NCBI GenBank assembly: GCA_020536535.1
Contig: JAHLWZ010000801.1
Span: 75,095-139,094 of the forward strand
Origin: Pelomyxa schiedti
Taxonomy: Eukaryota; Protista; Evosea
Length of the DNA stretch: 64,000 nucleotides
Reading direction: 5' to 3'
The translations under genes were made by a program, and so were the position numbers. This document shows positions 1-64,000 of this stretch, one piece after another. The number at the start of each line of letters is the position of its first letter. The first letter of the stretch is position 1. Below the pieces are notes generated by a model. The model ran no database searches, was not told where the DNA came from, and saw nothing but the letters and a program-made list of their open reading frames with translations.

Positions 1-46
1 AGGCTATTCCATTTCTTTATTTAGCTCATAAAGTTACGTATTTGGT

Positions 47-3000
47 TTAACCAAATGTGAGTAATATGTTAGGATCCAGAATCAATGGAGTTGAGGATGA
101 TGGATTGAGCCTCTGTATTCTGCCGAGAACGCTTGGTGCCACAGGATCCGGCATCAGAGAATCCGGCTTGAACGAGTGCACAATGTGGGCAAGCTGGACT
201 GGGTTAAGTGCGCTGAAGGCTGTGTGGACTATGGTCTCGTCAAACAGCACTGCCTTGTCCATGATGAGCAGGTTCCCAGCTTGCTTGATGTGGTCCAAGC
301 GCTGCCTGTGAACAGATAGATAGGTAGTGGAGGTGAGATAGGAGAATATAAAATGAGTGAGAGGTGGTTTTACCTTGCACGGCTGAGGAATGCACTCTGG
401 TACAGGAACTCTTCAATTGAGGAAAGACCTAATTTGATTTGGAATCCTTTTCCACACGTGCCTGTTCAATCAGAGGGGAAAAAAAAAAAGTAAGCATTAA
501 AATTTGGTCACAAGGGGGTGGATACAGCATCCAGGTTGGTTGACAAGCTGGTTGAAAAGTCGGGCGTTTATCCAGTAGCACAACTGAGAGAAGAACTGGA
601 AGCAAATAGACCGGGAAATTCCATTGTCAAGAAGTCTTTGGAGTGTTTCCTGGAGAATCTGGATAACATCAGTTATGCTGGGCCCTCCTTTTGGTTTGGC
701 AGCAGCGGATCTTTTTTTTATTTAGGTGTTTTGAAAAAGTGAAATCAAGTGAAAATGGATGCCTCTACCTAGAAGCACCGCTCACCCTGAGTTGTTCAGG
801 TGGTTCAAAGATTGCTTGGCACAGGATTCCGTCAAGAATCTGTAAGAAAATAGGTTCAATCCCGAAGGTGTAATTAATAACGAGGGCATACATGCTCTGT
901 TCTTTGCAACAGCATGAAGAATATTTCGTGAAGTACTTGTTGTAATTGGAACACGAATCGAGGGACCTCACCCTCGGGTGCCGCACTGGGCTTCAAGATG
1001 TACTCTGTCCGGCTGAGTGCTTTATGTTATCCAAATAGAGGTAAAATCGATAATAGGAGGTTACCTTGGTGGTACGAGAGTCCCTTGCACGAAATTCAGA
1101 AGACTCCAGGTCACAGTTACAAAGTATGTGGACATCATGAGGTTGTCTTTATACCCCTGGGAAGTAGTTTGTTTTTGAATCAAACCGAAAAACCAAACTA
1201 AATTACAAGTTGTCGTACCAGTGAGATAGTCTTTATTCTCTCAGCTATTTTCTCAAAGAAGTCACTGTCCGGCTTTTTCAGGCTGTTCCATTGCTGCAAT
1301 CGGTCTATGATAAGCAATGCTGTGCAGGGAACACCTTGGGCGTCAAATAGTGATGAATCAGCACTGAACAGTGCATTGAGGAGGAATTCTTCGATTTTTA
1401 GCTTGTGCTCTGCTTGCTATGTTCGTTAGTGACTCAAGGGGAAATAAGAAAATGAAACCTGGACTTTAGCTAGTAGTTGCTTATCTCCACTTTCCTTCAC
1501 GCAAGTCATTAATTCCCATAGATTTGATTAAAAGAAAATGGGCCACCTGGGCATGACGCTCCATCTTTTTCTTTGCTTTCTGAGATTCTTTCAATTTTTT
1601 GCGTAGAGATTCTAATTCCTGTGCATCTTCTTGGCCTACTTGAAGCTGATTACGCAGTTTCTCTTCCAATTCATCCCTATCACCCTCCAACTTCTTGACT
1701 TGCTCTTTGAGCTTTTGCATGGTTTGGAGCATTTGTGTTCTGGTCCCTTCCAATTTGGATATTTGATCACGGGACTCTGCTCTAATTTTTTCGGTGTCAT
1801 GGAGGAACTGTGCTTGTCTGTCAGTAAGGGACGATTGCAGGTCGGTGGTGGTTTTCCGCGTATTGGAAAGCTGGGACTGCAGGTCTGCATTCAAGCAAGT
1901 TTGTTCCTAAGTAAATTTCCTTTTTCATGGGTTTATTGTAGATTGATAGAAATACATACATTAAGCTTGACTTTGAAGTGAGACAATTCTGACGACAGTT
2001 GGGAATTTTGACTTTCTAACTCGCTCTGCTTATGGCGCAAATCATCGATTTCTTGAAGTGCAGTGCGCAGTTTATTTGATAACTCATCTTTTTCAGCATT
2101 CAGTTCTGTAAGTTGCTGGGAAACTCTGGCCAAGGAACTGGTTTCAGATTCTAATTTGTCCAGGAGGTCGTGATTGCTATCTCGTAAAGTAGCCACAGTG
2201 CGTGAGATAGATTCACTGCTTTCAGCCCCCGAATTCCCTGATGCTGCTTGTTCCACTCTTTTGGCCAAATTATCTCTCTCTTCCTTCAATCTGTCAATCT
2301 GAGAAGTTTTGTGTTTGAGCTGCTGTTGAAGTTTTTCCGAATCATCAGTTTGTCTCTTCAGTTCAGTTTTAAGTCGTTCAATGTTAGACTGTAAATCTGT
2401 GTTGGTTTTTTTGGATGTCTGCAGCTCAGTGCGGATTTGCTCAGTTTGGGTGTTGTTGTGCGACAACTTTATAGTCATCTCCTGTAAGCTGTTTCTAGCT
2501 GCTTCAAGCTCTCTGTGTGTAGCAGTTTCTTTTTCAGTTGCTGTTTGCAGTTGTTGCTGTAGATCCGCTTGAGCTGCACCTGAAGATTGGAGGAGAAGCT
2601 GCCTTTCTCGCTCCCAAGTTGCAGTTTTGGTTATCAATAAGTCTTCAGCAAGTTTAATCTGCTGGTGCGAACTGTTAATTTGGGATTCTGCTGTTGCAGC
2701 TGCAGCCCGAGTTTCTATATTGGCTTTCTCAAATTGATTGGTAATACGTGCCACATCTCCTTTCAGTGACGTGACAACCTAAAGGGAAGGTTACAGGTTG
2801 AAAGAAGTCATCTGGAAGAAACCTTCAATTGCTCCTGCAGTTCAGCTTCAAGTGCCACCACTCTCTTATTGGAGGTGTCAAGTTCCACTTTCAGGCCTGC
2901 ACACTTGGTTTCTAACCCTTCATCGGGTTTCGCAATCAATTCTTCCTTATTTTTATGTCCCCTCTCAGCTTCTGGGTGGGAGCTGAGGTTAGCAAGCTTA

Positions 3001-4789
3001 GATTTGAAATCAGCAACTGCTTTTTGACTTTCCGCGTACTGTGCTTTAAGGCCACTATTTTCTTTCGAGAGTCCAGCCACTTCTTCTTCATACTGCCTAA
3101 CTTTAGCTTTGGTTTGCTCCATCTCAATGGTGAGTTTTTGAAGTTGTACAGCGACATCCTCTTTTACTGGTTTCTTCTGCTTTGCAGCCATTTCTTCTGA
3201 TTGCTTCAAGTCAGCTTGGGTTCTCTCCAATGCCGTTTTCAGGTCAGCTATTGTTTTTTCACTGCGTATCTTCTCCGCATTCATTTTCTTTTCCAAGGCA
3301 GTGAGCTGTTCTGTGAGCTGTGTATTGGATTCCGCAGATGAACTTTTACTTGGGGTGCCTTTGGCCTCAAGAACTCGAATTTGGGCCACCAAGTCTGCTT
3401 CCTTAGTGGAATGTGCAGATTCGATATCACGGATGTGGTTCTCTTTCGAGAGCAAATCATCTGTATTGTGGGTTTAAGCACGTAATGGGGAAGGTGGGGG
3501 TTCAAACCTTTGACTTTCTGGTGGTCTGTGGAAAGTTCAGAAAGCTTAGTTTTCAATGTTTCTATCTCTTTCGTAGATTCATGCTGAGAGTGCTTAGCTG
3601 ATTTCTCTTTCTTGTCCAGTTCAGTTTTTAGGGTATCACGGGATTTTGTTAAGGTGGCAATTTGTTCTCTGAGAGAACTGATTTCATCGTTGTGCGGGGA
3701 TGCATCAGTGTGAGTGTCACTATGTGTTGGAACTGAGCTGGGAGATTTAGGTGTAGTAGTGGTTTCATCTTTCACTACAGGTGCACTCTCTCTGTCTTCC
3801 TCCCTGCTGGAGGATGAATGGTGTCTTGAATGTGAATGCTCTTTTGAAGAATGAGAGGAGCTGGTCTCGCGACTGTGAGACTTTTTGCTGCTGTGAGAAT
3901 CTTTGTGAGGTGAGGATGGAACTGATTCCTCAGCTGCTGTGGTACTTGGAGCAGGGGCAGTGATGCTAATTGTAACTGATGGTGATGTAGATGCCGTTGG
4001 TTTTGGTTCAACAGCGGGCTTGTCCAATTTGTCAGGTTTGTCAAATACATCAGATTTGTCTTCAGCTTCGAAGTCGACCTTTTCTTCATCTTCATCTTCC
4101 TGAACAGGGTTAAGTGGGTATAGTATATATGGTTTACATCAGCTTCAGACAACAGCACATCAGTTTCATCTTCTCTTTGGAAAGTGAAAAAGAAAATATC
4201 AAGAAATAAGATGGAGATACGCTGCGGATGTGACTCCCAAATTTTCAGAGGTAATTTTAATCTAGAAGAATTACAATTAAAGCCATTTCAGGGAAATTAG
4301 TACACACAAGTAAAGAAAGAGGCCCGCCCTTAGAGCCTTTTTTCTTGAGATTCAGTGTGGCTGTCTTAACAGCGCCACCAAGATCGGCATAGTCACTCAT
4401 ATTGACTGTGGTTTTACCCAATGTCCTCTTTTTCTTTCCCTTATCCTCCTTTACGTAGAAGATAATATTTTTGGCATCCTTTTATGTTTTGGTTTGTTAA
4501 GTTGTCCGATTTGTACCCAACCCGCAAGACGATAAAAAATACAAAATTAGAATAAACATTGCAATACATAAGACGAAGCCTCCTTGAAAAGTGTGCAAGT
4601 GACAGTTACGGTTTCGGCCCACTCGCACGTCCCGGCCCTGACCGGCTTCGAAGCCGTTGTGCCTTGGTTCTCTTTCTTGGAGCCTCGCTTCCACCCCACG
4701 CACGCCGACGAGACCCCGTCGGGTAGCCCAGTGGCCATCACGTACGTAAGGCGGTAACGTTGCTTCACTGCTGGCTTCTTCTTGAACAT
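47..4789 (-). CDS. NT-type C2 (EEIG1/EHBP1-like) domain + long coiled coil + C-terminal DIL (dilute) domain protein, multi-exon
   Basis: First exon from ATG 4789: MFKKKPAVKQRYRLTYVMATGLPDGVSSACVGWKRGSKKENQGTT...CEWAETVTVTCTLFKE (NT-C2 pattern WKRG...G.T...W.E). Heptad-rich exons 1481-3455. Last exon ...FSALNPVQLAHIVHSFKPDSLMPDPV... resembles the DIL C-terminus; TAA at 47. GT-AG introns link the ORF pieces. Confidence 0.78.
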
Positions 4790-6028
4790 TCTCTCTTGGT
4801 AGTCGTTTGCCTGTGTTGTTGGTCGCACACCCCCCCAAGAGGTTTCGTCTCTTTGTTTTTTTGGGAAAAAATTGCGTTTGGTTCGCGAAAAAAAGTGTCA
4901 TCATCGTGGAAACAAAAAACTCGTGACCCTGTGTCGAGCCGTCTCCGCGATTCCTGTTTTTGCTCTTGGAATACGCTGAGACAAGTTTCTCTTTTCTCTG
5001 GCTTTGCCAAGCTGTCAACTGCTCTTTTGTTACCCTTGGCTGTCACCCCACCCATCCTTTGACAACCAGGTTTTTGGGTGTTGAATGCACACACTTGCCT
5101 GTTTCAGAAGCGGGACACGTGATGTGCGCATAGCATTGCGATTCCTCCAGTAGCTGGTGCAGCTGAACCCAGCTGATGCAAGCTGATGCAGAAACAGCAG
5201 ACTTTGGTTATCTTGGCTTGCCTTGGCTTTTGGGGTTCCAACATTTGTCCAGAATTGCAATTAGCCCCCCCCAGCCAAGTGGGTTATGTGAGGTCTCAGA
5301 GAATGTGGGTTGCAGCAATATTATTCCGATGCCGCTAAACCAAACCTTCAAAACCCAGTCGAAGGATGTCTATTAACGAAATTATGTGTAGAGAGATTGT
5401 AGACAGACATTTGGGACTCACACTTTTTGGCATCAACGGGGCAGAAAAGGTCCTGGTTCTCTGTGCCCTGTGAAGGGAAAATTCTGAAATGTCTGGACCA
5501 CATCGGGACCAGACACGTTCTACAATTTCGTGGTCTTTCCAGTGTCTGAGGAGCATCACATGGCAAGATCCAAAGACCCAAAAAATTAAAAGTGTGAGTC
5601 CCAACATTTTACTGTCAGCTGTCATGATGATGAGAAATTCTAGGGCAAGTCAAGAACCCTGGTGCTGTGTGATGATGCGACATTCTTGGGCAAATCGAAG
5701 AAGTCTGGTCTGGTATCTTCCACATCAAAATCCCAACTGATATTTCCAGCAGAGAGGATGTAAGAGGATGGATTCTATTCTTGTGAAAACCCACGAAGTC
5801 TATGACTGTTGTGACTCTGACGAGGACTTTTTGATCCCTTCCACAAGAAAGCCCACCAGTGATACCTCCAAAATACTCAAACCTCATTCCATTGTAATGA
5901 CCTTGTTTGGGTATTGCTGCTTTTTATACTGTATAAATTGTTGCTTTTTTGGAAAACTGGGGCAAGAGCACAAGATAGAGGCTCAGACCATCTGATTTCG
6001 CAGAAAACACCTAAGTTGGTTTAAACCA

Positions 6029-9000
6029 ATGGCAGACCCGCCCTCAGCCGCCACACCGCCGCCACCAACCTCACAACCACCAATCTACCCGCCACAACTT
6101 AGGCCTGGGTCGGGAGTCTCGTCTCTTTTGCTCCTTCCTCCCCAGCAGCAGCAGCTCTCGTCCCTGCGGCCTCCCCCGCCGCCCCCTTCCTCGCTGTCCT
6201 CCTCCCCCTTGGCCCCCGGGGCCCCGCTTTCTCGGGCCGCCCCTCCCCTCCCTTCCGCCTCCCCGTCCGCGCGGCCGCCCCCGCCCCAGTACCAATCCGC
6301 CTCGTCCGGCAGGTCCTCCCCCTCTACCTCGCCGCTGCCCCCCTCGCGTCCCCCCTTTCTCGCTGCCGCAACCACGGCGCCCCAGTCGGCTGCTGCTGCT
6401 ACTACAGTAAGCCCCGCAGCCACGATGTCGACCACTAGCACTAGCACTACGATTATGGGAATGGGGATGGGGGGTAATTCCAGTGGTGCCGCGAATAATT
6501 CAGTTGGGGGTGACTTAATGCTACTGGCAACATCGACCAACGTGAAAGCAAAGTTGAGCCCCGCGGAATCCCTGGAGTGCATATTGTGTGTTGGGCCACT
6601 GGTAATTTACCTCACTTGTGATTTCATTTCCTTTTCTTTGTAAAGTTATCTGTATTCCCTAACACTCAACTTTTTTTTTTTTTTTTTTCAAAATGTTAAA
6701 TTTGGGGATATTCAACTATGTACATTCAATACTGACTGGGACGTTGTGGTGCAGAGAAAGGCGGAAATACTCAAATGTGGGCACTCTTTTTGTTCTGAGT
6801 GTATACGGCAGTGCATCCCAGTGACGCACAAATGTCCTGTGTGTAGCAAAGAATGTACATTAGACGATCTTACTGTAGAATATTCCCTGCGACACATTGA
6901 GGAACTGTGTGCTCTACAGACATTCCTTTTTTTTGTACTCACTCCATCCCAGAACACAGAACAAAGCCACTGTAACCAATGAAATTTTGGAGCTAATCAG
7001 GTTTGACCAGAGAGTCACAGAAATTCTTTGTCCAACTTCTTTTCAGGAGGCTCAGGGAACGAGCTCTTCAGACAGAAATTGCCACGAGACAACACCAAGA
7101 ATCCCTCAATGCCTGCCAGAAGCTTGAAAATGAAAAGAAACGGCTTCAAGCTGAAAAACAAGACTCGGCAAATGTTCTTGCACAGCAACTGCAACGACTG
7201 GAAAAAGAAAGAGATGATCTCCGAAGGAAAGAGAAAGAGGCTCTGGACAAATGGTTCGAATCCCAAAGGTTGAATCGCGAGCAGTACAGAGTTTTTGAGA
7301 AACAGAAGCAAGAATTTGAGCAACTAAGACGTGAGAAGGGGAATTTGGAACAATTGCTGGAAAGAGAGAGAACACTGGTTTTGGCATTCTTTTTTTCCGT
7401 TAAAATAGGCTTACTTCTATTATTCACAGGAAGAAGGAATTCGCAATTCCGGTGAACAAGAAAGATTACAACTCCAAACCCAACTAGAATCTGTTCAGGC
7501 ATCCAAGCTACGTTTTGAGCAAGAGAAAGCAAATGCACGTACCCTACAGTTCTAGGGTCACTAATCACCACCCCAAAGATAGAAGCACAGCTGCAAAACT
7601 TGCAAGCACAAACACTGAAAATGACACAGGAGGCAGAAGAAGAACGCCTTGCGGCATGTGTCAAATCACTCATCCTACGAACAATAACCCCAAAGTTGTA
7701 GCTTCAAAGAGAGTTGGACCTGATTAGGCGGAATGCAGAAACCGTTGAGCAGGACAGAGCAACTGTGTGGCCTTCCTATGATAATCTTGTCCCTAATCAC
7801 TAATGATACCAGTCTCTTGGCCAATTGGAACAGCTTCAAAGTGCCAAAGTCAATCTAGAAAAAGAATTAGAAACAGAACGCGCTAGTGCTATGCTGGTTA
7901 TCTATATATGTGCTGTAAAAGCAATACCAACGGTAAAAATAAGGCTCAAACTGAATTGCAACGACTAAATGCTGAGAATGAAGAATTAGAAAGGACCTTT
8001 TTAGCCCAACGAAAGTTGGTTGTCAAACTCATGCAAGTGCCACAACACCTAACCTTTTGCTTAGGCACAAGAGGGAATTGAACAAAAAGCATTTCTCGAA
8101 CAACAACTAGAGATAGAGAAAGCAAAAGCTGCCCAAGAAAGAGCTCAATTTGAGTTACTGCTGGAACAACAAAAAGCAGCCGTAACTGCATCCAGAAATA
8201 GTCAATTTTTCTTAATCAGTTTCCTAGTATTCTCAGATGCAGGCTGAGCTCAATAGAAAGGAGGCTGTCATCGAGCATGTGGTAAGCCTTTACTCGTAAT
8301 ATCAGCAACTAACAAACAATTCTAGTCGGAACAAAATCGAGTTTTATCGCAGCAGGTACAGTCTCAGTCACTACCATTACAATCAAACATTTCTTGCTCG
8401 AAAACGACTAAATCAACTGAAAGTACTAGTGGATGGGGAGGTAGTTTCATTGTATTCTGGCTCTTTGTCTTACTAGTACTACGGGGGAAAACAAAGATAG
8501 TTTTATGAAATTCGTGTATTCATGGGTCCCACCAATGACCGCCTCAGTGATGACATCTTCTGCGAGTGGAGAGTTCATCACCTCAATAGATCAATATACT
8601 CTTCACGAACAGCTGGGTGAAACAACAGTATTTTTTGCATACAATTCTGATTCGATTTAATTTGAATGCAGGATATGACTTTCTTCAGAGCATCTAAAAA
8701 ACAGTATGTGGTATGATTCTCTTGATCATTGGGAGTGTTTTGTATATGTGCTAAATTGAAAAACCCTTTGATTCTGGTTACAGATACTCTAACGCGTCTG
8801 TGTCACTGAAGAAGCTTCCTCTTCCTCCTTTACCGTACAAGCAGCAAGAATTGATGAACGCATTTCGGTTGAGAACACTCTCCTTTCAGCACTCTCCTAA
8901 CCTTAAATCATTCTAAACAGTTATCCAATGTTCCTGCACAAACTATCTCATAAATCCATTGTAAAAATAGTCTCCCTTGTACAGACTCCAAATGTGAGCC

Positions 9001-9900
9001 TTCTCATGATTTCTATTAAAAAAACCCAAGTGTCTTTGACAAGAATCCCAGGACTACATCTATGTGTCATTTCCATATTATAAATACGACCTCGACTTCT
9101 TGATCCGCCAAAATCGTCTCTCTTTTGAGCAAAAGGTTCTCATCACAAACCATATTTTACACGCTTTGAGCTATTTACATTCTCGTGAAGTTGTATGCAT
9201 TTCAACAAAAATCGGCGTACATGAGATCCTTACCCTTCCTCAGGTACATCGCTCGCTAAGGCCATCAGCAGTATTTTTAAGCACTACGAACCTCAGTGAC
9301 TCCGCACCGGCAGTTATTTGTTCTTTCGACCATGCTCTTTGTTTGCCACAACTTCAATATGGTCAGGGATCGCCGCCGCCTTGTACTCGCTACCACCCCC
9401 CGGAGGTCCTCAATACACCTTCAATGCCGGTACAGTGGAAGAGTGCTGACATGTGGGCTGCTGGGTGCATTCTAGGTGAAATGCTTATGGGTAGAGCACT
9501 ATTCAGTGTAGCTGCAGCGCAAGTTTGCTCCCATTCCACTGTACTCACAACTAACATATTCTTTCCAAAGTCACTTGGGTTTGCAGCCACCAAGCAGTAC
9601 TCACAAGCATTCCCCGTTCTGCAGTGCTGCACTTCTCATGGATTTTCCGGCCTGTCTAGGCTTCCAGCCTTCCAGCAGTACCCCGCCGACCTTATTGCTC
9701 TACTAGAGCGGCTACTCTGGTTTGCACCCACACATAGGCCCACGGCACAAGAAGCCCTGAACCACACATGCTTTGCTCCAAGAGCGGCTGTAAATTACCC
9801 TCCAGCCACACCTGAGGAATTGGTGGCTTTCTCTGACGTGTCTGTGATGGAGTTTCTAAGGCAACAACTGCCCTCCATGGCCCAACAGTGTGTACCATAA
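6029..9900 (+). CDS. Pro-rich N-terminus + C3HC4 RING finger + coiled coil + MAPK/CMGC-like pseudokinase domain
   Basis: LECILC...ILKCGHSFCSECIRQCIPVTHKCPVC (RING). Coiled-coil exons 7003-8300. Kinase-fold exons: VSLKKL, YKYDLDFLIR, HALSYLHSRE, VHRSLRPSAV, CSFDHA, TRYHPPEVL, SADMWAAGCILGEML, LLERLLWFAPTHRPTAQEALNH. TAA at 9898-9900. Confidence 0.8.
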
Positions 9901-9967
9901 CAAGAATCAAGAACAAAAAGAAATAAGTGTTCTGGAAAAGGATACAACTTTCTCAATTATGAACATT

Positions 9968-12880
9968 TACCAACATGAGCAAACGCACAAGCAAACAATC
10001 CACCCTTGTACGGTTAAGTCCATATCCCACAGATTCTTCTTCTCGTTCTTGATGTACTTGTCAGCAAGTTGTGTTCCCTCATTTGCGGCGGCAGCGGAAT
10101 TGAAAGTGGTGAAGGTGGTACCAAGACCTAGAGGTAGAGACTGTTAGAGTTTAATTGGGACTTCAAGGTAGGATTTACCGGGTAGGAGCTTGTATGTGAA
10201 ATCACAGTACCCTGGAAGTGCATTGAGGTAGTTGAGCCAGTGGGATGAAAAGTCAGCAGCCTGATTGGTGGTGAGTTTCGTTGAACTCACTCTTACCATC
10301 ACTTTCAAATCTGGTGCATGAAATTAGCTTGATGGGAGAAGCACCCTCACGCCTATTTTTTGGCTCACCAATTTGTAAAACTTTGTCTGGTGAAGGGAAG
10401 CCAATTGCCAGGCCCATTTGGTTGGAATTAGAGAGTGATTGAAGGGATTGCAGTTGTGGTAGAGCCTGTTGGCCCGTCTGCTGAGGTTGAGTGAGTTGAG
10501 TCGAGGAACCTACTTGCTGTGCATTTGCTGCTAGGGACACCACTGGGGAGCCATTTCCTTTTGAAGTAAGATGCGCAATCAGTACATTCTATAGTAGTAT
10601 ACTTATTGATCTCCCTTTCTCTAGAGAGAACGGAGGGCTGCGAACTACTTCATTCCCCGGAAGTTCAAGTACTAGTTGAACGGTGGATTGCAGATGTTCA
10701 CTATTTATTTTACGTGTTCAGTCGGGTATGTCCAAGTGATAAAATTGGAAAAACCTGGAGGATGAGCAGTGACTTTTACAACGATCCAATGTGCAACACA
10801 CATAGCCATTGGGCATTCTTGCAGCTTCAAAGACTTTTTTACTAGATGCTTTGAGGGTGATAAGCTTTCCAGATGTAGAGGAACAAATCGGGCAGTGCAC
10901 GGCTGCAAATCTTATTAAAACTGATGCGCACGTTTTGGCTCGATACCCTCATTGGTTCCTTCTTTGCAGGTTTTCATGTTTCTTACACATTGCTCAAAAA
11001 TTTTCTCGTCTGTGAGACCATGTTGCGTTCGATACTCAGAGCTCATGATAAGGTGGACCTTATTGCGGGATCAACCTAGATTTCTGCTGTGGGAGTGCGG
11101 TTTACCTGGAAGCTTTTGTCTCGATGAATTTTAGTGGTGCTAAGATGAAGTACACAGTTGTTCCCAGAATGAAGTTTGTGCTCCACCTCGTGATAAATTT
11201 GCTGGAGTTGCTCGTCGTTGAGAGGCTCTGCATCAATATAAACAATGTTTCATGGAAATAAGATAAGAATACCACTTGTCACTAGTGGGGTTCCGGACTG
11301 CTGAAGGGGAGATGATCCACTTGGCATAGTCAGCCCCATTGTCATGCTTAAAGCCTGTGCTTGCTGTAATACCGGAGCTAACCCTCCGGGATGAGATACG
11401 CCACGTTGTAATGCTGAGAGAGGTGAATATTGAGTATTGTTGGGCAGATACCATTGACTAAATCGGGGCTGTTGAGACCCAACGCAGCTGGAGCACCAGG
11501 CAGATCCGGTAGGCCATTCCATGTACTGTCGAACTCCGGAGAAGATTCCGGGAATGTAGGTGTTGTAATATCACTACTTGATGGAGAATGCAGTTGTTGA
11601 AGCAACTGCTGTGAAGGTAAGGGAGTGGCAGCACTATTTAATTGAGAATCGGTTGCATTGGATTGGATAGATGACACAGTGGAATTGCTGGGGGTTCCTG
11701 AGGTTGAGTGGGGGTGTGTCACATCTTGCATTTCAGGAAGTCTTACAACTTTACGGGGAGGGGCCTGCATGAAGTCTTATTTATTGTACTGTGGATTTTT
11801 GGAAGATGAATTTACCACAAGGTCCCCTTCTGGATGTGTTCCAGAGGATGAATCGTTTCCCAAAGGCGGCTTGGAAAAGGTTAAATGCAACTGCTAAAGA
11901 TAGTAGTATGGTACTTGTAATGTCCCCAAGAATGCAAGTAACGAAGGAGCATCATTTCCAAAAAGATTCCTTAAACTACCAAGAACATTATTCATGTTGC
12001 TTGTTTGAAGAAGTCTGGAAGCAGTGGTGTCTCCAGGAGAGTTGTTTATCGTTCCCAGACTGGAAAGGCTTGGAGGAAATCCTGGATTACCGCCATTGTT
12101 TGTTCCACTTTCCATTTGAAGTCCACTTCCAAGGCCAAGTCCTCCCATGGGTAAGTTGCCCACTGATCCCAATGCACCCACGTTTCCGGGTGACAAACCA
12201 CCCATGGGTGGCAGCCCAGTTAGTGAAGAAAGCCCAGTCAGTGAAGAAAGCCCACTGGTACCAAAATTTCCCAGACCCATAGGCAAGTTCATTGGATTGG
12301 GAGTATGCAACGCAGGCATGCTTCCCATTGCAGGGGTGCCCAATCCAGACAAGTGTCCAACTCCACTATTACCCATTAAGCCAGCCAATCCCAAATTTCC
12401 TAAGTTCATATTGCCGAGTCCCGTGTTTGTTGCCGATAAGACTCCTGGCATGTTCATCATTCCGAGAAGAGCACTCAAATTCACACCACTGCCACTAACA
12501 GGGGGTGTTGAAGATGGTGTACTATTTGGGGTTGGTGTGAGAGACTGTGCTGATGGTGTGTTTTGTAGGTTCATTGAAAACGGTACTGCTGTAGAAACCA
12601 TGTATTGTTGTGATGGGGGATTGGTTATTGGGGTACTAACGTTACTGGAGCCTCCAAACTGAAAGGTTGGTTGTAGATTTTGAGGTTGAGATGATGAAAG
12701 TAATTGTGCTATCTCGTTAATGACAGCAGGGGTGGATGGAGCCAATAGAGAAAACCCCCCGGATGTGGGGTTTTGTTGTGTGTTAAAGCTAGGTTGTTGA
12801 GGTGATTGTTGTAAGTGTAGTAGTTGCTGCATTTGGAGGTTTTGAATTTGTTGCTGGAGGTTATGTGGGGGCATATTCAT
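9968..12880 (-). CDS. Hypothetical protein: Q/N/G/M-rich low-complexity N-terminus and a Cys-containing globular C-terminal region (possible transcription regulator)
   Basis: Long ORFs 11894-12883 and 11378-11770 are low complexity. Spliced downstream exons encode VHCPICSSTSGKLITLK...YVCCTLDRCKSHCSSSR and DLKVM...AADFSSHWLNYLNALPGYCDFTYKLLPG. The 3' end is approximate. Confidence 0.55.
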
Positions 12881-13397
12881 CAAGGAAGATAGATTCTGTT
12901 TAAATTATTTTCATCTAAAGAGCTGAAAACATGGGAAAGATACCATTGAATGTGGGGAACCACTCACGCCACGGGACTTGAATAATTAAGTGCCAAAGAA
13001 ATCACAATAAAATAGGAAAATACTTGAATACGTGAAGCATCGTCTTTGGAGGGCTGCATTTCCTACTGTAGTATCTTATGAGGAAATGAAAGGGGTGGAA
13101 AAAAAAACCAAAAAAAGGGGAAAAGGACAAGCACGAACCACAACAACACGACGGCAGATCGTCGTTGCTTGTTATCTTGTGTGTCTGAGGCCGCTACACC
13201 GACAGATCCGGTAATCCCGTACGCGTGATGGGGCAGCGGCACTGATTGTTTTCAAATGTGATTTTGCTTTTTGCTTTTTTCTTCCAGTTTGGATTTCGGG
13301 TGTTTTATTTTTGTAGTTTCCCGCGGTGTGAAATATGAGATTTAGCCTAACCATCATTTTGGTTGTGGTTTCCTTGCAGGGCAACTTTGCTTTCCTG

Positions 13398-16300
13398 CTA
13401 CGACTTTCGTGGCGCGGCGAGTTTTTGTTCCTGCTGGGAATTCACACCCGTACTTGTGGTTGAAGTGATGATGGGTTCGTTGTCAGTGGGTTGTGAGCTT
13501 GCGGTGGTTGCTGTTGCTGATGCGTCGGTGAGCACTTTGAGCACTTCGGTGCAGGACAGTTTGGCTTTGTGCGTGAGTATGCCGGTCTTGTCCTGCCACT
13601 CCACAAACTCCCGCAGGAAGGCCGTGAGGTGGGTGAAGGAGTGTGTGGGCAGGGCTTCAAGGGCTAGGCTGCAGTTCTTTGGGTGTTGCTGTACAAGGCA
13701 ACCAACGAGGAGCGCGGCGTAGGATGCTAGAACCCGGTTCTCCTGGGGTATCTCCTAAGCAAGCAAATTTAGTACTTGGACAAAAGGTTGTTGCATCACC
13801 TCGGAAGATGTTGTGGTGCAGTTCTCCAAGAAAATATCAACAATGGAAGGCATAAGAGGTTTCTGTCCAACTTCTACGTTGTGTGGCATTATCTATCATA
13901 TTTCCTCCTCTTCACCCAAAGCGTACTTGTTTTTATCGTTGCTTCTCGTATGTGTGGGTTACCTTCAGCCAAGTTTATGAGAAGCCCTAGTGTAAGTACA
14001 CGTATGTCATGTGTATTGCAGTTTGGAGGGTATTGCAGGGACAATAACCCCGACTAATTGGTTCTGAGTACTATCGAGTCATTGAGATCACTTACTACTA
14101 AATCCAAGCTTTGTGGGTTGCCATAAAACGGGCTCGCGGCTGTTTCATTGCCCTCCGTAAGATTGATCAATGCTTTGAGTATTGCAATTGTAATTGTCTG
14201 TACTTTTTGGGTATTGTAAGTGGAAGAAGGTTGGAACTTCTGCATATGGTCTCTTTCAGAGATAGATACCTCTGCTTTTGCTGTCATCCAGTACACTGAG
14301 CAGTATCTCAACTGCTCCTTCCCTAACAAGTACTTGTTGATTTTCAGAGTTCAAGAACGTAACGTTTTCAACAATCTTGAGACAATTTTCTACTTGCCAA
14401 AGAAAAGAGCGATTGGTCCACCTCTGTGTGACTGTTGAAAAGAAAAAAAAGTTGCACTGGGACATACATCAGAACTACTTTTCAAAGTTGTTTTATAGCC
14501 TTTTAGCACACTCAGTATCACTTCTAGAGCACCGCATCTGAAAGTACGTTATTTTAGTGGATGGGTAACGGCCCTTTACTTTCGGCACTCATCATTGACA
14601 GAATGATTTTTTTGTGAGCTTGTAATTAGTTGTAGACACTCAAGCCCAACAACTCCCGCCGTGATCTGTATTGTTATTTTCAGACTGTTGGAAGAATGTG
14701 CCTTCATACCTCCTCGAAGTTGTGAGGGAGATTCGAAAATAACTGCTGAACTTGGCTAATCTGCTTTGAGGGAGATCGTATCACATAACTTACAACGATG
14801 ATGAAATAAAACCTCATAAACACCAGCAGTTACAGGCTTTAGGGGTGAATCGGCACAGGCACAAGAAAGTAGCCAGTTTTTCCTCTTTTTTGGAGGGGAC
14901 AAAGGTGGTGAGCCTACATGCAGAGGATTCGTTGGTGTGGGACTGGTTTTGTTCAAAGACCCCAACAGAAGTAGTTGCTTGACTACCTGAGTAAATTGAA
15001 TATGTACCTGGTTTAGTTTAAAATGACCTTTATTACTAGTGCAAGGCAATCCCCATTTGCATAGGATAGGTTTGCAGGGTCTCCCAAAAGAAAATAAAGA
15101 GCGGAAACGGCACAGAGTGACATCACCTTTAGAACAAGAAGAGAGTCTTTCATTTCATGGTTTTAAATTGTTTTATTTTAACTTTGTTACCTCATCACCA
15201 GCAGCTTTATGATCAATAGATGTAAAAATTTTTTCGAACAAACCGTGGGCCCGCAGCACGAGACCTACATCATTGGTGCTATGCTTACATAGTTTGACAA
15301 AATTACAGCAACTGTGTGAGATTCAGCGAAAACGTTAACAAAAATTAAATGAAAATGGAAAAAACCTGGCACGACAAGCAGAAAGGCGTTCCATCTCTAT
15401 GCCATCCAGAAGGTACGAAATTTCATCAAGAAGGTGGAAATTTTTTTGCTGTTCTGAAGTTCCTAAGGATGATGCCGATTCATCAATTTCCTAATATAGT
15501 GTTTAGAAAGAAGTGATGACAGGAAACATACCTCAAATTCGCTTCCATAACTACTTCGCCGTCTGACCCGTGAGAGGGTTCTTGTTATCCGGGGACGTTT
15601 ACTTTTTTGTGAGGAAGGTTTTTCTTTGTGTGCGTTTTTTGTAGTCGGATCTTCAAGGCAGAAAGGGCTCTAAGTGTGGTTAAGTGGAGCCTTTCAAAAG
15701 CTTCTTACTTTGTCTTTTGGTGTGAAAGGGAGTCTACGGGGAGGTGTAGCTAGCAAATCACTCTCACTCAATCTTCTTCGCAATGGAGACCCTCTGTCAA
15801 GCCCTTATTCACCATTAATATCAAATTTTCATTCCTATTAGGACAACTTGCTGACCTGCACTAGCTGAATGAGGCCTTAGAGGAGTAGTTGGTGTTGGAC
15901 TTTGATTTTCTGTGCTCTCAACATCTTTCTTCTGGGGAGAAGATAGTAAGGTAGGTGCTTGTGATGGTACAGTTGGAGTTCCCTTGGGTGGTGTTGCAGG
16001 AGATAGAGTGGGGGATTCATGTTGTCCTTTGGTTGGCGTTGTGGGAGTTGGAATATGTTGTAGTGATACAGGAGATATAACGGTGTGACCAAATCGATTA
16101 TACACACGCCGGCGTGATGGAGATGTTGGTGAGAGTGAAGAGGCTGTTGATAGAACGGGATTGGACCCAACCGGCAAAGAGAACGGTTTTTCTTTTGATG
16201 TGTCTAGAAGTTGGTTGCTGAGGTTGACCTGTTGTGGTGGGAGAGTTGAAGAAGAAACTCCAGAGTTTTCAATAGAGCGAGGCAAGGTTTCTGTTGTGGG

Positions 16301-17151
16301 TACCACTTTAACATCCGAAACTGGAGGCTGTGTGTCTGCTTGTGTAACTGAAAAGTGCATGGGGTTGGAGAAGTCAACAAAGAAATGGCAACTAGATTAC
16401 CTTGTATTTCAATGCTTCTTGGTTTATCTGTTTCAAGCGGTACAACAGGTTGCTGTGATTGGTGAAGTGAAGTTGATCTCCTCCTCAAAGTCAATGGAGA
16501 ACGTGGCTTAATGGGACTGGCTGGAGTTGGCAAAATAGGTGTTGAATTTGGTGTGCTTTTTGTGGATGGTGGAATAGAAGCACTACCCCCATTGGCATCC
16601 CTTGCACTAAAAATTTGGGTGACATTACTTCCACGGTTTTTGTCAATGTTTGAAGTTTCGTTCTTTCTTCTGTTCTTTTTGGATTTGACCTCCACATTAA
16701 GTAAAGGGTCCTCTTGTTTTGTTTCTTTCACGTTGGGACGAATTGGGCAGAGAGGAAGTCTTTTGCGGGACACTTTCATCTCAATTCCCGCATCAAAATC
16801 AAACACATCTTTGCTACTCTTTTGTAAAGCATCACTGTCACTGGAACTACATGAAGGGCTCTTCTCACGCTTCCTATTCTTACGTTTCTGTGCCGAAGAG
16901 GGGTTATGCGGGTCGATGTTCTCTGTGTCCGTGTCTGTGTCGCTGAAGTGGCACGAACGCTCCTTGGTGGTCGCAGAGCCAACAGAATGAAGTCGCGACG
17001 ACGGAGAAGACGAGAACGGCGAGGTCGGAGATGATGACGCCGAAGACAAGATCCGAGACAAAGTCGGCGGGCCGGTCACAGATCGCGACAACGAACCCTC
17101 AGTCACTTTTGCAGTTGTCGCACTTCCGGCTCTGCGTCGCCTGAATGCCAT
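13398..17151 (-). CDS. WAPL: Wings apart-like (WAPL) cohesin release factor
   Basis: Disordered S/P/T-rich N-terminus, then HEAT-like WAPL-domain motifs: FHLLDEISYLLDGIE, ENCLKIVENVTFLNSENQ, AILKALINLTEGNE, LGLLINLAE, LPTHSFTHLTAFLREFVEWQDKTGILT. ATG at 17151 (the ORF track starts at an upstream TTG); TAG at 13398. Confidence 0.8.
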
Positions 17152-17250
17152 CAACAAGCGAGATCCCGCACCGCCGACGCCTGACTTCGCAAAAAAACCA
17201 ATCAAATTTTGTCTGCGCCGAAGGGACAAAAAAGCACCATAACGTTTGGC

Positions 17251-20247
17251 ATGAGTAAGAGCCCGGACGTTGGCCTAGGGGGTGGCGATGTGCCGACTGT
17301 AGACGACCTCGCCGGCGACTGGTGGTCCCCAATCTCTGAGGAGCACACCTCCCTGCCCACAATTACGAATTTCAGGGGAACTGTGCAGGTGCAGTGCGGG
17401 GAAAAGTGACACCACTCCCCTGCTCTCTAATTTATCCTGGGATCAGACGCCACACCTCCAACAAACGAAATCAAACTAATAATCATCATAATAATAATAA
17501 AACTAGACCCAACCACTACTACTACACAGGCAGCGTGGAATGTAAGTGGAGTCCAGAACTTCATTTGTGCTCCTGTTGGAATAAGCAGCCCATTTGGAAT
17601 GATGTTCTTGTGTGGTAGTGACGGAAGGCCACAGCAATTCCCAAAAAGAGTACGTCCCACATCATTTATACGAACTTCTTTTGGATGTTATTATGAAGAC
17701 TGAAATTCCAGCTGTTTTTTCCACCTGACTTGGGGTCTTGAAGGGGATGAAATACCGATGGAAGTGCTATGAACTTGAGCGCGAGTCTTGCGGCGTGCAC
17801 ACAGCTGTGAGAATGCACCCTCAGAAAGATGCAATTATTGAATGCATTACAGCCGATAGGTTCGCACTGCACTGCATTCACGGCCAAGTCGATAATGGTT
17901 TTATTTGTTGCACAGGGACATTGACGTATTTCTCGTTTTCAGTGGTTTGGCACGGGTGTGGCGTTTCACTGACTATTGGAACCTTCCTCCAGAAGACGTT
18001 CCTCAGTACAATGTGTGCCTGAGCCCCACTGGGTGCTTCCACATGACCGACTGCAAAACCTTTGGTTGTATGGACGTCTATGTGGAAGGGTCACTGAGTA
18101 AGATTATTTATAGCGAATTGGCTGATTTTCTTGCACCTGGTATCCTTCGTCAATTTACCAAACAACAGTTTGAGCCTCACAAAAAAAAAAAAAAAAAAAA
18201 AAAGGAGAGGAGTGTGAGCACCTCCTTAAACAAGGGAGAGTTGGAGTATCGAAGATTTCTCTGCCAAGAGGAGTACCTTTCTACTGGTAAAAAATGGACT
18301 GCTTGCTATCATTTTTTCCCCCTAAATGAACCGCCAATAGGTATGCACTGATGGGAGTTGAAGAGCATCACACACCTCTTACAAACCCCATTGCTGATTT
18401 CGAATCCTTTAAATTTTTGTGGCAAAATGTTGGAGACAAAGCTACTTTCATGTAATCACTCAGCTAATAGGTGTGGTCTGCTGCATTCACACCTGGCAAT
18501 GCTGAGTTTGAAGGTCATCTTCCAAAATATTCTTTGTTTGGAGCAGTACGATAAGAACCTTTCCTTGTACAAATGCTCATGAACTCCAGAAAATAGGAGT
18601 CGATCTATCTCGGCTCTATTACATGTCTATTCTTGTACATATTCATTTAACAAAAGGAGTAGTAATCGTTACTTAGACCCTGCTCATGACTCGGAGGAGG
18701 TTTCCTCCACAGCAACCTCGTGCGTTAATAGCTACTGGTGGCCAAGCAATCTGGTATTTACATCCCTACCTGCCTACCCTAAAGTTCTGCAAATAGGAGT
18801 GAAGAAAGGAAGACAATAGATTATGCCTATGTCTGGTATGAGTCTCCCTTGATATTTAGTACATTCAACGCGTAGAATTTTTTCCTCCCAAGGGGGGGAC
18901 CTGAAGGGGCACCCACAACAATATTCCTCTGGGAAGTGGAGTTCCAAGCACCACTTTTGGCCAGACTGGACCCCACAGCTCTGCGGAACATTTTAGAGCG
19001 TTTTATGTCCGAATCACAACTGATGCACCACTGGGGAATTGAATGTATCAGTGGAAAAGGGGTTGGAATGTGCTACGGTGTGAATAGAAGTGCATTGCTT
19101 TCCTGTGTAAAAAGGTGGAAAGATCCTTTACTTCCTTCCTCATCTCAATTTAGGTATGTTGACATCACCACTGACAAGCAGTGGGCTTTGAAGCATTTGG
19201 ACTTCCTTCGAACTTGTGCTGCTCAAAGTTCAGAGCTTTCTGACTACGGAGATTGCCAAAACGTTGCTCTCCTTCCCTGCTGTGTAAATTTCAGCAACAA
19301 TTAAATATCCTCCTAAGATCCTTGAATGCGTGAGTACCTACGAACATAAAATAGCAGCATTCAATGCTGGTGCGGTTGGAGGACTTGAGTTTTTGTATGA
19401 GCTGACTGGAGAAGTACGTTCGTTGGGTTTTTTTGGTCCCCGGACACCCGCCACTACTTCCGTTTCTTCTTCTAACGTGAACAAAAAAGACTGAATACAT
19501 GGAAAGGGCAAAACTGTTGGCTGCCAACGTGTTAAGTCTGTTCCGAAATGGACCTTTTGCATGCCTTCAGGTCCTTTCCTTTCTCTTTTCTTCCACATTA
19601 ATGGGGCAAAACAGCCAGACGGCTCCGAGAGAATTGTGAAAACCGTTCTTGACTTTGTTTACGTTGGAGAGAACATGGCAAGATTCCTTCCTGCTACCAT
19701 CAAACAACAAATGGTGGCGTTTCTTTCCTCAGAGTTACTGACACCGGATTGGATTTTTGCCCTTGCCCCATCAGATCCAGATGCTTTAACTCATAATCTT
19801 CCAGCGTTCCAGACGTACCGAGCCGATCACCAAGTAAGCTTCTGAAGCTGTTATCTCATCGTTGCGTTGATCAGCGGCTGGGAACTAACAAACAAAATCG
19901 CCACAAATAGGCAACGGGAAGCTACCCTGGGTGGCCTGGCCGCGTTAGTGGAATCCTATTTGCATTCGGCTGCAAAGGTTTAAGCTTCTCCCGCTCACTT
20001 CGACCACCTCTCACCAACCGCAGAGCTTGCCCAGCAGTGGTTGTCGCGAGTGCAAACCCTCACGCAGGAAGGGCCCTTTGGGCAGGCCCACTTCATCCAC
20101 AACAACACAAGCACGCCATTACCATCACCAGACCCCACACGACACGACGCAGTCTTTGCCCGCAAAGCCAGCTTCATGAACGGCAACTGTAACCTCGAGT
20201 CCTGCGGCTCCGCCTTCGCCACCGCTTTACTTTCCAACTTCCTGTAA
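17251..20247 (+). CDS. Bacterial-type uncharacterised six-hairpin-glycosidase-like protein, multi-exon
   Basis: Motifs VPTVDDLAGDW, LARLDPTALRNILE, HHWGIECISGKGVG, DYGDCQN..ECVSTYEHKIAAFNAG, KTVLDFVYV, ELLTPDWIFALAPSDPDA, RADHQ, GSYPGWP, QEGPFGQAH resemble, from recall, a bacterial (alpha/alpha)6 glycosidase-like hypothetical family. GT-AG introns; TAA at 20245-20247. Confidence 0.62.
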
Positions 20248-20373
20248 GCAGTTTGTCCCCCGCCAAAAAACGATTGAACTTTCGCACCCAAAAGGGGGTA
20301 CGTTACCCTCCAATGGCTGCACACAGGAGAAACGAAACCGCACGCCAGAACACAAAACACAAAAATAATCGAG

Positions 20374-22900
20374 ATGGCCCGACAGCTCTACTGTGGCGAC
20401 GAGTTGCGTTTCCGGGACGATTTGAGGAGAATGGCTCAGCTGTTGCCTCCTGAAATGGCAGGAATGCTTTGTGGCGAGTTTCTAGACGTAGTTGGCAATG
20501 CAGACGTCTGCGTCGAGCCGTTCAAATTCGCTCTCGACCATGTCGACGCCGGCTCCGCAGCGACTTTGTTCCTTACCGCCAATCGACAGCAACAACAAGC
20601 GGTACAGCGACATTTGGAGCAGCAACAACAAGCACTGGAGCAGCTACAACAAGCACTACGGCAGGAGCAGCAAGCACTACAGCAGGAGCAACAAGCACTA
20701 CTGCAACAGCAACAACCACTGCTGCAAAGGGAGGAGGAGGTCGCCCGGCTCAAGGGAGAGGCAGACCGTTTGCGTCGCCGATTCGATTGGAAGGGGGAAA
20801 CCAGTCGCGTGTGCGCATTGCTTGGCACTCTCAGGGGAATGCACCCCCAGCGCGTGGAAAAAGCCATACGAGTTGTGCAAATGTTCCCTGCCTCGGACGA
20901 CTTCATGCTTCAGCTGATGCGATTCCGTGACCCACAGCTAACACTAGACACTTTAGTGCCAATCGTTGAGAGACTGCCGCCACTAAGGACTTCGATCGCC
21001 AAGTCCTCATCAGCGTATTATGCCGCAAGATGTTTGTCCATTCTATTTCATCCATTCATTTAACCCTCCCAAAGGGGAAGGTGTGAGCTTGGAGGATGTG
21101 ATTTTGACAAAAAGAGCAAAGAAAGTACATGAGCTAGTGTCTAGAGCCCTGCTACGGGGAGCGATTCTGGTGCAAGCGCCTCCCTATTGTGGGAAAACTG
21201 CTTTGGCAAGGACTCTTATTGCCGCCCAGGCACTTACTCTGCCTGTACACTTTATTCACATTCAACTCCCCCTCATTCCTTTTAAGGTCTTCTCTGCCAC
21301 TATGCTGGATAGGAACCAGCCACAGTTCTGGAGCAATATCGCAGCCCAGCTGAATGGGCAACATGGTGTGTTTATTTTGGATGAGGCACAAGAGGCCTAT
21401 AAATGTGAGTCTGCCAAACCCATGTGGGAGACAGCAAAAAGCCTTCTCCAGGCCCCACGAACAACTTTTTGCATGATCTTCTTTTCCCTTTATGGTGACA
21501 CTGCCAATGCACGTATGATCCCTACTATTTTTTGTGAACTGAACTTATAAAATAGCCACACCAGTCACATTTGTTGCAAATTCCTCACTGTCTCTTGATT
21601 TTTTGGCTTTTTCACAGGTTATCTCATCATCTTCTTCCCTCAAGGTAACAGTTGTGTCTCTACCAGGAAGAACGTAATGAGATTAAAGACCGGATTAATA
21701 CTCTCCAGCAATCAAAGGCTTTACCAATAGTTGCACCTTCAGCCTTAGATGAAGTCTTCAACCTAACTGGGGGACATCCTGGCTTGTCCAGTTCACTGAT
21801 TCAGGACATTCTGGCCAAACGACTTTTCTCTTTCGAGGAAATCTTTTGGTTCCTACACTCAGGTTTCTACTTAAGTAAGCAGAGTAAACCTGGCTTACAT
21901 TATCACAGAATGAGCCCTTAACGTGGCGAGAGGAACTAGAGCGTTGATCAACTACTCCGACGGAAGTGATGATATGGAAATAGCTGCCGAAAAACAGTTT
22001 TTGAGATATATTTTGGAGTCCAAGGAGAGCGCCATTCCAACAAGTGCGCTATCACCAGAGCAACACAACATCGCCGATAGACTTGTGAAACGAGGGATAT
22101 TATACAAAAGCATCAATGAGGTTTTGATGTTCGCAGCACCTTTAATTGTCGGGTTCTGTAAGTCACTTCTTGATGTTTCACACTACTAACGTCACATACA
22201 GATTGGCTATCTTTCTTTCATGATGTAAGAAGTAATATCTGTAGGCATTCCTCTTTATCCCTTGTTGAATGCGTCATCGATGCACTTAAAGTTATATCAT
22301 GGACAGAATTGACATACAATGTTCTTAGTGATACAGGTGTTTCACCCCCAACTTACATCCTATTACTAAGTTCACGTTACACAGCCTCTTCCAGTGGTTC
22401 CACTCACATCAGAGAAGAACAATGGAGATTACTGATGTATAAGGCCTTATGTTTTGTTATGCCACCAGGTAAAATTTCTAGCTTGAATCGAGACACCTGA
22501 ACAGCTATATCAGAGAGCTTTGTTGTGGCTGATGTGGGACCCGAGTTCGGTAGCACCGGCTATGTGGACCTTTATGTCGACCGTTCACTTGAATGGGCCC
22601 TGGAGCTACTTACTCATAGTTCGCTCTCCTACTCTTACCCACTTTGCCAACATACATTAGATCTACAGGAGCATTTTGATGGATTCCAAGGGAAATTCAG
22701 TTGCCATTCCGTTCAAGGATTGGGTTGTCATTGAGTTACGTGACCGTGACTGTGGGCCCCCTGTGAATCTCACTTTAGCAATTACACTGCAGAACAGAAG
22801 TCACATATCCTGCAAGTTGTCGTTAAGCCTTTCTCCGAATACAGTGAGCTCTTTCAAGGCGGGGTTCATCGCGCAGCATTTCACCTGCGACCGTGAGTAA
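20374..22900 (+). CDS. Crinkler (CRN)-like protein: Q-rich coiled-coil header + P-loop NTPase + PD-(D/E)xK restriction-endonuclease-fold domain; probably frameshifted (possible pseudogene)
   Basis: Walker A variant APPYCGKT, Walker B FILDEAQ, FFSLYG, helical LTGGHPGL; C-terminal EEQWRLLMYKAL...GPEFGSTGYVDLYV...WALELL...LQEHF. The tail AIPFKDWVVIELR lies in a different frame (shift near 22701). Confidence 0.68.
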
Positions 22901-23036
22901 AGAAGCTCAAACGGAAAAATCAATTGTAAATGCAGTAATAACTGTTTACCTACACAAAACTATTTTTGGCGAATATTTCTGTCTATTTACATCTCAATCA
23001 CGGTGGAAGTAGGTGTGTTGATGATCACATGGATGC

Positions 23037-26033
23037 TCAATGATGCTGGGTGTTGTTTGGAGCTGTCCTCCGTGCTTCAGAGAAGGCCAGCTTGTGAGCA
23101 GCAGAAAGGGTTTCCTCCAATCTGCACAGCAGCTTCTCGTATTTCTCTGCCTCTTGGTGTAGGCTGTGCTGGTGTTGCTGTGTGATGGTTTCTATGTGCT
23201 TGGTGTTTGCTTGTTCTTGTGAAGCGAGTTGCCGCAGGGTTGACTGTTCCTGCGCGGCCAGTCTGCTTTCCATAGCGGATATCTGCATTGAAAGGGGGAA
23301 AAGTGTAAAATTCGAAGCAGAGATAAATTCATTGTTACTTTGGCAGCGAACTGTGCAGCTTGATTCTCCAGCGTTTGTTTGTTGTATTGGCTCATCAGTT
23401 CAAGTTCCTTCAAGACTTTCTCTTTTTCCGTATGTTCATTCTGGAGCTTGGCCTCTGTCTTTTGGAGTCATGAGTCACACACAACAAGAATTGTAGTTAC
23501 TTGTGCGAGCTGGACTTTCGTATCACCACCTTCTGATTCGGACCTAGCGAGCAAAGACTGTAATTCGGTTATGTGTTGTATTTGGTGGGCTTGTATTTCT
23601 TTCGACACAAGAATCGCTCTGATGAGAGTAGGTAAGAATGTTATTGAATTTCTGAGGGCAGTTATTAACTGCTCGTGGTTGCAGTGTGCAGCTTCCAACT
23701 CCTTCTGCAGTGCCGTGATTTCTGCATTCATGTCGTTGAGCTTTGACTGCAAATCCAACACGATGTTTTCGCGTTGAGACAGTTCTTGAGAGGTAATTTC
23801 CTTCATTGAAGTGAACTGTTGGTGTATCCAATGGATTATATGGAAGCCGGTGTTTACCTCCTTCTTCTGCGCTTCCGACAACTGCTGTTGCTGTTCGGAG
23901 ATATGTTGCTCGTACCGCTCCTTCTCTTGGGATAGCTGAGCCTTCAGTTGTTGCCCTAGCTGAGTTGTCGTGTAAGAAACCCGTTGGGGTGTAATTATTT
24001 ATAACTGGAGAACCTTCTCCGTAGAAGAAAGAGTTGCTTGCGTTTTCTGAAGCTCCCCGGTTATGGCCTGAAGCTTAGTCTTGGTTTCGGCTTCTGCAGC
24101 TTTTGCCGCACGCTCCATCTGGGAAATAGTTTTATGCAATTGATCAACCTCCTTTTCCAGTCCTCGAGATGCTTCTATCAATTCGTTTCAAATAGTGTGG
24201 TGGTGACTTTGGAGCAAACCTTGTTGGAGCCCAAACTGCTTTTCTTTTTCTGCTATTGTGGAGTGAAGTTCTGAGATTTGCGTAGAAAGACCCTTGTTTT
24301 GTTCCTGGAGTTGCTTGACGAATTCCTGCAATTTCCTGTTCTTGTTTTTCTCTGCTCTCGAGTCTTGCTTCATTCCAGCACACTTTTGTTCCAGTTGTCT
24401 GTAACTCTGATAAGTGTTATCAGAGGTGACTCGGGTTTAAACTTTGAAGATATATGTTGTCAACCTTGGTTGTTGTGTCCAACTGTTGTTGTGTTTGAGC
24501 AAGGGAGTTGGTTGAAAGCTCTCGTGCCACACGTAGTTCTTCTTCAAGTTGTTGTATTTTCTGCTTCATTCCCTCGGAATTTTTCAATTCTTCCCTGGAG
24601 GCCAGTAAATTGGTGTGGTGTTACCCCTTTCCCCGTTATTTTCTTAATTATTTCGTTTTTTATAACTAATTTTTTTTTCAGTCACAGACATGTTATTTCT
24701 TCCAAGAGTCTATGACATGAATGAGACATGGGAAGTTGTTTGTGTAAAAATTTGTCTGTACCTCAGGGTCCATTCGACAAGATGCTTGATCTTGAAGGCA
24801 CATTCGGTTTGTCACTCCAATTTCTCTGTTACGTAAAATCGCTATTTCTGTGAAGTTGAATGGTATTTAGGATAAAATAAACTGATTTCTGTGGCACCTA
24901 TGGCCTGCAAAATATCCGCAGGAACTTCGTTCCCAGCCACGTCCAGAAACGTCAATGAAAAGTTGTGTTTCAGTGCCTGTACAAGAGCCTTTCCACCAAT
25001 AATTCCCATGTTGTTCCATCGCAGATCTAAGGAAGTGAGAATGCAGTACAATGCTAATTACTTACAACCTAGATGGGTAAGAGTTGTGTTGTGCTGCATA
25101 GCATGAGCGATGTTGCTTGTAGCTTGAGGGCTTATTCTGTTGTTGCGAAGGTCGAGATAAACCAGGGATTTATTCACAGTGAGAGCTTCAGACATTGCCT
25201 CAATGCCCTGATCCCAAAGACCGACAGTGTTCCATTCCAAAGACAACCTGGCAAAGGGGTGTAAAGTGCAGCTGTGATTTGTAAATTGTTCACACTTGGT
25301 GACAGCAGAATTATTTTTCAGGAGCTCTGCTACAGCGATGGCCCCTTGCTGTCTGATGTTATTCCCTCTCAGGTTTAAGGAGGTTATGGCATTGTTACTT
25401 TTCAGTGCCTCGCAAATAGAGCTGCATCCTGGAAGAAACTTGAGTTCGGTGCAATGGAGTGGGGTCACATTAAAAGCAAACGGAGCACAGTTAGAACTCA
25501 ACCACGCACACCGTTTCACCTGTATCGGACACGGAAGTATCACTCAAATCCAATGACGTTATATTGCCCTCGAACTTGAGTGCCTCCCCAAGAGCCGCAC
25601 ATGCCTACAGTACATCAAAATAAAACAACATGGGGAATAAAAAAAAAAAAAAAAAAAACCAACAACAAACAAACAAACAAACAAACAAACAAAAACCAAC
25701 CCACATAATTTGCCCATCATTCCATGGAGTGCGATAGGTTTTTTTTAAAAACAAAATAAAAAATCACAGCCAACACAGCCAAAGCCAGCCAACCTGGGAG
25801 CTCATGCAGACGCGCGACAAGTCCAAGTTGGTGCCAGCCGCGAGCACCTGGGTCAGGGGCACCACGTTCATGGCCGCGCACGCGGTCTCGTAGGCCGACG
25901 CGAACGACGACGACGAGGACGCGCCGGAGGGCCTCCGCTGGTGCTGGGGCGTAGCTGTGCCACCACCGCCGCCTCCTCCGCCGCTTCCGTTTTCGTTGGT
26001 GCCGGTCGTGCCGTAACTCGTGGTTCGTTGCAT
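23037..26033 (-). CDS. LRRC45: Leucine-rich repeat-containing protein 45-like (RNI-type LRRs + C-terminal coiled coil)
   Basis: LNLRGNNIRQQGAIAVAELLK, LSLEWNTVGLWDQG, LDLRNNRIS, LDLRWNNMGIIGGKAL, LDVAGNEVPADILQAI closely parallel LRRC45 repeats, followed by long coiled-coil exons. ATG at 26033; 3' end approximate. Confidence 0.78.
25638..25694. repeat. Intronic poly(A) run followed by (AAAC)n microsatellite
   Basis: Directly visible: ~20 A then acaaacaaacaaacaaacaaacaaac, inside the first intron of the LRRC45-like gene. Confidence 0.9.
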
Positions 26034-26622
26034 TTTCTCACAACGGGTTTTCGTGTGCGTGGAAAACTCCGGTGTGGGTGGCATTCAGGAGAACCCGGGA
26101 GTTATGGGACCGAGTGTGGACGGATTGAGAAGGTGTTCAGGCCAATGACCTTCAGCCACTTCTCTGGCCAACGGACAAAGGGGCATCATTTTTCCCCAAA
26201 GAACAACAAAAAAACCGTTGACACCATTCCCCTGCGCGGGGTTGAAAAGCTCTCCATAATAAGTGGGTCACCGACTCTCGCTTAAGACTCAGAATGACAC
26301 AACTCTCTTTCACCACCGAACACCAAACGTTTATTTATTAGGCTTCATTGTGATCCTGTTGAACAGTCCCACTTATTTTCCTTGTATGTTGGGCTCTGCA
26401 CCAAACAATAATATTGTCACACCATACCGCTTTCCTCCCCAACTTACGTTCAGTCTCAGATCTCGACAGTTGCAGATTAAACAAACAAAAACTTGGTCTC
26501 TTCGCCACGCCGAGTGTGCCGCACAAGTTCTACGCAACAACCCAAGGTAATATTGTACTTTCGGCACCACGTTCGGGTTTTGTCTTTGACCGTATGTCGT
26601 CGCCACTCACAAACACACAGAG

Positions 26623-28374
26623 ATGTCGAAGGCGATTCCAACCGATTTGACCTGGAACTGCGTACTTGGTAGGAAAGAGACTGGCAATCAACGCTTGGAC
26701 TATGAGTGCCGCTTCGTTATCGGCCAGAAAGAACCAAAGGGCTTTGCTCTCTTCAAGTCGGTCACTGAAAAAAAGGGCGACCCCCACATGCTCCGCATGC
26801 TTGGTACATTGTACATCAGGGGGCAGGGAACGGATAAAGATCCAATCCTGGGAATGCACTACTTACACAAGGCCGTGGATGCCGGCAGCACCGCGGCACT
26901 ATTTGACATAGCCGGCTGCTACTTCAGCGGGAAATGTGGCATTGAGCAAGATTGGGCCAAATCTATTCCTTATCTCACGAAGGGGGCCGATGCTGGGGAT
27001 GCCGATGCAATGTATATCCTTGGAAACTGCTTCTTGGGTGGCATGGGAGTGGATAAAGATCCCAGCAAAGCAGCTGCTTTATTTCAGAAAGCTGCCGATC
27101 TTGGACTTGCCGACGCATGCGTTGACCTTGGAGAGCTTTATATACAAGGCACAGGCGTTCCAATTGATGAGAAAAAGGCTATTCCTCTTTTCCAGAAGGC
27201 TGCAGATGATCCCAAGCTTGGATGGAAGGCACAACTCAATCTCAGTGACTTCTACTTGTACGGCATGGAAGGAGTGTCACAGGATGTGAAGACAGGTCTC
27301 TCATATTTGCAGAAAGCTGTTAAGAAAGGCGATCCAACTGGCTTATTTCGCCTTGGCAGATGTTATGACTTGGGAGTTGGTGTTGAGAAAAATGTCAAGA
27401 GGGCAATCGACCTTTATAAGAGGTCCGTGGAAGGTGGTTGTGGAACAGCAATGTACGGCCTCAGTGAGCACTACCTTAAAGGCTATGGCGTTCCATTTGA
27501 TCCAGAAAAAGCCATTTCACTTCTTCAGAAGTCAGCAAAGATGAACGATCGGCAAGGATTATGGCGCCTGGGCAGATGTTATGCCACTGGAGAAGGAGTC
27601 GAGAAAGACGCCAAAAAAGCAGTTGAACTTTACCAGAGGTCTGTGGGACGTGGTTGTGCAATAGCAATGTACGATCTCAGTGAGCACTACATGAATGGCG
27701 AAGGCGTTACATTTGACCCAGAACAAGCCGTTTCGCTTTTAGAGAGAGCATCAAACGAGGGAATCACTCCAGCAATGCGTAAACTTGCCAAGTACTACAA
27801 GGAGGGCATAGGAGTTGATGTGGACTTGATAAAAGCACTTTCGCTCCTGAAGAATGCCGCTGATGCCGGAGATACTCAAGCAATGATGGAACTCAGTGGC
27901 CATTACGTCATGGGAGAAGGAATCCCCATTGACATGAATCGTGCGGTGCCGCTCATTCAAAGGGCTTATGAAATGGGGAACACTGAAGCCGGGATAACCC
28001 TTGGATGGGGTCTGTTGATGGGTGCTTATGACATGAAACGCGACGTCCGCAGAGCCATTCCCATTCTGAAGAAGGCAGCAGAAGAGTCATCTGATGCAAA
28101 AACCATGTTGGCTTTGTGCTACGAATGTGGCCTAGGAGTGAACAGGGACGTGAACAAGGCCAACACCCTTTTCCAGGAAGTCATTGATAAGGGCTATGCC
28201 AGTGCCATCATCAAGGTTGCGACATACCTGGAACACGGTGCCTTTCACGGACCAAAAGACGTGACCAAGGCATATCAACTTTACACGAGGGCTGCTTGTG
28301 CTGGGGACAAATCGGCACAAGCCAGTCTTTTTGAACTATTGGCTTGTTGCTTGAACGCATTCGAGGCAATTTAA
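26623..28374 (+). CDS. Sel1-like repeat (TPR) protein, ~14 repeats
   Basis: 583-aa ORF with repeated A...LG.CY..G.GV.KD..KA..L.QKAA..G units. A small upstream exon (~26500-26547) may extend the N-terminus. Confidence 0.92.
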   Translation: MSKAIPTDLTWNCVLGRKETGNQRLDYECRFVIGQKEPKGFALFKSVTEKKGDPHMLRMLGTLYIRGQGTDKDPILGMHYLHKAVDAGSTAALFDIAGCYFSGKCGIEQDWAKSIPYLTKGADAGDADAMYILGNCFLGGMGVDKDPSKAAALFQKAADLGLADACVDLGELYIQGTGVPIDEKKAIPLFQKAADDPKLGWKAQLNLSDFYLYGMEGVSQDVKTGLSYLQKAVKKGDPTGLFRLGRCYDLGVGVEKNVKRAIDLYKRSVEGGCGTAMYGLSEHYLKGYGVPFDPEKAISLLQKSAKMNDRQGLWRLGRCYATGEGVEKDAKKAVELYQRSVGRGCAIAMYDLSEHYMNGEGVTFDPEQAVSLLERASNEGITPAMRKLAKYYKEGIGVDVDLIKALSLLKNAADAGDTQAMMELSGHYVMGEGIPIDMNRAVPLIQRAYEMGNTEAGITLGWGLLMGAYDMKRDVRRAIPILKKAAEESSDAKTMLALCYECGLGVNRDVNKANTLFQEVIDKGYASAIIKVATYLEHGAFHGPKDVTKAYQLYTRAACAGDKSAQASLFELLACCLNAFEAI

Positions 28375-28920
28375 CGGATCTACACACAACTTCATCAAAA
28401 AAAAAGAAATGGAAAAAATTAAGTGTCCGCAGTTGCCAAGAAAACGAAAAATTTAATTAAAACGAATCGTTTGCACGCGTAGAGGTGCGACCTTGGGCGT
28501 GCGTTTCGTCGCGACACGGAGCGTATGGCTACTATAATTCAAGCAGTGTGTTCCTCAACAACAAACATCCGAAAATGCGGCACCATTTGGGGTACGAAAG
28601 TGGTTTTTTTGTTCTGTTTCTTGTGTCTTGGTTTTTGTTTTTTGCTTTTGCTTTACCTTTTGTTCCTGCATGTTGTTTCCAGTGTGACTGCCTTCATGTT
28701 CATTCATATGCAGTTCACTCAATGATATTTACGACTCTTTGCCTTGGCTATTAGGATCCTTTTTGTTTCCTTCTCAAGGTACGGAATATCCCTCTTTGCG
28801 TTCCTTCCTTTTTCCTTCAATTAATCTCGTGTTTAGTTTGAAGTTTGTTGTTGATGACACACTTGGGTGGTGGTGTTGGACTTTTGGAACAGTGTTGCTT
28901 GCGTGGGAGGAGTTTTGGAA

Positions 28921-28953
28921 CATCGGAACAACATCGGAACAACATCGGAACAA
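28921..28953. repeat. Tandem repeat (CATCGGAACAA) x3
   Basis: Three perfect 11-bp units at 28921, 28932 and 28943. Confidence 0.9.
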
Positions 28954-29060
28954 CAACTACAACAAACCCTCCTTAACTGAGGCATTCAATTCAGTCATCC
29001 CGAATCTCTCAGCACTCACTACAGTCACTCACTCCAGCAGCAGCAGCTGCTAGTTTTTCC

Positions 29061-29244
29061 CTCAAGGTAATTAACATCCTCCTTGTGCTTCTCAGAGATA
29101 TTAATTTCGAGTTTGAATAGGTTGTTGTAATATATAATGACTACTTGACTCTCTTGTTGACACTCCAGCTGGTTTTTTCCTCAAGGTAATTAACATCCTC
29201 CTTGTGTTTCTCAGAGATATTAATTTCGAGTTTGAATAGGTTGT
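29061..29244. repeat. 65-bp near-perfect direct repeat (29061-29125 and 29180-29244, period 119 bp)
   Basis: ctcaaggtaattaacatcctccttgtg(c/t)ttctcagagatattaatttcgagtttgaataggttgt occurs twice with one mismatch. Confidence 0.9.
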
Positions 29245-29456
29245 GCTAAAAAAAGACTGCTGTAACTCAGCCACTTGCTTTTGTGGGAGCACAACTTTAA
29301 ATGGAATCCCTCAAGAGTGCATTTTGTATTAATGGTCAAGGTGCCCGGTCATTGTGGGGAACCCTCAATGGAAAGAACCGGAAAGCAAACCAGCTTTTTA
29401 CGTGTAGTGTTGTTACTCAACAAAAAGCCCAAATTTATTTACGGTAATCAAAAGTG

Positions 29457-31007
29457 ATGTACGATAACGAGCAAGCGGAGGAGCCCCACAATAAAAAACC
29501 GCGCACAGCAAAGAGACACAATGTTCCCAGCCGACCACAACCAGGGGCGAGCCTGGCAACGAGGGTGCAGTACCACCTGACGCGGATCCTGGAGGCTGCA
29601 AACGACTCCAGTGGTAATAATGGGACTCATCTAGTCATTTCCGCCAAAGATCAGTTTATTGCCCTTTCGGTGGGTGCAATGATCAGAAGGTGTGCTGGTT
29701 TTCATGGCGACGACTACGAGAATGGCCGCAGAATGGAAAGACCAACGACAAGACCACCAATAGGAATGACGAGAGTATGTAGGGGGAGGCAGACCGCGGC
29801 CGGGAATTATGGGAGTGCACTTTGGGTGCTGTCTGGGTGCCCTGGTGTGTTGAGTGTGTTGGGCCAGGAATGGGTCGTGGCCGTAGAGAGGAGGGCCGCC
29901 TTCACCATTGCAGGCTGGATGGGCCTTTATGAGCAGAATTCTCCACCGTACCGTAGATATGGGATCGGCCCGCATATATTCATTGCGGTGTCTTACACAC
30001 TCGGCGTTGTCAAATGCAGGCACTTTGTGACTGAGGGAGAAAGCCACTGCTGCCTTGAGGGATATATTGGGTCTGTTAACAGTCAATCAAAATTAGCAAG
30101 AGAGGAAAACCTAGAGAAACAGAACCCTGGAGAACCTATAACTACAAGTACAAATGTACACAGTTGTGGTCGAAGTGATGTCTCTGGTGGGGGGGGTGAT
30201 GATAGGATTGTGGTCTCGAGGAGCAACGGCTCAGTAGTGGATGTTATTGACTGCAGTGGAGTGGTAGTGAGGAATCTGTTCACACAAGGGAATTGGGGAT
30301 ATTCGCTTGTAAATGCCCACTGCAACTCACATTGGATCGTTCTGCACCATAGAGCTCGTGGCCCCCGGGATTCTGTTCTTTTCTGGAGGGTTGTTGATGG
30401 GCTTCCTGAAACGGGTTTACCTCACCGCCTGGCCAAAAGGTACCCTTCGGATGTATGTTTCTCTGGTTGGAATTGTGATGTTTTGCTGTTATTTGGCACC
30501 AACTTTGATGCCAACTGGGGATGTGTGACGCTGGTGGATTTGAAAGAGTCATGCGGAACGAACTCAGTTGTAGTCTTGCAAGAACTCACCACTCCCTACA
30601 CAATGTATCCAGAGAGGTTGGTTGGGTCAGAGTCCGAACCCTACATCATTTTTAACAAGCAGATTTACAGCCCAGAATCAAACCGTACCCACAAAATAGG
30701 GAATGAATACCCCATTGATGTCATAAGCACAACACAGTTCTGCGTTTCTGGATTAGACACCAGAAACACCCCGATACAAATTTACACTGTGCCCAACATT
30801 GACGCCCCCAGTCTCACTCTCTGGCCCAGAAACATTACCGAGCCAGAACCATTGATTCTTTCCCCGTGCAAAATTCCGTTTCAGAGCGGGATTGTGGCTT
30901 GGAACCTATCTACCCCAACTCTCCTCAGAACCGGCACTGTCCTCACAGATCTCACAACAGGTACTCTTCTTGCCATCGTTCCGTGTGTTTCTGCCAAAAC
31001 CACATAA
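29457..31007 (+). CDS. Intronless hypothetical protein (~516 aa), likely a member of a lineage-specific expanded family with a beta-rich (propeller-like) C-terminal part
   Basis: Single long ORF. Motifs AKDQFIALSVGAMIRRC, LGQEWVVA, FIAVSYTLGVV, HCNSHWIV, W-rich beta strands. No enzyme motif recognised. Confidence 0.7.
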   Translation: MYDNEQAEEPHNKKPRTAKRHNVPSRPQPGASLATRVQYHLTRILEAANDSSGNNGTHLVISAKDQFIALSVGAMIRRCAGFHGDDYENGRRMERPTTRPPIGMTRVCRGRQTAAGNYGSALWVLSGCPGVLSVLGQEWVVAVERRAAFTIAGWMGLYEQNSPPYRRYGIGPHIFIAVSYTLGVVKCRHFVTEGESHCCLEGYIGSVNSQSKLAREENLEKQNPGEPITTSTNVHSCGRSDVSGGGGDDRIVVSRSNGSVVDVIDCSGVVVRNLFTQGNWGYSLVNAHCNSHWIVLHHRARGPRDSVLFWRVVDGLPETGLPHRLAKRYPSDVCFSGWNCDVLLLFGTNFDANWGCVTLVDLKESCGTNSVVVLQELTTPYTMYPERLVGSESEPYIIFNKQIYSPESNRTHKIGNEYPIDVISTTQFCVSGLDTRNTPIQIYTVPNIDAPSLTLWPRNITEPEPLILSPCKIPFQSGIVAWNLSTPTLLRTGTVLTDLTTGTLLAIVPCVSAKTT

Positions 31008-31400
31008 ATGTTTCAAAAAAAAAAACTCTTTGAATGGTGGTGAGAAAAAGGGCACAATAATTGGCTTCTTACGAACGGAAAGGGAAAAACCATCGTGGCA
31101 TGCAAGGAGGAGTTTGCGGGGGTGCCGTGGAGATGCTGACAGCCTATCAAGACGCCCATAACCGGCATAAGGGAAGGTCACTTTTATTCTGCCGTCTTTC
31201 CGATCCAGGGCCCCTGCGATGTTTGTTGTTTCTCAACTCGGCCCAAGACAGTTCTCACCCCCACCATCCCACAAGTCGGAGTTACGGAAAATTTTTGAGC
31301 ATACAAGCGGGGACCCCGCCCCAAACTTTGGCCCCGAGGTCTGTGTGCGGCTATCCTTTGTCCTCTTGTTGCCGTGCTACATCGAATTCTAAAACCAAAC

Positions 31401-31572
31401 AACTATGACTCTCTTAAGGTAATAACCAACCACCCAACTAGTGGCGAGCGTTTGAGGATGACGAGGCGGCTACCTTTAATTCCCCAAGCACTCAGCGCTA
31501 ACTCCTTCCTGACCTGGGAGGAGCCCCTTGGGTAAAGGACTGCCGTTGCCGGCCTCGGGGTCTTATTTTTTT
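31401..31572 (+). ncRNA. Candidate structured small ncRNA with LSU-rRNA-related segments (class unknown)
   Basis: Intergenic with no ORF. 21-nt identity to conserved LSU rRNA (AACTATGACTCTCTTAAGGTA, 31401-31421). Antisense LSU segments GATGACGAGGC (31457-67) and GGCTACCTT (31468-76). Long nested hairpin 31459-31562. Ends in AT7G. Confidence 0.4.
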
Positions 31573-31701
31573 GGGGTTTGCGGTTTTATTTATTGCCTTG
31601 TGTGTTTGTTGTGTAACATATGTTTGGAACCCACCATAACCAAATACTTATGCAAAATAACCAATAATGGTTGGTGGGAAGTAAAAGAAACAAGAAACTT
31701 T

Positions 31702-33205
31702 TTATGCTCTGGAAAATGACAAAATTTTTACAATTAGATTTATACACAGTCCAGTAACAAGACCTTTGTATTGGGGAAGTGTGAGAAGAGGTAAAGGTTG
31801 CTTTTGATTGGGAATGAAGTACCTAGTTTAGTTCTCTGTGACAAGGATTTGTCTCTCATCTGGTGACTGTTAGGCTACACTCGGGATTTAGATTGTACTC
31901 ACCCAAAAGACCATCACTATACCAAGTAACATGCCTATAATTACACCATAAACCATATCCATGTTGGAGCCCTCCCCTGCTCTTACTCTTCCAACGATGT
32001 TGTAGTGCATTGAATAGGGGTTATTGTTGGCAGCTACTGGCCGAGTTTGCGGGGTTGCTAATGATGGTAAGTAAAGCAGTAATAGAATAAAATTATAGAA
32101 TTTTACCTTCACGCAGCCCGAGCATCTCGTCCACCATCACGTCTTCAGCAGCCAACCTTGCATTAGGTGAAATATCTACAGTAGTTGTGTCTCTATTTGC
32201 ATGAAATGTGTCACGGAGTTGAGCAATTTCTCCATGAGAAAAGCCCAAGGTAATCAGCCGATCAAAGCCATGAGTTTCTTCCTCTCCATAGAGAAGCGGG
32301 GCATGTGCGTTTGTGTTGGTGTGTGCGTGGCGGCGGCGCCCACGAGAGTTAGTATGTCCACGACTGTGGCTGTGCCTGTGACTGTGATTGTGACTTCTAG
32401 AGCCCTCAGTATCCTTTAAGATGTGAGTGCTGGGCTGTTTTTATTTTAAGGAGACAAACCACTGGTACTCGAACTTCAGGCCTGGAGTCCGATACTACAG
32501 CATGAACAACACAGTCCTGTACAATTCCAAGAGACTCCAAAGTTGCAGCTGGTTGGGATGATCTTCCTTTGAAAATGATTTTTACAGTCTTATCCTGCAA
32601 CTCTGGGCATTCGTGCAAAACCTGTTTGTTTGTTCAAATGATGAGTGGCAGACTTTGAACAACGCCCAAAAGATGATTTGACACAAGCAATCAAATGAAG
32701 GAAGGCAAACGCTCAGAGACTAAATCAAGAGGTATGTAGGTACCAATCGGATGAGCGCGGCCACAGTGTCCTCCGGCACAACCCGCACTCTGACCGTGCG
32801 CCGCGGCAAAACCTTCACAGTCACACTAATCACGCCGCCGGCCACAGAATCGCCGCGGCTCTCCGCGGCCGCCTCCAGACTCTCACTCGGCACCAAAGCG
32901 GCGTAGGTGCCGGCCGCCGCGTTTCCGCTTGCGTCGGCGTCGGCGTTTGCGTTGGTAGTCCCCGTTTCGACGCCGCTGCCGATCCCGATGGCGCCGCTTT
33001 CGCTGCCGCTGCTGGGGCTGGTGCCCGCGTAGTCGCTTTTTGTCGCGGAGGATCGCGTTTCGTCGCAGATCGGCTGCGACGGCGATGGGGACGACGACGG
33101 GGGCTCGGCGGCAGCCGCGGGGTACGTGGATCTCGATTTGGTGTCGGAGACAGGTGCGGTTGCAGTTGGCCCGTTGTCGTCGCTTTCGTCGGATGAGGCC
33201 TTCAT
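31702..33205 (-). CDS. DSC3/DUF2407-like ubiquitin-like-domain membrane protein (Dsc E3 ligase complex subunit)
   Basis: UBL domain VTVKVLPRRTV...VKIIFKGR...LESLGIVQDCVVHAVVS, then HGFDRLITLGFSHGEIAQLRDTF and TM hairpin DMVYGVIIGMLLGIVMVFW...GLVTGLCINLIV. TAA at 31702. Confidence 0.75.
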
Positions 33206-33300
33206 CACCTCGACAAAAATTTACAATTTTTTTGGTTTTGTTCGGTTCCAACGAGATTGTGTGCACACACGGAACAAATCGATCGAAGGATCCAAATTGG

Positions 33301-36300
33301 ATGATTCTCTGGCCCCCGGTGGCGGTTTTTGTGCTTCCGTCACTGTGCCTCACAAATAAGAAGAGTGTCAGTGATGAGAGACCTGTTTTTCACAGACCAG
33401 GAAAACATGCAAAGTTTTTGAAAGCGATTGTGAATAAAACAAAAAAAAACCAAACAAACAAAGTTTCTCACCCAACCCCTCCCGAAACGGCGTCGTCGAC
33501 GAGTGCAGCAGGCACGACCCCGCCGCCCAACCCCGGCGCCGCCGCAGCCGCGGGGCCCAAGAAGCGCAAGGGCCTGTACGGCTCGTTCAGCGAGGGCCTC
33601 GAGACCTACCGCCGCGACGTCGGCGCCATCCGCTCCATGCTGACGCAGATCCCCGACGACCCGCGGGCCATCGACGGCGGCGACTGCGCCATGCACCGCA
33701 TGTTCTTCAAGAGCATCGCCAAGCAGGCCGAGCGCTGCGCCGCCTTCTGCAACGCCCTCGTCCAGATCGTCCGCGTGCAGGCCGCCTTCCGCGGCCGCCG
33801 CGTCCGCCGCTCCTTCTGCATCTCGTCATCCCCTCAGTCTCAGTCCCAGTCACAGCCCCAGGCTCACCCTACGGTAGTGCCCAGGATGATGAAACTGTGG
33901 AAATCTGCGGAACTAAGGGCGAGGAACGACGCTCTGAGGGATTTGATGAAGGTCGAAATCACTTTTCGGCGAAAGGTGTCGGCGCTGAGGGACGGCTTCG
34001 CTGCGCCGCTGAGGCAGTCCCTCGAGACCAAGGCGCCGTTGCTGACGGGGCAGGAAATCGCCGCAATTTTCTCGCCGCTGGATGCAGTTGCTGCCATTGA
34101 TGACACGATTTACAAGAAGCTGGATGAGGTATATTCCACTCACTGGCCATTTGTGTGCAATGTGGGTGAGGTGTTCACAAGTGTGGCTCCTCAGCTGTCT
34201 GCTTATGGCCAGTATTCCAAAAATGGTTTGTTTCCGGAACAATTCTTATTTGTTCTATTCACACTCCTCTTTTCTTTTTCCCACTCCCTTCATTCTCTAT
34301 TCGTTTTTGGAGTGTTCTTTTAACAATAATGATTTAGTCCCCATTGCCGTGCAGACGGTAATCATGCTGAGCCAGACTAATCCTCGGTTTGCCACCTTTT
34401 TGGCCCAAGTGGAATTGGAAGGTGACCTTGAAGGTGCTCGCCTCATTGACCTTCTACCAGCTCCACTTCAGCAAATTTCAAAGTACGAAATATCAATGCA
34501 AAGTCTCATGGAGGCTACTGCTAAGTTGGCCCACAATAATGCCTTCTCGCACTTGATCCCTCCAACTGAACTCGAGTCGTTAGCTACTGCCACTACCCTG
34601 TTACAGCGCGTCAACATGGTTGGTTGGACTACTAGTTCGTTTTACTCATTACTAAAGCCGTCACTAGGTTCTCTATGTGAGCTATGAAATGTCAAGCAAT
34701 AGAAGTATGGTGGTAAGCATTCTTAAAAACCTTGCCAACAGTAAGGCACTGGAAGGAGAATCCAGCCGGCGTTTTATCAGTGAAGGAGACTGCACTATAG
34801 TCAGTAAAAGCCACTTGCTGCACAAAGAGAGCAAGCGACATTTCTTTCTGTTCAATGACGTTCTTGCACTAGCAAAGCGTAATCGCATTTCATATAATGC
34901 CAAAGAGTTGTTGTGGCTGAAAACAGTGAAACTCGAGCCTGTCCCACCTACCGATGGTGGAGCCACTTCCATTATGCTCGTATCACCTCAGAGAAGTATC
35001 TTGATGATTCTTTCAACTCCAAGTCAAGCTGCTGAAATGGAAACTCAAATTTCATTTCTGATTCAAAGCAGTGTCTCACCGGCACTGGTTTTTGGAGGTG
35101 ACTTGAGCGAATTGGTGATAAGAGATAGCTCCAACGGTGTTCCGTCAGTTCTACAAATACTGGCAAACCTCCTTCTTCCCCATCTTGGGACAGAAGGGAT
35201 ATTTCGTGAAGCGGGAAACAAACAAAAGATAGAAGAGTTACAACGTGCCTTCAATGAGTCCAAGTGGGAGGGTGTAGATATCATTGGAGAATATGGCATA
35301 CATTCTGTCGCTTCGGCAAGGCCTGAAAAAAACCAACATTATATATTTATTTATTAGGGTTTGGGGCTTTCGTTTTTACCCATATCCTGGATATGGCTCT
35401 TTTGCTGAACATTTTCAAAATAGACATTCAAGTCTTTCTTCTCTACTCTTCTGGAGCCACTATTTCCCTACCCTGTTTATGATAAAATGGTAACTCTTGC
35501 TGACAACAAGACGATTTCCAATGCTGAAAAACTTTCCTCAATGAAGACCATGCTTACTTCCATGCCTACATGTAACAAGTCTGACTTCCTTTCTACCATC
35601 TGTCTACTCATGTTTTTCCATATTGGCAATCAGAAATGTACTTTCTTTTCTGCTTCAGTTTATATCAACTGCTGCCACACATTCTGCTTCAAGTATGATG
35701 ACACCAAGAAATTTAAGTATTGTTTTTACTCCAGCCATTCTTCGTCCCCAGGTTAGAGGTTTTTTTTAAAAAAAAATTGATCCTTTACTAGGTAGTAACA
35801 GTAGAAACGACTGTAAAATGCTTAGATCTTGTGGACCTGGTGCAAATTTTGGTTGAAGACTGCAATGAAATTATGGTTCTTGACAAACCTGAAGAGGGAG
35901 CTAGTCCTACAGCACTGCCCAAGAGCCACATCGAACGAAAGCCACCCCAGCAAGTTCAGCCTCAAGCACACCCACAAGGGCCATCCCAAACACCTAGACA
36001 ACAACCACGCACACCAACCCAGCCACAATCGCCAGGCCAGCTCCAGCCGTCACAAACTAGACAGATACTCAGGCAGAACCCTGTACAATCGTCATCCCCA
36101 TCACCTTCACAACCGACTGGTTCTCAGGCCCAGCCGGCTACCTCACAGCAAACGCCAATATCAACTTCGCAGCCGCTTCTACACCAACCACCTACTCCCT
36201 CAGCTCCACTACAAAACTCCCAATCTGTAATACAACAAAATCATTCACCCAGGCATGCTCCTACACCACCACTGGCAACATCGCAAATCCACCAGCAACC

Positions 36301-36727
36301 ACCCGATAGAAGCCAGCCGTCTTCTTCTTCGCCCTCACCGCGGCGAAAACTTAGCAATACAGAAGGAGGCACAGCCCCTGTGTCCTCAAGCCCTCAAATT
36401 TCAACTCAAAAAACATTTGCAGGACTGAAAGTCAAACCCCCAACACCGGTTTCACCTCCTGCAACCCCGGCTGTGACACAGCAAGCAGAAACGGAACCAT
36501 TCTTCCCTCTTTCAGGTTTCCTCACCTAGCATTACACTATTTGGCTCACTCTCAATGAAACAGTTCTACAGGCACGTCCACTTCCGGCAGCTGTGGATTC
36601 TACACGAATTCCCTTCTTTTTGAGCCCAACAGAATTCATGGCTACGTTTGGGATGACCAAGGACAGTTTCAACAAACTCCCACCATGGAAACAAACAACC
36701 CTCAAGAAGGAGACTGGTCTCTTTTAA
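33301..36727 (+). CDS. IQ + RhoGEF (DH) + PH + RhoGAP + Pro/Gln-rich + villin headpiece protein
   Basis: IQ: [16 protein letters not shown]: [15 protein letters not shown]...QEIAAIFS...VGEVF...YGQY...[17 protein letters not shown]: RRFISEG...[13 protein letters not shown]: VFGGDL...VPSVL...[12 protein letters not shown]: [35 protein letters not shown]. Start codon uncertain. Confidence 0.85.
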
Positions 36728-36827
36728 GCAAAAACAAAAAAATATGTGTAATAGAATAACGAAACAAACTTTTTTTACTTTATGATGTTTTGCACTACGG
36801 TGTTTGACGAAAATCGGCCTCCAGAAA

Positions 36828-37953
36828 TTAACCCCAGAAAGGACCAGCCTTTTGCATCTTGCGAGTGCATATCTGTTGATAGATAAGAATAATGCTCTGT
36901 AAGTAAAAAGTACCTCAGCAGCAAAGTTCAGAGCCTCTTGTCCAACCAAACCTTTTTGCAACAGTGCTGTAATGAACCTTGGAAGAGTTGATAGAAAATC
37001 AGTATGTAAGGAAAAGCATACGCTGCAGTTACAGTATCACCCCTTCCAGTCCTGCCCTCAAGCTTCCAGGAACCCCATCGAGCTTCAAAGAGAGAGCCAT
37101 CTTTTCGGGAGAGGAACACACCATCTTGATGAGTGGCAAGAATGTCATTGGCACCGGCTTGATGGAGAAGCCTACAAGCACTGGGGAGGTCAGCAGAGCC
37201 AGTTAACAGCTCGCCCTAAAGAATGTCACGTGTAACGTAATTTTTGGCCTAATACTTCTAGTGAGTCTATTTTGAATAGATCTATGTAAGGGAGCCATTG
37301 TTCCATATGTTGCCAAGGGTGTCGCACCATCACAGTATCTTCGACGCACCTCACGAATCCCTATTAAAAAGTAAGAAACATAATTAATAATGAATTCGTA
37401 CTTGAGCATCAGCAGCCAGAAATGGCGTCTTCTTCTTGAGGAGTGGGAGGAGTAACTCGGGACAAGCACCTACATCCTGCGATCAGGGAGAATCATTGTA
37501 TACTGAGAAGTCACCTTTATACAGTGGGTTCAACATAATACAAGGACAATTTGGCAGCGATGTAATGTCCCCCTCAGTAAATGGGTCAGCCAACGTCACA
37601 GCCACAGTCACACGATTGTCGGGATTTCCTGTCGGGAAAGCGTGCTCGCATTGAGTGGACTCCACAGACGGTAAGTAAGTCACTTTCACTCCTGCAAGCA
37701 AAGGTTTAGGAAAATCAGCAGATGGACGCGCGAGCCAACCAGCTCTTGCAAAGTCGGCCGTGTACAGCGGAACATCCTTAGCGGCGCACTTTGTGACAAC
37801 TGACACATTTGACATCCCGCACGAGCTGCAAGCAATGCCGCCGTAATAAACGCCCCCACCAGCCACAAAGATCGGAGATCCGTCGCCGCGTGTGCCTATT
37901 TTGTCACGAGCCGTATCGCCAACAAACAACACAGAAGGAGTAGTCGCAGCCAT
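36828..37953 (-). CDS. PfkB/ribokinase-family carbohydrate kinase, bacterial-like
   Basis: VLFVGDTARD, AGGGVYYGGIA, (DAQ)GFVR, WLPYIDLFK, anion-hole GRTGRGDTVTAAY, C-terminal KMQKAGPF. Several introns. Confidence 0.82.
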
Positions 37954-38106
37954 GTCCGATGACGGATTGTTCACGAGACGTTCAACAGCACGAAAGAGAT
38001 CCTGTCTCCAAGGAAATGAAAAGGTGATGAAATCGGGGGGGTGCTGTCATTTGGGAACACATTTTTGAAGATTATTATTAACAAGGGGAAAACTGCTGGG
38101 GAAAAG

Positions 38107-40261
38107 CTAAAAGCTTCGTTCTTTTTTCACGTCTATTTTGCGTAGTGACCACGCGGGTGATGCATAAGATGAAGTGGAAGGTGTTGACTTGTCTTCTGTG
38201 ACCACCAGGCAGGCACAGGCCAATTCTGTGAAATCTAATCTAGCATAAGACTGTCTTGAGAGCAACAGGAAATCCAAGCTCAGAACAGAAAAGAGGAACC
38301 CAAAATTGCCTGGTGTAGGGTCCACAGCAGCGGGAGTTGAACAGGTTCATCAGCCAGTGGTGATCATGTTCTTTTGTTATTGGCATTCTATCTTCGGCTC
38401 CCTTGGGCCATTCAATACCACAGTGGTTCATAAACTCAGGGTAGAGGGCAGTTCCTGCAGGGCCGGCCCAGTCGAAATCTATCACAAGGTACTTCGTTCA
38501 ACAGGGAAGAATGTTGGGCTCCCTCAAGTCTCCATGCACATAACCATGGCTATGAAAAATCCCCATTGCTTTCAGTAAGGCCACTTCAGCTTGCTTTGAT
38601 GCATTTTCTTTCTAAAAATAAAAAGGTGGAATAGTTTTTACCTCCGAGTTGCTGAGCGCCTTGGTCTCAATGTACTCCATGGTCCGTAAATTTAACGACA
38701 AGGCGAGCTTTTGTGGTAGCTTCCTGTGCCAGGAAAACAGGCTTTTGACTATTTGGGGCCAGGCGGTTCAAATATCGAACAGTGAACTGATGGAAGTGAG
38801 TGAGGAGCGGGAATCAAAGTGCACTTGGTTTATGTGAAAACAAGATTTTAAAGGAAGTGAGATACGGCCAACGTAGTTCATCCCCAGGACCAGGTACCGG
38901 TGGCACAGTCAAGCCTCTATAATGCTTCTGCAAATTCGATACACATGTGCGTATTCTCGAAAACACTCGAGCAACGTCTTCATTACCTCTCCAGTGGTAA
39001 CTGTTGGTCATGAGAACTGGGGGACAAAGTGGATCAACAAGTACTCGCTCTATTACAGAGTTAGAACTAAATAAGGGAACAGACAAAAGATAACCTTCGC
39101 CAAAACATGCTCCATTGACAAACAGAGAGGAACCAACAACCTCAAGTAGCAAACATGGACAGCAGGACAAACACAAAAGGTTGGGCATAAGACTCTGGGT
39201 GTAGTAAGCTGCAACCTCGAATAAACTTTCTTTTCACCCCCTATTCGATTGAAACTCAGCAAGTTAAGACACCGTGGTAGTTATGTAATACCTTCACCCT
39301 TCTGGTTTTTTGTTGTTTGAAGTAATATCGGAACAGTAGAGCCATCTTGGAGTTGGGCGTTCACTAGAAGGCTGTGATAGCGTCACGCCTGGCCCTAAAA
39401 GCACGGACATCTGGTTATTAAAACAATCCCGGCGTTGTCCCTCATAACCATAGAGATCAGACATGCATACAATCATATCTCGTGCAAAACGGAAATCTGA
39501 AAAGGGACAGTGATTAGGTCACTGATTGGGGGAAGGGGGAAGGGCCATGCCACGTGAGCCAAGATTCACATTTGAGTCCACAAAACAATCAAATACATCT
39601 GTGTAGAGGTGAACACTCACATCAAGATTGGTATCCGGATAATGGGTGATAAGACTTGGCGCTGTACAGTGTGACTTGGAGAAGCCAGAAGGAGGCCAGG
39701 TGTGAGTTTTGATGGGTTTCAGAATCTCCTCGATATATTGCATGTATCGATGCGATGGCTTGCGATCTTCCGAGTTTTCTTTGCCCTTTGTGTCGGCAGC
39801 TGCGAGCTTCTGTTGAAGATCTGTACTGTGCGCCTGAAGCTCACTACATTGCGACTGAAGCTCACTATAGTGCGACTGAAGCTCATCTACTTTCCGCCTC
39901 AACTCCTGTTCAGTAATCGCGGCAGTCAATGTCGACACGATGGCAGCGCTCACTGGGGTTCCCTTTTGATTTGTTGCTGTTGCTGCCGCGGTTGTCGTTG
40001 CCGCCCGACGCTTTGCTGCTTTTTCTACCTGTCTCCTTTGTTGCACACGCATCGTCGCTGTCCTTGTCGCTGGTGGGATGCGCGGCTGTGGGGACGAGCA
40101 GCTCTCGGCCGAAGACTCGATAGTTGCAGGAGGATGGGGATGTGTAGCGGGCGCAGCAGTGGCAGGCCCGCCCCGCCACGGCCCCTGGCTCCGCCATTCG
40201 TAGTCGTCGTCGAAGCGGCTGTGCTTGTGCCTCTACGCGCAGCGCTCCTCTTCTTTGTCAT
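38107..40261 (-). pseudogene. Crinkler-type (CR-kinase-like) protein kinase, disrupted
   Basis: GC-rich first exon and coiled coil; CCPCLLLEVVG...VIERVLVDPL upstream region; kinase HGDLREPNIL, VIDFDWAG, YPEFMN...IEWP...ITKEHD. In-frame TGA at 38498-38500 between the catalytic loop and DFD. VVKF is followed, after a frame change, directly by MEYI, so subdomains III-IV are missing. Confidence 0.7.
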
Positions 40262-40905
40262 GCGGTGAGAACTTTTTTCTCGGTGAAGGGTGACCAACTA
40301 CATTCACAGAACCAGGGAGTTCATGCTCAACAAGACACCAGCCAACCGACCCACCTTATGAGCTCCCTGTGTATCGGGTACCTCGTCATTACAAAGATGT
40401 GTATGAGCAAAGATAACACAGAAAAACAACATCGTTGTTCTGCCCGCAACGACCCTCACCCAGGCCACGCCTCTTACAGAACCAAAAGCAGGTTGAATGG
40501 GTACTTTCCCAACAAGCTGGATCTGGAATATAAACGTTCGAAACATCAAAAATGTCGAATTGTGCATTCTAGGATCATAATAATAACCCTCGCTCGGATT
40601 CTGTGCGTTATCGTGAAACCGTTACAATTTCATTTATTAAATTAAAATTGGTTTTCAATTTGCCACTCTCCCCTCGCTTTCGAACAAGAACGAAGGCCTT
40701 CGACGTTGTCGGTCTTTCGAACAACTGAGGTTGGTTTACGTTCCTCGAACCGACGCGGTTTCGCGTTTTTTCTCCCTTTCGTTATTAAGTTCACGATGTC
40801 GTTTTTTATGGTAGGTTTTCCTATGCGTTTTTTTTTTACCTCTTAACTAAGCTTAGCTTGGTTTTTTTTTTTCTGATTGCATTACAGCAACACCAGTAGA
40901 ACACG

Positions 40906-42081
40906 ATGTCAGGGGTTGTTAATGGCTCTTCGGTGATGCGCTGTGGGCCACTTTCCGTCCCACGGAAGCGCTTCCCGGAGGAGCTGGATTCTCTAAGTGA
41001 AGAGGAAGTAGATGATGAAGAAGAGGATGAGGATGCTCCTCAAGGAGAGACCGAGGACGAGGAGTACCACCCCCACCATATCTTATTTTCCCTCACATCT
41101 TCGTCTTGAATGCCATTTCACCCTCATTCACTATTACACAGTGACCTTACCGATGCTGCCGTATTACTCTTAAAGCTGTCTCAAAGTCCCACCGCACCAG
41201 CTACCTTACATACCCCTGTACCTCACCCCCCAATGCCAGCTCCAAAGCCTAAGCGCCAACGCACTAGCCCCGAGCAGTTAGACCTGCTAGAAATGATGTT
41301 TCAAACAAATACCATGCCAAACCAACAGACACGGCTTCACCTTGCTGCAGAGTTGGGAATGTCCACGCGCAGGATACAGATATGGTTTCAAAACAAACGC
41401 GCAAAGGTGCGACGTACATCAATGAGACAAGACGTTGTGGTACCAAAACCCCTGCAACCACCTCTACCAGTGCAACAGCTCCCGACCACAACCAGTCAGC
41501 AGAGTGGTATTCAACAAACATTACAGAAGCACCAACAGAAGTGTGTGGGTGCACCCACATCACCACTGTTGTCACCAACTGTGCTATCCGGCACACCAAT
41601 ATCAAATGTGTTTACTACAACACTTCCGCTGAGCTCTTCTGTTACTTCTACTACAGCCTCACATACCGCCGCCATACACACCAAGTCTGGGCTATCCTCT
41701 TCTCCCCCTAACGGGATTGAGGACATCACATCCCCATGTGGTTCTCCACCCTCTACCGCCCGTAATGGCCCAACTCGCAACTTTTCCTCCTCCCTTGCCT
41801 CCATGCTTTCACTTAGCATACCGCCCACCACTGCAAACAACTCCCTCCCCCCCAGTATCACTGTCACCCCACCACCAACTCCCAAACCCTCAGCAGCCGC
41901 AGTAGCAGCAGCCGTTGCCGCCGCGGTAGCAGTTGCAGTGAAACCCCCGCCAACAGCAAGCCCATCCTCCCCTTCCACAAATGCAACAACCCCCAGCTGC
42001 TCTACTCCCGGCACAGCAATATTGCCTTCCTTGGAGCAACAAGGCCTCCTGTCTGTGGGAGGCTCTTTTTTGAGGTACTAG
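40906..42081 (+). CDS. Homeobox transcription factor (Q50 homeodomain)
   Basis: KPKRQRTSPEQLDLLEMMFQTNTMPNQQTRLHLAAELGMSTRRIQIWFQNKRAKVRR; acidic first exon; one short intron near 41062-41140; TAG at 42079-42081. Confidence 0.92.
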
Positions 42082-42205
42082 TAGAAGAAACGAATTTTTT
42101 CCTCCCCTTTCCAAAAGCTCAACCTTGCTTGAACAGCAGCAAGTTTAACTTACTTGCCAAGGTGTTTGATATTTTAATGAATTGATTGAATGATTGGTTG
42201 TACTT

Positions 42206-45200
42206 CTAACTCTTTGTTGAAGAGGGGGTGGGGGAGGCTGATGGTGTTTCCTGCTTTGGCGGAAGGGCCTCAGCTCTCCCACTGACTCCTCCACCAGAGC
42301 TCTTTGCCTTCGTTTCAGCCTCCAGCAGGGCTGACAGCCTGTTTCCGCCTGCTCTCAGCCTGAGCATGTTCAATACAAGGGTTGATACAACTTCGGCTGC
42401 CGATTCTGGGTCTTGACCCCCAGAGTAGATACTGTTGACCACATTGTATTCCCACCCACTGGGTGATGCACCTTTGTTGTGCCGTAATGCTGCATTTCGT
42501 GTTTCTGGATCAGTTATGTGGTAGGCAACATAAGCACTGAGTGCGCGGGAGGCATCAGCGCCGCCTCCGGGGCGTTCGCCTACGAGCATAACCACAACTT
42601 TGGGGTTGAGAATGGCCCCAAGGTCCTCTATCAGCTTCACGCGGGCGTATCGGGCAACTATGAGTTTTCCCAGGCGTGCGCTATGGACTCATTCAGAAAA
42701 CAAAAGCGGACAAATTTAGAGATACCCGGAAGCTTTTAGAGTCTCTTCAAGAATAGGCAACATAATTGGTACATTGTAATGTATGGCTTCGGCACTCAGG
42801 CCGTCAGATATAACAATCTATTGCATCTTGTTAACTTGGTGATGAAGATAGTAAGAGAACCTGAATGTCCATACTCTCTGCAGTTAATTTTGTTCTTGAA
42901 GTGGGATCCAACTTCTGCCCAAGAATGGGATCTCCCAAGTACTTTTCCTTGGAAGGAGCTTGGGTTCCAATAATACGGAACCTGAACAGGTTGGTTCAAG
43001 TGGAAAAAGGGCAATCCATACTCAAAAGCAGAGAGCTTGGCTAAATTTAATTCGGAAAAAACAGCCTCCTTTGCGATTTCCATATCTTTGTATGTGAGGG
43101 GTGACGTTGTGTCTGAGAGATGGTATACTTGCGCGCATAGTTCGTTGAACCTTATTAGCAGGGCAGGGTCCTGCACTTTCAAGCCCCCAAAGCATGTTGG
43201 TGGGCTAGCGAAAACATAAACCCAAGGAAGGAAACGAGGAAGAGAAACCTTCTTTAGCCTCTGGAATTCTTCTTCATTTTCACAGAAGATTCTTGGGTTC
43301 CCCCAGTTGGGACCACGCTTGATTAGACCATCCTTTTCCACAAATATGCCTCGTTTGATACCCCATTTTGCAAACTCTGCTGCCGGTTGCAGTGCATGCA
43401 CCTGAAAGTGGGTGTTACATTTAGATTCGTGTGACGACTCAGGTTCGGTTACCTCCCGCAGAGTCTGCACGTTATGGCCACTTGTTGTAAAATAGCCAAG
43501 CATCCTATCAGAATTCTTGAGAGAACAAAGTCAGTTGAAGTTACATTTGTGCTTTGTACTAACCAAGTATACATCCATAAAAAATGCTGTTCCAGCAGCG
43601 GTGCACAACTGTGTAGCCATCTATTGGTAGACATTAGGGTTTACATGAGAATTCAGAACAAGATTACTTGCTGAGCTTCGATAGTAATTTGTGAATGCAA
43701 AGTAAAGCACGGATCCATGCCCATTGGAAGCCCCAGAACTTTGCCACAGAAGTTATCTTGAAGACTAGAAACAATAAGTTGCATGCTGTCCTTATGAGTT
43801 TCTGGGCCAATAAAGCCTGTGAAGCTAAGTTATTTTAAATTTGACCATAAAGGGAGAATATCTCCAAATGACATACCTGTTACGTTATTGACCATAAAGG
43901 GAGAATATCTTCTTGCAAGTCCATACTTCAAAGCCTTTGGTTGTTGATGAACATTGAGTACGAAACAGAAATAGACAAACCTCGCAAGTTGTCATATCAA
44001 TTCCATTGTTTTTTCCATAGGTCATTTCACTGGAGGTGCAAGTAAGCTACAAAGAGACACCCACGCGAATACCTTCCTTGACCTGTCTCAAAATACATGA
44101 AATTCTTTGTTATACCAGTTCTTTTTGCATTTCTCAGCATTGTATAATAAGCACTGTCAAGCAAGTCAACAGTGACATCAAACTCCTCGGATAAAACGCG
44201 ATCTGTCCCTGCAATACTTTGGAACAAGATGTCCAAAGGAGCACCTTTGAAGGTGAATAGTTGTATTGTGCAATAAAACTGGAACCTCGCTCAATGCAAG
44301 CCAATTGTGTACGAACATGTCCTAATGTGCAAATTTGTGTAGGAATATCAAATTTCTCCCGGATTGAATTGAGGCGAGTAAGTACTCGAGACATGCTGTC
44401 AGGTGTGTCAATTGCTGGATTAACTCCAATGAGGCAGTCACCAACTCCCATTGAGAGTCCCACGTATCTAATTATGTCAGTACCCATTTTCCTCACTGCA
44501 ACACTACTGGATAAAGTATGCAGACATAATTGATTTTGTTATAACATTAAAATTCCAGTAGTGAATGGTAGAACATACAAGAAGCAACAAGATAAACACA
44601 CGTTAGGAAGGAAATGCCATCAACATCATCCATTTGGTGATTGGGTTGAAGTCGGGCAGAAAGAGTGCCAGGAACACCTAATGTGGATCTAGCTTTTGAT
44701 GGGAATGATATTCGCTTTGGTACGCAAATCAACTCATGAATATCCATTAACTTAGCAACTGCAGCAATCATGACACCTAGCAAGAGGGGAAAAAAAAGTG
44801 AGGGAGGCTGAAATGGCTTTGAACCTCAACCTGTTAACCCTCGCCCAACTCTCGCAATCTCTGGTGCATCACTGTTCAACAAATCTGGTGTGAACGTTAA
44901 CAAAGAATTCCCTGATTTGGCAGAAGGACTATGAGCTCACGGTCTTTTAGCTGACCCACTGTCATGTTACGAATAGTTGGCCATACATCCATATCAAGAT
45001 CGTAGTTCACACGCATAACAGAGTCAACTTGGCCTCTTTCATCCAGTAGTGGGTGATCATATCTAGATACAGGGAGAGCAATTGAGAACCAAAAGGAAAA
45101 GAAAAAAAAAAAACCGCGATGCCGGTGGTGTGGGAGTGTGGGCTACATGTGCTGAAGAGTGAGGCCGCTCAGTGCCTGCCTCGCTGCCTCTCGTCCCACA

Positions 45201-45558
45201 TGTGTGACAATGACGAGGCCTTGATCGCCCGACTTGGCAAAGTCGGCAGCAGCAAGAAGTTGCTTCAGACCGTCGAAGTTGTAAGTGTGTCCAAACAGTT
45301 CAAAGGAGTATCTCTCGTCAGGCTGTGGTGGGGGCACATAAATTCTATCGAGCTCTTTCAGCCTCTGTTAATAATAGATTCGGAGGGGGAAAAGTCAATA
45401 CAACATTACATGTGTTACTGGTTGCCAAATTAAAAAAAAAAAGAAATCACCAAATGCAGAGTGGTTTCAACGGCGGAGACAGGCCTGGAGGCAGCATGAT
45501 CTACAGTCGGAGGCACGACTGTGACAACTGTCGAGGTTGTTTTTGCTTCGGAAGTCAT
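42206..45558 (-). CDS. eutBC: Fused ethanolamine ammonia-lyase large + small subunit (EutB-EutC), adenosylcobalamin-dependent, intron-containing
   Basis: EutB: LKQLLAAADFAKSGD, REAARQALSGLTL, SARLQPNH, GVGDCLIGVNPAID, PTQICTLGHV, FQSIAGT, FMYFETGQG, GLARRYSPFMVNNVTGFIGPE, LQDNFCGKVLGLPMGMDPCFT, MLGYFTTSGH. EutC: KVVVMLVGERPGGGADASRALSAYV...YNVVNSIYSGG. About ten or more GT-AG introns; N-terminal exon from ATG 45558 inferred. Confidence 0.92.
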
Positions 45559-45892
45559 GGCCCTACCCCGGTGTTGCAATTAAGTAGAGAGATCAAAGTT
45601 TCTTCCTGCGATTTCGTTCCTCGCTGTTTCTCGAAACCTTCAATTCATCACTTTCTTCGGTTCAGGCCTCAACAGGCAGTTGTGCGTGGCTCGTGGGGGT
45701 TCGAACAGCTCGCTCTGTAATTCGGGAAACTCTCGGTGAGTTGACTCCACAGATCCTCTGTGAGACGATCACTTTTCCCGGATCGAAAAGGGGAACGACT
45801 CCTTTGGAGAAAAAGTTCATTGACTTCTTGATATTTTCCCTCGGTGTTTGGGGAGCGTACAAAAAGACGACGGTGGGTGCGAAGACCGATCA

Positions 45893-47176
45893 ATGTCGAG
45901 TGAAGGCAGTGAGAGTTCCTACATAGATCCAGTTCATACTTTATCCTTCACTTTGCGGATTGTTTCTATCTTCACAATTCTGCTTTGTGGTTGTGCTGGT
46001 GCGTTAAAGTTGGCGTTATTTCTTTCCCTCATTTGGGTTTTCGCAAGGTGTCTCCACGCCGTTGATATTACGAGGATGTACTAAACTCTCCGCTGACCAC
46101 ATGATTTTTATGTTGGGGAAGACGTTTGGCGCTGGCGTCGTTATTGCCACAGCCTTTATTCATATCATGCCATCCGCTCAGGAGTTGTTGGCCGAATGTT
46201 GGCCAGATGTATGCTACCCGAATTCCAAAAGCTACAGCCCATCTTAAAATAACTTCAAGGTAGAATATCCTGTATCCTTGTTGATTTCTATGGTCTCTAT
46301 AATTCTTGTGCTTCTTCTTGAGCAAGCAATCTCTCACGCTTTAAAATCCCTCACCAGTCCTGGAAAGAGAAAAAATGATGATGACTATTATGTTAGTGGC
46401 CTTTCTTCAAATCCGTTCCATTCCCCTCCCCCTAAAGGCTTGAAGGCGGACACTCGCACTACAACACTCAATACACTACATGCACCTTTGTTTCATTCAA
46501 GACAGAATATACAGTATAAACATCTGGTAGAAGAGGGAAATGATGCTACAGCCAACCAGGCCCATGCTCCTGAACATGAACATGAACACGAACATGAACA
46601 CCATGGTCATGAACATGCACTGCTCAGTGTGTTTTACATTACAAGCATAATTTCACCAACTTCGTGCTCAAATCTTGCATAGAACCTGGAGTTACAGTTC
46701 AGGCATATGTTGTGGCTCATGTACTTGAATTTGGAATTGCATTACACAGTATAATCATTGGAATGGCCTTGGGTGCTTCAACCGATGAATCGGACGTACA
46801 AGCACTGCTCATTGCGTTGACATTCCATCAGTTCTTTGAAGGCATAGCCCTGGGTGTAAGTGTCTCTGAAGCACAACTGTCCGTACCAAGACAGCTCTTC
46901 ATGATCACTGTATTCAGCATCACAACGCCATGCGGAATAGCCCTTGGAATCGGCCTTTCACTCATCAACGAAGCGGACTCTTATCAGTCTCTTCTCACCC
47001 AAGGACTTCTAGACAGTGTGAGTTGTGGAATTTTAATCTTTATGTCCCTAGTGGACATGGTGGCTGAAGACTTTCACAAAGAAATTCTGGATAAAAAGCC
47101 ACTACTACGATACTGGCTTTTATTGGCCATGTCATTGGGTGCTGCAGCCATGGCTGTAATTGGGTTGTGGGCCTAA
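45893..47176 (+). CDS. ZIP-family (Zrt/Irt-like) divalent metal transporter
   Basis: GKTFGAGVVIATAFIHIMPSA, His-rich loop HEHEHEHEHHGHEH, signature VLEFGIALHSIIIGMALG and ALTFHQFFEGIALG; TAA at 47174-47176. Confidence 0.93.
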
Positions 47177-47280
47177 ATCTAATAAAAAAGTATTTTTGCC
47201 AATGTTTAAAAAAAAAATCCTCTTTCTTTTTGTTGCCAACAAGCACAAAACGAGGGACTGTGTTCCTCCTTGGTGGCAGT

Positions 47281-48406
47281 TTAAGTTTTCTTCAACAACC
47301 TTTTCCGTTCCTTGAGGTCAACTGGTCCACATGTGTCAGGGACTCCAGTATGCCAAGTTTTTTTCTCTGGGTTGTGTGTGGCCTTCCATGTTGGGTAGTT
47401 GAGGCAAGCTTTGTGGAGTGTGTCAATGATGGACGGTGCGATCATGCGAGTGCATTGGTTCACGAGGAAAACTGGTACAGCTCTACACTTGAATGTGGGA
47501 GAAAATCAAATTTGAGTAGGCTGTACCCGTTCCAGTCGTTTTGGGCTATATAGTTCAGGGAAACCCCGGCACCTTTCTTTTTGATTTGGTATCCAGAAAG
47601 CAAACTTCTGGCCCTGGTTTCTAGTTAATTCCATAAAAAAAAGGTCCAACTGTTTACCGGACACGATCTGTATTTCAAGGTTAGTTTAGTAACAAATTGA
47701 TGGCGAGAAGACCTTTCGTTTCTGGCCAGTCAGGGTGTGCAACTGACCGGCTGTACATGATGGATTCTTCGGCGTTGAATGGTCCCCAAAGATACTGTAC
47801 CGTATGTCAAAGGTGTGATATGAAATAGAAGAGATACCAGGAGAACCCAGTCTCGAGGACGTAAAGGATTCGGCATCTATCAAAATTTACAGGAAGAATG
47901 CATTTAGTGTCGTGTACCTTAGCGGCATAATAGCAGTACTCTACGTAAGGGCACGGGTTAGCAATTGACTGAGACCTGGTGCGGTGCTCGTCCCATTCCT
48001 TGGTATTTTGTGAGGTTTAGCACAAGATAGTATGTTCAAGGTGTACCCAGCCAAAGGCAGTATCGAGAACGACGTCATACATAACTTCAGGAGGTACGTC
48101 CTCGAACTCCGCATAAAGTTTGAGCTGTAGAACTTCGGAATCGGGTGTCTTTGTACATGCATGTTAGGGAGGAAGCGAAAAAGGAGAAAAAGGAAAAGGG
48201 GAGAGAAAGGGTACCTTTTTCGTCCACACGGACAGGTTGTACTTGGCTTCTTTGTTTTGTAACTCCCAACCAGTTGAGTCACCGCAAATCGCTCTGAAAT
48301 CGTTCAACTCCTCCGTCGTCACGGAGTGAGATCTCAGCCCCGGTGTGCCGCTCGCCGACGCGCTCGCCGTTGTTGTACTACTAGATGTTGTGGATGTTGC
48401 CGCCAT
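47281..48406 (-). CDS. START-domain lipid transfer protein (PCTP/STARD10-like)
   Basis: GWELQNKEAKYNLSVWTKK, EWDEHR, EYCYYAAK, C-terminal helix MIAPSIIDTLHKACLNYPTWKATHNPEKK; multi-exon. Confidence 0.75.
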
Positions 48407-48640
48407 GCAGAACTAGTATCAATAGATCAGACCTTACACCCTCTTTATGATCTCTCTCGTTACGGTGGGCGTCGCACCCGAGATCGTCGCTGATCGCGAT
48501 GGCTTAGTTTGAAAAAATGACAAACAGAAAAAAAATACAATCCCGTACCCAGAAAATTTGTTTATCGCCTGTCGGCCGACTTCCACTAAAAAAATTCCTT
48601 CTAGAGTTTTTGTTGGATTTTTTTGTTTTTTTTCCCCCTG

Positions 48641-51600
48641 CTAGTGCTGAGAACCAGGGGTATGCAGTGATTCTTTTCTTGTGCAAGTGTTGCATGAACT
48701 GCGGTGTTTTGCCCAGTGTTGTTTCTGGCATTCCTGTGAAAGGAATGAGTTATTTTGAACCCCCGGTACTATTATTATGTAATGCAGTAGGGAGCAAATG
48801 GGCTATGATAAATAGTCAACCTTTGAACAGTAGGTGGCGGCCATGCAACCACCACAGCGAAGAGGTTTCCCTAGTACAACTCGGCACTGATGGCACCGGT
48901 GTAAGTGTAGGCCTATAACTGCACTAGCCAGTTCTTTTCCACCTGACCACAAATTTGTGCCACTTGTCTTGCTAGTCGCACAAATAGTCGTGGTGCTGGT
49001 GGTGCTGGGCGTGGTTGTTGCTGTTTTGGTTGCGGATGAGGTGTTTTGAACTGACGCGGGATGCTTAGTCTTAGCCGGTTGTGCTTGTGGCGCAGAATCG
49101 GTAAGGTAGTTTGGTAGTTTTAGCTTCATGTAGGTGGCGTCTGTTCTTTTTTTGGAGTCTGTGTAGATTTTAGGTTGGGATTTAGGGAACACAAGGAAAG
49201 GACAAGAGCACAAAGCGTTGAGGGAGAAAATTCATAACGGCACACACAGACAGGAAAGCATCATGTATACAGACTGACCCATTGATATATCATTGATAAA
49301 GTAACCCACCCTGCTAGCCAGAAGTCTAAGCTTCACTAAGTCGGCTCTGCAGCGTGTGAGATCTCGCCACTCTGGGTGGATAGTGGGAGTCTGCTGTGTC
49401 ACAAGGAGTACACGCACATTTCCGGCTATGTCCGTCCAGAAACGGTAATATCTACATGAATTAGAAAGCTCCTCTTGCCGTTGATAATTACCTTCCGTAT
49501 TGAGTAAAATTTACTGCTGTTTGGGTGAAATCGTTGTCAAGAGATAGGAATGCTGAACTGTAACAGTTATCTACAAGCTCACTCATCCCTTTCCCCTATT
49601 GGCGTAACTGAGGTAAAAGCAACTCGTAGGCAAATGAATCACCTTTACAATGATGGCACCACTGACAATCGACCCAATCAGTAGTGTGTGAGTCCATTTC
49701 ACACACAATATGTCAGTTGGGTCAATTGAATCCGTTACCTGAAACCAAGGAGGTTCAGGAAAGTTCAAGTCATCTAAGAAATTGGTGGATTTAAGATGCA
49801 ACAACACTTTTTGGTGCATACATTGGAGAGGTGGCGGACCTCTATCGATACACATCATCTGAAGTCCGATTCCGTTGTCACTAGGAGTGCCATAACAGGT
49901 TCTCCTCACTGCAAACAACAGCTTCAGCCATCCACTGTGTTCGCATTGAGTGCATCCTACTTCGCCAAGGCCTCGTGGAAACTGACTCCATTGTGTAGCT
50001 TCACAAACTGGGCAAGTACAACAAAATTGTATGTCTTCGATATAATTTTTTGGAGTACTTGGATCCTTTTGTGGTTTGTAAGCTGGATAAACATCAGACA
50101 ATGTGGTACCTGAAACCACTGCTGATTTGTGATTCGAGATATCAGGAGTCTTGGCCACCAACTGTATGTTGGTCTGAAATCAGGGTTTTTGTGCTTTGTG
50201 TGCTGTGGGTGTTGATGAAGAGGCACACTAGTGTGATAATGTTGGGAATTGGGATTTGTTCTCAATCTGGCGCAATACTTTCCACCGCAGTTACAGGCAC
50301 CATTGCTACCCGTCCCACATCCACAGACCCCACCTGGGGCACCGGAACACGTATCCAGAGACCAGAGGCAGTATTCCCCATTCCCACATTCGGAGCTGCA
50401 GTCACATCCTCCGCCGGTACACCATGTGACGTAATGGAATCCTCCACTCACTCCCCCTGGACCACATGTGTGCCCCATAACACGCACACAAGGGTTGCAC
50501 GCTATCCGCGTCATACACAGAGGTGCACCCCACACGTTGTTGACAGGTCCAGCACAAAAAACAGGTCCAGCTTCTCGTGACTCAAAATGTAGGTACCCAG
50601 TGTGTCCCTCTCCAACGCCATAGCTAAGGTTGATCCTGTTATGAGAGCAAGAAGTAGAAGGAGCAAGTCCTGCTGCAGTATATATCGGCGGGGAAACGCA
50701 CGGGAGAGGAACAGTGCACAAGCACCCAGGGGCTCTGGTAAGAAGTGCTGCCAGATGACAAGAATTGGGACTGAAACACACATCTCTATAAGACAGACTA
50801 AGATCACGGAATATTATCTCGAAATACGGTGCTGGTGAAGTGTGTATTTTGAACCTGTATCGATATAAGAAACAATATTAATATTCAACAGTAAAAAGAA
50901 GGGATAAGATGCGCACATACACTACAAGTTCACTGCGGTTGTGTCTCATGTAACCAAGAATGAGCAGCAATCTCTTGCAAGGACTGAGCAGTAGCTTCCG
51001 TGGTTTGATTTGTTCAAAGGTGAATGTGGCAACGTGCAACATACTTGTGTGGGGGAGGGTGATATCTTTTATCACGTGCCGAGTTATTGTATTGGCGGTT
51101 GGAGCATTAGCAGATGTTGCTTGTGGGGAAAGGAAAGACTTCGACAGTGGGTCATTCACTATTGATGGTGAAACTGGCTTTTGGGCGTTGTCGGCACAGG
51201 TAGTTTCCACTGTTGAACTACCTGTGGTGTCCTTGGGCGGGGTTGACGTTCTCAAAGTCCCGTTTGGGAGTTGTGTCACTTGCTCGGAATGTGCAACGGA
51301 TTGTGGAGTCATGACTACGGCATTAGTGGCAAGAGAAACCAAGTTTGATGGAACTGGGGATGTTGCGATGTCATCTACCACAACGCTTCGCTCACACACA
51401 GGCTGCAAAAGTTTGGTTTTTTCTGTAAGAGGTTGGAAAAAAACGTGCCCTGTTGTGTAGATAACCAGAAGAACACCAGCAGACTCAGAGATAGAAGCTG
51501 ATGAATTGGCTAATGAAGGCTTGTGGAAAAAAAGAGATACGAATCACGTAAGTGGGGAAAAAGGCCAGTAGAAGTTGTCACATACAGGATTATAGTGCAC

Positions 51601-52530
51601 CCAAGGAAGATACTCAAACAACAATACTCCACTAGGGTTATCATTCGACCTGCACTTTTCATGCGCCGATGTAGACGGGCTCGAGCTGCTTGTATTCCCA
51701 CAATCCTCCTGCTGCGAACTCCCGCCGCCGCAGTGACCATCAGCAACAGTACCGTCGTCCTTTGGGCTCGGAGTCCCGTCGCCGTCTCCTTCCCCGTCGG
51801 CGCCACACCCAGCGGCGCCTCCTGATCCGGTTTCGGCCTCTGGTTCCGCCTCCTCTTCGGCTTCGTTGTAGTCGTCGTCCTCCTCGACGTAGTACTTGCT
51901 CTCGTAGTCGCTCTCGCCCCCGCCGCCGCCGCCCGCGTCGGCGTCGCTGCAGGCCCCCCTCCCGCCCCCGTACTGCCCCGCGCCGTCCTCGCCCCCCGCC
52001 GCCCCCGCCTCCTCCTCCTCCTCGTCCGACAATAGGTCCCCAGACCCCCCGCTGCTGCCCCCGCCGTCGCCCTCCTCCCCCTCTTCTTCATCTTCATCTT
52101 CTTCTTCCCCCTCCCCGTCCTCGTCCTCGTCCCCGTCCCCGTCCGGGTCTGCGTCTTCGTCTTCGTCTTCTTCCTGGCTGTCTCCCTCGGGATCCTCTCC
52201 CGACTCGTCGTCGCCGTCGCCGCCTTCCCCTTCGTCGTAATCTCCCTCCCGCCGCCCCTGCTGGACTTGCCGCTGCGTGATCGCCGCGCCCCCCGCGGCC
52301 TGCCGTCGCCCCTCCTGCTGCGCCCGCTGCTGTTGCTGTGATTGCTGCTGCTGCTGCGAGGCCCGGCGGCGTTGTTGTTGCTGCTGCTGCTGCTGCGCCG
52401 ACGTCGTGGTGGCCCTGATGGCTCGCACTATCGCCTTGTGCTTGTTCCTCCTGGAGGCCGACGGGGCGCCCCCGGTGCTGCCTCCGCCGCCTCCGCCTCG
52501 TCGTCGCTGTTGCCTTCCTCGCACCGGCAT
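48641..52530 (-). CDS. Large hypothetical protein: Q/acidic N-terminus, WD/beta-rich and Cys/Gly-rich middle, C-terminal MYND zinc finger
   Basis: MYND assembled across an intron: CHQCRVVLGKPLRCGGCMAATYCSK|ECQKQHWAKHRSSC. WD-like DVCFSPNSCHLAALL. Very acidic GC-rich first exon. Joining all exons into one gene is inferred. Confidence 0.6.
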
Positions 52531-53191
52531 CCAATTAGAAGATAAAAAGGGAAAAAAAAAGGGGGCAGACGAACCTTTGGCATTTTGATTGCTGTGGAAC
52601 CCTTTGGGGGTAACTTGTTGGAAGTGGCCTATGTGTCGTGTTGTTCTAGAGTGGTACTTGGGGTGCTTTTTGTTGTTATGGGCCATGAGGCGCGGTCTTG
52701 GTTGGTCAGGGCATACTCTGATGTGTTTCGAGAGGGTTTCCCAGGCGGTGCCATTGCTGGATGCTGATAAGGTCCAGTTGTAAGGTTTAAGGCACTACTG
52801 CATGGGAGATTTCCGCGACCCAGTTGGGGATGGACAACAAAGCCTGATCCTGAGCCAAACGTGTTTTCTATGGTTATCTTTTTTTTGGTTTTAGCCATCT
52901 CTTTTGTTAAATCAGTTTACATACAAATATCTTTTTGTTGTTTCTCAAATGTGATTACTACGGAATTTTTTTTGAACCAAGATATCTTGGCTTGTGATCT
53001 AAAATGAGATGGAGCTCACTTTTTTTTTTAATATCTAAAAATGATTTTAAAACTAGAGCTCTCTTTGCATAGAGTTGTGCCTAGCCCTCCTTTCTGCCTC
53101 TGCTTGTGCTGTTTTTCTGTCCTCGGGCTTTTTGTTTTGGAGACAGCATCAGTGAAGTTGGTGGATATTTACATATTATGTAAAATAGTCT

Positions 53192-53775
53192 TCATTCAAT
53201 GGGTGTCCTTACACTTGGCTCCCATCGGCTCTTGCATTCAACAATCATTGCCGGGCAGGCAGTATCATCCTCATCACCGAAATCAAACTCAAAGCACTCC
53301 CCCAGTTTTATATCTTCCATGTAGTCCAAGTCATCTGGCTGGCCATCATACTCCCCTTCTTGATTAGGCCCATCGTCGCCGGGCCATATCTTTGTGCACT
53401 TCCTGCCACACAGGGGGCAATTCCATACTTCAACACTTACATCGTTGCAATACTGTGTGTATCCGTCAACACAGTTTGCAGTGTTCCAGATAATTCCAGT
53501 CGCTTCACCTCGGCAACGGCGCTTTCCAGGCCACAATTCAGTAACAATACTATTATGTGTCATTATTCCAAATATCAAGAAACGAAGCAGAGTAGAACAT
53601 TCATAATACTGAGTTAACGAGCCAGACATACGTACCCCTCATCTGATGGAACACTAGGAGCGTCAGTGCACCATACCTCACTGCTGTACATCCCATCATC
53701 AGAATCCTCACAAGGAGTGGTCTCACATGCATCATCTGCAGCAACCATCTTCCATGCCAAAACCTCAATCAACAT
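53192..53775 (-). CDS. Small acidic, Cys-rich hypothetical protein (two exons)
   Basis: ORFs 53614-53799 and 53192-53629 join through a short GT-AG intron near 53612-53638; contains WNCPLCGRKC. No family recognised. Confidence 0.45.
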
Positions 53776-54124
53776 TCCATTACAACCTACATGTGCCAAA
53801 AGTTAACCCACAAGCAAACACCAAAACTAGGTGAATTCTAGTTGGTGTTGCAACCTTTTCCTTTATGGGTCTTGGTGAGTTCCCACAATTCTGTTGTTTC
53901 TCCCACAGCTAGGGCTATGAACCAACTCAAAGTCACCAACGCACCAACCGTTGCTGATAGGGTTACCATCAAAGTATTTGTTTCTTGGAAAGTAATATAT
54001 TTTTTTTTTGTTCTAAGTGCTGCTCAGTCGAGCAGAGGCAGCTAAGACCTGGAAAAGTTGAAGTTTGGTTGCATTAGGATCATGCCCAATTGGGCCTCGC
54101 GCCGTTCACGGCATGTGGTGTGTT

Positions 54125-54198
54125 GACATCGCGCACAACCAAGCATCGAATGGATGGCTCCATGAATCGGTAGATAGTGCTTGGTTGTGCGCGATGTC
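54125..54198. repeat. Perfect 21-bp inverted repeat (stem-loop, 32-nt loop)
   Basis: GACATCGCGCACAACCAAGCA (54125-54145) and TGCTTGGTTGTGCGCGATGTC (54178-54198) are exact reverse complements. Confidence 0.95.
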
Positions 54199-54234
54199 GA
54201 GGGTAAAAATATTTAAAGACAACCAAGCGCGATC

Positions 54235-55671
54235 TCACCCAGTACGTCCATGGCTGCGGAGGCAGAGGGAGCGCAGCCAATTCGCGTCCGATGGAGAACA
54301 GGCAATATCTCGATCGCTCCAGTCTCCCCAATCGTGAACACGAGTGATAAGATATCCATCGATGTCTTCATGCCCCACCATTCCTAAGTAGCGACACAGT
54401 CGAGAGGCTCCACACATCCTCGCAGCCTCGGATTCGAGCGAAGGGTTGACCCCGAAGAGTCCCACAACGAGGGATCGAGCGACGCCCACTTGTCCACACA
54501 TTATCTCTCTCCCTATCCAGTACCAGAAGTCCGTGTGCTCGAGTATGGTCTGCACCATCTCCGGCCTCGTATCCGGGGTGATATACCAATCGACGGAGAA
54601 CAGGGGTCGACCTGAGAGCGGGGTGAATTGGGACCTGGTCGCGATATCCTGAAGACTGGGGATCTCCATCATCCTCTTATCCCAACATGAGTTCAGGAAG
54701 CATTCGACCAACTCAGGACGGTTCTTGTCGGGGCAACGGTCGATGATCTCTCTGGCAAGTGCATGATCCCCAAGTCGGTGAAGATGCGGGAGCAGTGCTT
54801 CAGGTCTCCTCCCGTGGAGTGATATGATCTGTCTCACTAAGGCGTTCCTCCCCGTCTTCCTCCTGAGACGGTCGATCTCGGTTTCTGCGTCATCACCTCT
54901 CGGGAAGTCTGCCAACGTTACTCCAACCTCATACCAAGGTCCTTCCAGCGATTGCAGACATGTCGGATGCACAAATCGCCCATCGCGTAGGATTGAATCT
55001 GTCAGGGAGGGGGCATCATTATATTCGTCTGGTGTCGAGTTCAGGATGACCGGCTTCCCACAGAAGGTCTTGGCAATGGGCGGACACCATTTCCCGCGAA
55101 TGCGATGATGGAAGGTATTGTCAACGGTCGGTATCGGAATCAGCTCATCCAGATAACACCACTCCCTCAAGTCCGGAAACTTTGGAAGGCCGAGGATGAT
55201 GGAGGCATAGTACACGAACGATAGTCCGTGAGCATGCCTGGGTGCCGACCTAATCGCCAAGTCCACCGCTCTCTCGAGGATGAGGTCCAGCATCCGGAAC
55301 GTGGGCAAGTCGGCACCTCGTGATCGCATCCAATTGAACTTCATGGAGAGCCACCAGTGCGTCAGTGGGATCGGAGCATGCCGGAGGAGGGATCGGTAAT
55401 AGTGACAGTCACAATTCTGTTCGGCCAACTCGAGCGCCCTCTTCCACACTGATCCGCTCAACTCCCCATTCACACATCGTCTCAACTCCCCCAACATTGG
55501 GATGGCCATCGGTGCCAATCGAGGCCTCACCAGGGTCAGCATCGCTATCGTCCCGATGGGAGCGATATCAAGTATCAGTGGCAATGCATGATTGACGAGT
55601 TCAGCAGACACAGGGACGAACGGAGTCAACCCGACAAACCTCATTGGGAGTGAGTCTGAGTCCCAATACAT
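54235..55671 (-). CDS. Intronless orphan ORF (478 aa) of atypical composition, possibly foreign or viral
   Basis: Uninterrupted ATG-TGA ORF; CG/GATC-rich throughout, unlike neighbouring gene bodies; no motif recognised. Confidence 0.7.
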   Translation of the reverse strand: MYWDSDSLPMRFVGLTPFVPVSAELVNHALPLILDIAPIGTIAMLTLVRPRLAPMAIPMLGELRRCVNGELSGSVWKRALELAEQNCDCHYYRSLLRHAPIPLTHWWLSMKFNWMRSRGADLPTFRMLDLILERAVDLAIRSAPRHAHGLSFVYYASIILGLPKFPDLREWCYLDELIPIPTVDNTFHHRIRGKWCPPIAKTFCGKPVILNSTPDEYNDAPSLTDSILRDGRFVHPTCLQSLEGPWYEVGVTLADFPRGDDAETEIDRLRRKTGRNALVRQIISLHGRRPEALLPHLHRLGDHALAREIIDRCPDKNRPELVECFLNSCWDKRMMEIPSLQDIATRSQFTPLSGRPLFSVDWYITPDTRPEMVQTILEHTDFWYWIGREIMCGQVGVARSLVVGLFGVNPSLESEAARMCGASRLCRYLGMVGHEDIDGYLITRVHDWGDWSDRDIACSPSDANWLRSLCLRSHGRTG

Positions 55672-55888
55672 GCGTACACGATTTCTCCCCTGATGCGCGT
55701 TTCAAAAAATATGTGACGAATGCTAAACCCCACAGTGGAAAGGTGAGTTTCCTAGAACATTGTCAGTCTCGAGACACTTTGTTGCAGCGTTGAGGATTGC
55801 ACTCTCCCCACATCTCAGCCACCTTCACTGCATGCTTGTGTCAGTCGGATTGCAACATCTGGCTCTGCGAACGTCGAAATTTAAAAAA

Positions 55889-58800
55889 ATGTCGTACAAC
55901 AAGGTACCCACCAGTGAATCGGCGTCGTCCAAGGCCGTTGCTTTTCTGTTGTACGACTTCATCGACACCTCTGACGACGACTACAACCCCCTGGACGACG
56001 GCAACCAAGCCACCTCCCTGTCCCCCTCCCCCTCCTCTGTCTCCGCCTCGCTGCCGGCAGCCGGCGGCGGCGACGTCGTTGCCCACTCCCCCGCCTCGGT
56101 CTCGGCCTCGGTCACGGCGTCTGCCTCGCGGGGCCCCTCGGCGGGTGCGTCGAGCCTGGAGGCGGACTGGCTGGTCAAGCCCATCGCGGGGTGGCCGCTG
56201 GCCCCCAAGGACGCGCCGCGGCCGCCCCCGCCGCGGCCCCGGCTGAAGCGCGACTGCGCGGTCTCGGCGGCGATGTGGTGGGCCATCGTGGTGGTCACGG
56301 TGGTGGTGTGCTGGTTCTCCGCCGAGTGGGGGTGCGTGAGGAGGCTGCCCCCGGCCGAGGGCCTCGACGCGGACCTCGGCCTGTTCTCTGAGGCCAGGGC
56401 CAGGCAGTATCTCCAGCAACTTGCTGGTGTGTGACTTGTTGGGTTTTTGGTTTTTGGTTTTTGTTGGAGTGAGATTGGTTTGGGTGTGGGGGAATATATG
56501 TTTTTGAATGGGGCACGAAAGTGTTGAGATAGATTATATTTAACTCGAGTGGTAGATATTGGTGACAACAGGTTTGCGGGAACTCTGGAACTGAATGAAA
56601 CTGTGGGCACTCTTTTGAGTATTCTTAGCAGCATGAAGGTTACAAAAGGAAACGCAGGTGTCAATATGGACATTGATTACAGGTTTGTCAACAAAAATTA
56701 GGATTGTGAACTAATCACTGTGATTAGGGAAACCTTTGGTGGAAACTCCTCTTCCTCAATAAATTCGATATGGGAGACCTACCCACTTATCTCAGTCCGT
56801 GTTTACACAACTGGTACTCATTCTCTCCTTGTTTCTTTTTTTTTTTTTTTTTTTGTTGCAAGCTAAACAATTAAAAGGGTATGAGGCCAGAGCTATCTTA
56901 CTTGATTCACATATCGGTATGCCTCTTTCTTCCATTGTCCTGGTAGTAATAAAGCAACAAAAAAGATTCTGCTATTCAAGGGTAACGAAAGAATTTCTCC
57001 CATTTGTACTCATATTGATTAAGACCAGGAATCTCTGACAATCTTGTGGGCGTTTCCACTGCATTGGAAGTTTTAAGAGCAATTGTGGATACTGATGGCC
57101 TTTCCCTGAGGTACCCCTACACCATTTCTTCGTTTTAAAATTTTCCTTCAGGAATGCATTCATTATAGTATTTGGTCTTCAAGAAGAAGGAATGTTTGAA
57201 GCTCAGTCATTCATGAATGACTCTCCTTGGAAAAGGTTGTTAGCCTTGTCCTTTCTCTATTCACCGATTATTACTTAGCACTGTTGTTGGTTTCATCAAT
57301 CAGGATTCTCTTGGTTCGGCATCGCAAGGAGCAATGCTTGCCCAAGTTTCTCATATTCGTAGTTGGATTGACTATTGATCGTTGTTACAGAGTTCACAAT
57401 ACTCAGTAGCACAAGCTTATGCCAAGGCTCCATATCCACTTGGATTTTCGTTTATTAGCGATTTGTTCAGGTTTCCTTTAGCGTTTGATAACTAAGTAAC
57501 CATTAACACAGAGTCGGCGCCTTTTATCCAAAAACGAGTTTTCAGGGTATGAAGAATGATGTAATTAAAGTCTAATCGTTCCTTAGTCTACAATTCTTAT
57601 GGTCTCCCTGGAATAGACCTTCTGCATATGATGTCTGGGCAAACCTACCACACATCTTTGGACACACTGGAACGTGTATCTAGTGGTGTACTACAACATG
57701 ATGGAGATAATTTATTGTTTGTACCCCTAAATTTTTACCTTGTTCGTAAATCCAATGCAGATTTACTGTTTTGCACCTGCTCACCAATAACTTTAAAGAG
57801 GACAAGTCCGAGATTTTTTCCATTTCGGGACCAGGGACCTTCCTTTTGGCGTCAACGAAGGCTGCCTGGGGGACAGGGGGTGCATTACTGGGATGCGTAT
57901 TAATCTGCTTGGTTGTATGCTTGGCGGTGTTCTCCAAGAAGCACGACCACTTTGCCCACATGGTAGGAATGCACACTGTTATCATTTCTTTGAGTGTGAT
58001 CTTTGGTTTTATCACCCTTATGGCTGGAGTTGGCTTCCCAGCACTATTCGGACTGCTGTTATGGGGCATAAACGAATTTACATATGTGAGTAATTACAGT
58101 GTTCTGGTGGCAATGTAAGTTATTCAAACAAACAAAAGATCAACAAACACCCCTTAACACCTTAACAGGTCTGCATGTGCCTCCTTTGCTGGTATTCTTC
58201 TTACGCATAGTCTGTTTTCATACACTATGTGGAGATTCCGTAAAACATTCATAGTACGCAACTTCTATGGCCGTGATCTTCAGTGGGATGCCATTGCAGG
58301 CCTGTCCATTTTGTATTAAGAAAACCCTGGTAGCTTTTTTTGAAAAACGATAGATATTCCGCAATGTTCATAATATTCCTGGCGTGTGGCTGGCGCTTTT
58401 CTATCATATTTCTCTATCCCGCCGTAGCTGCTCCCTGTGCAATTGGATTTCACTTCCTTGCGAAACACATTGTGTCTATTATGCAACGAGATTCCAAAGT
58501 ACTCCCTAAGCTCTATCGTTCTTCCCACTAAAGAAACCTTTAGAAACTTACTCTTACGATGGTACTGATTAGATTTATGGGAGAATGGCTACCATTGATG
58601 AGTGTACTCCCTTATGCATTCTTCTTTGCTTTTCCAATCTTGGTAACCAGGTCAGCTCATCCCACCGAGTAATTTTTTTCTAGGCAGTGGTGCCTGGCAG
58701 TGTGGCCCCTCAATATGAGATATATGCTAAATCTCAGGGAACTCTCTTAATTTGTGTTTATGTGGGATTCTTTTTTTCTGTGAGTAGGGAACTTACTGAA

Positions 58801-59869
58801 TCAATATAACACCCCACCTTTTTTAGGTTTCTATGCAACTTATTCTCGCCTGGACACATGGTGGGAAGAATATTATTACCCCAAACTGGCCTCTATGGCC
58901 TCTTTTTAAGCAACATGTAGGAATTACAGAGATTTGCCTTTTTTTAAAAAAACTGCTCCATCCCAGAAATTCTGTGCAGATCGAGATCAAGGTTCCAGAA
59001 GTCTAGGTTTATATTGGATTGTAGCCGTTATTGGTGTTGTGACAGTAATTCTATTCATTGTTGCTTCTGCTATGAAAGGCTATTCTTCAAATTCACCTTT
59101 GCGATATGTGCCCAACTATGTTTTTGATAGTCAATCCAATTCAGCATATGTAAATTTATCCCTTTAGTTCCTAATTGAGAGTAACACTTTGATAGATCTC
59201 CATATCACCCAATGACTGTTGCCTTGGAGATTTGAAAGATGCCCTTCAAAAAAAGGGCTTCAATTTTGCGGAATGTAACACTTTTCTCTCCAATTCAAAA
59301 TCTCTGTGTATGCCCACAACAACTCCCATCTCTGCAGCTCCACCAACTCTGCAGGTAACAAATCTCCTTTCCTTTCCTTTTTTCCCATACAAATCAAGGT
59401 AACACAAAACTTGTATAATATATCAACTAGTCTCCGATATGTACAATTTGAGATAGTTGGCCTCCCCTATCCGCGATATCAAATTGCATTTAACTGCACT
59501 GATGCCGAGCTGGGAGTTACAAATATCGCGATAAATCAAATTGCCCTAGCAGGAGGTATGAACCCGCCTTTGCTTCTTATTATCCTGTTTTCATTTAATT
59601 TGACCAACACACAAACAGCTGTCACAGACGCCACAGCCGTGGTAAAGTACACCGGAAATCAACTCCTGACCACCAATTCCATCAGCTTTACTACCACACA
59701 GCAAGGGCAGTGCACAGTAAAACTAACAGCACAAAACATGGATACCAGTGACACTGGCCAGTTAAGCCAAGTTATGCAATCAATGCCCAGCTGGACAGTA
59801 CCACACTCCATGCCTGAGCACTTCCTCCCCTCGGTCACAATTACTTCTCTTTTAATACCAGCTGTGTAA
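55889..59869 (+). CDS. M28 family ER metallopeptidase 1 (ERMP1/PFF1-like), multi-pass membrane protein
   Basis: N-terminal TM, then LFSEARARQYLQQL, ILLDSH (HxD split by an intron), QEEGMFEAQSF, DSLGS, PGIDL...YHTSLDT...SGVLQHDGDNL; multiple TM exons and a lumenal C-terminal domain; TAA at 59867-59869. Confidence 0.85.
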
Positions 59870-60183
59870 TAGCTGTGATACACATTGTATGCTAAAAATC
59901 CCAAAAGAGCTTGATTTCGGTTTTAAAAACAGCCACCATTCGGGTGCGTCGATTTCGTATTGATTTTTTTTGAATGTTTTTTTAAGGATCACGATGAAAA
60001 AACCAACTGACAATTAATAGCAAATTTTCTGGCCAGCGAGATCCACAAGAGCAGATTTCCGATTCAAATGCGATGGCCCTATCTAACATAGACAGGCTTA
60101 CAATAATCACCAAGTAATTATCTTGGCTTTTTCCTTTGACTTTTTTGTTTTGCAAAGAGGATTGGAGGTTCTGACCATAATTA

Positions 60184-61864
60184 TCACTCCATGTGAAAGT
60201 GTGCCTTTGAGCAAGGTGCTGCTGATGACAATTGATTGCAGTTATAACAGACCTACATTTGTGTCAGTCAAGGCAGAGGGGATGGGAAAATACCACAGCC
60301 TAACAAAGAATTTAAAAGGAGCAATCACAATGACAATGTTAGGGCACAAGTCAGTGAAGGAATTAAATACACACCCCATACTGGGGAATGAGGTTAATAC
60401 AAACCAATAAATTGGAAGACATACATACTGGCAGAAGAAACATCAACATCGATATTGAGGTTTAATTTTTTATTGTTTATTGTTTATTTTAGATGGAGAA
60501 ACAAATAAAGGGGGATATCGTACTCTTTGGATCTACAGAGCAATTAACAAGGATCGTAAAGGGAGGGGGAGAAAGACACCATTGGGCCAATGTGATAGCG
60601 GCAAGAAGTTGGGGTATTTGTCAAAAAAGTGAATTCGTGATGACAGTTCTTGCATTGTCTCCTCTTTCTCAGCTCCTCAGTTGCTCCAGGATCATTCCCA
60701 GACTCCGAGCCGACAATAGCATCACAGTCCGCAGTATCAGATCTTGGTGAATTGGAAATAGGGTGATGTTGTTGTGTGCTTTTTTGTATTCTCTCAATGT
60801 CGGCTATGTGTCCTTTCTCACTGAGAAGTCTAATATGTTGCTGTTGCTGGTCGATAGTGTCTGCTTGAGTTTTAATTGTGGAAAGTAGCTTCTGGAGAAG
60901 CGGCTGTAGGGCGACATATGGGCAATTCGCGCTGTGAGTCGCCAAACCAGAACGTGGGCCCTTCCACGGGCATCGTACTGAAGAAGCAATGCAACTCACA
61001 ATGTAGGCAGAGCAAACTTCGTTGTGTAAAGCGATGCTTCTAGGTAGTACTGTTTTATCACCGCATCCATTCCTGCACTCTTTAAGCAGTGGTTATTGAT
61101 AATTGAGGGTGAAGAAGAATTACCCATAGGACACAAAGAGACATGATTCTCATAGTCTGCTCTTGTAACCGACAAATGACAATTTGGACATAACACCAAT
61201 ATTCTTCCTAGTTCAGAGAGTAAATGCTCATCAACCAGTGGCCTCAGTTGTGTTGTTTTGCAGACCCGGTTGCACCCCGGGCACTGAGGCCCAGCAATGC
61301 TACACGAGCTTTTCTGTGCGTAAGTGTAAGTAACTGACACCACTAACCCAAACGCGGGAAGGTTACATTATAAGTAGTACAAGAAGAGCAAAACACGGCC
61401 CCGCATGCCACGTGCTCTACGGGGTCCTCCAACGGCTGGCCGCACAAGCAACAGACCAGCCGCTTCTCGTAACTCTGCCCGCCCGGCACATAAATGAACT
61501 TCTTCCTCGGCGGGAAGAACTCCCCCTTCTCCGCCGCCGCCGCCGCCGCCGTAGTCGTCGTCGTCTCCGCGCCCACTCTCACTCCCACTCCCACTCCGGC
61601 GCCGCCCGTCACGCAGCAGCCCGGGTTCCTCCGCGAAGCGTCGTCGCACCCTCCGCCGCCGACCGCTGCCGCGTCGGGGTCGTTGCTGCGAAGAGACGGC
61701 GGGTGGTGCAGCAAAAGAGGCGCCCGCGCATACGCCGACGCCGCGCTCCCGCTGCCGCCGTCGCTGATCTCGTCGGCGGGCGACGCCGCGCAGGGCGGCG
61801 CGCTCTCGGTCGCCTCGCTCGTGCCTGTTGCTGTTGTCGTCGCCCCAGTCGTACCGCTGCTCAT
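60184..61864 (-). CDS. RING finger + TRAF-type zinc finger protein (Dictyostelium DG17/TRAF-like), with coiled coil and C-terminal Cys/His cluster
   Basis: LVCCLCGQPLEDPVEHVACGAVFCSSC...CPGC (RING); VLCPNC...NHVSLCP and CRNGCG...HNEVC, CPWKGPRSGLATHSANCPY (TRAF-type fingers); CKNCHHEF...SCRYH. 3' exons approximate. Confidence 0.8.
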
Positions 61865-62005
61865 CGTGTCTCCTTCCCCCGCGGGTGGGTTTTGTTTTTC
61901 GCTTTTGGAGTATCTTTTCGTTTAATTAAATGATCACTTTGGCGGGTCTTCAAATAAATTCATGCTTTTTCTGAGTTTCTAGTGATGGGGTTGATCTCTT
62001 CTTCC

Positions 62006-64000
62006 TCATGAGTTCTTAACCATGTAGTAACAGGCATCACAGACTAATTCTTTGGTGCTATATCCGAGTTTAGGTAGTGCTATCTTTTGGTGGCAACACT
62101 GTGGTTTGGTTAGTGCGCATGTTTGGGATAAAACAAAATGCACCTTTTGGTCAAAAACTTGCCCACAGTTCCGGCAGTGGTGCTGTTGAGTGGTGAGGGT
62201 GTTATTTGATGAATTTTGTTTTTACCTTTCTATTAAGGACGCTAAACGCGGAACCACAGCTAGCGCATTTCTTCACTTTAGTTTCCTGAATGAATGGTTA
62301 GTTTCACAGAATGGTACAAAGTAGAAATGCGCACATCCACCCAACGCGGCTTTGCGGGGGAAATTGCTGCAGTTGAGGTACTCAGTCCAACAGAAGGGGT
62401 GGGTTCTTTGGCTTTTTGTTCAATTGGCTTATCTGGCTTGGATTCAATAACAATAAATTCGTCTTGTTCTTCTGAAACCAAATTCAGTCTGTTTGGAGGT
62501 GGAATTCAAATGAACCTGACAGTCCTTCCGTGAGTGATGCCAAAATATCCGTTTTGTTCTGGATTACTTTTAAAAAGGGACTTCCAACAGAATTCTTACC
62601 GGTTGTGCTGTTTTTGAAGTTGCATTAGTTCCTCCAGGGGATTTGGATGGCGTTGAACTAGTAAGTGGAGACAAGCCAGGAGATGTAGTACCCATTTCAG
62701 TTTTGCTAGTGGCTGGGGATACAATAGTGGTAGCGGTTTTCGCGGTGGTGACTGATACAGGAGACAAAGGAGATTGGGCAACCTCTTTAGGAGCTGTTGT
62801 TTGTGCGTGTGGTGGAGAGCTTTTAGCTGTGCTCAATGCGATAGGAACACGCAGAGGTAACTCTTCTTGCTGTAAAGGGCTGTTTTCATCGTAGAGTTGC
62901 GGAGGGGAAACAGAGTTAACTGAGGACGCTTTTGCAGAAGCAAGTGCTAAACTTAATGCTGAAGGGCTTGAAGGTGGTGGTAGAACACGTTTTGGGGGTA
63001 CAGATGCAGGTGTGTCACACGTATCACTTGTGGGGACATTCGTAGGAGGGCTTGATTTGGTTTGATCGTTTTGGCGACTTTGTTCCAGGACCAGCTGTGC
63101 TGCCTGCAAAAGTTGTGCAATGCCTGTAATTTTGGGGCGGGTTGGTGAAGTAGAAGGTTGCTTCTCAAATGAGTTTTGGGTGACCTCTGGAACATGATCA
63201 GTTGGTGAGTCAGGCTTCGTTTCTTGTGCAGGAATTTTCATTTCGGCTGGGAGGTGCAGTGCCTCTGTTTCAGGGTTCTTTTCTTCAGGTTTACTTGTTT
63301 GCACTTCTGTTTCGTTTGCATGCACGTCATTTTCGTTGGCATCTATTGCAGGTGCATTCACAAGTACTTCAGGCTCAGTTGCAGGCACTTCCATTTTGGC
63401 TACTAATTGGGCTTCGTGCGCTTCCATAGTTGTTACAAGCCCTTCCACTGTTACAGCCGGTACTTCAAGTTTTTCTGCAGAAGCTTCCTGCTCACTTATT
63501 TGTACTTCCACTGGAATTGAGTGCACTTCGGGTTTTGTGGGTTCCAATTTAAGTGTGTCTACTTTCTGCTCTTCCATTATCTGCACCTTAAGCTCTGTAG
63601 TTTTCATTTCTGGTTCAATTATGTGTGGTTCTGGTTCTGCTGCTTTGGGAACAAGGGATTCTATTGCGCGTGCTTGTACTTCACTGGCAGATGGAACCAC
63701 AACTGTAGGAAGCTGCTCGACAGGTACTGAGTTCAGATCCTTAAGCTCATTAGGTGAAGGGTCATTAGGTGTCAAGACTTTGGTCATTTCGCTACTGGTC
63801 TCTTGCACTGTGATAGAAGGAGACATGAGTTGTTCTGGAGACGGTTCTTCTGGTTTGGGGGGGACCTGAAGCAATTTTTCGACGAATTCTTCAGGAGCAA
63901 TACAAGAAGTAACGTTGGGATTGGATTGTGCATCTATTCTAAGGACGGCATCTATGCCAGTATCTCGAAAAGCCAGTTTGGCACGATCAGAGCAATTGTC
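62006..64000 (-). CDS. S/T/P/E-rich protein with C-terminal FYVE domain (5' end outside the window)
   Basis: Open frame from the window edge through 62570. Spliced terminal exons give PRW..KKCASCGSAFSVLNRK|HHCRNCGQVFDQK|CCHQKIALPKLGYSTKELVCDACYY; TGA at 62006. Confidence 0.82.

Follow-up and report, generated by a model that had tools for sequence, protein, structure and literature searches.

U8, U3, and snR190 are non-modifying snoRNAs that chaperone pre-rRNA, and RNase MRP is, as far as we know, the one classical nucleolar RNA that is made by Pol III in animals and carries neither C/D nor H/ACA boxes. Within the LSU rRNA, the heavily modified region H69-H71 provides the main intersubunit bridges and serves as the classic landing site of rDNA-specific mobile elements. 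In Dictyostelium, an upstream element termed DUSE, with the sequence [AT]CCCA[AT]AA, is found about 63 bp upstream of ncRNA genes (PMC3188802), and this upstream sequence element serves Pol II and Pol III genes alike (PMC7919456).

Here we describe a small RNA gene of ~240 bases in Pelomyxa schiedti, an anaerobic amoeba of the archamoebal lineage. The gene is previously undescribed, and our literature search found nothing comparable. It lies in a 64,000-nucleotide stretch of genomic DNA, referred to below as the window, which corresponds to the reverse strand of C801:1-63988 in the assembly we searched (52,367,397 bases in 5337 contigs). That assembly (52.4 Mb, 5337 scaffolds) was made from whole-genome-amplified single cells (PMC8887013). 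We conclude, with a probability of roughly 0.9, that positions 31330-31572 on the plus strand constitute a functional ncRNA gene of the Pol III type that belongs to a pair of diverged paralogs. The interior of the RNA contains one segment identical to the LSU rRNA of the same organism and another complementary to it, and these segments suggest possible roles that we weigh below.

Limits and transcription signals of the gene

A BLAST search with the RNA locus gives three matches in the P. schiedti genome: the window locus itself, an inverted copy that is 100% identical, and a diverged copy on contig C306. The identical copy is located on the same contig as the window locus, 74 kb away, within one arm of a perfect palindrome whose arms each measure at least 37 kb; the palindrome is either genuine or a chimera produced during amplification. 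The C306 copy aligns to window positions 31329-31572 only, at 77% identity, and the flanks on both sides are unalignable. Paralog similarity stops exactly at the predicted gene ends, on the 3′ side at a T-run, and it begins ~70 nt upstream of position 31401, where a first-pass annotation of this DNA had placed the start of the unit. The boundaries of that unit, 31401-31572, were thus wrong, and the stretch that it had taken to be structured (31401-31575) folds no better than its shuffles (z = −1.4); together with the paralog alignment, this result led us to abandon the earlier limits. The promoter element and the terminator predict a transcript that runs from ~31330 into 31566-31572, or roughly 240 nt. 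Its 5′ end is assigned to ~31330 on the basis of the promoter element and a covarying terminal helix, and with this 5′ end the LSU sense block becomes an internal segment (RNA positions 72-92) rather than a 5′ leader.

No further family members were found in the P. schiedti genome by BLAST, motif searches, or a covariance model. This model, R1, was built from the window and C306 copies, and it recovers only the known loci of the RNA. When the whole genome is searched for the 21-mer at 31401-31421 with up to three mismatches, the matches are confined to the LSU gene, the window locus, and one further locus. A first sequence pattern designed on the RNA had 0 matches among metagenomes, GTDB genomes, and IMG/VR; a second, run on metagenomes only, returned chance coding matches or LSU genes with a 3-nt variant and nothing else. 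All comparative evidence presented here on the RNA comes from two sequences, the window copy and its C306 paralog.

An upstream element of the amoebozoan snRNA type, CCCACAAGT, is present at −62 of the window gene. The DUSE/PSE-like sequence TCCCACAAGT occupies 31268-31276 (plus strand), 62 nt ahead of where the terminal helix begins, and the C306 paralog has its own upstream element, ACCCACAAGT, at −63. We compared these sites with 17 reference ncRNA genes of the same genome (nine U6, six U2, RNase MRP, and RNase P). The motif CCCA[CT]AA occurs upstream of 17/17 of them, once each and at −53 to −68, and each of the U6, U2, MRP, P, and SRP genes examined has a single CCCA[CT]AA in the 150 nt upstream; the background frequency of the motif is 2.7e-4 per nt per strand. 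The CCCAYAA motif of P. schiedti is the Dictyostelium upstream sequence element. A Dictyostelium-type element (CCCAYAA, at about −60) thus operates in Archamoebae as well, and it offers a practical handle on more orphan ncRNA genes in poorly studied anaerobes.

Downstream of this element is a T-rich box, AAAATTTTTGAG (31288-31299, plus strand; about −42 to −31), a putative part of the promoter. The paralog carries AATTGTTTTTTGCC at the matching position, and U6, U2, and MRP genes show similar T-rich boxes between the upstream element and the start. Among the CCCAYAA occurrences in the window, this one alone is accompanied by both a T-rich box and a plausibly spaced T-run. The gene closes with a T7 run at 31566-31572 (plus strand), a terminator of the Pol III type, which in the paralog reads T13CT5. 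T-runs are found at the 3′ ends of the U6, MRP, P, and SRP genes and at none of the six U2 genes. Because the window gene ends like the former group and unlike U2, RNA polymerase III is most likely its polymerase; of the two earlier readings of the T-run, a Pol III terminator or an Sm-like motif, the former is kept.

Structure of the RNA and its LSU-like segments

The two ends of the predicted RNA come together in a terminal rod, in which the 5′ strand (31330-31363) pairs with the 3′ strand (31530-31562). RNAalifold assigns 28 pairs to the rod, and these are 100% paired in both paralogs, even though 13 of them are variable and seven of the 13 have changes on both sides. As a control, we slid the partner strand by 1-3 columns, after which 41-59% of cells pair and 0-2 double changes are seen. 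The segment GGCCCCGAGGTC (31330-31341) is complementary to GGCCTCGGGGTC (31551-31562), and its C306 counterparts, GGCCTTGTGGTC and GGCCATGAGGCC, are fully complementary too, with both strands changed. Identity between the copies is 61% in the rod and 82% in the interior, and the full-length MFE has a z-score of −4.8 for the window copy and −5.6 for the C306 paralog. A covarying rod, a sequence-conserved core, and unalignable flanks are together the signature of a selected structural RNA.

The helices of the interior are almost without covariation in these two sequences. One block, TGTTGCCGTGCTACATCGAAT (31367-31387, plus strand), is identical between the paralogs at 21/21 positions and is predicted to form a small hairpin; this block and a second invariant one at 31486-31511 bear no relation to rRNA. 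We considered 31367-31387 as a promoter and rejected it, as nothing equivalent precedes U6 genes and the block is enclosed by the covarying terminal helix, which makes it part of the RNA. A match to this block with three mismatches on C1463 is due to chance. The RNAalifold consensus also contains a long irregular hairpin (31439-31500, plus strand), whose tip presents the antisense arm. This hairpin has one doubly compensated change (GGA/TCC to GAA/TTC), and most of its pairs are invariant and hence uninformative. The nested hairpin proposed in the first-pass annotation is retained in part. Its helix CTCCTTCC/GGGAGGAG (31502-31509/31516-31523), which forms the hairpin CTCCTTCC-TGACCT-GGGAGGAG at 31502-31523 on the plus strand, keeps 8/8 pairs in the paralog with two one-sided changes. 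The other three helices keep 10/17 pairs, and their 3′ partners pair instead with 31330-31363 in the rod.

A search of the locus against Rfam gives no family at the gathering score or at E ≤ 10. The Rfam models place U1 (25 copies), U2 (33), U3 (8), U6 (at least 21), MRP, P, and SRP elsewhere in the genome above the gathering score, and the recovery of these seven families indicates that the models work in P. schiedti. We therefore rejected an identity as RNase P/MRP, SRP, U1, U2, U3, or U6, for which the locus has no model match and canonical genes are present elsewhere. The earlier statement that no C/D, H/ACA, or U1-U6 signature fits was correct, as the boxes are absent or not conserved. 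For box C/D, the locus offers only a degenerate GGATGAC and a single CTGA (31508-31511), which is not conserved in the paralog, and every Rfam C/D family stays below threshold; in addition, the target nucleotides would be bulged, not paired as with a box C/D guide. For box H/ACA, neither ACA nor AGA occurs close to the 3′ end (GGGGTCTTA / GAGGCCATC), and the guide halves are contiguous. The locus is also free of tRNA-like elements. A box-B-like TCGAATCC in the paralog was set aside because it precedes the box-A-like TAGTGG, which is the wrong order.

The LSU sense block, AACTATGACTCTCTTAAGGTA, is located at 31401-31421 on the plus strand and is predicted to be single-stranded. It contains the loop and the 3′ strand of H69 together with the junction that follows. 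The P. schiedti LSU gene on C544 reads ...GGGAGTAACTATGACTCTCTTAAGGTAGCCAAATGCCTCGTCATTCAATTAGTGAC..., and the 21-nt LSU identity first noted at this position holds against this gene at 21/21 positions. By arithmetic, the chance expectation for a 21-mer common to an LSU of ~9 kb and 64 kb of sequence is about 3e-4. The sense block of the C306 paralog matches at 19/21 positions (CTCTTAAGG changed to CTCCAAAGG).

The second LSU-related segment is a bipartite antisense arm on the plus strand at 31457-31476, composed of GATGACGAGGC (31457-31467) and GGCTACCTT (31468-31476). The arm begins 36 nt downstream of the sense block and is the reverse complement of LSU ...AAGGTAGCC[AAAT]GCCTCGTCAT(T/C) with the AAAT skipped, as had been reported for it, such that 11 + 9 nt of the window arm pair with the LSU of the same organism. 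This LSU reads GTCATT, and the first G of the window arm would accordingly pair as G.U. The antisense arm of the C306 paralog, GAATGACGAGGCAT + (T)GGCTACCTTAAG, pairs over 26 nt with LSU positions 8169-8196 (C544), and only AA is looped out. The computed duplex with the LSU is −42.3 kcal/mol for the window arm, compared with −25.1 ± 2.5 kcal/mol for shuffles, and −49.3 kcal/mol for the C306 arm, compared with −23.0 ± 3.1 kcal/mol, which places both duplexes 5 to 8 sd below the shuffles. The P. schiedti LSU has GUCAUU where the Rfam consensus has GUCAUC, and opposite this lineage-specific U the C306 arm has an A and the window arm a G (the G.U pair). The window and C306 arms differ, yet each is complementary to the LSU. 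In the predicted fold, the antisense arm is partly self-paired. We take the looped-out residues to be A2279-U2282 in yeast numbering, beside m5C2278 and including Am2280 and Am2281.

The remaining blocks of the RNA show no complementarity above background to 10 kb of 5.8S-ITS2-LSU. A possible third pairing segment with the H69 5′ strand, AUUCCC with GGGAGU, has 6 bp in the window copy and only 3 bp in the paralog, and we give it little weight. We also rejected the antisense arm as a homologue of the LSU H70 3′ strand, given that GUAGCCAAAUGCCUC is unpaired in the Rfam LSU structure, where CGAGAUUCC has its partner far upstream.

Origin and possible roles of the RNA

Beyond the two LSU segments, the interior contains a putative H71-like hairpin, CCAC-CCAACTA-GTGG (31430-31444, plus strand), which would form in place of the base of the long hairpin and is collinear with LSU GTCAT-TCAATTA-GTGAC. 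Relative to LSU GTCAT/GTGAC, its pairing is kept (CCAC/GTGG) through changes on both strands, and the loop of the paralog, CTAATTA, is the same as in the Rfam LSU consensus. The evidence for this hairpin is suggestive only. Past the sense block, CAA(C/T)TAGTGGCGAGC aligns to LSU CAATTAGTGACGCGC with weak collinearity (p about 0.02 per copy), and in a local alignment of the paralog to the LSU, 0/500 shuffles reach its score. Collinearity with the antisense LSU beyond the arm is not significant. The hexamer TGAATG is common to the LSU sense strand (...CATGAATG/GATT) and the antisense strand (TTGAATG/ACGAGG) and marks a candidate switch point from sense to antisense.

From these modest statistics, we infer that the interior is an old fold-back copy of the H69-H71 region (domain IV) of the organism's own LSU. 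In such a copy, 18 nt of the sense arm able to pair with the antisense arm in cis (GCCAAATGCCTCGTCATT) would have been replaced by ATAACCAACCACC, and the loss of this cis partner would leave the antisense arm free at the hairpin tip. Should the RNA indeed pair with pre-LSU rRNA, it would be a rare example of a pre-rRNA-binding RNA whose sequence still records how it was born, by inverted copying of its target. Stray rDNA fragments are present on C571, C356, C1732, C138, and C2024. These fragments have no promoter or terminator context, and we rejected the idea that they and the present locus form a class of rDNA-derived genes.

What such an RNA might do is suggested by its free arm. Our preferred reading, to which we give somewhat less than even odds, is that of a U8-like RNA, made by Pol III and devoid of snoRNA boxes, which base-pairs with domain IV of the nascent LSU. 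The free antisense arm would pair in trans with the nascent LSU rRNA at AAGGUAGCC/GCCUCGUCAU, that is, with the junction 3′ of H69 and the 5′ strand of H71, and two to four A/U residues that are modification sites in yeast would be looped out of the duplex. The RNA would thereby hold these LSU strands until domain IV is ready for folding or modification, as a snoRNA-like placeholder or chaperone comparable to U8 on the 28S 5′ end. The sense block could serve to mask the arm in cis, as AAGGTA pairs with TACCTT, or to mimic H69 for a shared factor, or it could reflect only ancestry; its role is not explained by the chaperone model. An LSU guide or chaperone that loops out AAAU had been among the hypotheses of the first-pass annotation. 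It remains the best reading and is somewhat strengthened by the 26-nt arm of the paralog and by the A opposite the organism's own U, with the amendment that only AA is looped in the paralog. LSU identity alone is no proof of an rRNA-directed function, because a tract derived from the LSU would stay LSU-identical under purifying selection for whatever reason.

We are more doubtful that the RNA represents a new guide-like class, Pol III-made, without snoRNA boxes, and derived from a fold-back of its own target, that opens LSU H69-H71 or addresses the rDNA duplex. In the first variant, the bipartite arm and the sense copy would together open H69-H71 during 60S assembly and expose the modification-rich nucleotides of H69/H70. 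In the second, the two strands of the rDNA would be bound separately, one by the sense block and one by the antisense arm, at the site that R2 elements and introns of the I-PpoI type prefer.

The RNA may instead be a functional Pol III transcript that arose from an rDNA fold-back but now has an unrelated job, for example as a protein scaffold of the vault/Y/7SK type. Its LSU-like tracts would then be frozen ancestry, kept as they are by purifying selection alone. Vault and Y RNAs generally have a long terminal panhandle and a Pol III terminator, the layout seen here, and the whole interior is ~82% conserved, including invariant blocks that have nothing to do with rRNA. We nevertheless regard this explanation as unlikely, since the two arms differ while keeping or extending their LSU complementarity and one of the changes matches the variant of the organism's own LSU; moreover, the locus has no Rfam Y, vault, or 7SK match, and Y and vault RNAs are usually less than half as long as the ~240 nt seen here. 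Were the LSU-like tracts only ancestry, the gene would be a lineage-specific orphan ncRNA of modest interest.

A decoy function is in our view quite unlikely. The RNA would then mimic LSU domain IV and titrate or recruit H69-directed snoRNPs, an assembly factor, or the small-subunit h44. A sense block that is preserved at 21/21 positions and predicted to be unpaired would suit this role, as would an H71-like hairpin kept by compensatory changes relative to the LSU. The H69 5′ strand is missing, however, and H69 itself cannot form; the paralog changes two of the 21 positions of the block, the collinearity past it is weak, and the LSU covariance model finds no match.

It is very unlikely that the locus is a functionless, decaying rDNA chimera or an artefact of amplification or assembly. 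The source material invites the suspicion, as the assembly derives from amplified single cells and contains palindromic contigs and stray rDNA fragments. Those fragments, however, are 96-100% identical to rDNA (74% for the one on C138) and lack a gene context, whereas the RNA is present at two loci on different contigs that are 77% identical, have unalignable flanks, and share compensatory changes, a promoter, and a terminator. At the level of sequence, then, the paralog comparison largely refutes the artefact reading.

A relic of a mobile element, whether an R2-type 5′ junction, an HDV-like ribozyme, a group I intron, or a homing-endonuclease footprint, seems highly improbable. R2 RNAs can carry upstream 28S sequence, and the LSU identity of the sense block ends at AAGG/TA, a point that falls in the I-PpoI site and no more than 2 nt from where R2 inserts. 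The block, however, lies 71 nt inside a transcript with its own promoter, and the promoter and terminator common to both copies indicate duplication at the DNA level. The weak LSU collinearity runs past the supposed junction, and the sole assembled LSU gene is uninterrupted at the site. No reverse transcriptase or endonuclease ORF is found nearby, the neighbors being genes for a Sel1-repeat protein and a RhoGEF, and the locus has no rDNA context. Its Rfam search gives no ribozyme, intron, or R2 match. By inspection, 26 nt separate the putative P3′ and P1′ strands, which misfits the spacing of the HDV fold. As a group I intron, the unit lacks an RF00028 match, is too short, and has no 3′ exon, and the U of AAGGU would pair with A and not G. 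The suggestion of an R2 or homing relic made in the first-pass annotation is therefore given up in favor of an independent, promoter-driven gene.

We see only a slim chance that the RNA is the missing telomerase RNA, with the rod as its core-closing helix and the single-stranded interior as its template. Telomerase RNA is Pol III-made in plants and ciliates, and the present RNA would fit in its size, in its type of promoter, and in having a closing helix. The genome has a match to the TERT RNA-binding domain on C931, and a review describes no telomerase RNA for Amoebozoa. The interior, however, has no segment equal to 1.5 copies of any repeat and no template of the CCCTAA type, even though short TTAGGG arrays exist in the genome; the A/C-rich tract differs between the paralogs (CTAAAACCAAACAAC in the window copy and CCAAAACCCAAAC in C306), and LSU modules would be out of place in such an RNA.

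Finally, the probability is negligible for a spliced-leader or Sm-class reading, in which an 18-nt leader would end at AAG/GTAAT and mRNA 5′ ends would carry ...CTCTCTTAAG: the donor-like site could pair with the downstream TACCTT and a U-run is present near the 3′ end, but the putative exon would extend ~89 nt from the 5′ end at ~31330, the proposed leader is internal and altered in the paralog, and the U-run, once taken for an Sm-like site, is terminal (paralog similarity ends there, and the G that follows it is missing from the paralog), is not an internal Sm site followed by a 3′ stem-loop, and is a Pol III-type terminator of a kind that U2 genes lack.

Comparison with known RNAs

The gene resembles the DUSE genes of Dictyostelia (snRNAs, SRP RNA, and Class I RNAs) in having CCCA(C/T)AA ~60 nt upstream, paired 5′ and 3′ ends, and, as in many of those genes, a T-run at its end (PMC7919456, PMC3188802). 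Class I RNAs, however, measure 42-65 nt and carry an 11-nt CCUUACAGCAA motif, whereas the window RNA is ~240 nt long, lacks the motif, is archamoebal, and contains modules derived from rRNA. The 5′ junction RNAs of R2 elements, which carry upstream 28S sequence, share with it a 28S segment that ends at about the same nucleotide as the sense block. Unlike those junctions, the window RNA has no element body, HDV-like ribozyme, or rDNA context, and its segment is internal to a promoter-driven RNA. Young plant miRNA genes are born by inverted duplication of the target gene, which supplies the antisense arm, and the window RNA appears to have originated in a similar way. The plant miRNA model nonetheless concerns Pol II hairpins cut by Dicer, whereas the P. 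schiedti RNA is a long, structured, Pol III-type transcript in which one arm has been remodeled and the original hairpin can no longer form.

The RNase MRP RNA gene of P. schiedti has the same promoter element and T-run as the window gene. Its P4 pseudoknot with CR-I and CR-V is present on C811, and these motifs are absent from the window RNA. If pairing with pre-LSU rRNA does occur, the RNA would join the small RNAs that bind pre-rRNA but belong to neither the C/D nor the H/ACA family, a category in which RNase MRP is, to our knowledge, the only established member. A functional parallel may be U8 and, more loosely, U3 and snR190, in which a long antisense element binds a conserved LSU strand that pairs elsewhere later, as we propose here. 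U8, U3, and snR190 are box C/D RNPs, however, and the P. schiedti RNA has neither C/D nor H/ACA boxes. It differs from them further in its Pol III-type gene, its 30-bp panhandle, and its sense copy of the neighboring LSU segment.

An inverted copy of the locus and stray rDNA fragments

The stretch that carries the small RNA gene is present twice on its contig, C801, with window positions 29880-33100 matched at 100% identity by an inverted copy at C801:104974-108194, 74 kb away. The contig is symmetrical about an axis near 69.5 kb, with arms of at least 37 kb each. The P. schiedti assembly derives from whole-genome-amplified single cells, so the inverted copy may have arisen as a chimera during amplification or assembly and need not be a biological feature.

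Short rDNA fragments occur at five places on contigs outside the rDNA. Four of these (C571:12674-12806, C356:7273-7374, C1732:3356-3430, and C2024:318-349) share 96-100% identity with rDNA, compared with 74% for the fifth (C138:6382-6482). The promoter and terminator that would mark an RNA gene are absent around all five, which probably represent chimeras or dead insertions.

Upstream elements of the SRP RNA genes and the small RNA gene

In the SRP RNA genes, the CCCATAAGTA element is found just 14-22 nt upstream of the start of the match to the Rfam Metazoa_SRP model, whereas in the other noncoding RNA genes the upstream element lies about 60 nt from the start. This spacing reflects either a 5' extension of the SRP RNA by ~40 nt that falls outside the model or a different promoter geometry. 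Near the small RNA gene, a CCCATAA motif occurs a second time at window positions 31155-31161, ahead of a T-rich tract and 113 nt farther upstream than the gene's own element. This second motif, which lacks a counterpart in the diverged paralog of the gene, may match by chance or may mark an alternative start.

Spliceosomal RNA genes, TERT-domain matches and TTAGGG arrays in the assembly

The assembly is rich in snRNA genes, with 25 copies of U1, at least 33 of U2, and at least 21 of U6. Many U1 genes are arranged as inverted, head-to-head pairs separated by about 130-300 nt, as in C455:34088-34250 (-) and 34384-34542 (+); such pairs are also found on C448, C290, C966, C171, C716, C1082, C22, C1151, and C918. 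Matches to the TERT RNA-binding domain are located at C931:32777-33290, interrupted by in-frame stops or an intron. There are few TTAGGG arrays, internal and short at 4-5 units, and the backwards control pattern, (GGGATT)4, outnumbers them sevenfold (21 places versus 3).

The rRNA gene and the H71 loop

The LSU rRNA gene on contig C544 (127-10000) is stretched across about 9 kb. The 5.8S sequence occupies 127-260, and the conserved LSU cores (974-1857, 2838-4114, and 7553-10000+) are separated by very large inserts or expansion segments. The palindromic turn of this contig falls within the LSU 3' end. In the H71 loop of the organism's own LSU (positions 1520-1530 of the extracted sequence), P. 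schiedti has GUCAUUCAAUUAGUGAC in place of the GUCAUCUAAUUAGUGAC of the Rfam eukaryotic consensus, a CU to UC swap. The consensus CUAAUUA is retained in the H71-like loop of the paralog RNA.

Follow-up and report, generated by a model that had tools for sequence, protein, structure and literature searches.

Does the nuclear genome of the anaerobic amoeba Pelomyxa schiedti encode an ethanolamine ammonia-lyase (EAL), and if so, where did the gene come from and what could the enzyme do in its host? The question is raised by a locus at 42206-45558 of a 64,000-nucleotide stretch of P. schiedti DNA (the window), for which a first-pass annotation had proposed EutB and EutC in one spliced reading frame. 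To our knowledge, hardly any B12-dependent enzymes other than methionine synthase, methylmalonyl-CoA mutase and class II ribonucleotide reductase have been described from eukaryotes. No description of EAL in any eukaryote was found in the literature searched, and the gene is not mentioned in the P. schiedti papers, neither in their text nor in the accessible supplements. The best explanation for the locus as a whole, which we hold with considerable confidence, is a nuclear single-chain EAL, presumably AdoCbl-dependent, of bacterial eutBC descent. A spliced and expressed EAL, present in three copies in an amoeba, would add an enzyme class to the eukaryotic B12 list.

Structure and expression of the gene

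A profile search placed matches to EutB (PF06751) and EutC (PF05985) on minus-strand segments of exon size within 42206-45558. An exon model was assembled by hand and then corrected with RNA splice joints. The coding span (45558-42206, minus strand) has 18 exons and 17 GT-AG introns of 40-134 bp. An open CDS of 2388 nt together with 965 nt of intron makes up 42206..45558, the product has 795 aa, and the start codon and the stop codon fall precisely on the two ends proposed at first. The RNA joints, the open CDS and the full length of both domains likewise bear out that EutB and EutC share one spliced frame. GT-AG introns had been expected too, but their number, put at about ten or more, is actually 17. 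An annotation of the gene exists in GenBank, where a protein 100% identical to the model is named 'ethanolamine ammonia-lyase [Pelomyxa schiedti]' (P0262). EutBC is therefore not new at the database level; it is a new eukaryotic member of a known enzyme family.

All exons lie on the minus strand. Exon 1 (45451..45558; aa 1-36) begins at the first ATG after an in-frame stop and encodes a 36-aa N-terminal extension, predicted to be disordered and without counterpart in bacterial homologues. The first residues of exon 2 (45147..45364; aa 37-108.7) coincide with the start of the bacterial proteins; the EutB domain starts in this exon, and its joint to exon 3 (44941..45062), 45062|45147, is seen in RNA. 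Exon 4 (44831..44884) has 54 nt; its upstream joint is marked by a 13-nt loose end and its downstream joint by frame and homology only. Exon 5 (44602..44776) carries RLQPNH, exon 6 (44286..44467) GVNP and exon 7 (44073..44244) YFETGQG; exons 5 to 7 have RNA joints, as have exons 8 (43981..44029) and 9 (43877..43934). The motif PMGMDPC is in exon 10 (43668..43816), M444 in exon 11 (43564..43620) and Y456 in exon 12 (43453..43515). Exon 13 (43249..43401) holds the end of EutB, the linker and the start of EutC, and exon 14 (43129..43204) holds AGPCPAN with C534. Exons 15 (43022..43085) and 16 (42861..42981) are again bounded by RNA joints, exon 17 (42726..42817) contains the EutC motif IVISDGLS, and exon 18 (42206..42680) encodes the C-terminal half of EutC and a disordered tail (770-795) before the TAG stop at 42208-42206.

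Exon 14 was revealed only through RNA joints. A single 78-bp in-frame intron at 43248-43171 had been considered and was rejected by these joints; the true introns are 43248-43205 and 43128-43086, which flank a 76-nt exon in another frame. Adopting this exon raised the identity to homologues.

How well is splicing documented? Three single-cell transcriptomes yielded RNA contigs in which 14 of the 17 joints are explicit. Intron 1 is backed by the coordinates and depth of one RNA contig, intron 3 by the loose end and intron 4 by frame and homology. When splice joints were sought in a DNA run, none appeared. Thus eutBC is a nuclear, intron-rich, transcribed and correctly spliced Pelomyxa gene. Note that bacterial and archaeal endosymbionts fill the P. 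schiedti cells and that the assembly comes from single-cell data (PMC10579272, PMC8887013), which would favor contamination by a bacterium or symbiont, or an assembly chimera. However, 17 spliceosomal introns are present in the DNA and removed in RNA, and the spliced RNA contigs refute such an origin. Moreover, the GenBank contig is 139 kb long, the gene is flanked on it by a homeodomain gene and, upstream, by a divergently transcribed and spliced ZIP transporter gene, and its GC content is similar to that of its surroundings. The chance that the gene is foreign DNA in the assembly is vanishingly small.

Domains, residues and predicted fold

Both domains are essentially complete. EutB, the large TIM-barrel subunit, scores 454.6 bits (Pfam gathering cut-off 25), with residues 64-493 covering profile positions 1-430 of 435, and EutC, the small subunit, scores 153 bits (cut-off 25.8), with residues 513-753 covering positions 2-234 of 235; the linker between them is short, about residues 494-512. 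Residues were mapped by alignment to PDB 3abo_A and 2qez_A. In this alignment R209, Q211, N242, E339 and D414 correspond to E. coli R160, Q162, N193, E287 and D362, and M444 and Y456, which are retained as well, to M392 and Y404. The first four of these had been named correctly from the motifs. The aspartate had been placed in QDNF, but that residue is D400 and aligns with E. coli D348; the true equivalent of D362 is D414 in PMGMDPC, so an aspartate is present there too. The tyrosine named in MLGY is Y456. We take Q162, N193 and D362 of E. coli EutB, from the 3ABO structure papers, to be substrate-binding or catalytic residues. E287 and R160 are experimentally critical in the E. coli enzyme (PMC4155860). 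The Arg, Gln and Asn positions are invariant in 61/61 aligned sequences and the Glu position in 60/61, and the single exception is the second P. schiedti copy P0010, because its faulty gene model skips the exon that bears the glutamate.

The AF2 model (pLDDT 89.7, pTM 0.88) is of high confidence throughout the EutB and EutC domains. With this predicted structure as the query, Foldseek gave TM scores, normalized by target, of 0.95 for 3abo_A (rmsd 1.9 A) and 0.79-0.81 for 3abo_B/D. The fold is thus predicted with high confidence to resemble the E. coli alpha-beta unit. Pelomyxa EutBC is a real and probably functional enzyme.

Three divergent copies in one genome

Is the enzyme encoded once? P. 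schiedti has three divergent EutBC copies, namely the present one, KAH3732714.1 (P0010) and KAH3744819.1 (P0025). They are only about 50-60% identical to each other, and the present copy is only about 49-52% identical to the other two. Those two are likewise single-chain and intron-rich, and they adjoin the eukaryotic genes ELP3, RhoGEF/RhoGAP and GATA. The exons of P0010 were located by exact-match blocks and ungapped tblastn. Its GenBank model is faulty: besides skipping the YFETGQG exon, it has some junctions that are not GT-AG and an unrelated N-terminal part of 478 aa. The length of this part would fit a fused EutA, but it has no Pfam match and is unlike EutA; it is probably an upstream gene merged into the faulty model. 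The GenBank model of P0025 is truncated, and the N-terminal part of EutB is present upstream in the DNA. All three copies have in common the derived changes E392Q and M403C, in columns that are at least 95% conserved in bacteria, and V273T is common to the two copies whose protein models cover that column. Between P0010 and P0025, 8/8 comparable intron positions coincide; none of them exactly matches an intron of the present copy.

The divergence of the copies raises a further question, whether the present copy still does the same work. It may have changed its function, acting on another amino alcohol or quaternary amine, handling the cofactor differently, or being a weakly active or inactive paralogue; in that case the ethanolamine work would fall to one of the other two copies. 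Besides the low identity among the copies, 25 of the 223 columns with a conservation of at least 95% hold a residue in the present one that differs from the bacterial consensus; bacterial members never exceed 10. One of these changes, R534C, falls in the EutC motif AGPRP; the Arg of bacteria and E. coli is kept in P0010 and P0025. There is also a precedent in Pelobacter carbinolicus, for whose duplicate fused eutBC genes different substrates, ethanolamine and choline, have been suggested (PMC3543383). Against this, all five E. coli substrate-binding residues as well as the equivalents of M392 and Y404 are retained, the frame is intact over 18 exons and transcribed in three cells, and the predicted model is confident across both domains. 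Position 534 is also not Arg in two distant fused outgroup proteins, which have Ala or Gly there. We therefore regard a change of function as rather unlikely, and continue with the reading of the gene as an EAL.

Relatives and origin

Where did the gene come from? Its nearest relatives are bacterial single-chain EutBC proteins, including those of myxobacteria such as Sorangium, with at most 57% identity to P0262. Among the best 120 matches of each of three database searches there is no other eukaryote; all are bacterial except for P. schiedti itself, the only eukaryote among hundreds of close homologues (short-fragment HMMER matches, which come with no organism names, were left out of the eukaryotic distribution). 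The Atlas clusters of close homologues are 93-100% Bacteria. A widespread eukaryotic clade, which the first-pass annotation had wanted checked, is thus not seen among the listed close homologues. Two partial EutBC proteins on metagenome contigs of 210 kb and 355 kb, P0018 and P0031, were considered as exon fragments from other eukaryotes and rejected; their neighbors are MraZ, a Mur ligase, a PBP and EutA, so they are bacterial genes split by frameshifts.

The bacterial compact single-chain proteins (Sorangium sp. WP_438040763.1 and those of Planctomycetaceae, Gemmataceae, Hyphomicrobium and Entomomonas) have about 730 aa and the same order of EutB, short linker and EutC. The Pelomyxa protein is 51-57% identical to them over the whole length, aligning end to end with P0012 and others; the motif with which they start at the N-terminus recurs in it directly after exon 1, and neither it nor they have a EutC encapsulation peptide. 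It differs from them in the 17 introns of its gene, in the disordered extensions of 36 aa at the N-terminus and roughly 26 aa at the C-terminus, and in having no adjacent eutA, whereas in the bacterial compact loci examined (L004 and L005) eutA (PF06277) lies directly upstream of eutBC. The fused form was first remarked on in eutBC1 and eutBC2 of Pelobacter carbinolicus, which has no eutA (PMC3543383). The resemblance to single-chain EutBC of some actinobacteria and myxobacteria, suggested at first, holds in that bacterial single-chain forms, those of myxobacteria included, are nearest. However, the form is widespread across Planctomycetota, Pseudomonadota, Desulfobacterota, Myxococcota and other phyla, and the tree does not single out the myxobacteria.

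On that tree, the 57 sequences from bacteria group in one clade (SH-aLRT 98) and the three Pelomyxa copies fall outside it. The branch of the Pelomyxa protein is long, at 1.1 with the median being 0.34, and so is that of the outgroup, so this placement is provisional. Constraining the three copies together improved the likelihood by 18.5 lnL (p-AU 0.75), and they are best placed as one clade. A myxobacterial affinity was 45.8 lnL worse (p-AU 0.045), and a specifically myxobacterial donor is marginally rejected.

Then could the gene be an ancient eukaryotic one, inherited vertically and lost almost everywhere, with no transfer from bacteria at all? Its very high intron density (17 introns), its position outside the sampled bacterial crown clade, and the ancestral Asp at 414, as in canonical EAL, where 52/57 bacterial compact-fused members have Ala, would agree with such a history. 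But the whole P. schiedti genome is intron-rich, with 7.43 introns per gene (PMC8887013), so the intron number cannot date eutBC, and the paralogues have no intron position that exactly matches one of the present copy. Furthermore, no other eukaryote is found among the listed top matches or in the Atlas clusters, papers on Archamoebae, those on Mastigamoeba included, do not mention the enzyme, and the single-chain architecture and 51-57% identity are common to one bacterial subfamily. Vertical inheritance is accordingly very improbable. Bacterial origin by lateral transfer, as proposed at first, is the best reading of these comparisons, and the pattern probably reflects a single old transfer, followed by duplication into three copies and heavy intron gain. 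Lateral transfer of metabolic genes into anaerobic protists is common, and because of this, and of the GenBank name being already correct, the practical weight of the finding is limited.

Proposed function and cofactor supply

How would such an enzyme work in the amoeba? We propose that AdoCbl would bind at the interface of EutB and EutC and that the enzyme would split ethanolamine into acetaldehyde and ammonia in the cytosol, with no microcompartment involved. The acetaldehyde would then pass to the aldehyde and alcohol dehydrogenases and the acetyl-CoA synthetase of the host. Prey-derived phosphatidylethanolamine may be the source of the substrate, and the corrinoid would come from prey or from cobalamin-producing endosymbionts, probably the latter. 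The reaction would add an ethanolamine branch, leading to acetaldehyde plus ammonia, which the metabolic map published for the P. schiedti consortium lacks, and it would give the host a concrete need for AdoCbl which such endosymbionts could supply.

Canonical EAL (E. coli, Salmonella and Listeria; 3ABO, 2QEZ) has the same two domains, fold and substrate-binding residues, at identities of about 38-39% for EutB and about 30% for EutC. It consists of two subunits arranged as (alpha-beta)6 inside the Eut microcompartment, whereas the amoeba enzyme is one polypeptide from a nuclear gene, with no microcompartment targeting peptide. Because EutC follows EutB in the same chain, it lacks the free N-terminus that would carry an encapsulation peptide. 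Unlike at canonical loci, no eut shell gene, eutA, eutT or eutE was detected in the flanking ORFs tested (about 35.8-52.7 kb), in agreement with the absence of eutA and eutT first noted for the window. Given the 36-aa extension at the N-terminus, the cytosolic location is a default assumption. A precedent for the microcompartment-free mode that the amoeba enzyme would need is found in Acinetobacter baumannii, whose EAL works without metabolosome, EutA or EutE (PMC9426561). That enzyme is unlike the amoeba protein in being bacterial, membrane-associated and made of two separate subunits, and close kinship is not indicated here.

The published host table lists ALDH, ADH, ACS, a B12-dependent methionine synthase and the AdoCbl-dependent IcmF (PMC10579272 supplement); neither EutA nor a corrinoid adenosyltransferase is found in the published P. 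schiedti host tables. In the published consortium data, Ca. Syntrophus pelomyxae and Ca. Methanoregula pelomyxae express cobalamin-synthesis genes. These observations allow a broader and decidedly tentative scenario: a host AdoCbl metabolism, with prokaryote-type B12 enzymes (three EutBC copies and IcmF) domesticated in the nuclear genome, might be fed by corrinoids from Ca. Syntrophus and Ca. Methanoregula. The lyase might then turn ethanolamine of digested membranes into ammonia for the host and, by way of acetaldehyde, provide the methanogenic consortium with acetate and reducing equivalents, without EutA or a microcompartment. If this were true, EAL would bring the B12-dependent enzyme classes of eukaryotes to four or five and would bind the partners of the Pelomyxa symbiosis at the molecular level.

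A probable trace of intron gain

The intron load of eutBC is about 7 introns per kb, and one of these introns may still tell how it arose. Intron 9 (43817..43876, minus strand; 60 nt) repeats the end of exon 9 in its 3' part, as a tandem copy that has diverged, and its 5' part resembles the start of exon 10. The alignment score is 59.5, against 20.2 +/- 4.6 for shuffles. From this pattern it looks as if a tandem duplication spanning a CAG|G site gave rise to the intron. The locus would then illustrate cleanly how a gene of bacterial descent gained introns at this density, with one of them still showing its origin.

Gene structure, expression and genomic setting

The lyase gene of the window is real, spliced and expressed. 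In a six-frame translation, the minus strand at 42000-45800 breaks into many short open pieces, which match EutB (PF06751) and EutC (PF05985) of Pfam in colinear order. Exons joined at GT-AG sites gave a complete frame that opens with the ATG at 45558 and closes with the TAG at 42206, exactly the ends given by the first-pass annotation. Is this frame used in the cell? Four public runs contain DNA of the window: three libraries of single-cell RNA and a DNA run, probably the source of the assembly. Their contigs were placed on 41900-46400. Of the 17 introns, 14 are skipped by RNA contigs at the predicted bases, all CT..AC on the plus strand and hence GT..AG on the strand of the gene; the skipped form is absent from the contigs of the DNA run over the same interval. 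Intron 1 is supported by the coordinates and depth of one RNA contig and intron 3 by a 13-nt loose end in RNA, and intron 4 was placed by reading frame and homology only. A single 78-bp intron of the first model was ruled out by the RNA contigs, which show two introns, 43248-43205 and 43128-43086, flanking a 76-nt exon. In its final form the gene model comprises 18 exons, and its 17 GT-AG introns measure 40-134 bp (twelve being 40-60 bp); the CDS is 2388 nt for 795 aa. The RNA contigs thus confirm the single spliced frame claimed at first pass, with 17 introns where "ten or more" had been counted.

A search by HMMER with the last exon as query, and two word-indexed searches after it, led to the GenBank entry "ethanolamine ammonia-lyase [Pelomyxa schiedti]" of 795 aa (P0262), on a 139-kb contig of this anaerobic archamoeba, to which the RNA-corrected model is 100% identical over all 795 residues. 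GenBank already has the gene under a correct model and name, but the literature apparently does not describe it. In the open-access literature no paper was found that mentions "Pelomyxa schiedti" with "ethanolamine", a search of mentions and not a proof; neither P. schiedti paper (PMC8887013, PMC10579272) mentions the enzyme in its text or available supplements; and "ethanolamine ammonia" does not occur together with Archamoebae, Mastigamoeba, Entamoeba, Anaeramoeba or anaerobic protists in the 25 open-access papers ranked best for such pairings. In the genome paper on Mastigamoeba and in a comparative one on Archamoebae, B12-dependent MetH is all that is mentioned.

Could the gene belong to a symbiont? 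Its introns are present in DNA and spliced from RNA, its neighbours are a homeodomain gene and an intron-bearing ZIP metal-transporter gene, and its GC content is like that of the surroundings. These features mark a eukaryotic gene and exclude symbiont contamination. The ZIP gene (45894-47176, plus strand; PF02535, 131 bits on the last exon) lies upstream and divergent, and its own 51-nt GT..AG intron at 46209-46259 is visible in RNA. Its putative start codon is about 335 bp from that of the lyase gene, and the two may share a promoter region. The homeodomain gene (41110-42081, plus strand; PF00046, 68.5 bits) converges on the lyase gene from downstream with about 125 bp between stop codons; RNA contigs are continuous from the 3' end of the one into the 3' end of the other, and the 3' UTRs may overlap.

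Enzyme identity and active site

The HMM search bore out the two-domain reading, with both domains near full length in P0262 (EutB: 454.6 bits, residues 64-493, profile positions 1-430 of 435; EutC: 153 bits, residues 513-753, positions 2-234 of 235). The protein aligns with E. coli EutB (PDB 3ABO chain A) at E 2.6e-96, also with Listeria EutB (2QEZ), and with E. coli EutC at E about 1e-22. Counted along the alignment, E. coli R160, Q162, N193, E287, D362, M392 and Y404 correspond to P0262 R209, Q211, N242, E339, D414, M444 and Y456, identical in each case. In the E. coli enzyme (3ABO structure) Q162, N193 and D362 serve as substrate ligands. The substrate-binding set read earlier from motifs stands for R/Q, N, E and Y, while its "D in QDNF" was misassigned: that residue is D400, equivalent to the invariant E. 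coli D348, and the intended equivalent of D362 is D414. Experiments on the E. coli enzyme showed E287 and R160 to be critical for Co-C homolysis and turnover (PMC4155860).

An AlphaFold2 model of P0262 built from 61 sequences has a mean pLDDT of 89.7 and a pTM of 0.88, with disorder at residues 1-32 and 770-795 only. In Foldseek it matches 3abo_A with TM 0.95 (rmsd 1.9 A) and EutC chains with 0.79-0.81. The next matches are diol and glycerol dehydratases, the next-closest folds expected in this superfamily. By every feature open to testing P0262 is a member of the ethanolamine ammonia-lyase family, and its activity is predicted from sequence and model. It is a eukaryotic addition to a known family, not another kind of system.

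Paralogues and origin

Two more P. schiedti proteins are named ethanolamine ammonia-lyase, KAH3732714.1 (P0010, 1144 aa) and KAH3744819.1 (P0025, 389 aa), on other contigs of GCA_020536535.1 with ELP3, RhoGEF/RhoGAP, GATA and PLAC8 genes as neighbours. The KAH3732714.1 model treats as intron a stretch of its locus (L002:6779-6933) that encodes "...HFLYFETGQGSCV", the catalytic Glu motif. Its 478-aa N-terminal part (L002:4001-5518) has no Pfam match and probably stems from an upstream gene merged into the model; the gene itself appears intact in sequence. The 389-aa model of KAH3744819.1 is too short, for the same strand farther upstream, at L003:3828-5039, encodes the absent part, the N-terminal two-thirds of EutB including SRLQPNH and GVNP, where GenBank annotates two small minus-strand genes. 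With three copies in one genome, sub- or neofunctionalisation of the window's copy is possible. It would fit the 25 departures of P0262 from the bacterial consensus among 223 highly conserved columns (bacterial maximum 10), R534C in the EutC motif AGPRP, which E. coli also has, among them; however, two distant fused outgroup proteins carry Ala or Gly at position 534.

Where did the gene come from? Three large searches, with the Sorangium single-chain protein P0012, a Pelomyxa paralogue and the window's protein as queries, gave thousands of matches. In each, the best 120 carry EutB and EutC in a single chain of about 730 aa, with named sources including Sorangium, Polyangiaceae, Gemmataceae, Planctomycetaceae, Pirellulaceae, Hyphomicrobium, Methylocystis, Desulfobulbaceae, Pseudomonas, Oceanospirillaceae and Entomomonas, and no eukaryote besides P. 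schiedti is among them. Atlas clusters with this architecture are 93-100% Bacteria. The fusion was called "unusual" in Pelobacter carbinolicus in 2012 (PMC3543383). It is evidently common in bacteria, and the view of it as an oddity of some actinobacteria and myxobacteria has to be given up, since the matches listed span many bacterial groups. Among these matches no bacterial member exceeds 57% identity to P0262, whereas most of those listed from different phyla share 66-72% with the Sorangium query.

A maximum-likelihood tree of 62 rows (LG+C20 PMSF, quick search) was rooted with the two distant fused proteins. In it the 57 bacterial sequences group as one clade (SH-aLRT 98) with the three Pelomyxa copies outside, P0010 and P0025 being sisters (SH-aLRT 91). 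Constraining the three copies together gives a likelihood 18.5 lnL better than the free quick search (p-AU 0.75). Joining them to Sorangium/Polyangiaceae is 45.8 lnL worse (p-AU 0.045), which marginally rejects a specific tie to myxobacteria. The basal position has independent support at one site: the D362 position is Asp in the window's copy, P0010, the outgroup and E. coli, and in the family alignment of 57 bacterial compact single-chain EutBC, 52 have Ala there, 4 have Ser or Gly, and one has Asp. The third copy (P0025 locus) has Ala, as seen in genomic DNA. With Ala where canonical EAL has Asp, the large bacterial subfamily might bind its substrate differently. At columns at least 95% conserved in bacteria, derived E392Q and M403C are common to all three Pelomyxa copies, and derived V273T is found in both copies whose protein models reach that column. 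As far as sequences can tell, the gene is of bacterial single-chain ancestry. Lateral transfer, as proposed at first pass, is the best reading: probably it happened once, long ago, from a stem or unsampled lineage of the bacterial single-chain family, and duplication followed. The tree placement is provisional because Pelomyxa and the outgroup are both long branches.

Intron gain

The mean for the P. schiedti genome is 7.43 introns per gene (PMC8887013), so 17 introns are usual in this host and stand out only through the bacterial origin of the gene. In a common alignment the eight introns of P0025 as annotated all fall on exon borders of P0010, and none coincides exactly with the 17 of the window's copy. 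Hence most introns postdate the first duplication. There are four near misses, 2-3 codons apart and in the same phase (344/347, 448/446, 546/549 and 607/609), between window introns at aa 343.7, 448, 545.3 and 607 and partners in L003 and L002. By a rough hand estimate, the chance of four near misses without an exact match is less than 1 in a thousand. Introns may have slid in frame, or insertions may have recurred at favoured sites. Intron 9 (60 nt; with exon 9 it spans 43817-43934 on the minus strand) looks to have been born by tandem duplication across a CAG|G site: the end of exon 9 recurs in diverged form in the last 46 nt of the intron, and the first 14 nt are similar to the beginning of exon 10. 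The alignment has a score of 59.5, where shuffles give 20.2 +/- 4.6, and both paralogues lack an intron at this position.

Accessory genes and cofactor supply

In two bacterial loci (Sorangium and a 5.3-Mb genome with P0270) eutA is directly upstream of the fused gene, and one of them has a permease, glutamine synthetase, Fe-ADH and aldehyde dehydrogenase close by. In contrast, none of these genes lies in the neighbourhood of the amoeba gene, where eutA had already been noted as absent at first pass. Can the enzyme work alone? By analogy it may, for A. baumannii EutBC supports growth without metabolosome, EutA or EutE (PMC9426561) and P. carbinolicus has fused eutBC genes and no eutA (PMC3543383). 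A 2023 consortium supplement (PMC10579272) lists for the host aldehyde and alcohol dehydrogenases, acetyl-CoA synthetases, glutamate dehydrogenase, B12-dependent methionine synthase and the AdoCbl-dependent isobutyryl-CoA mutase IcmF; ethanolamine ammonia-lyase is absent from this host table. Ca. Syntrophus pelomyxae and Ca. Methanoregula pelomyxae express cobalamin-synthesis and corrinoid adenosyltransferase genes (PMC10579272). From these precedents and gene tables, ethanolamine would be converted to acetaldehyde and ammonia in the cytosol, host dehydrogenases would take the acetaldehyde downstream, and prey or symbionts would supply the corrinoid. Exon 1 encodes a disordered N-terminal extension of 36 aa with much Ser, Thr and Val and few positive charges, and the C-terminus ends in -TKS; by eye neither terminus appears to resemble a classical mitochondrial or PTS1 signal. 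IcmF and the three ethanolamine ammonia-lyase copies hint at an unusually broad set of B12-dependent enzymes in this host.
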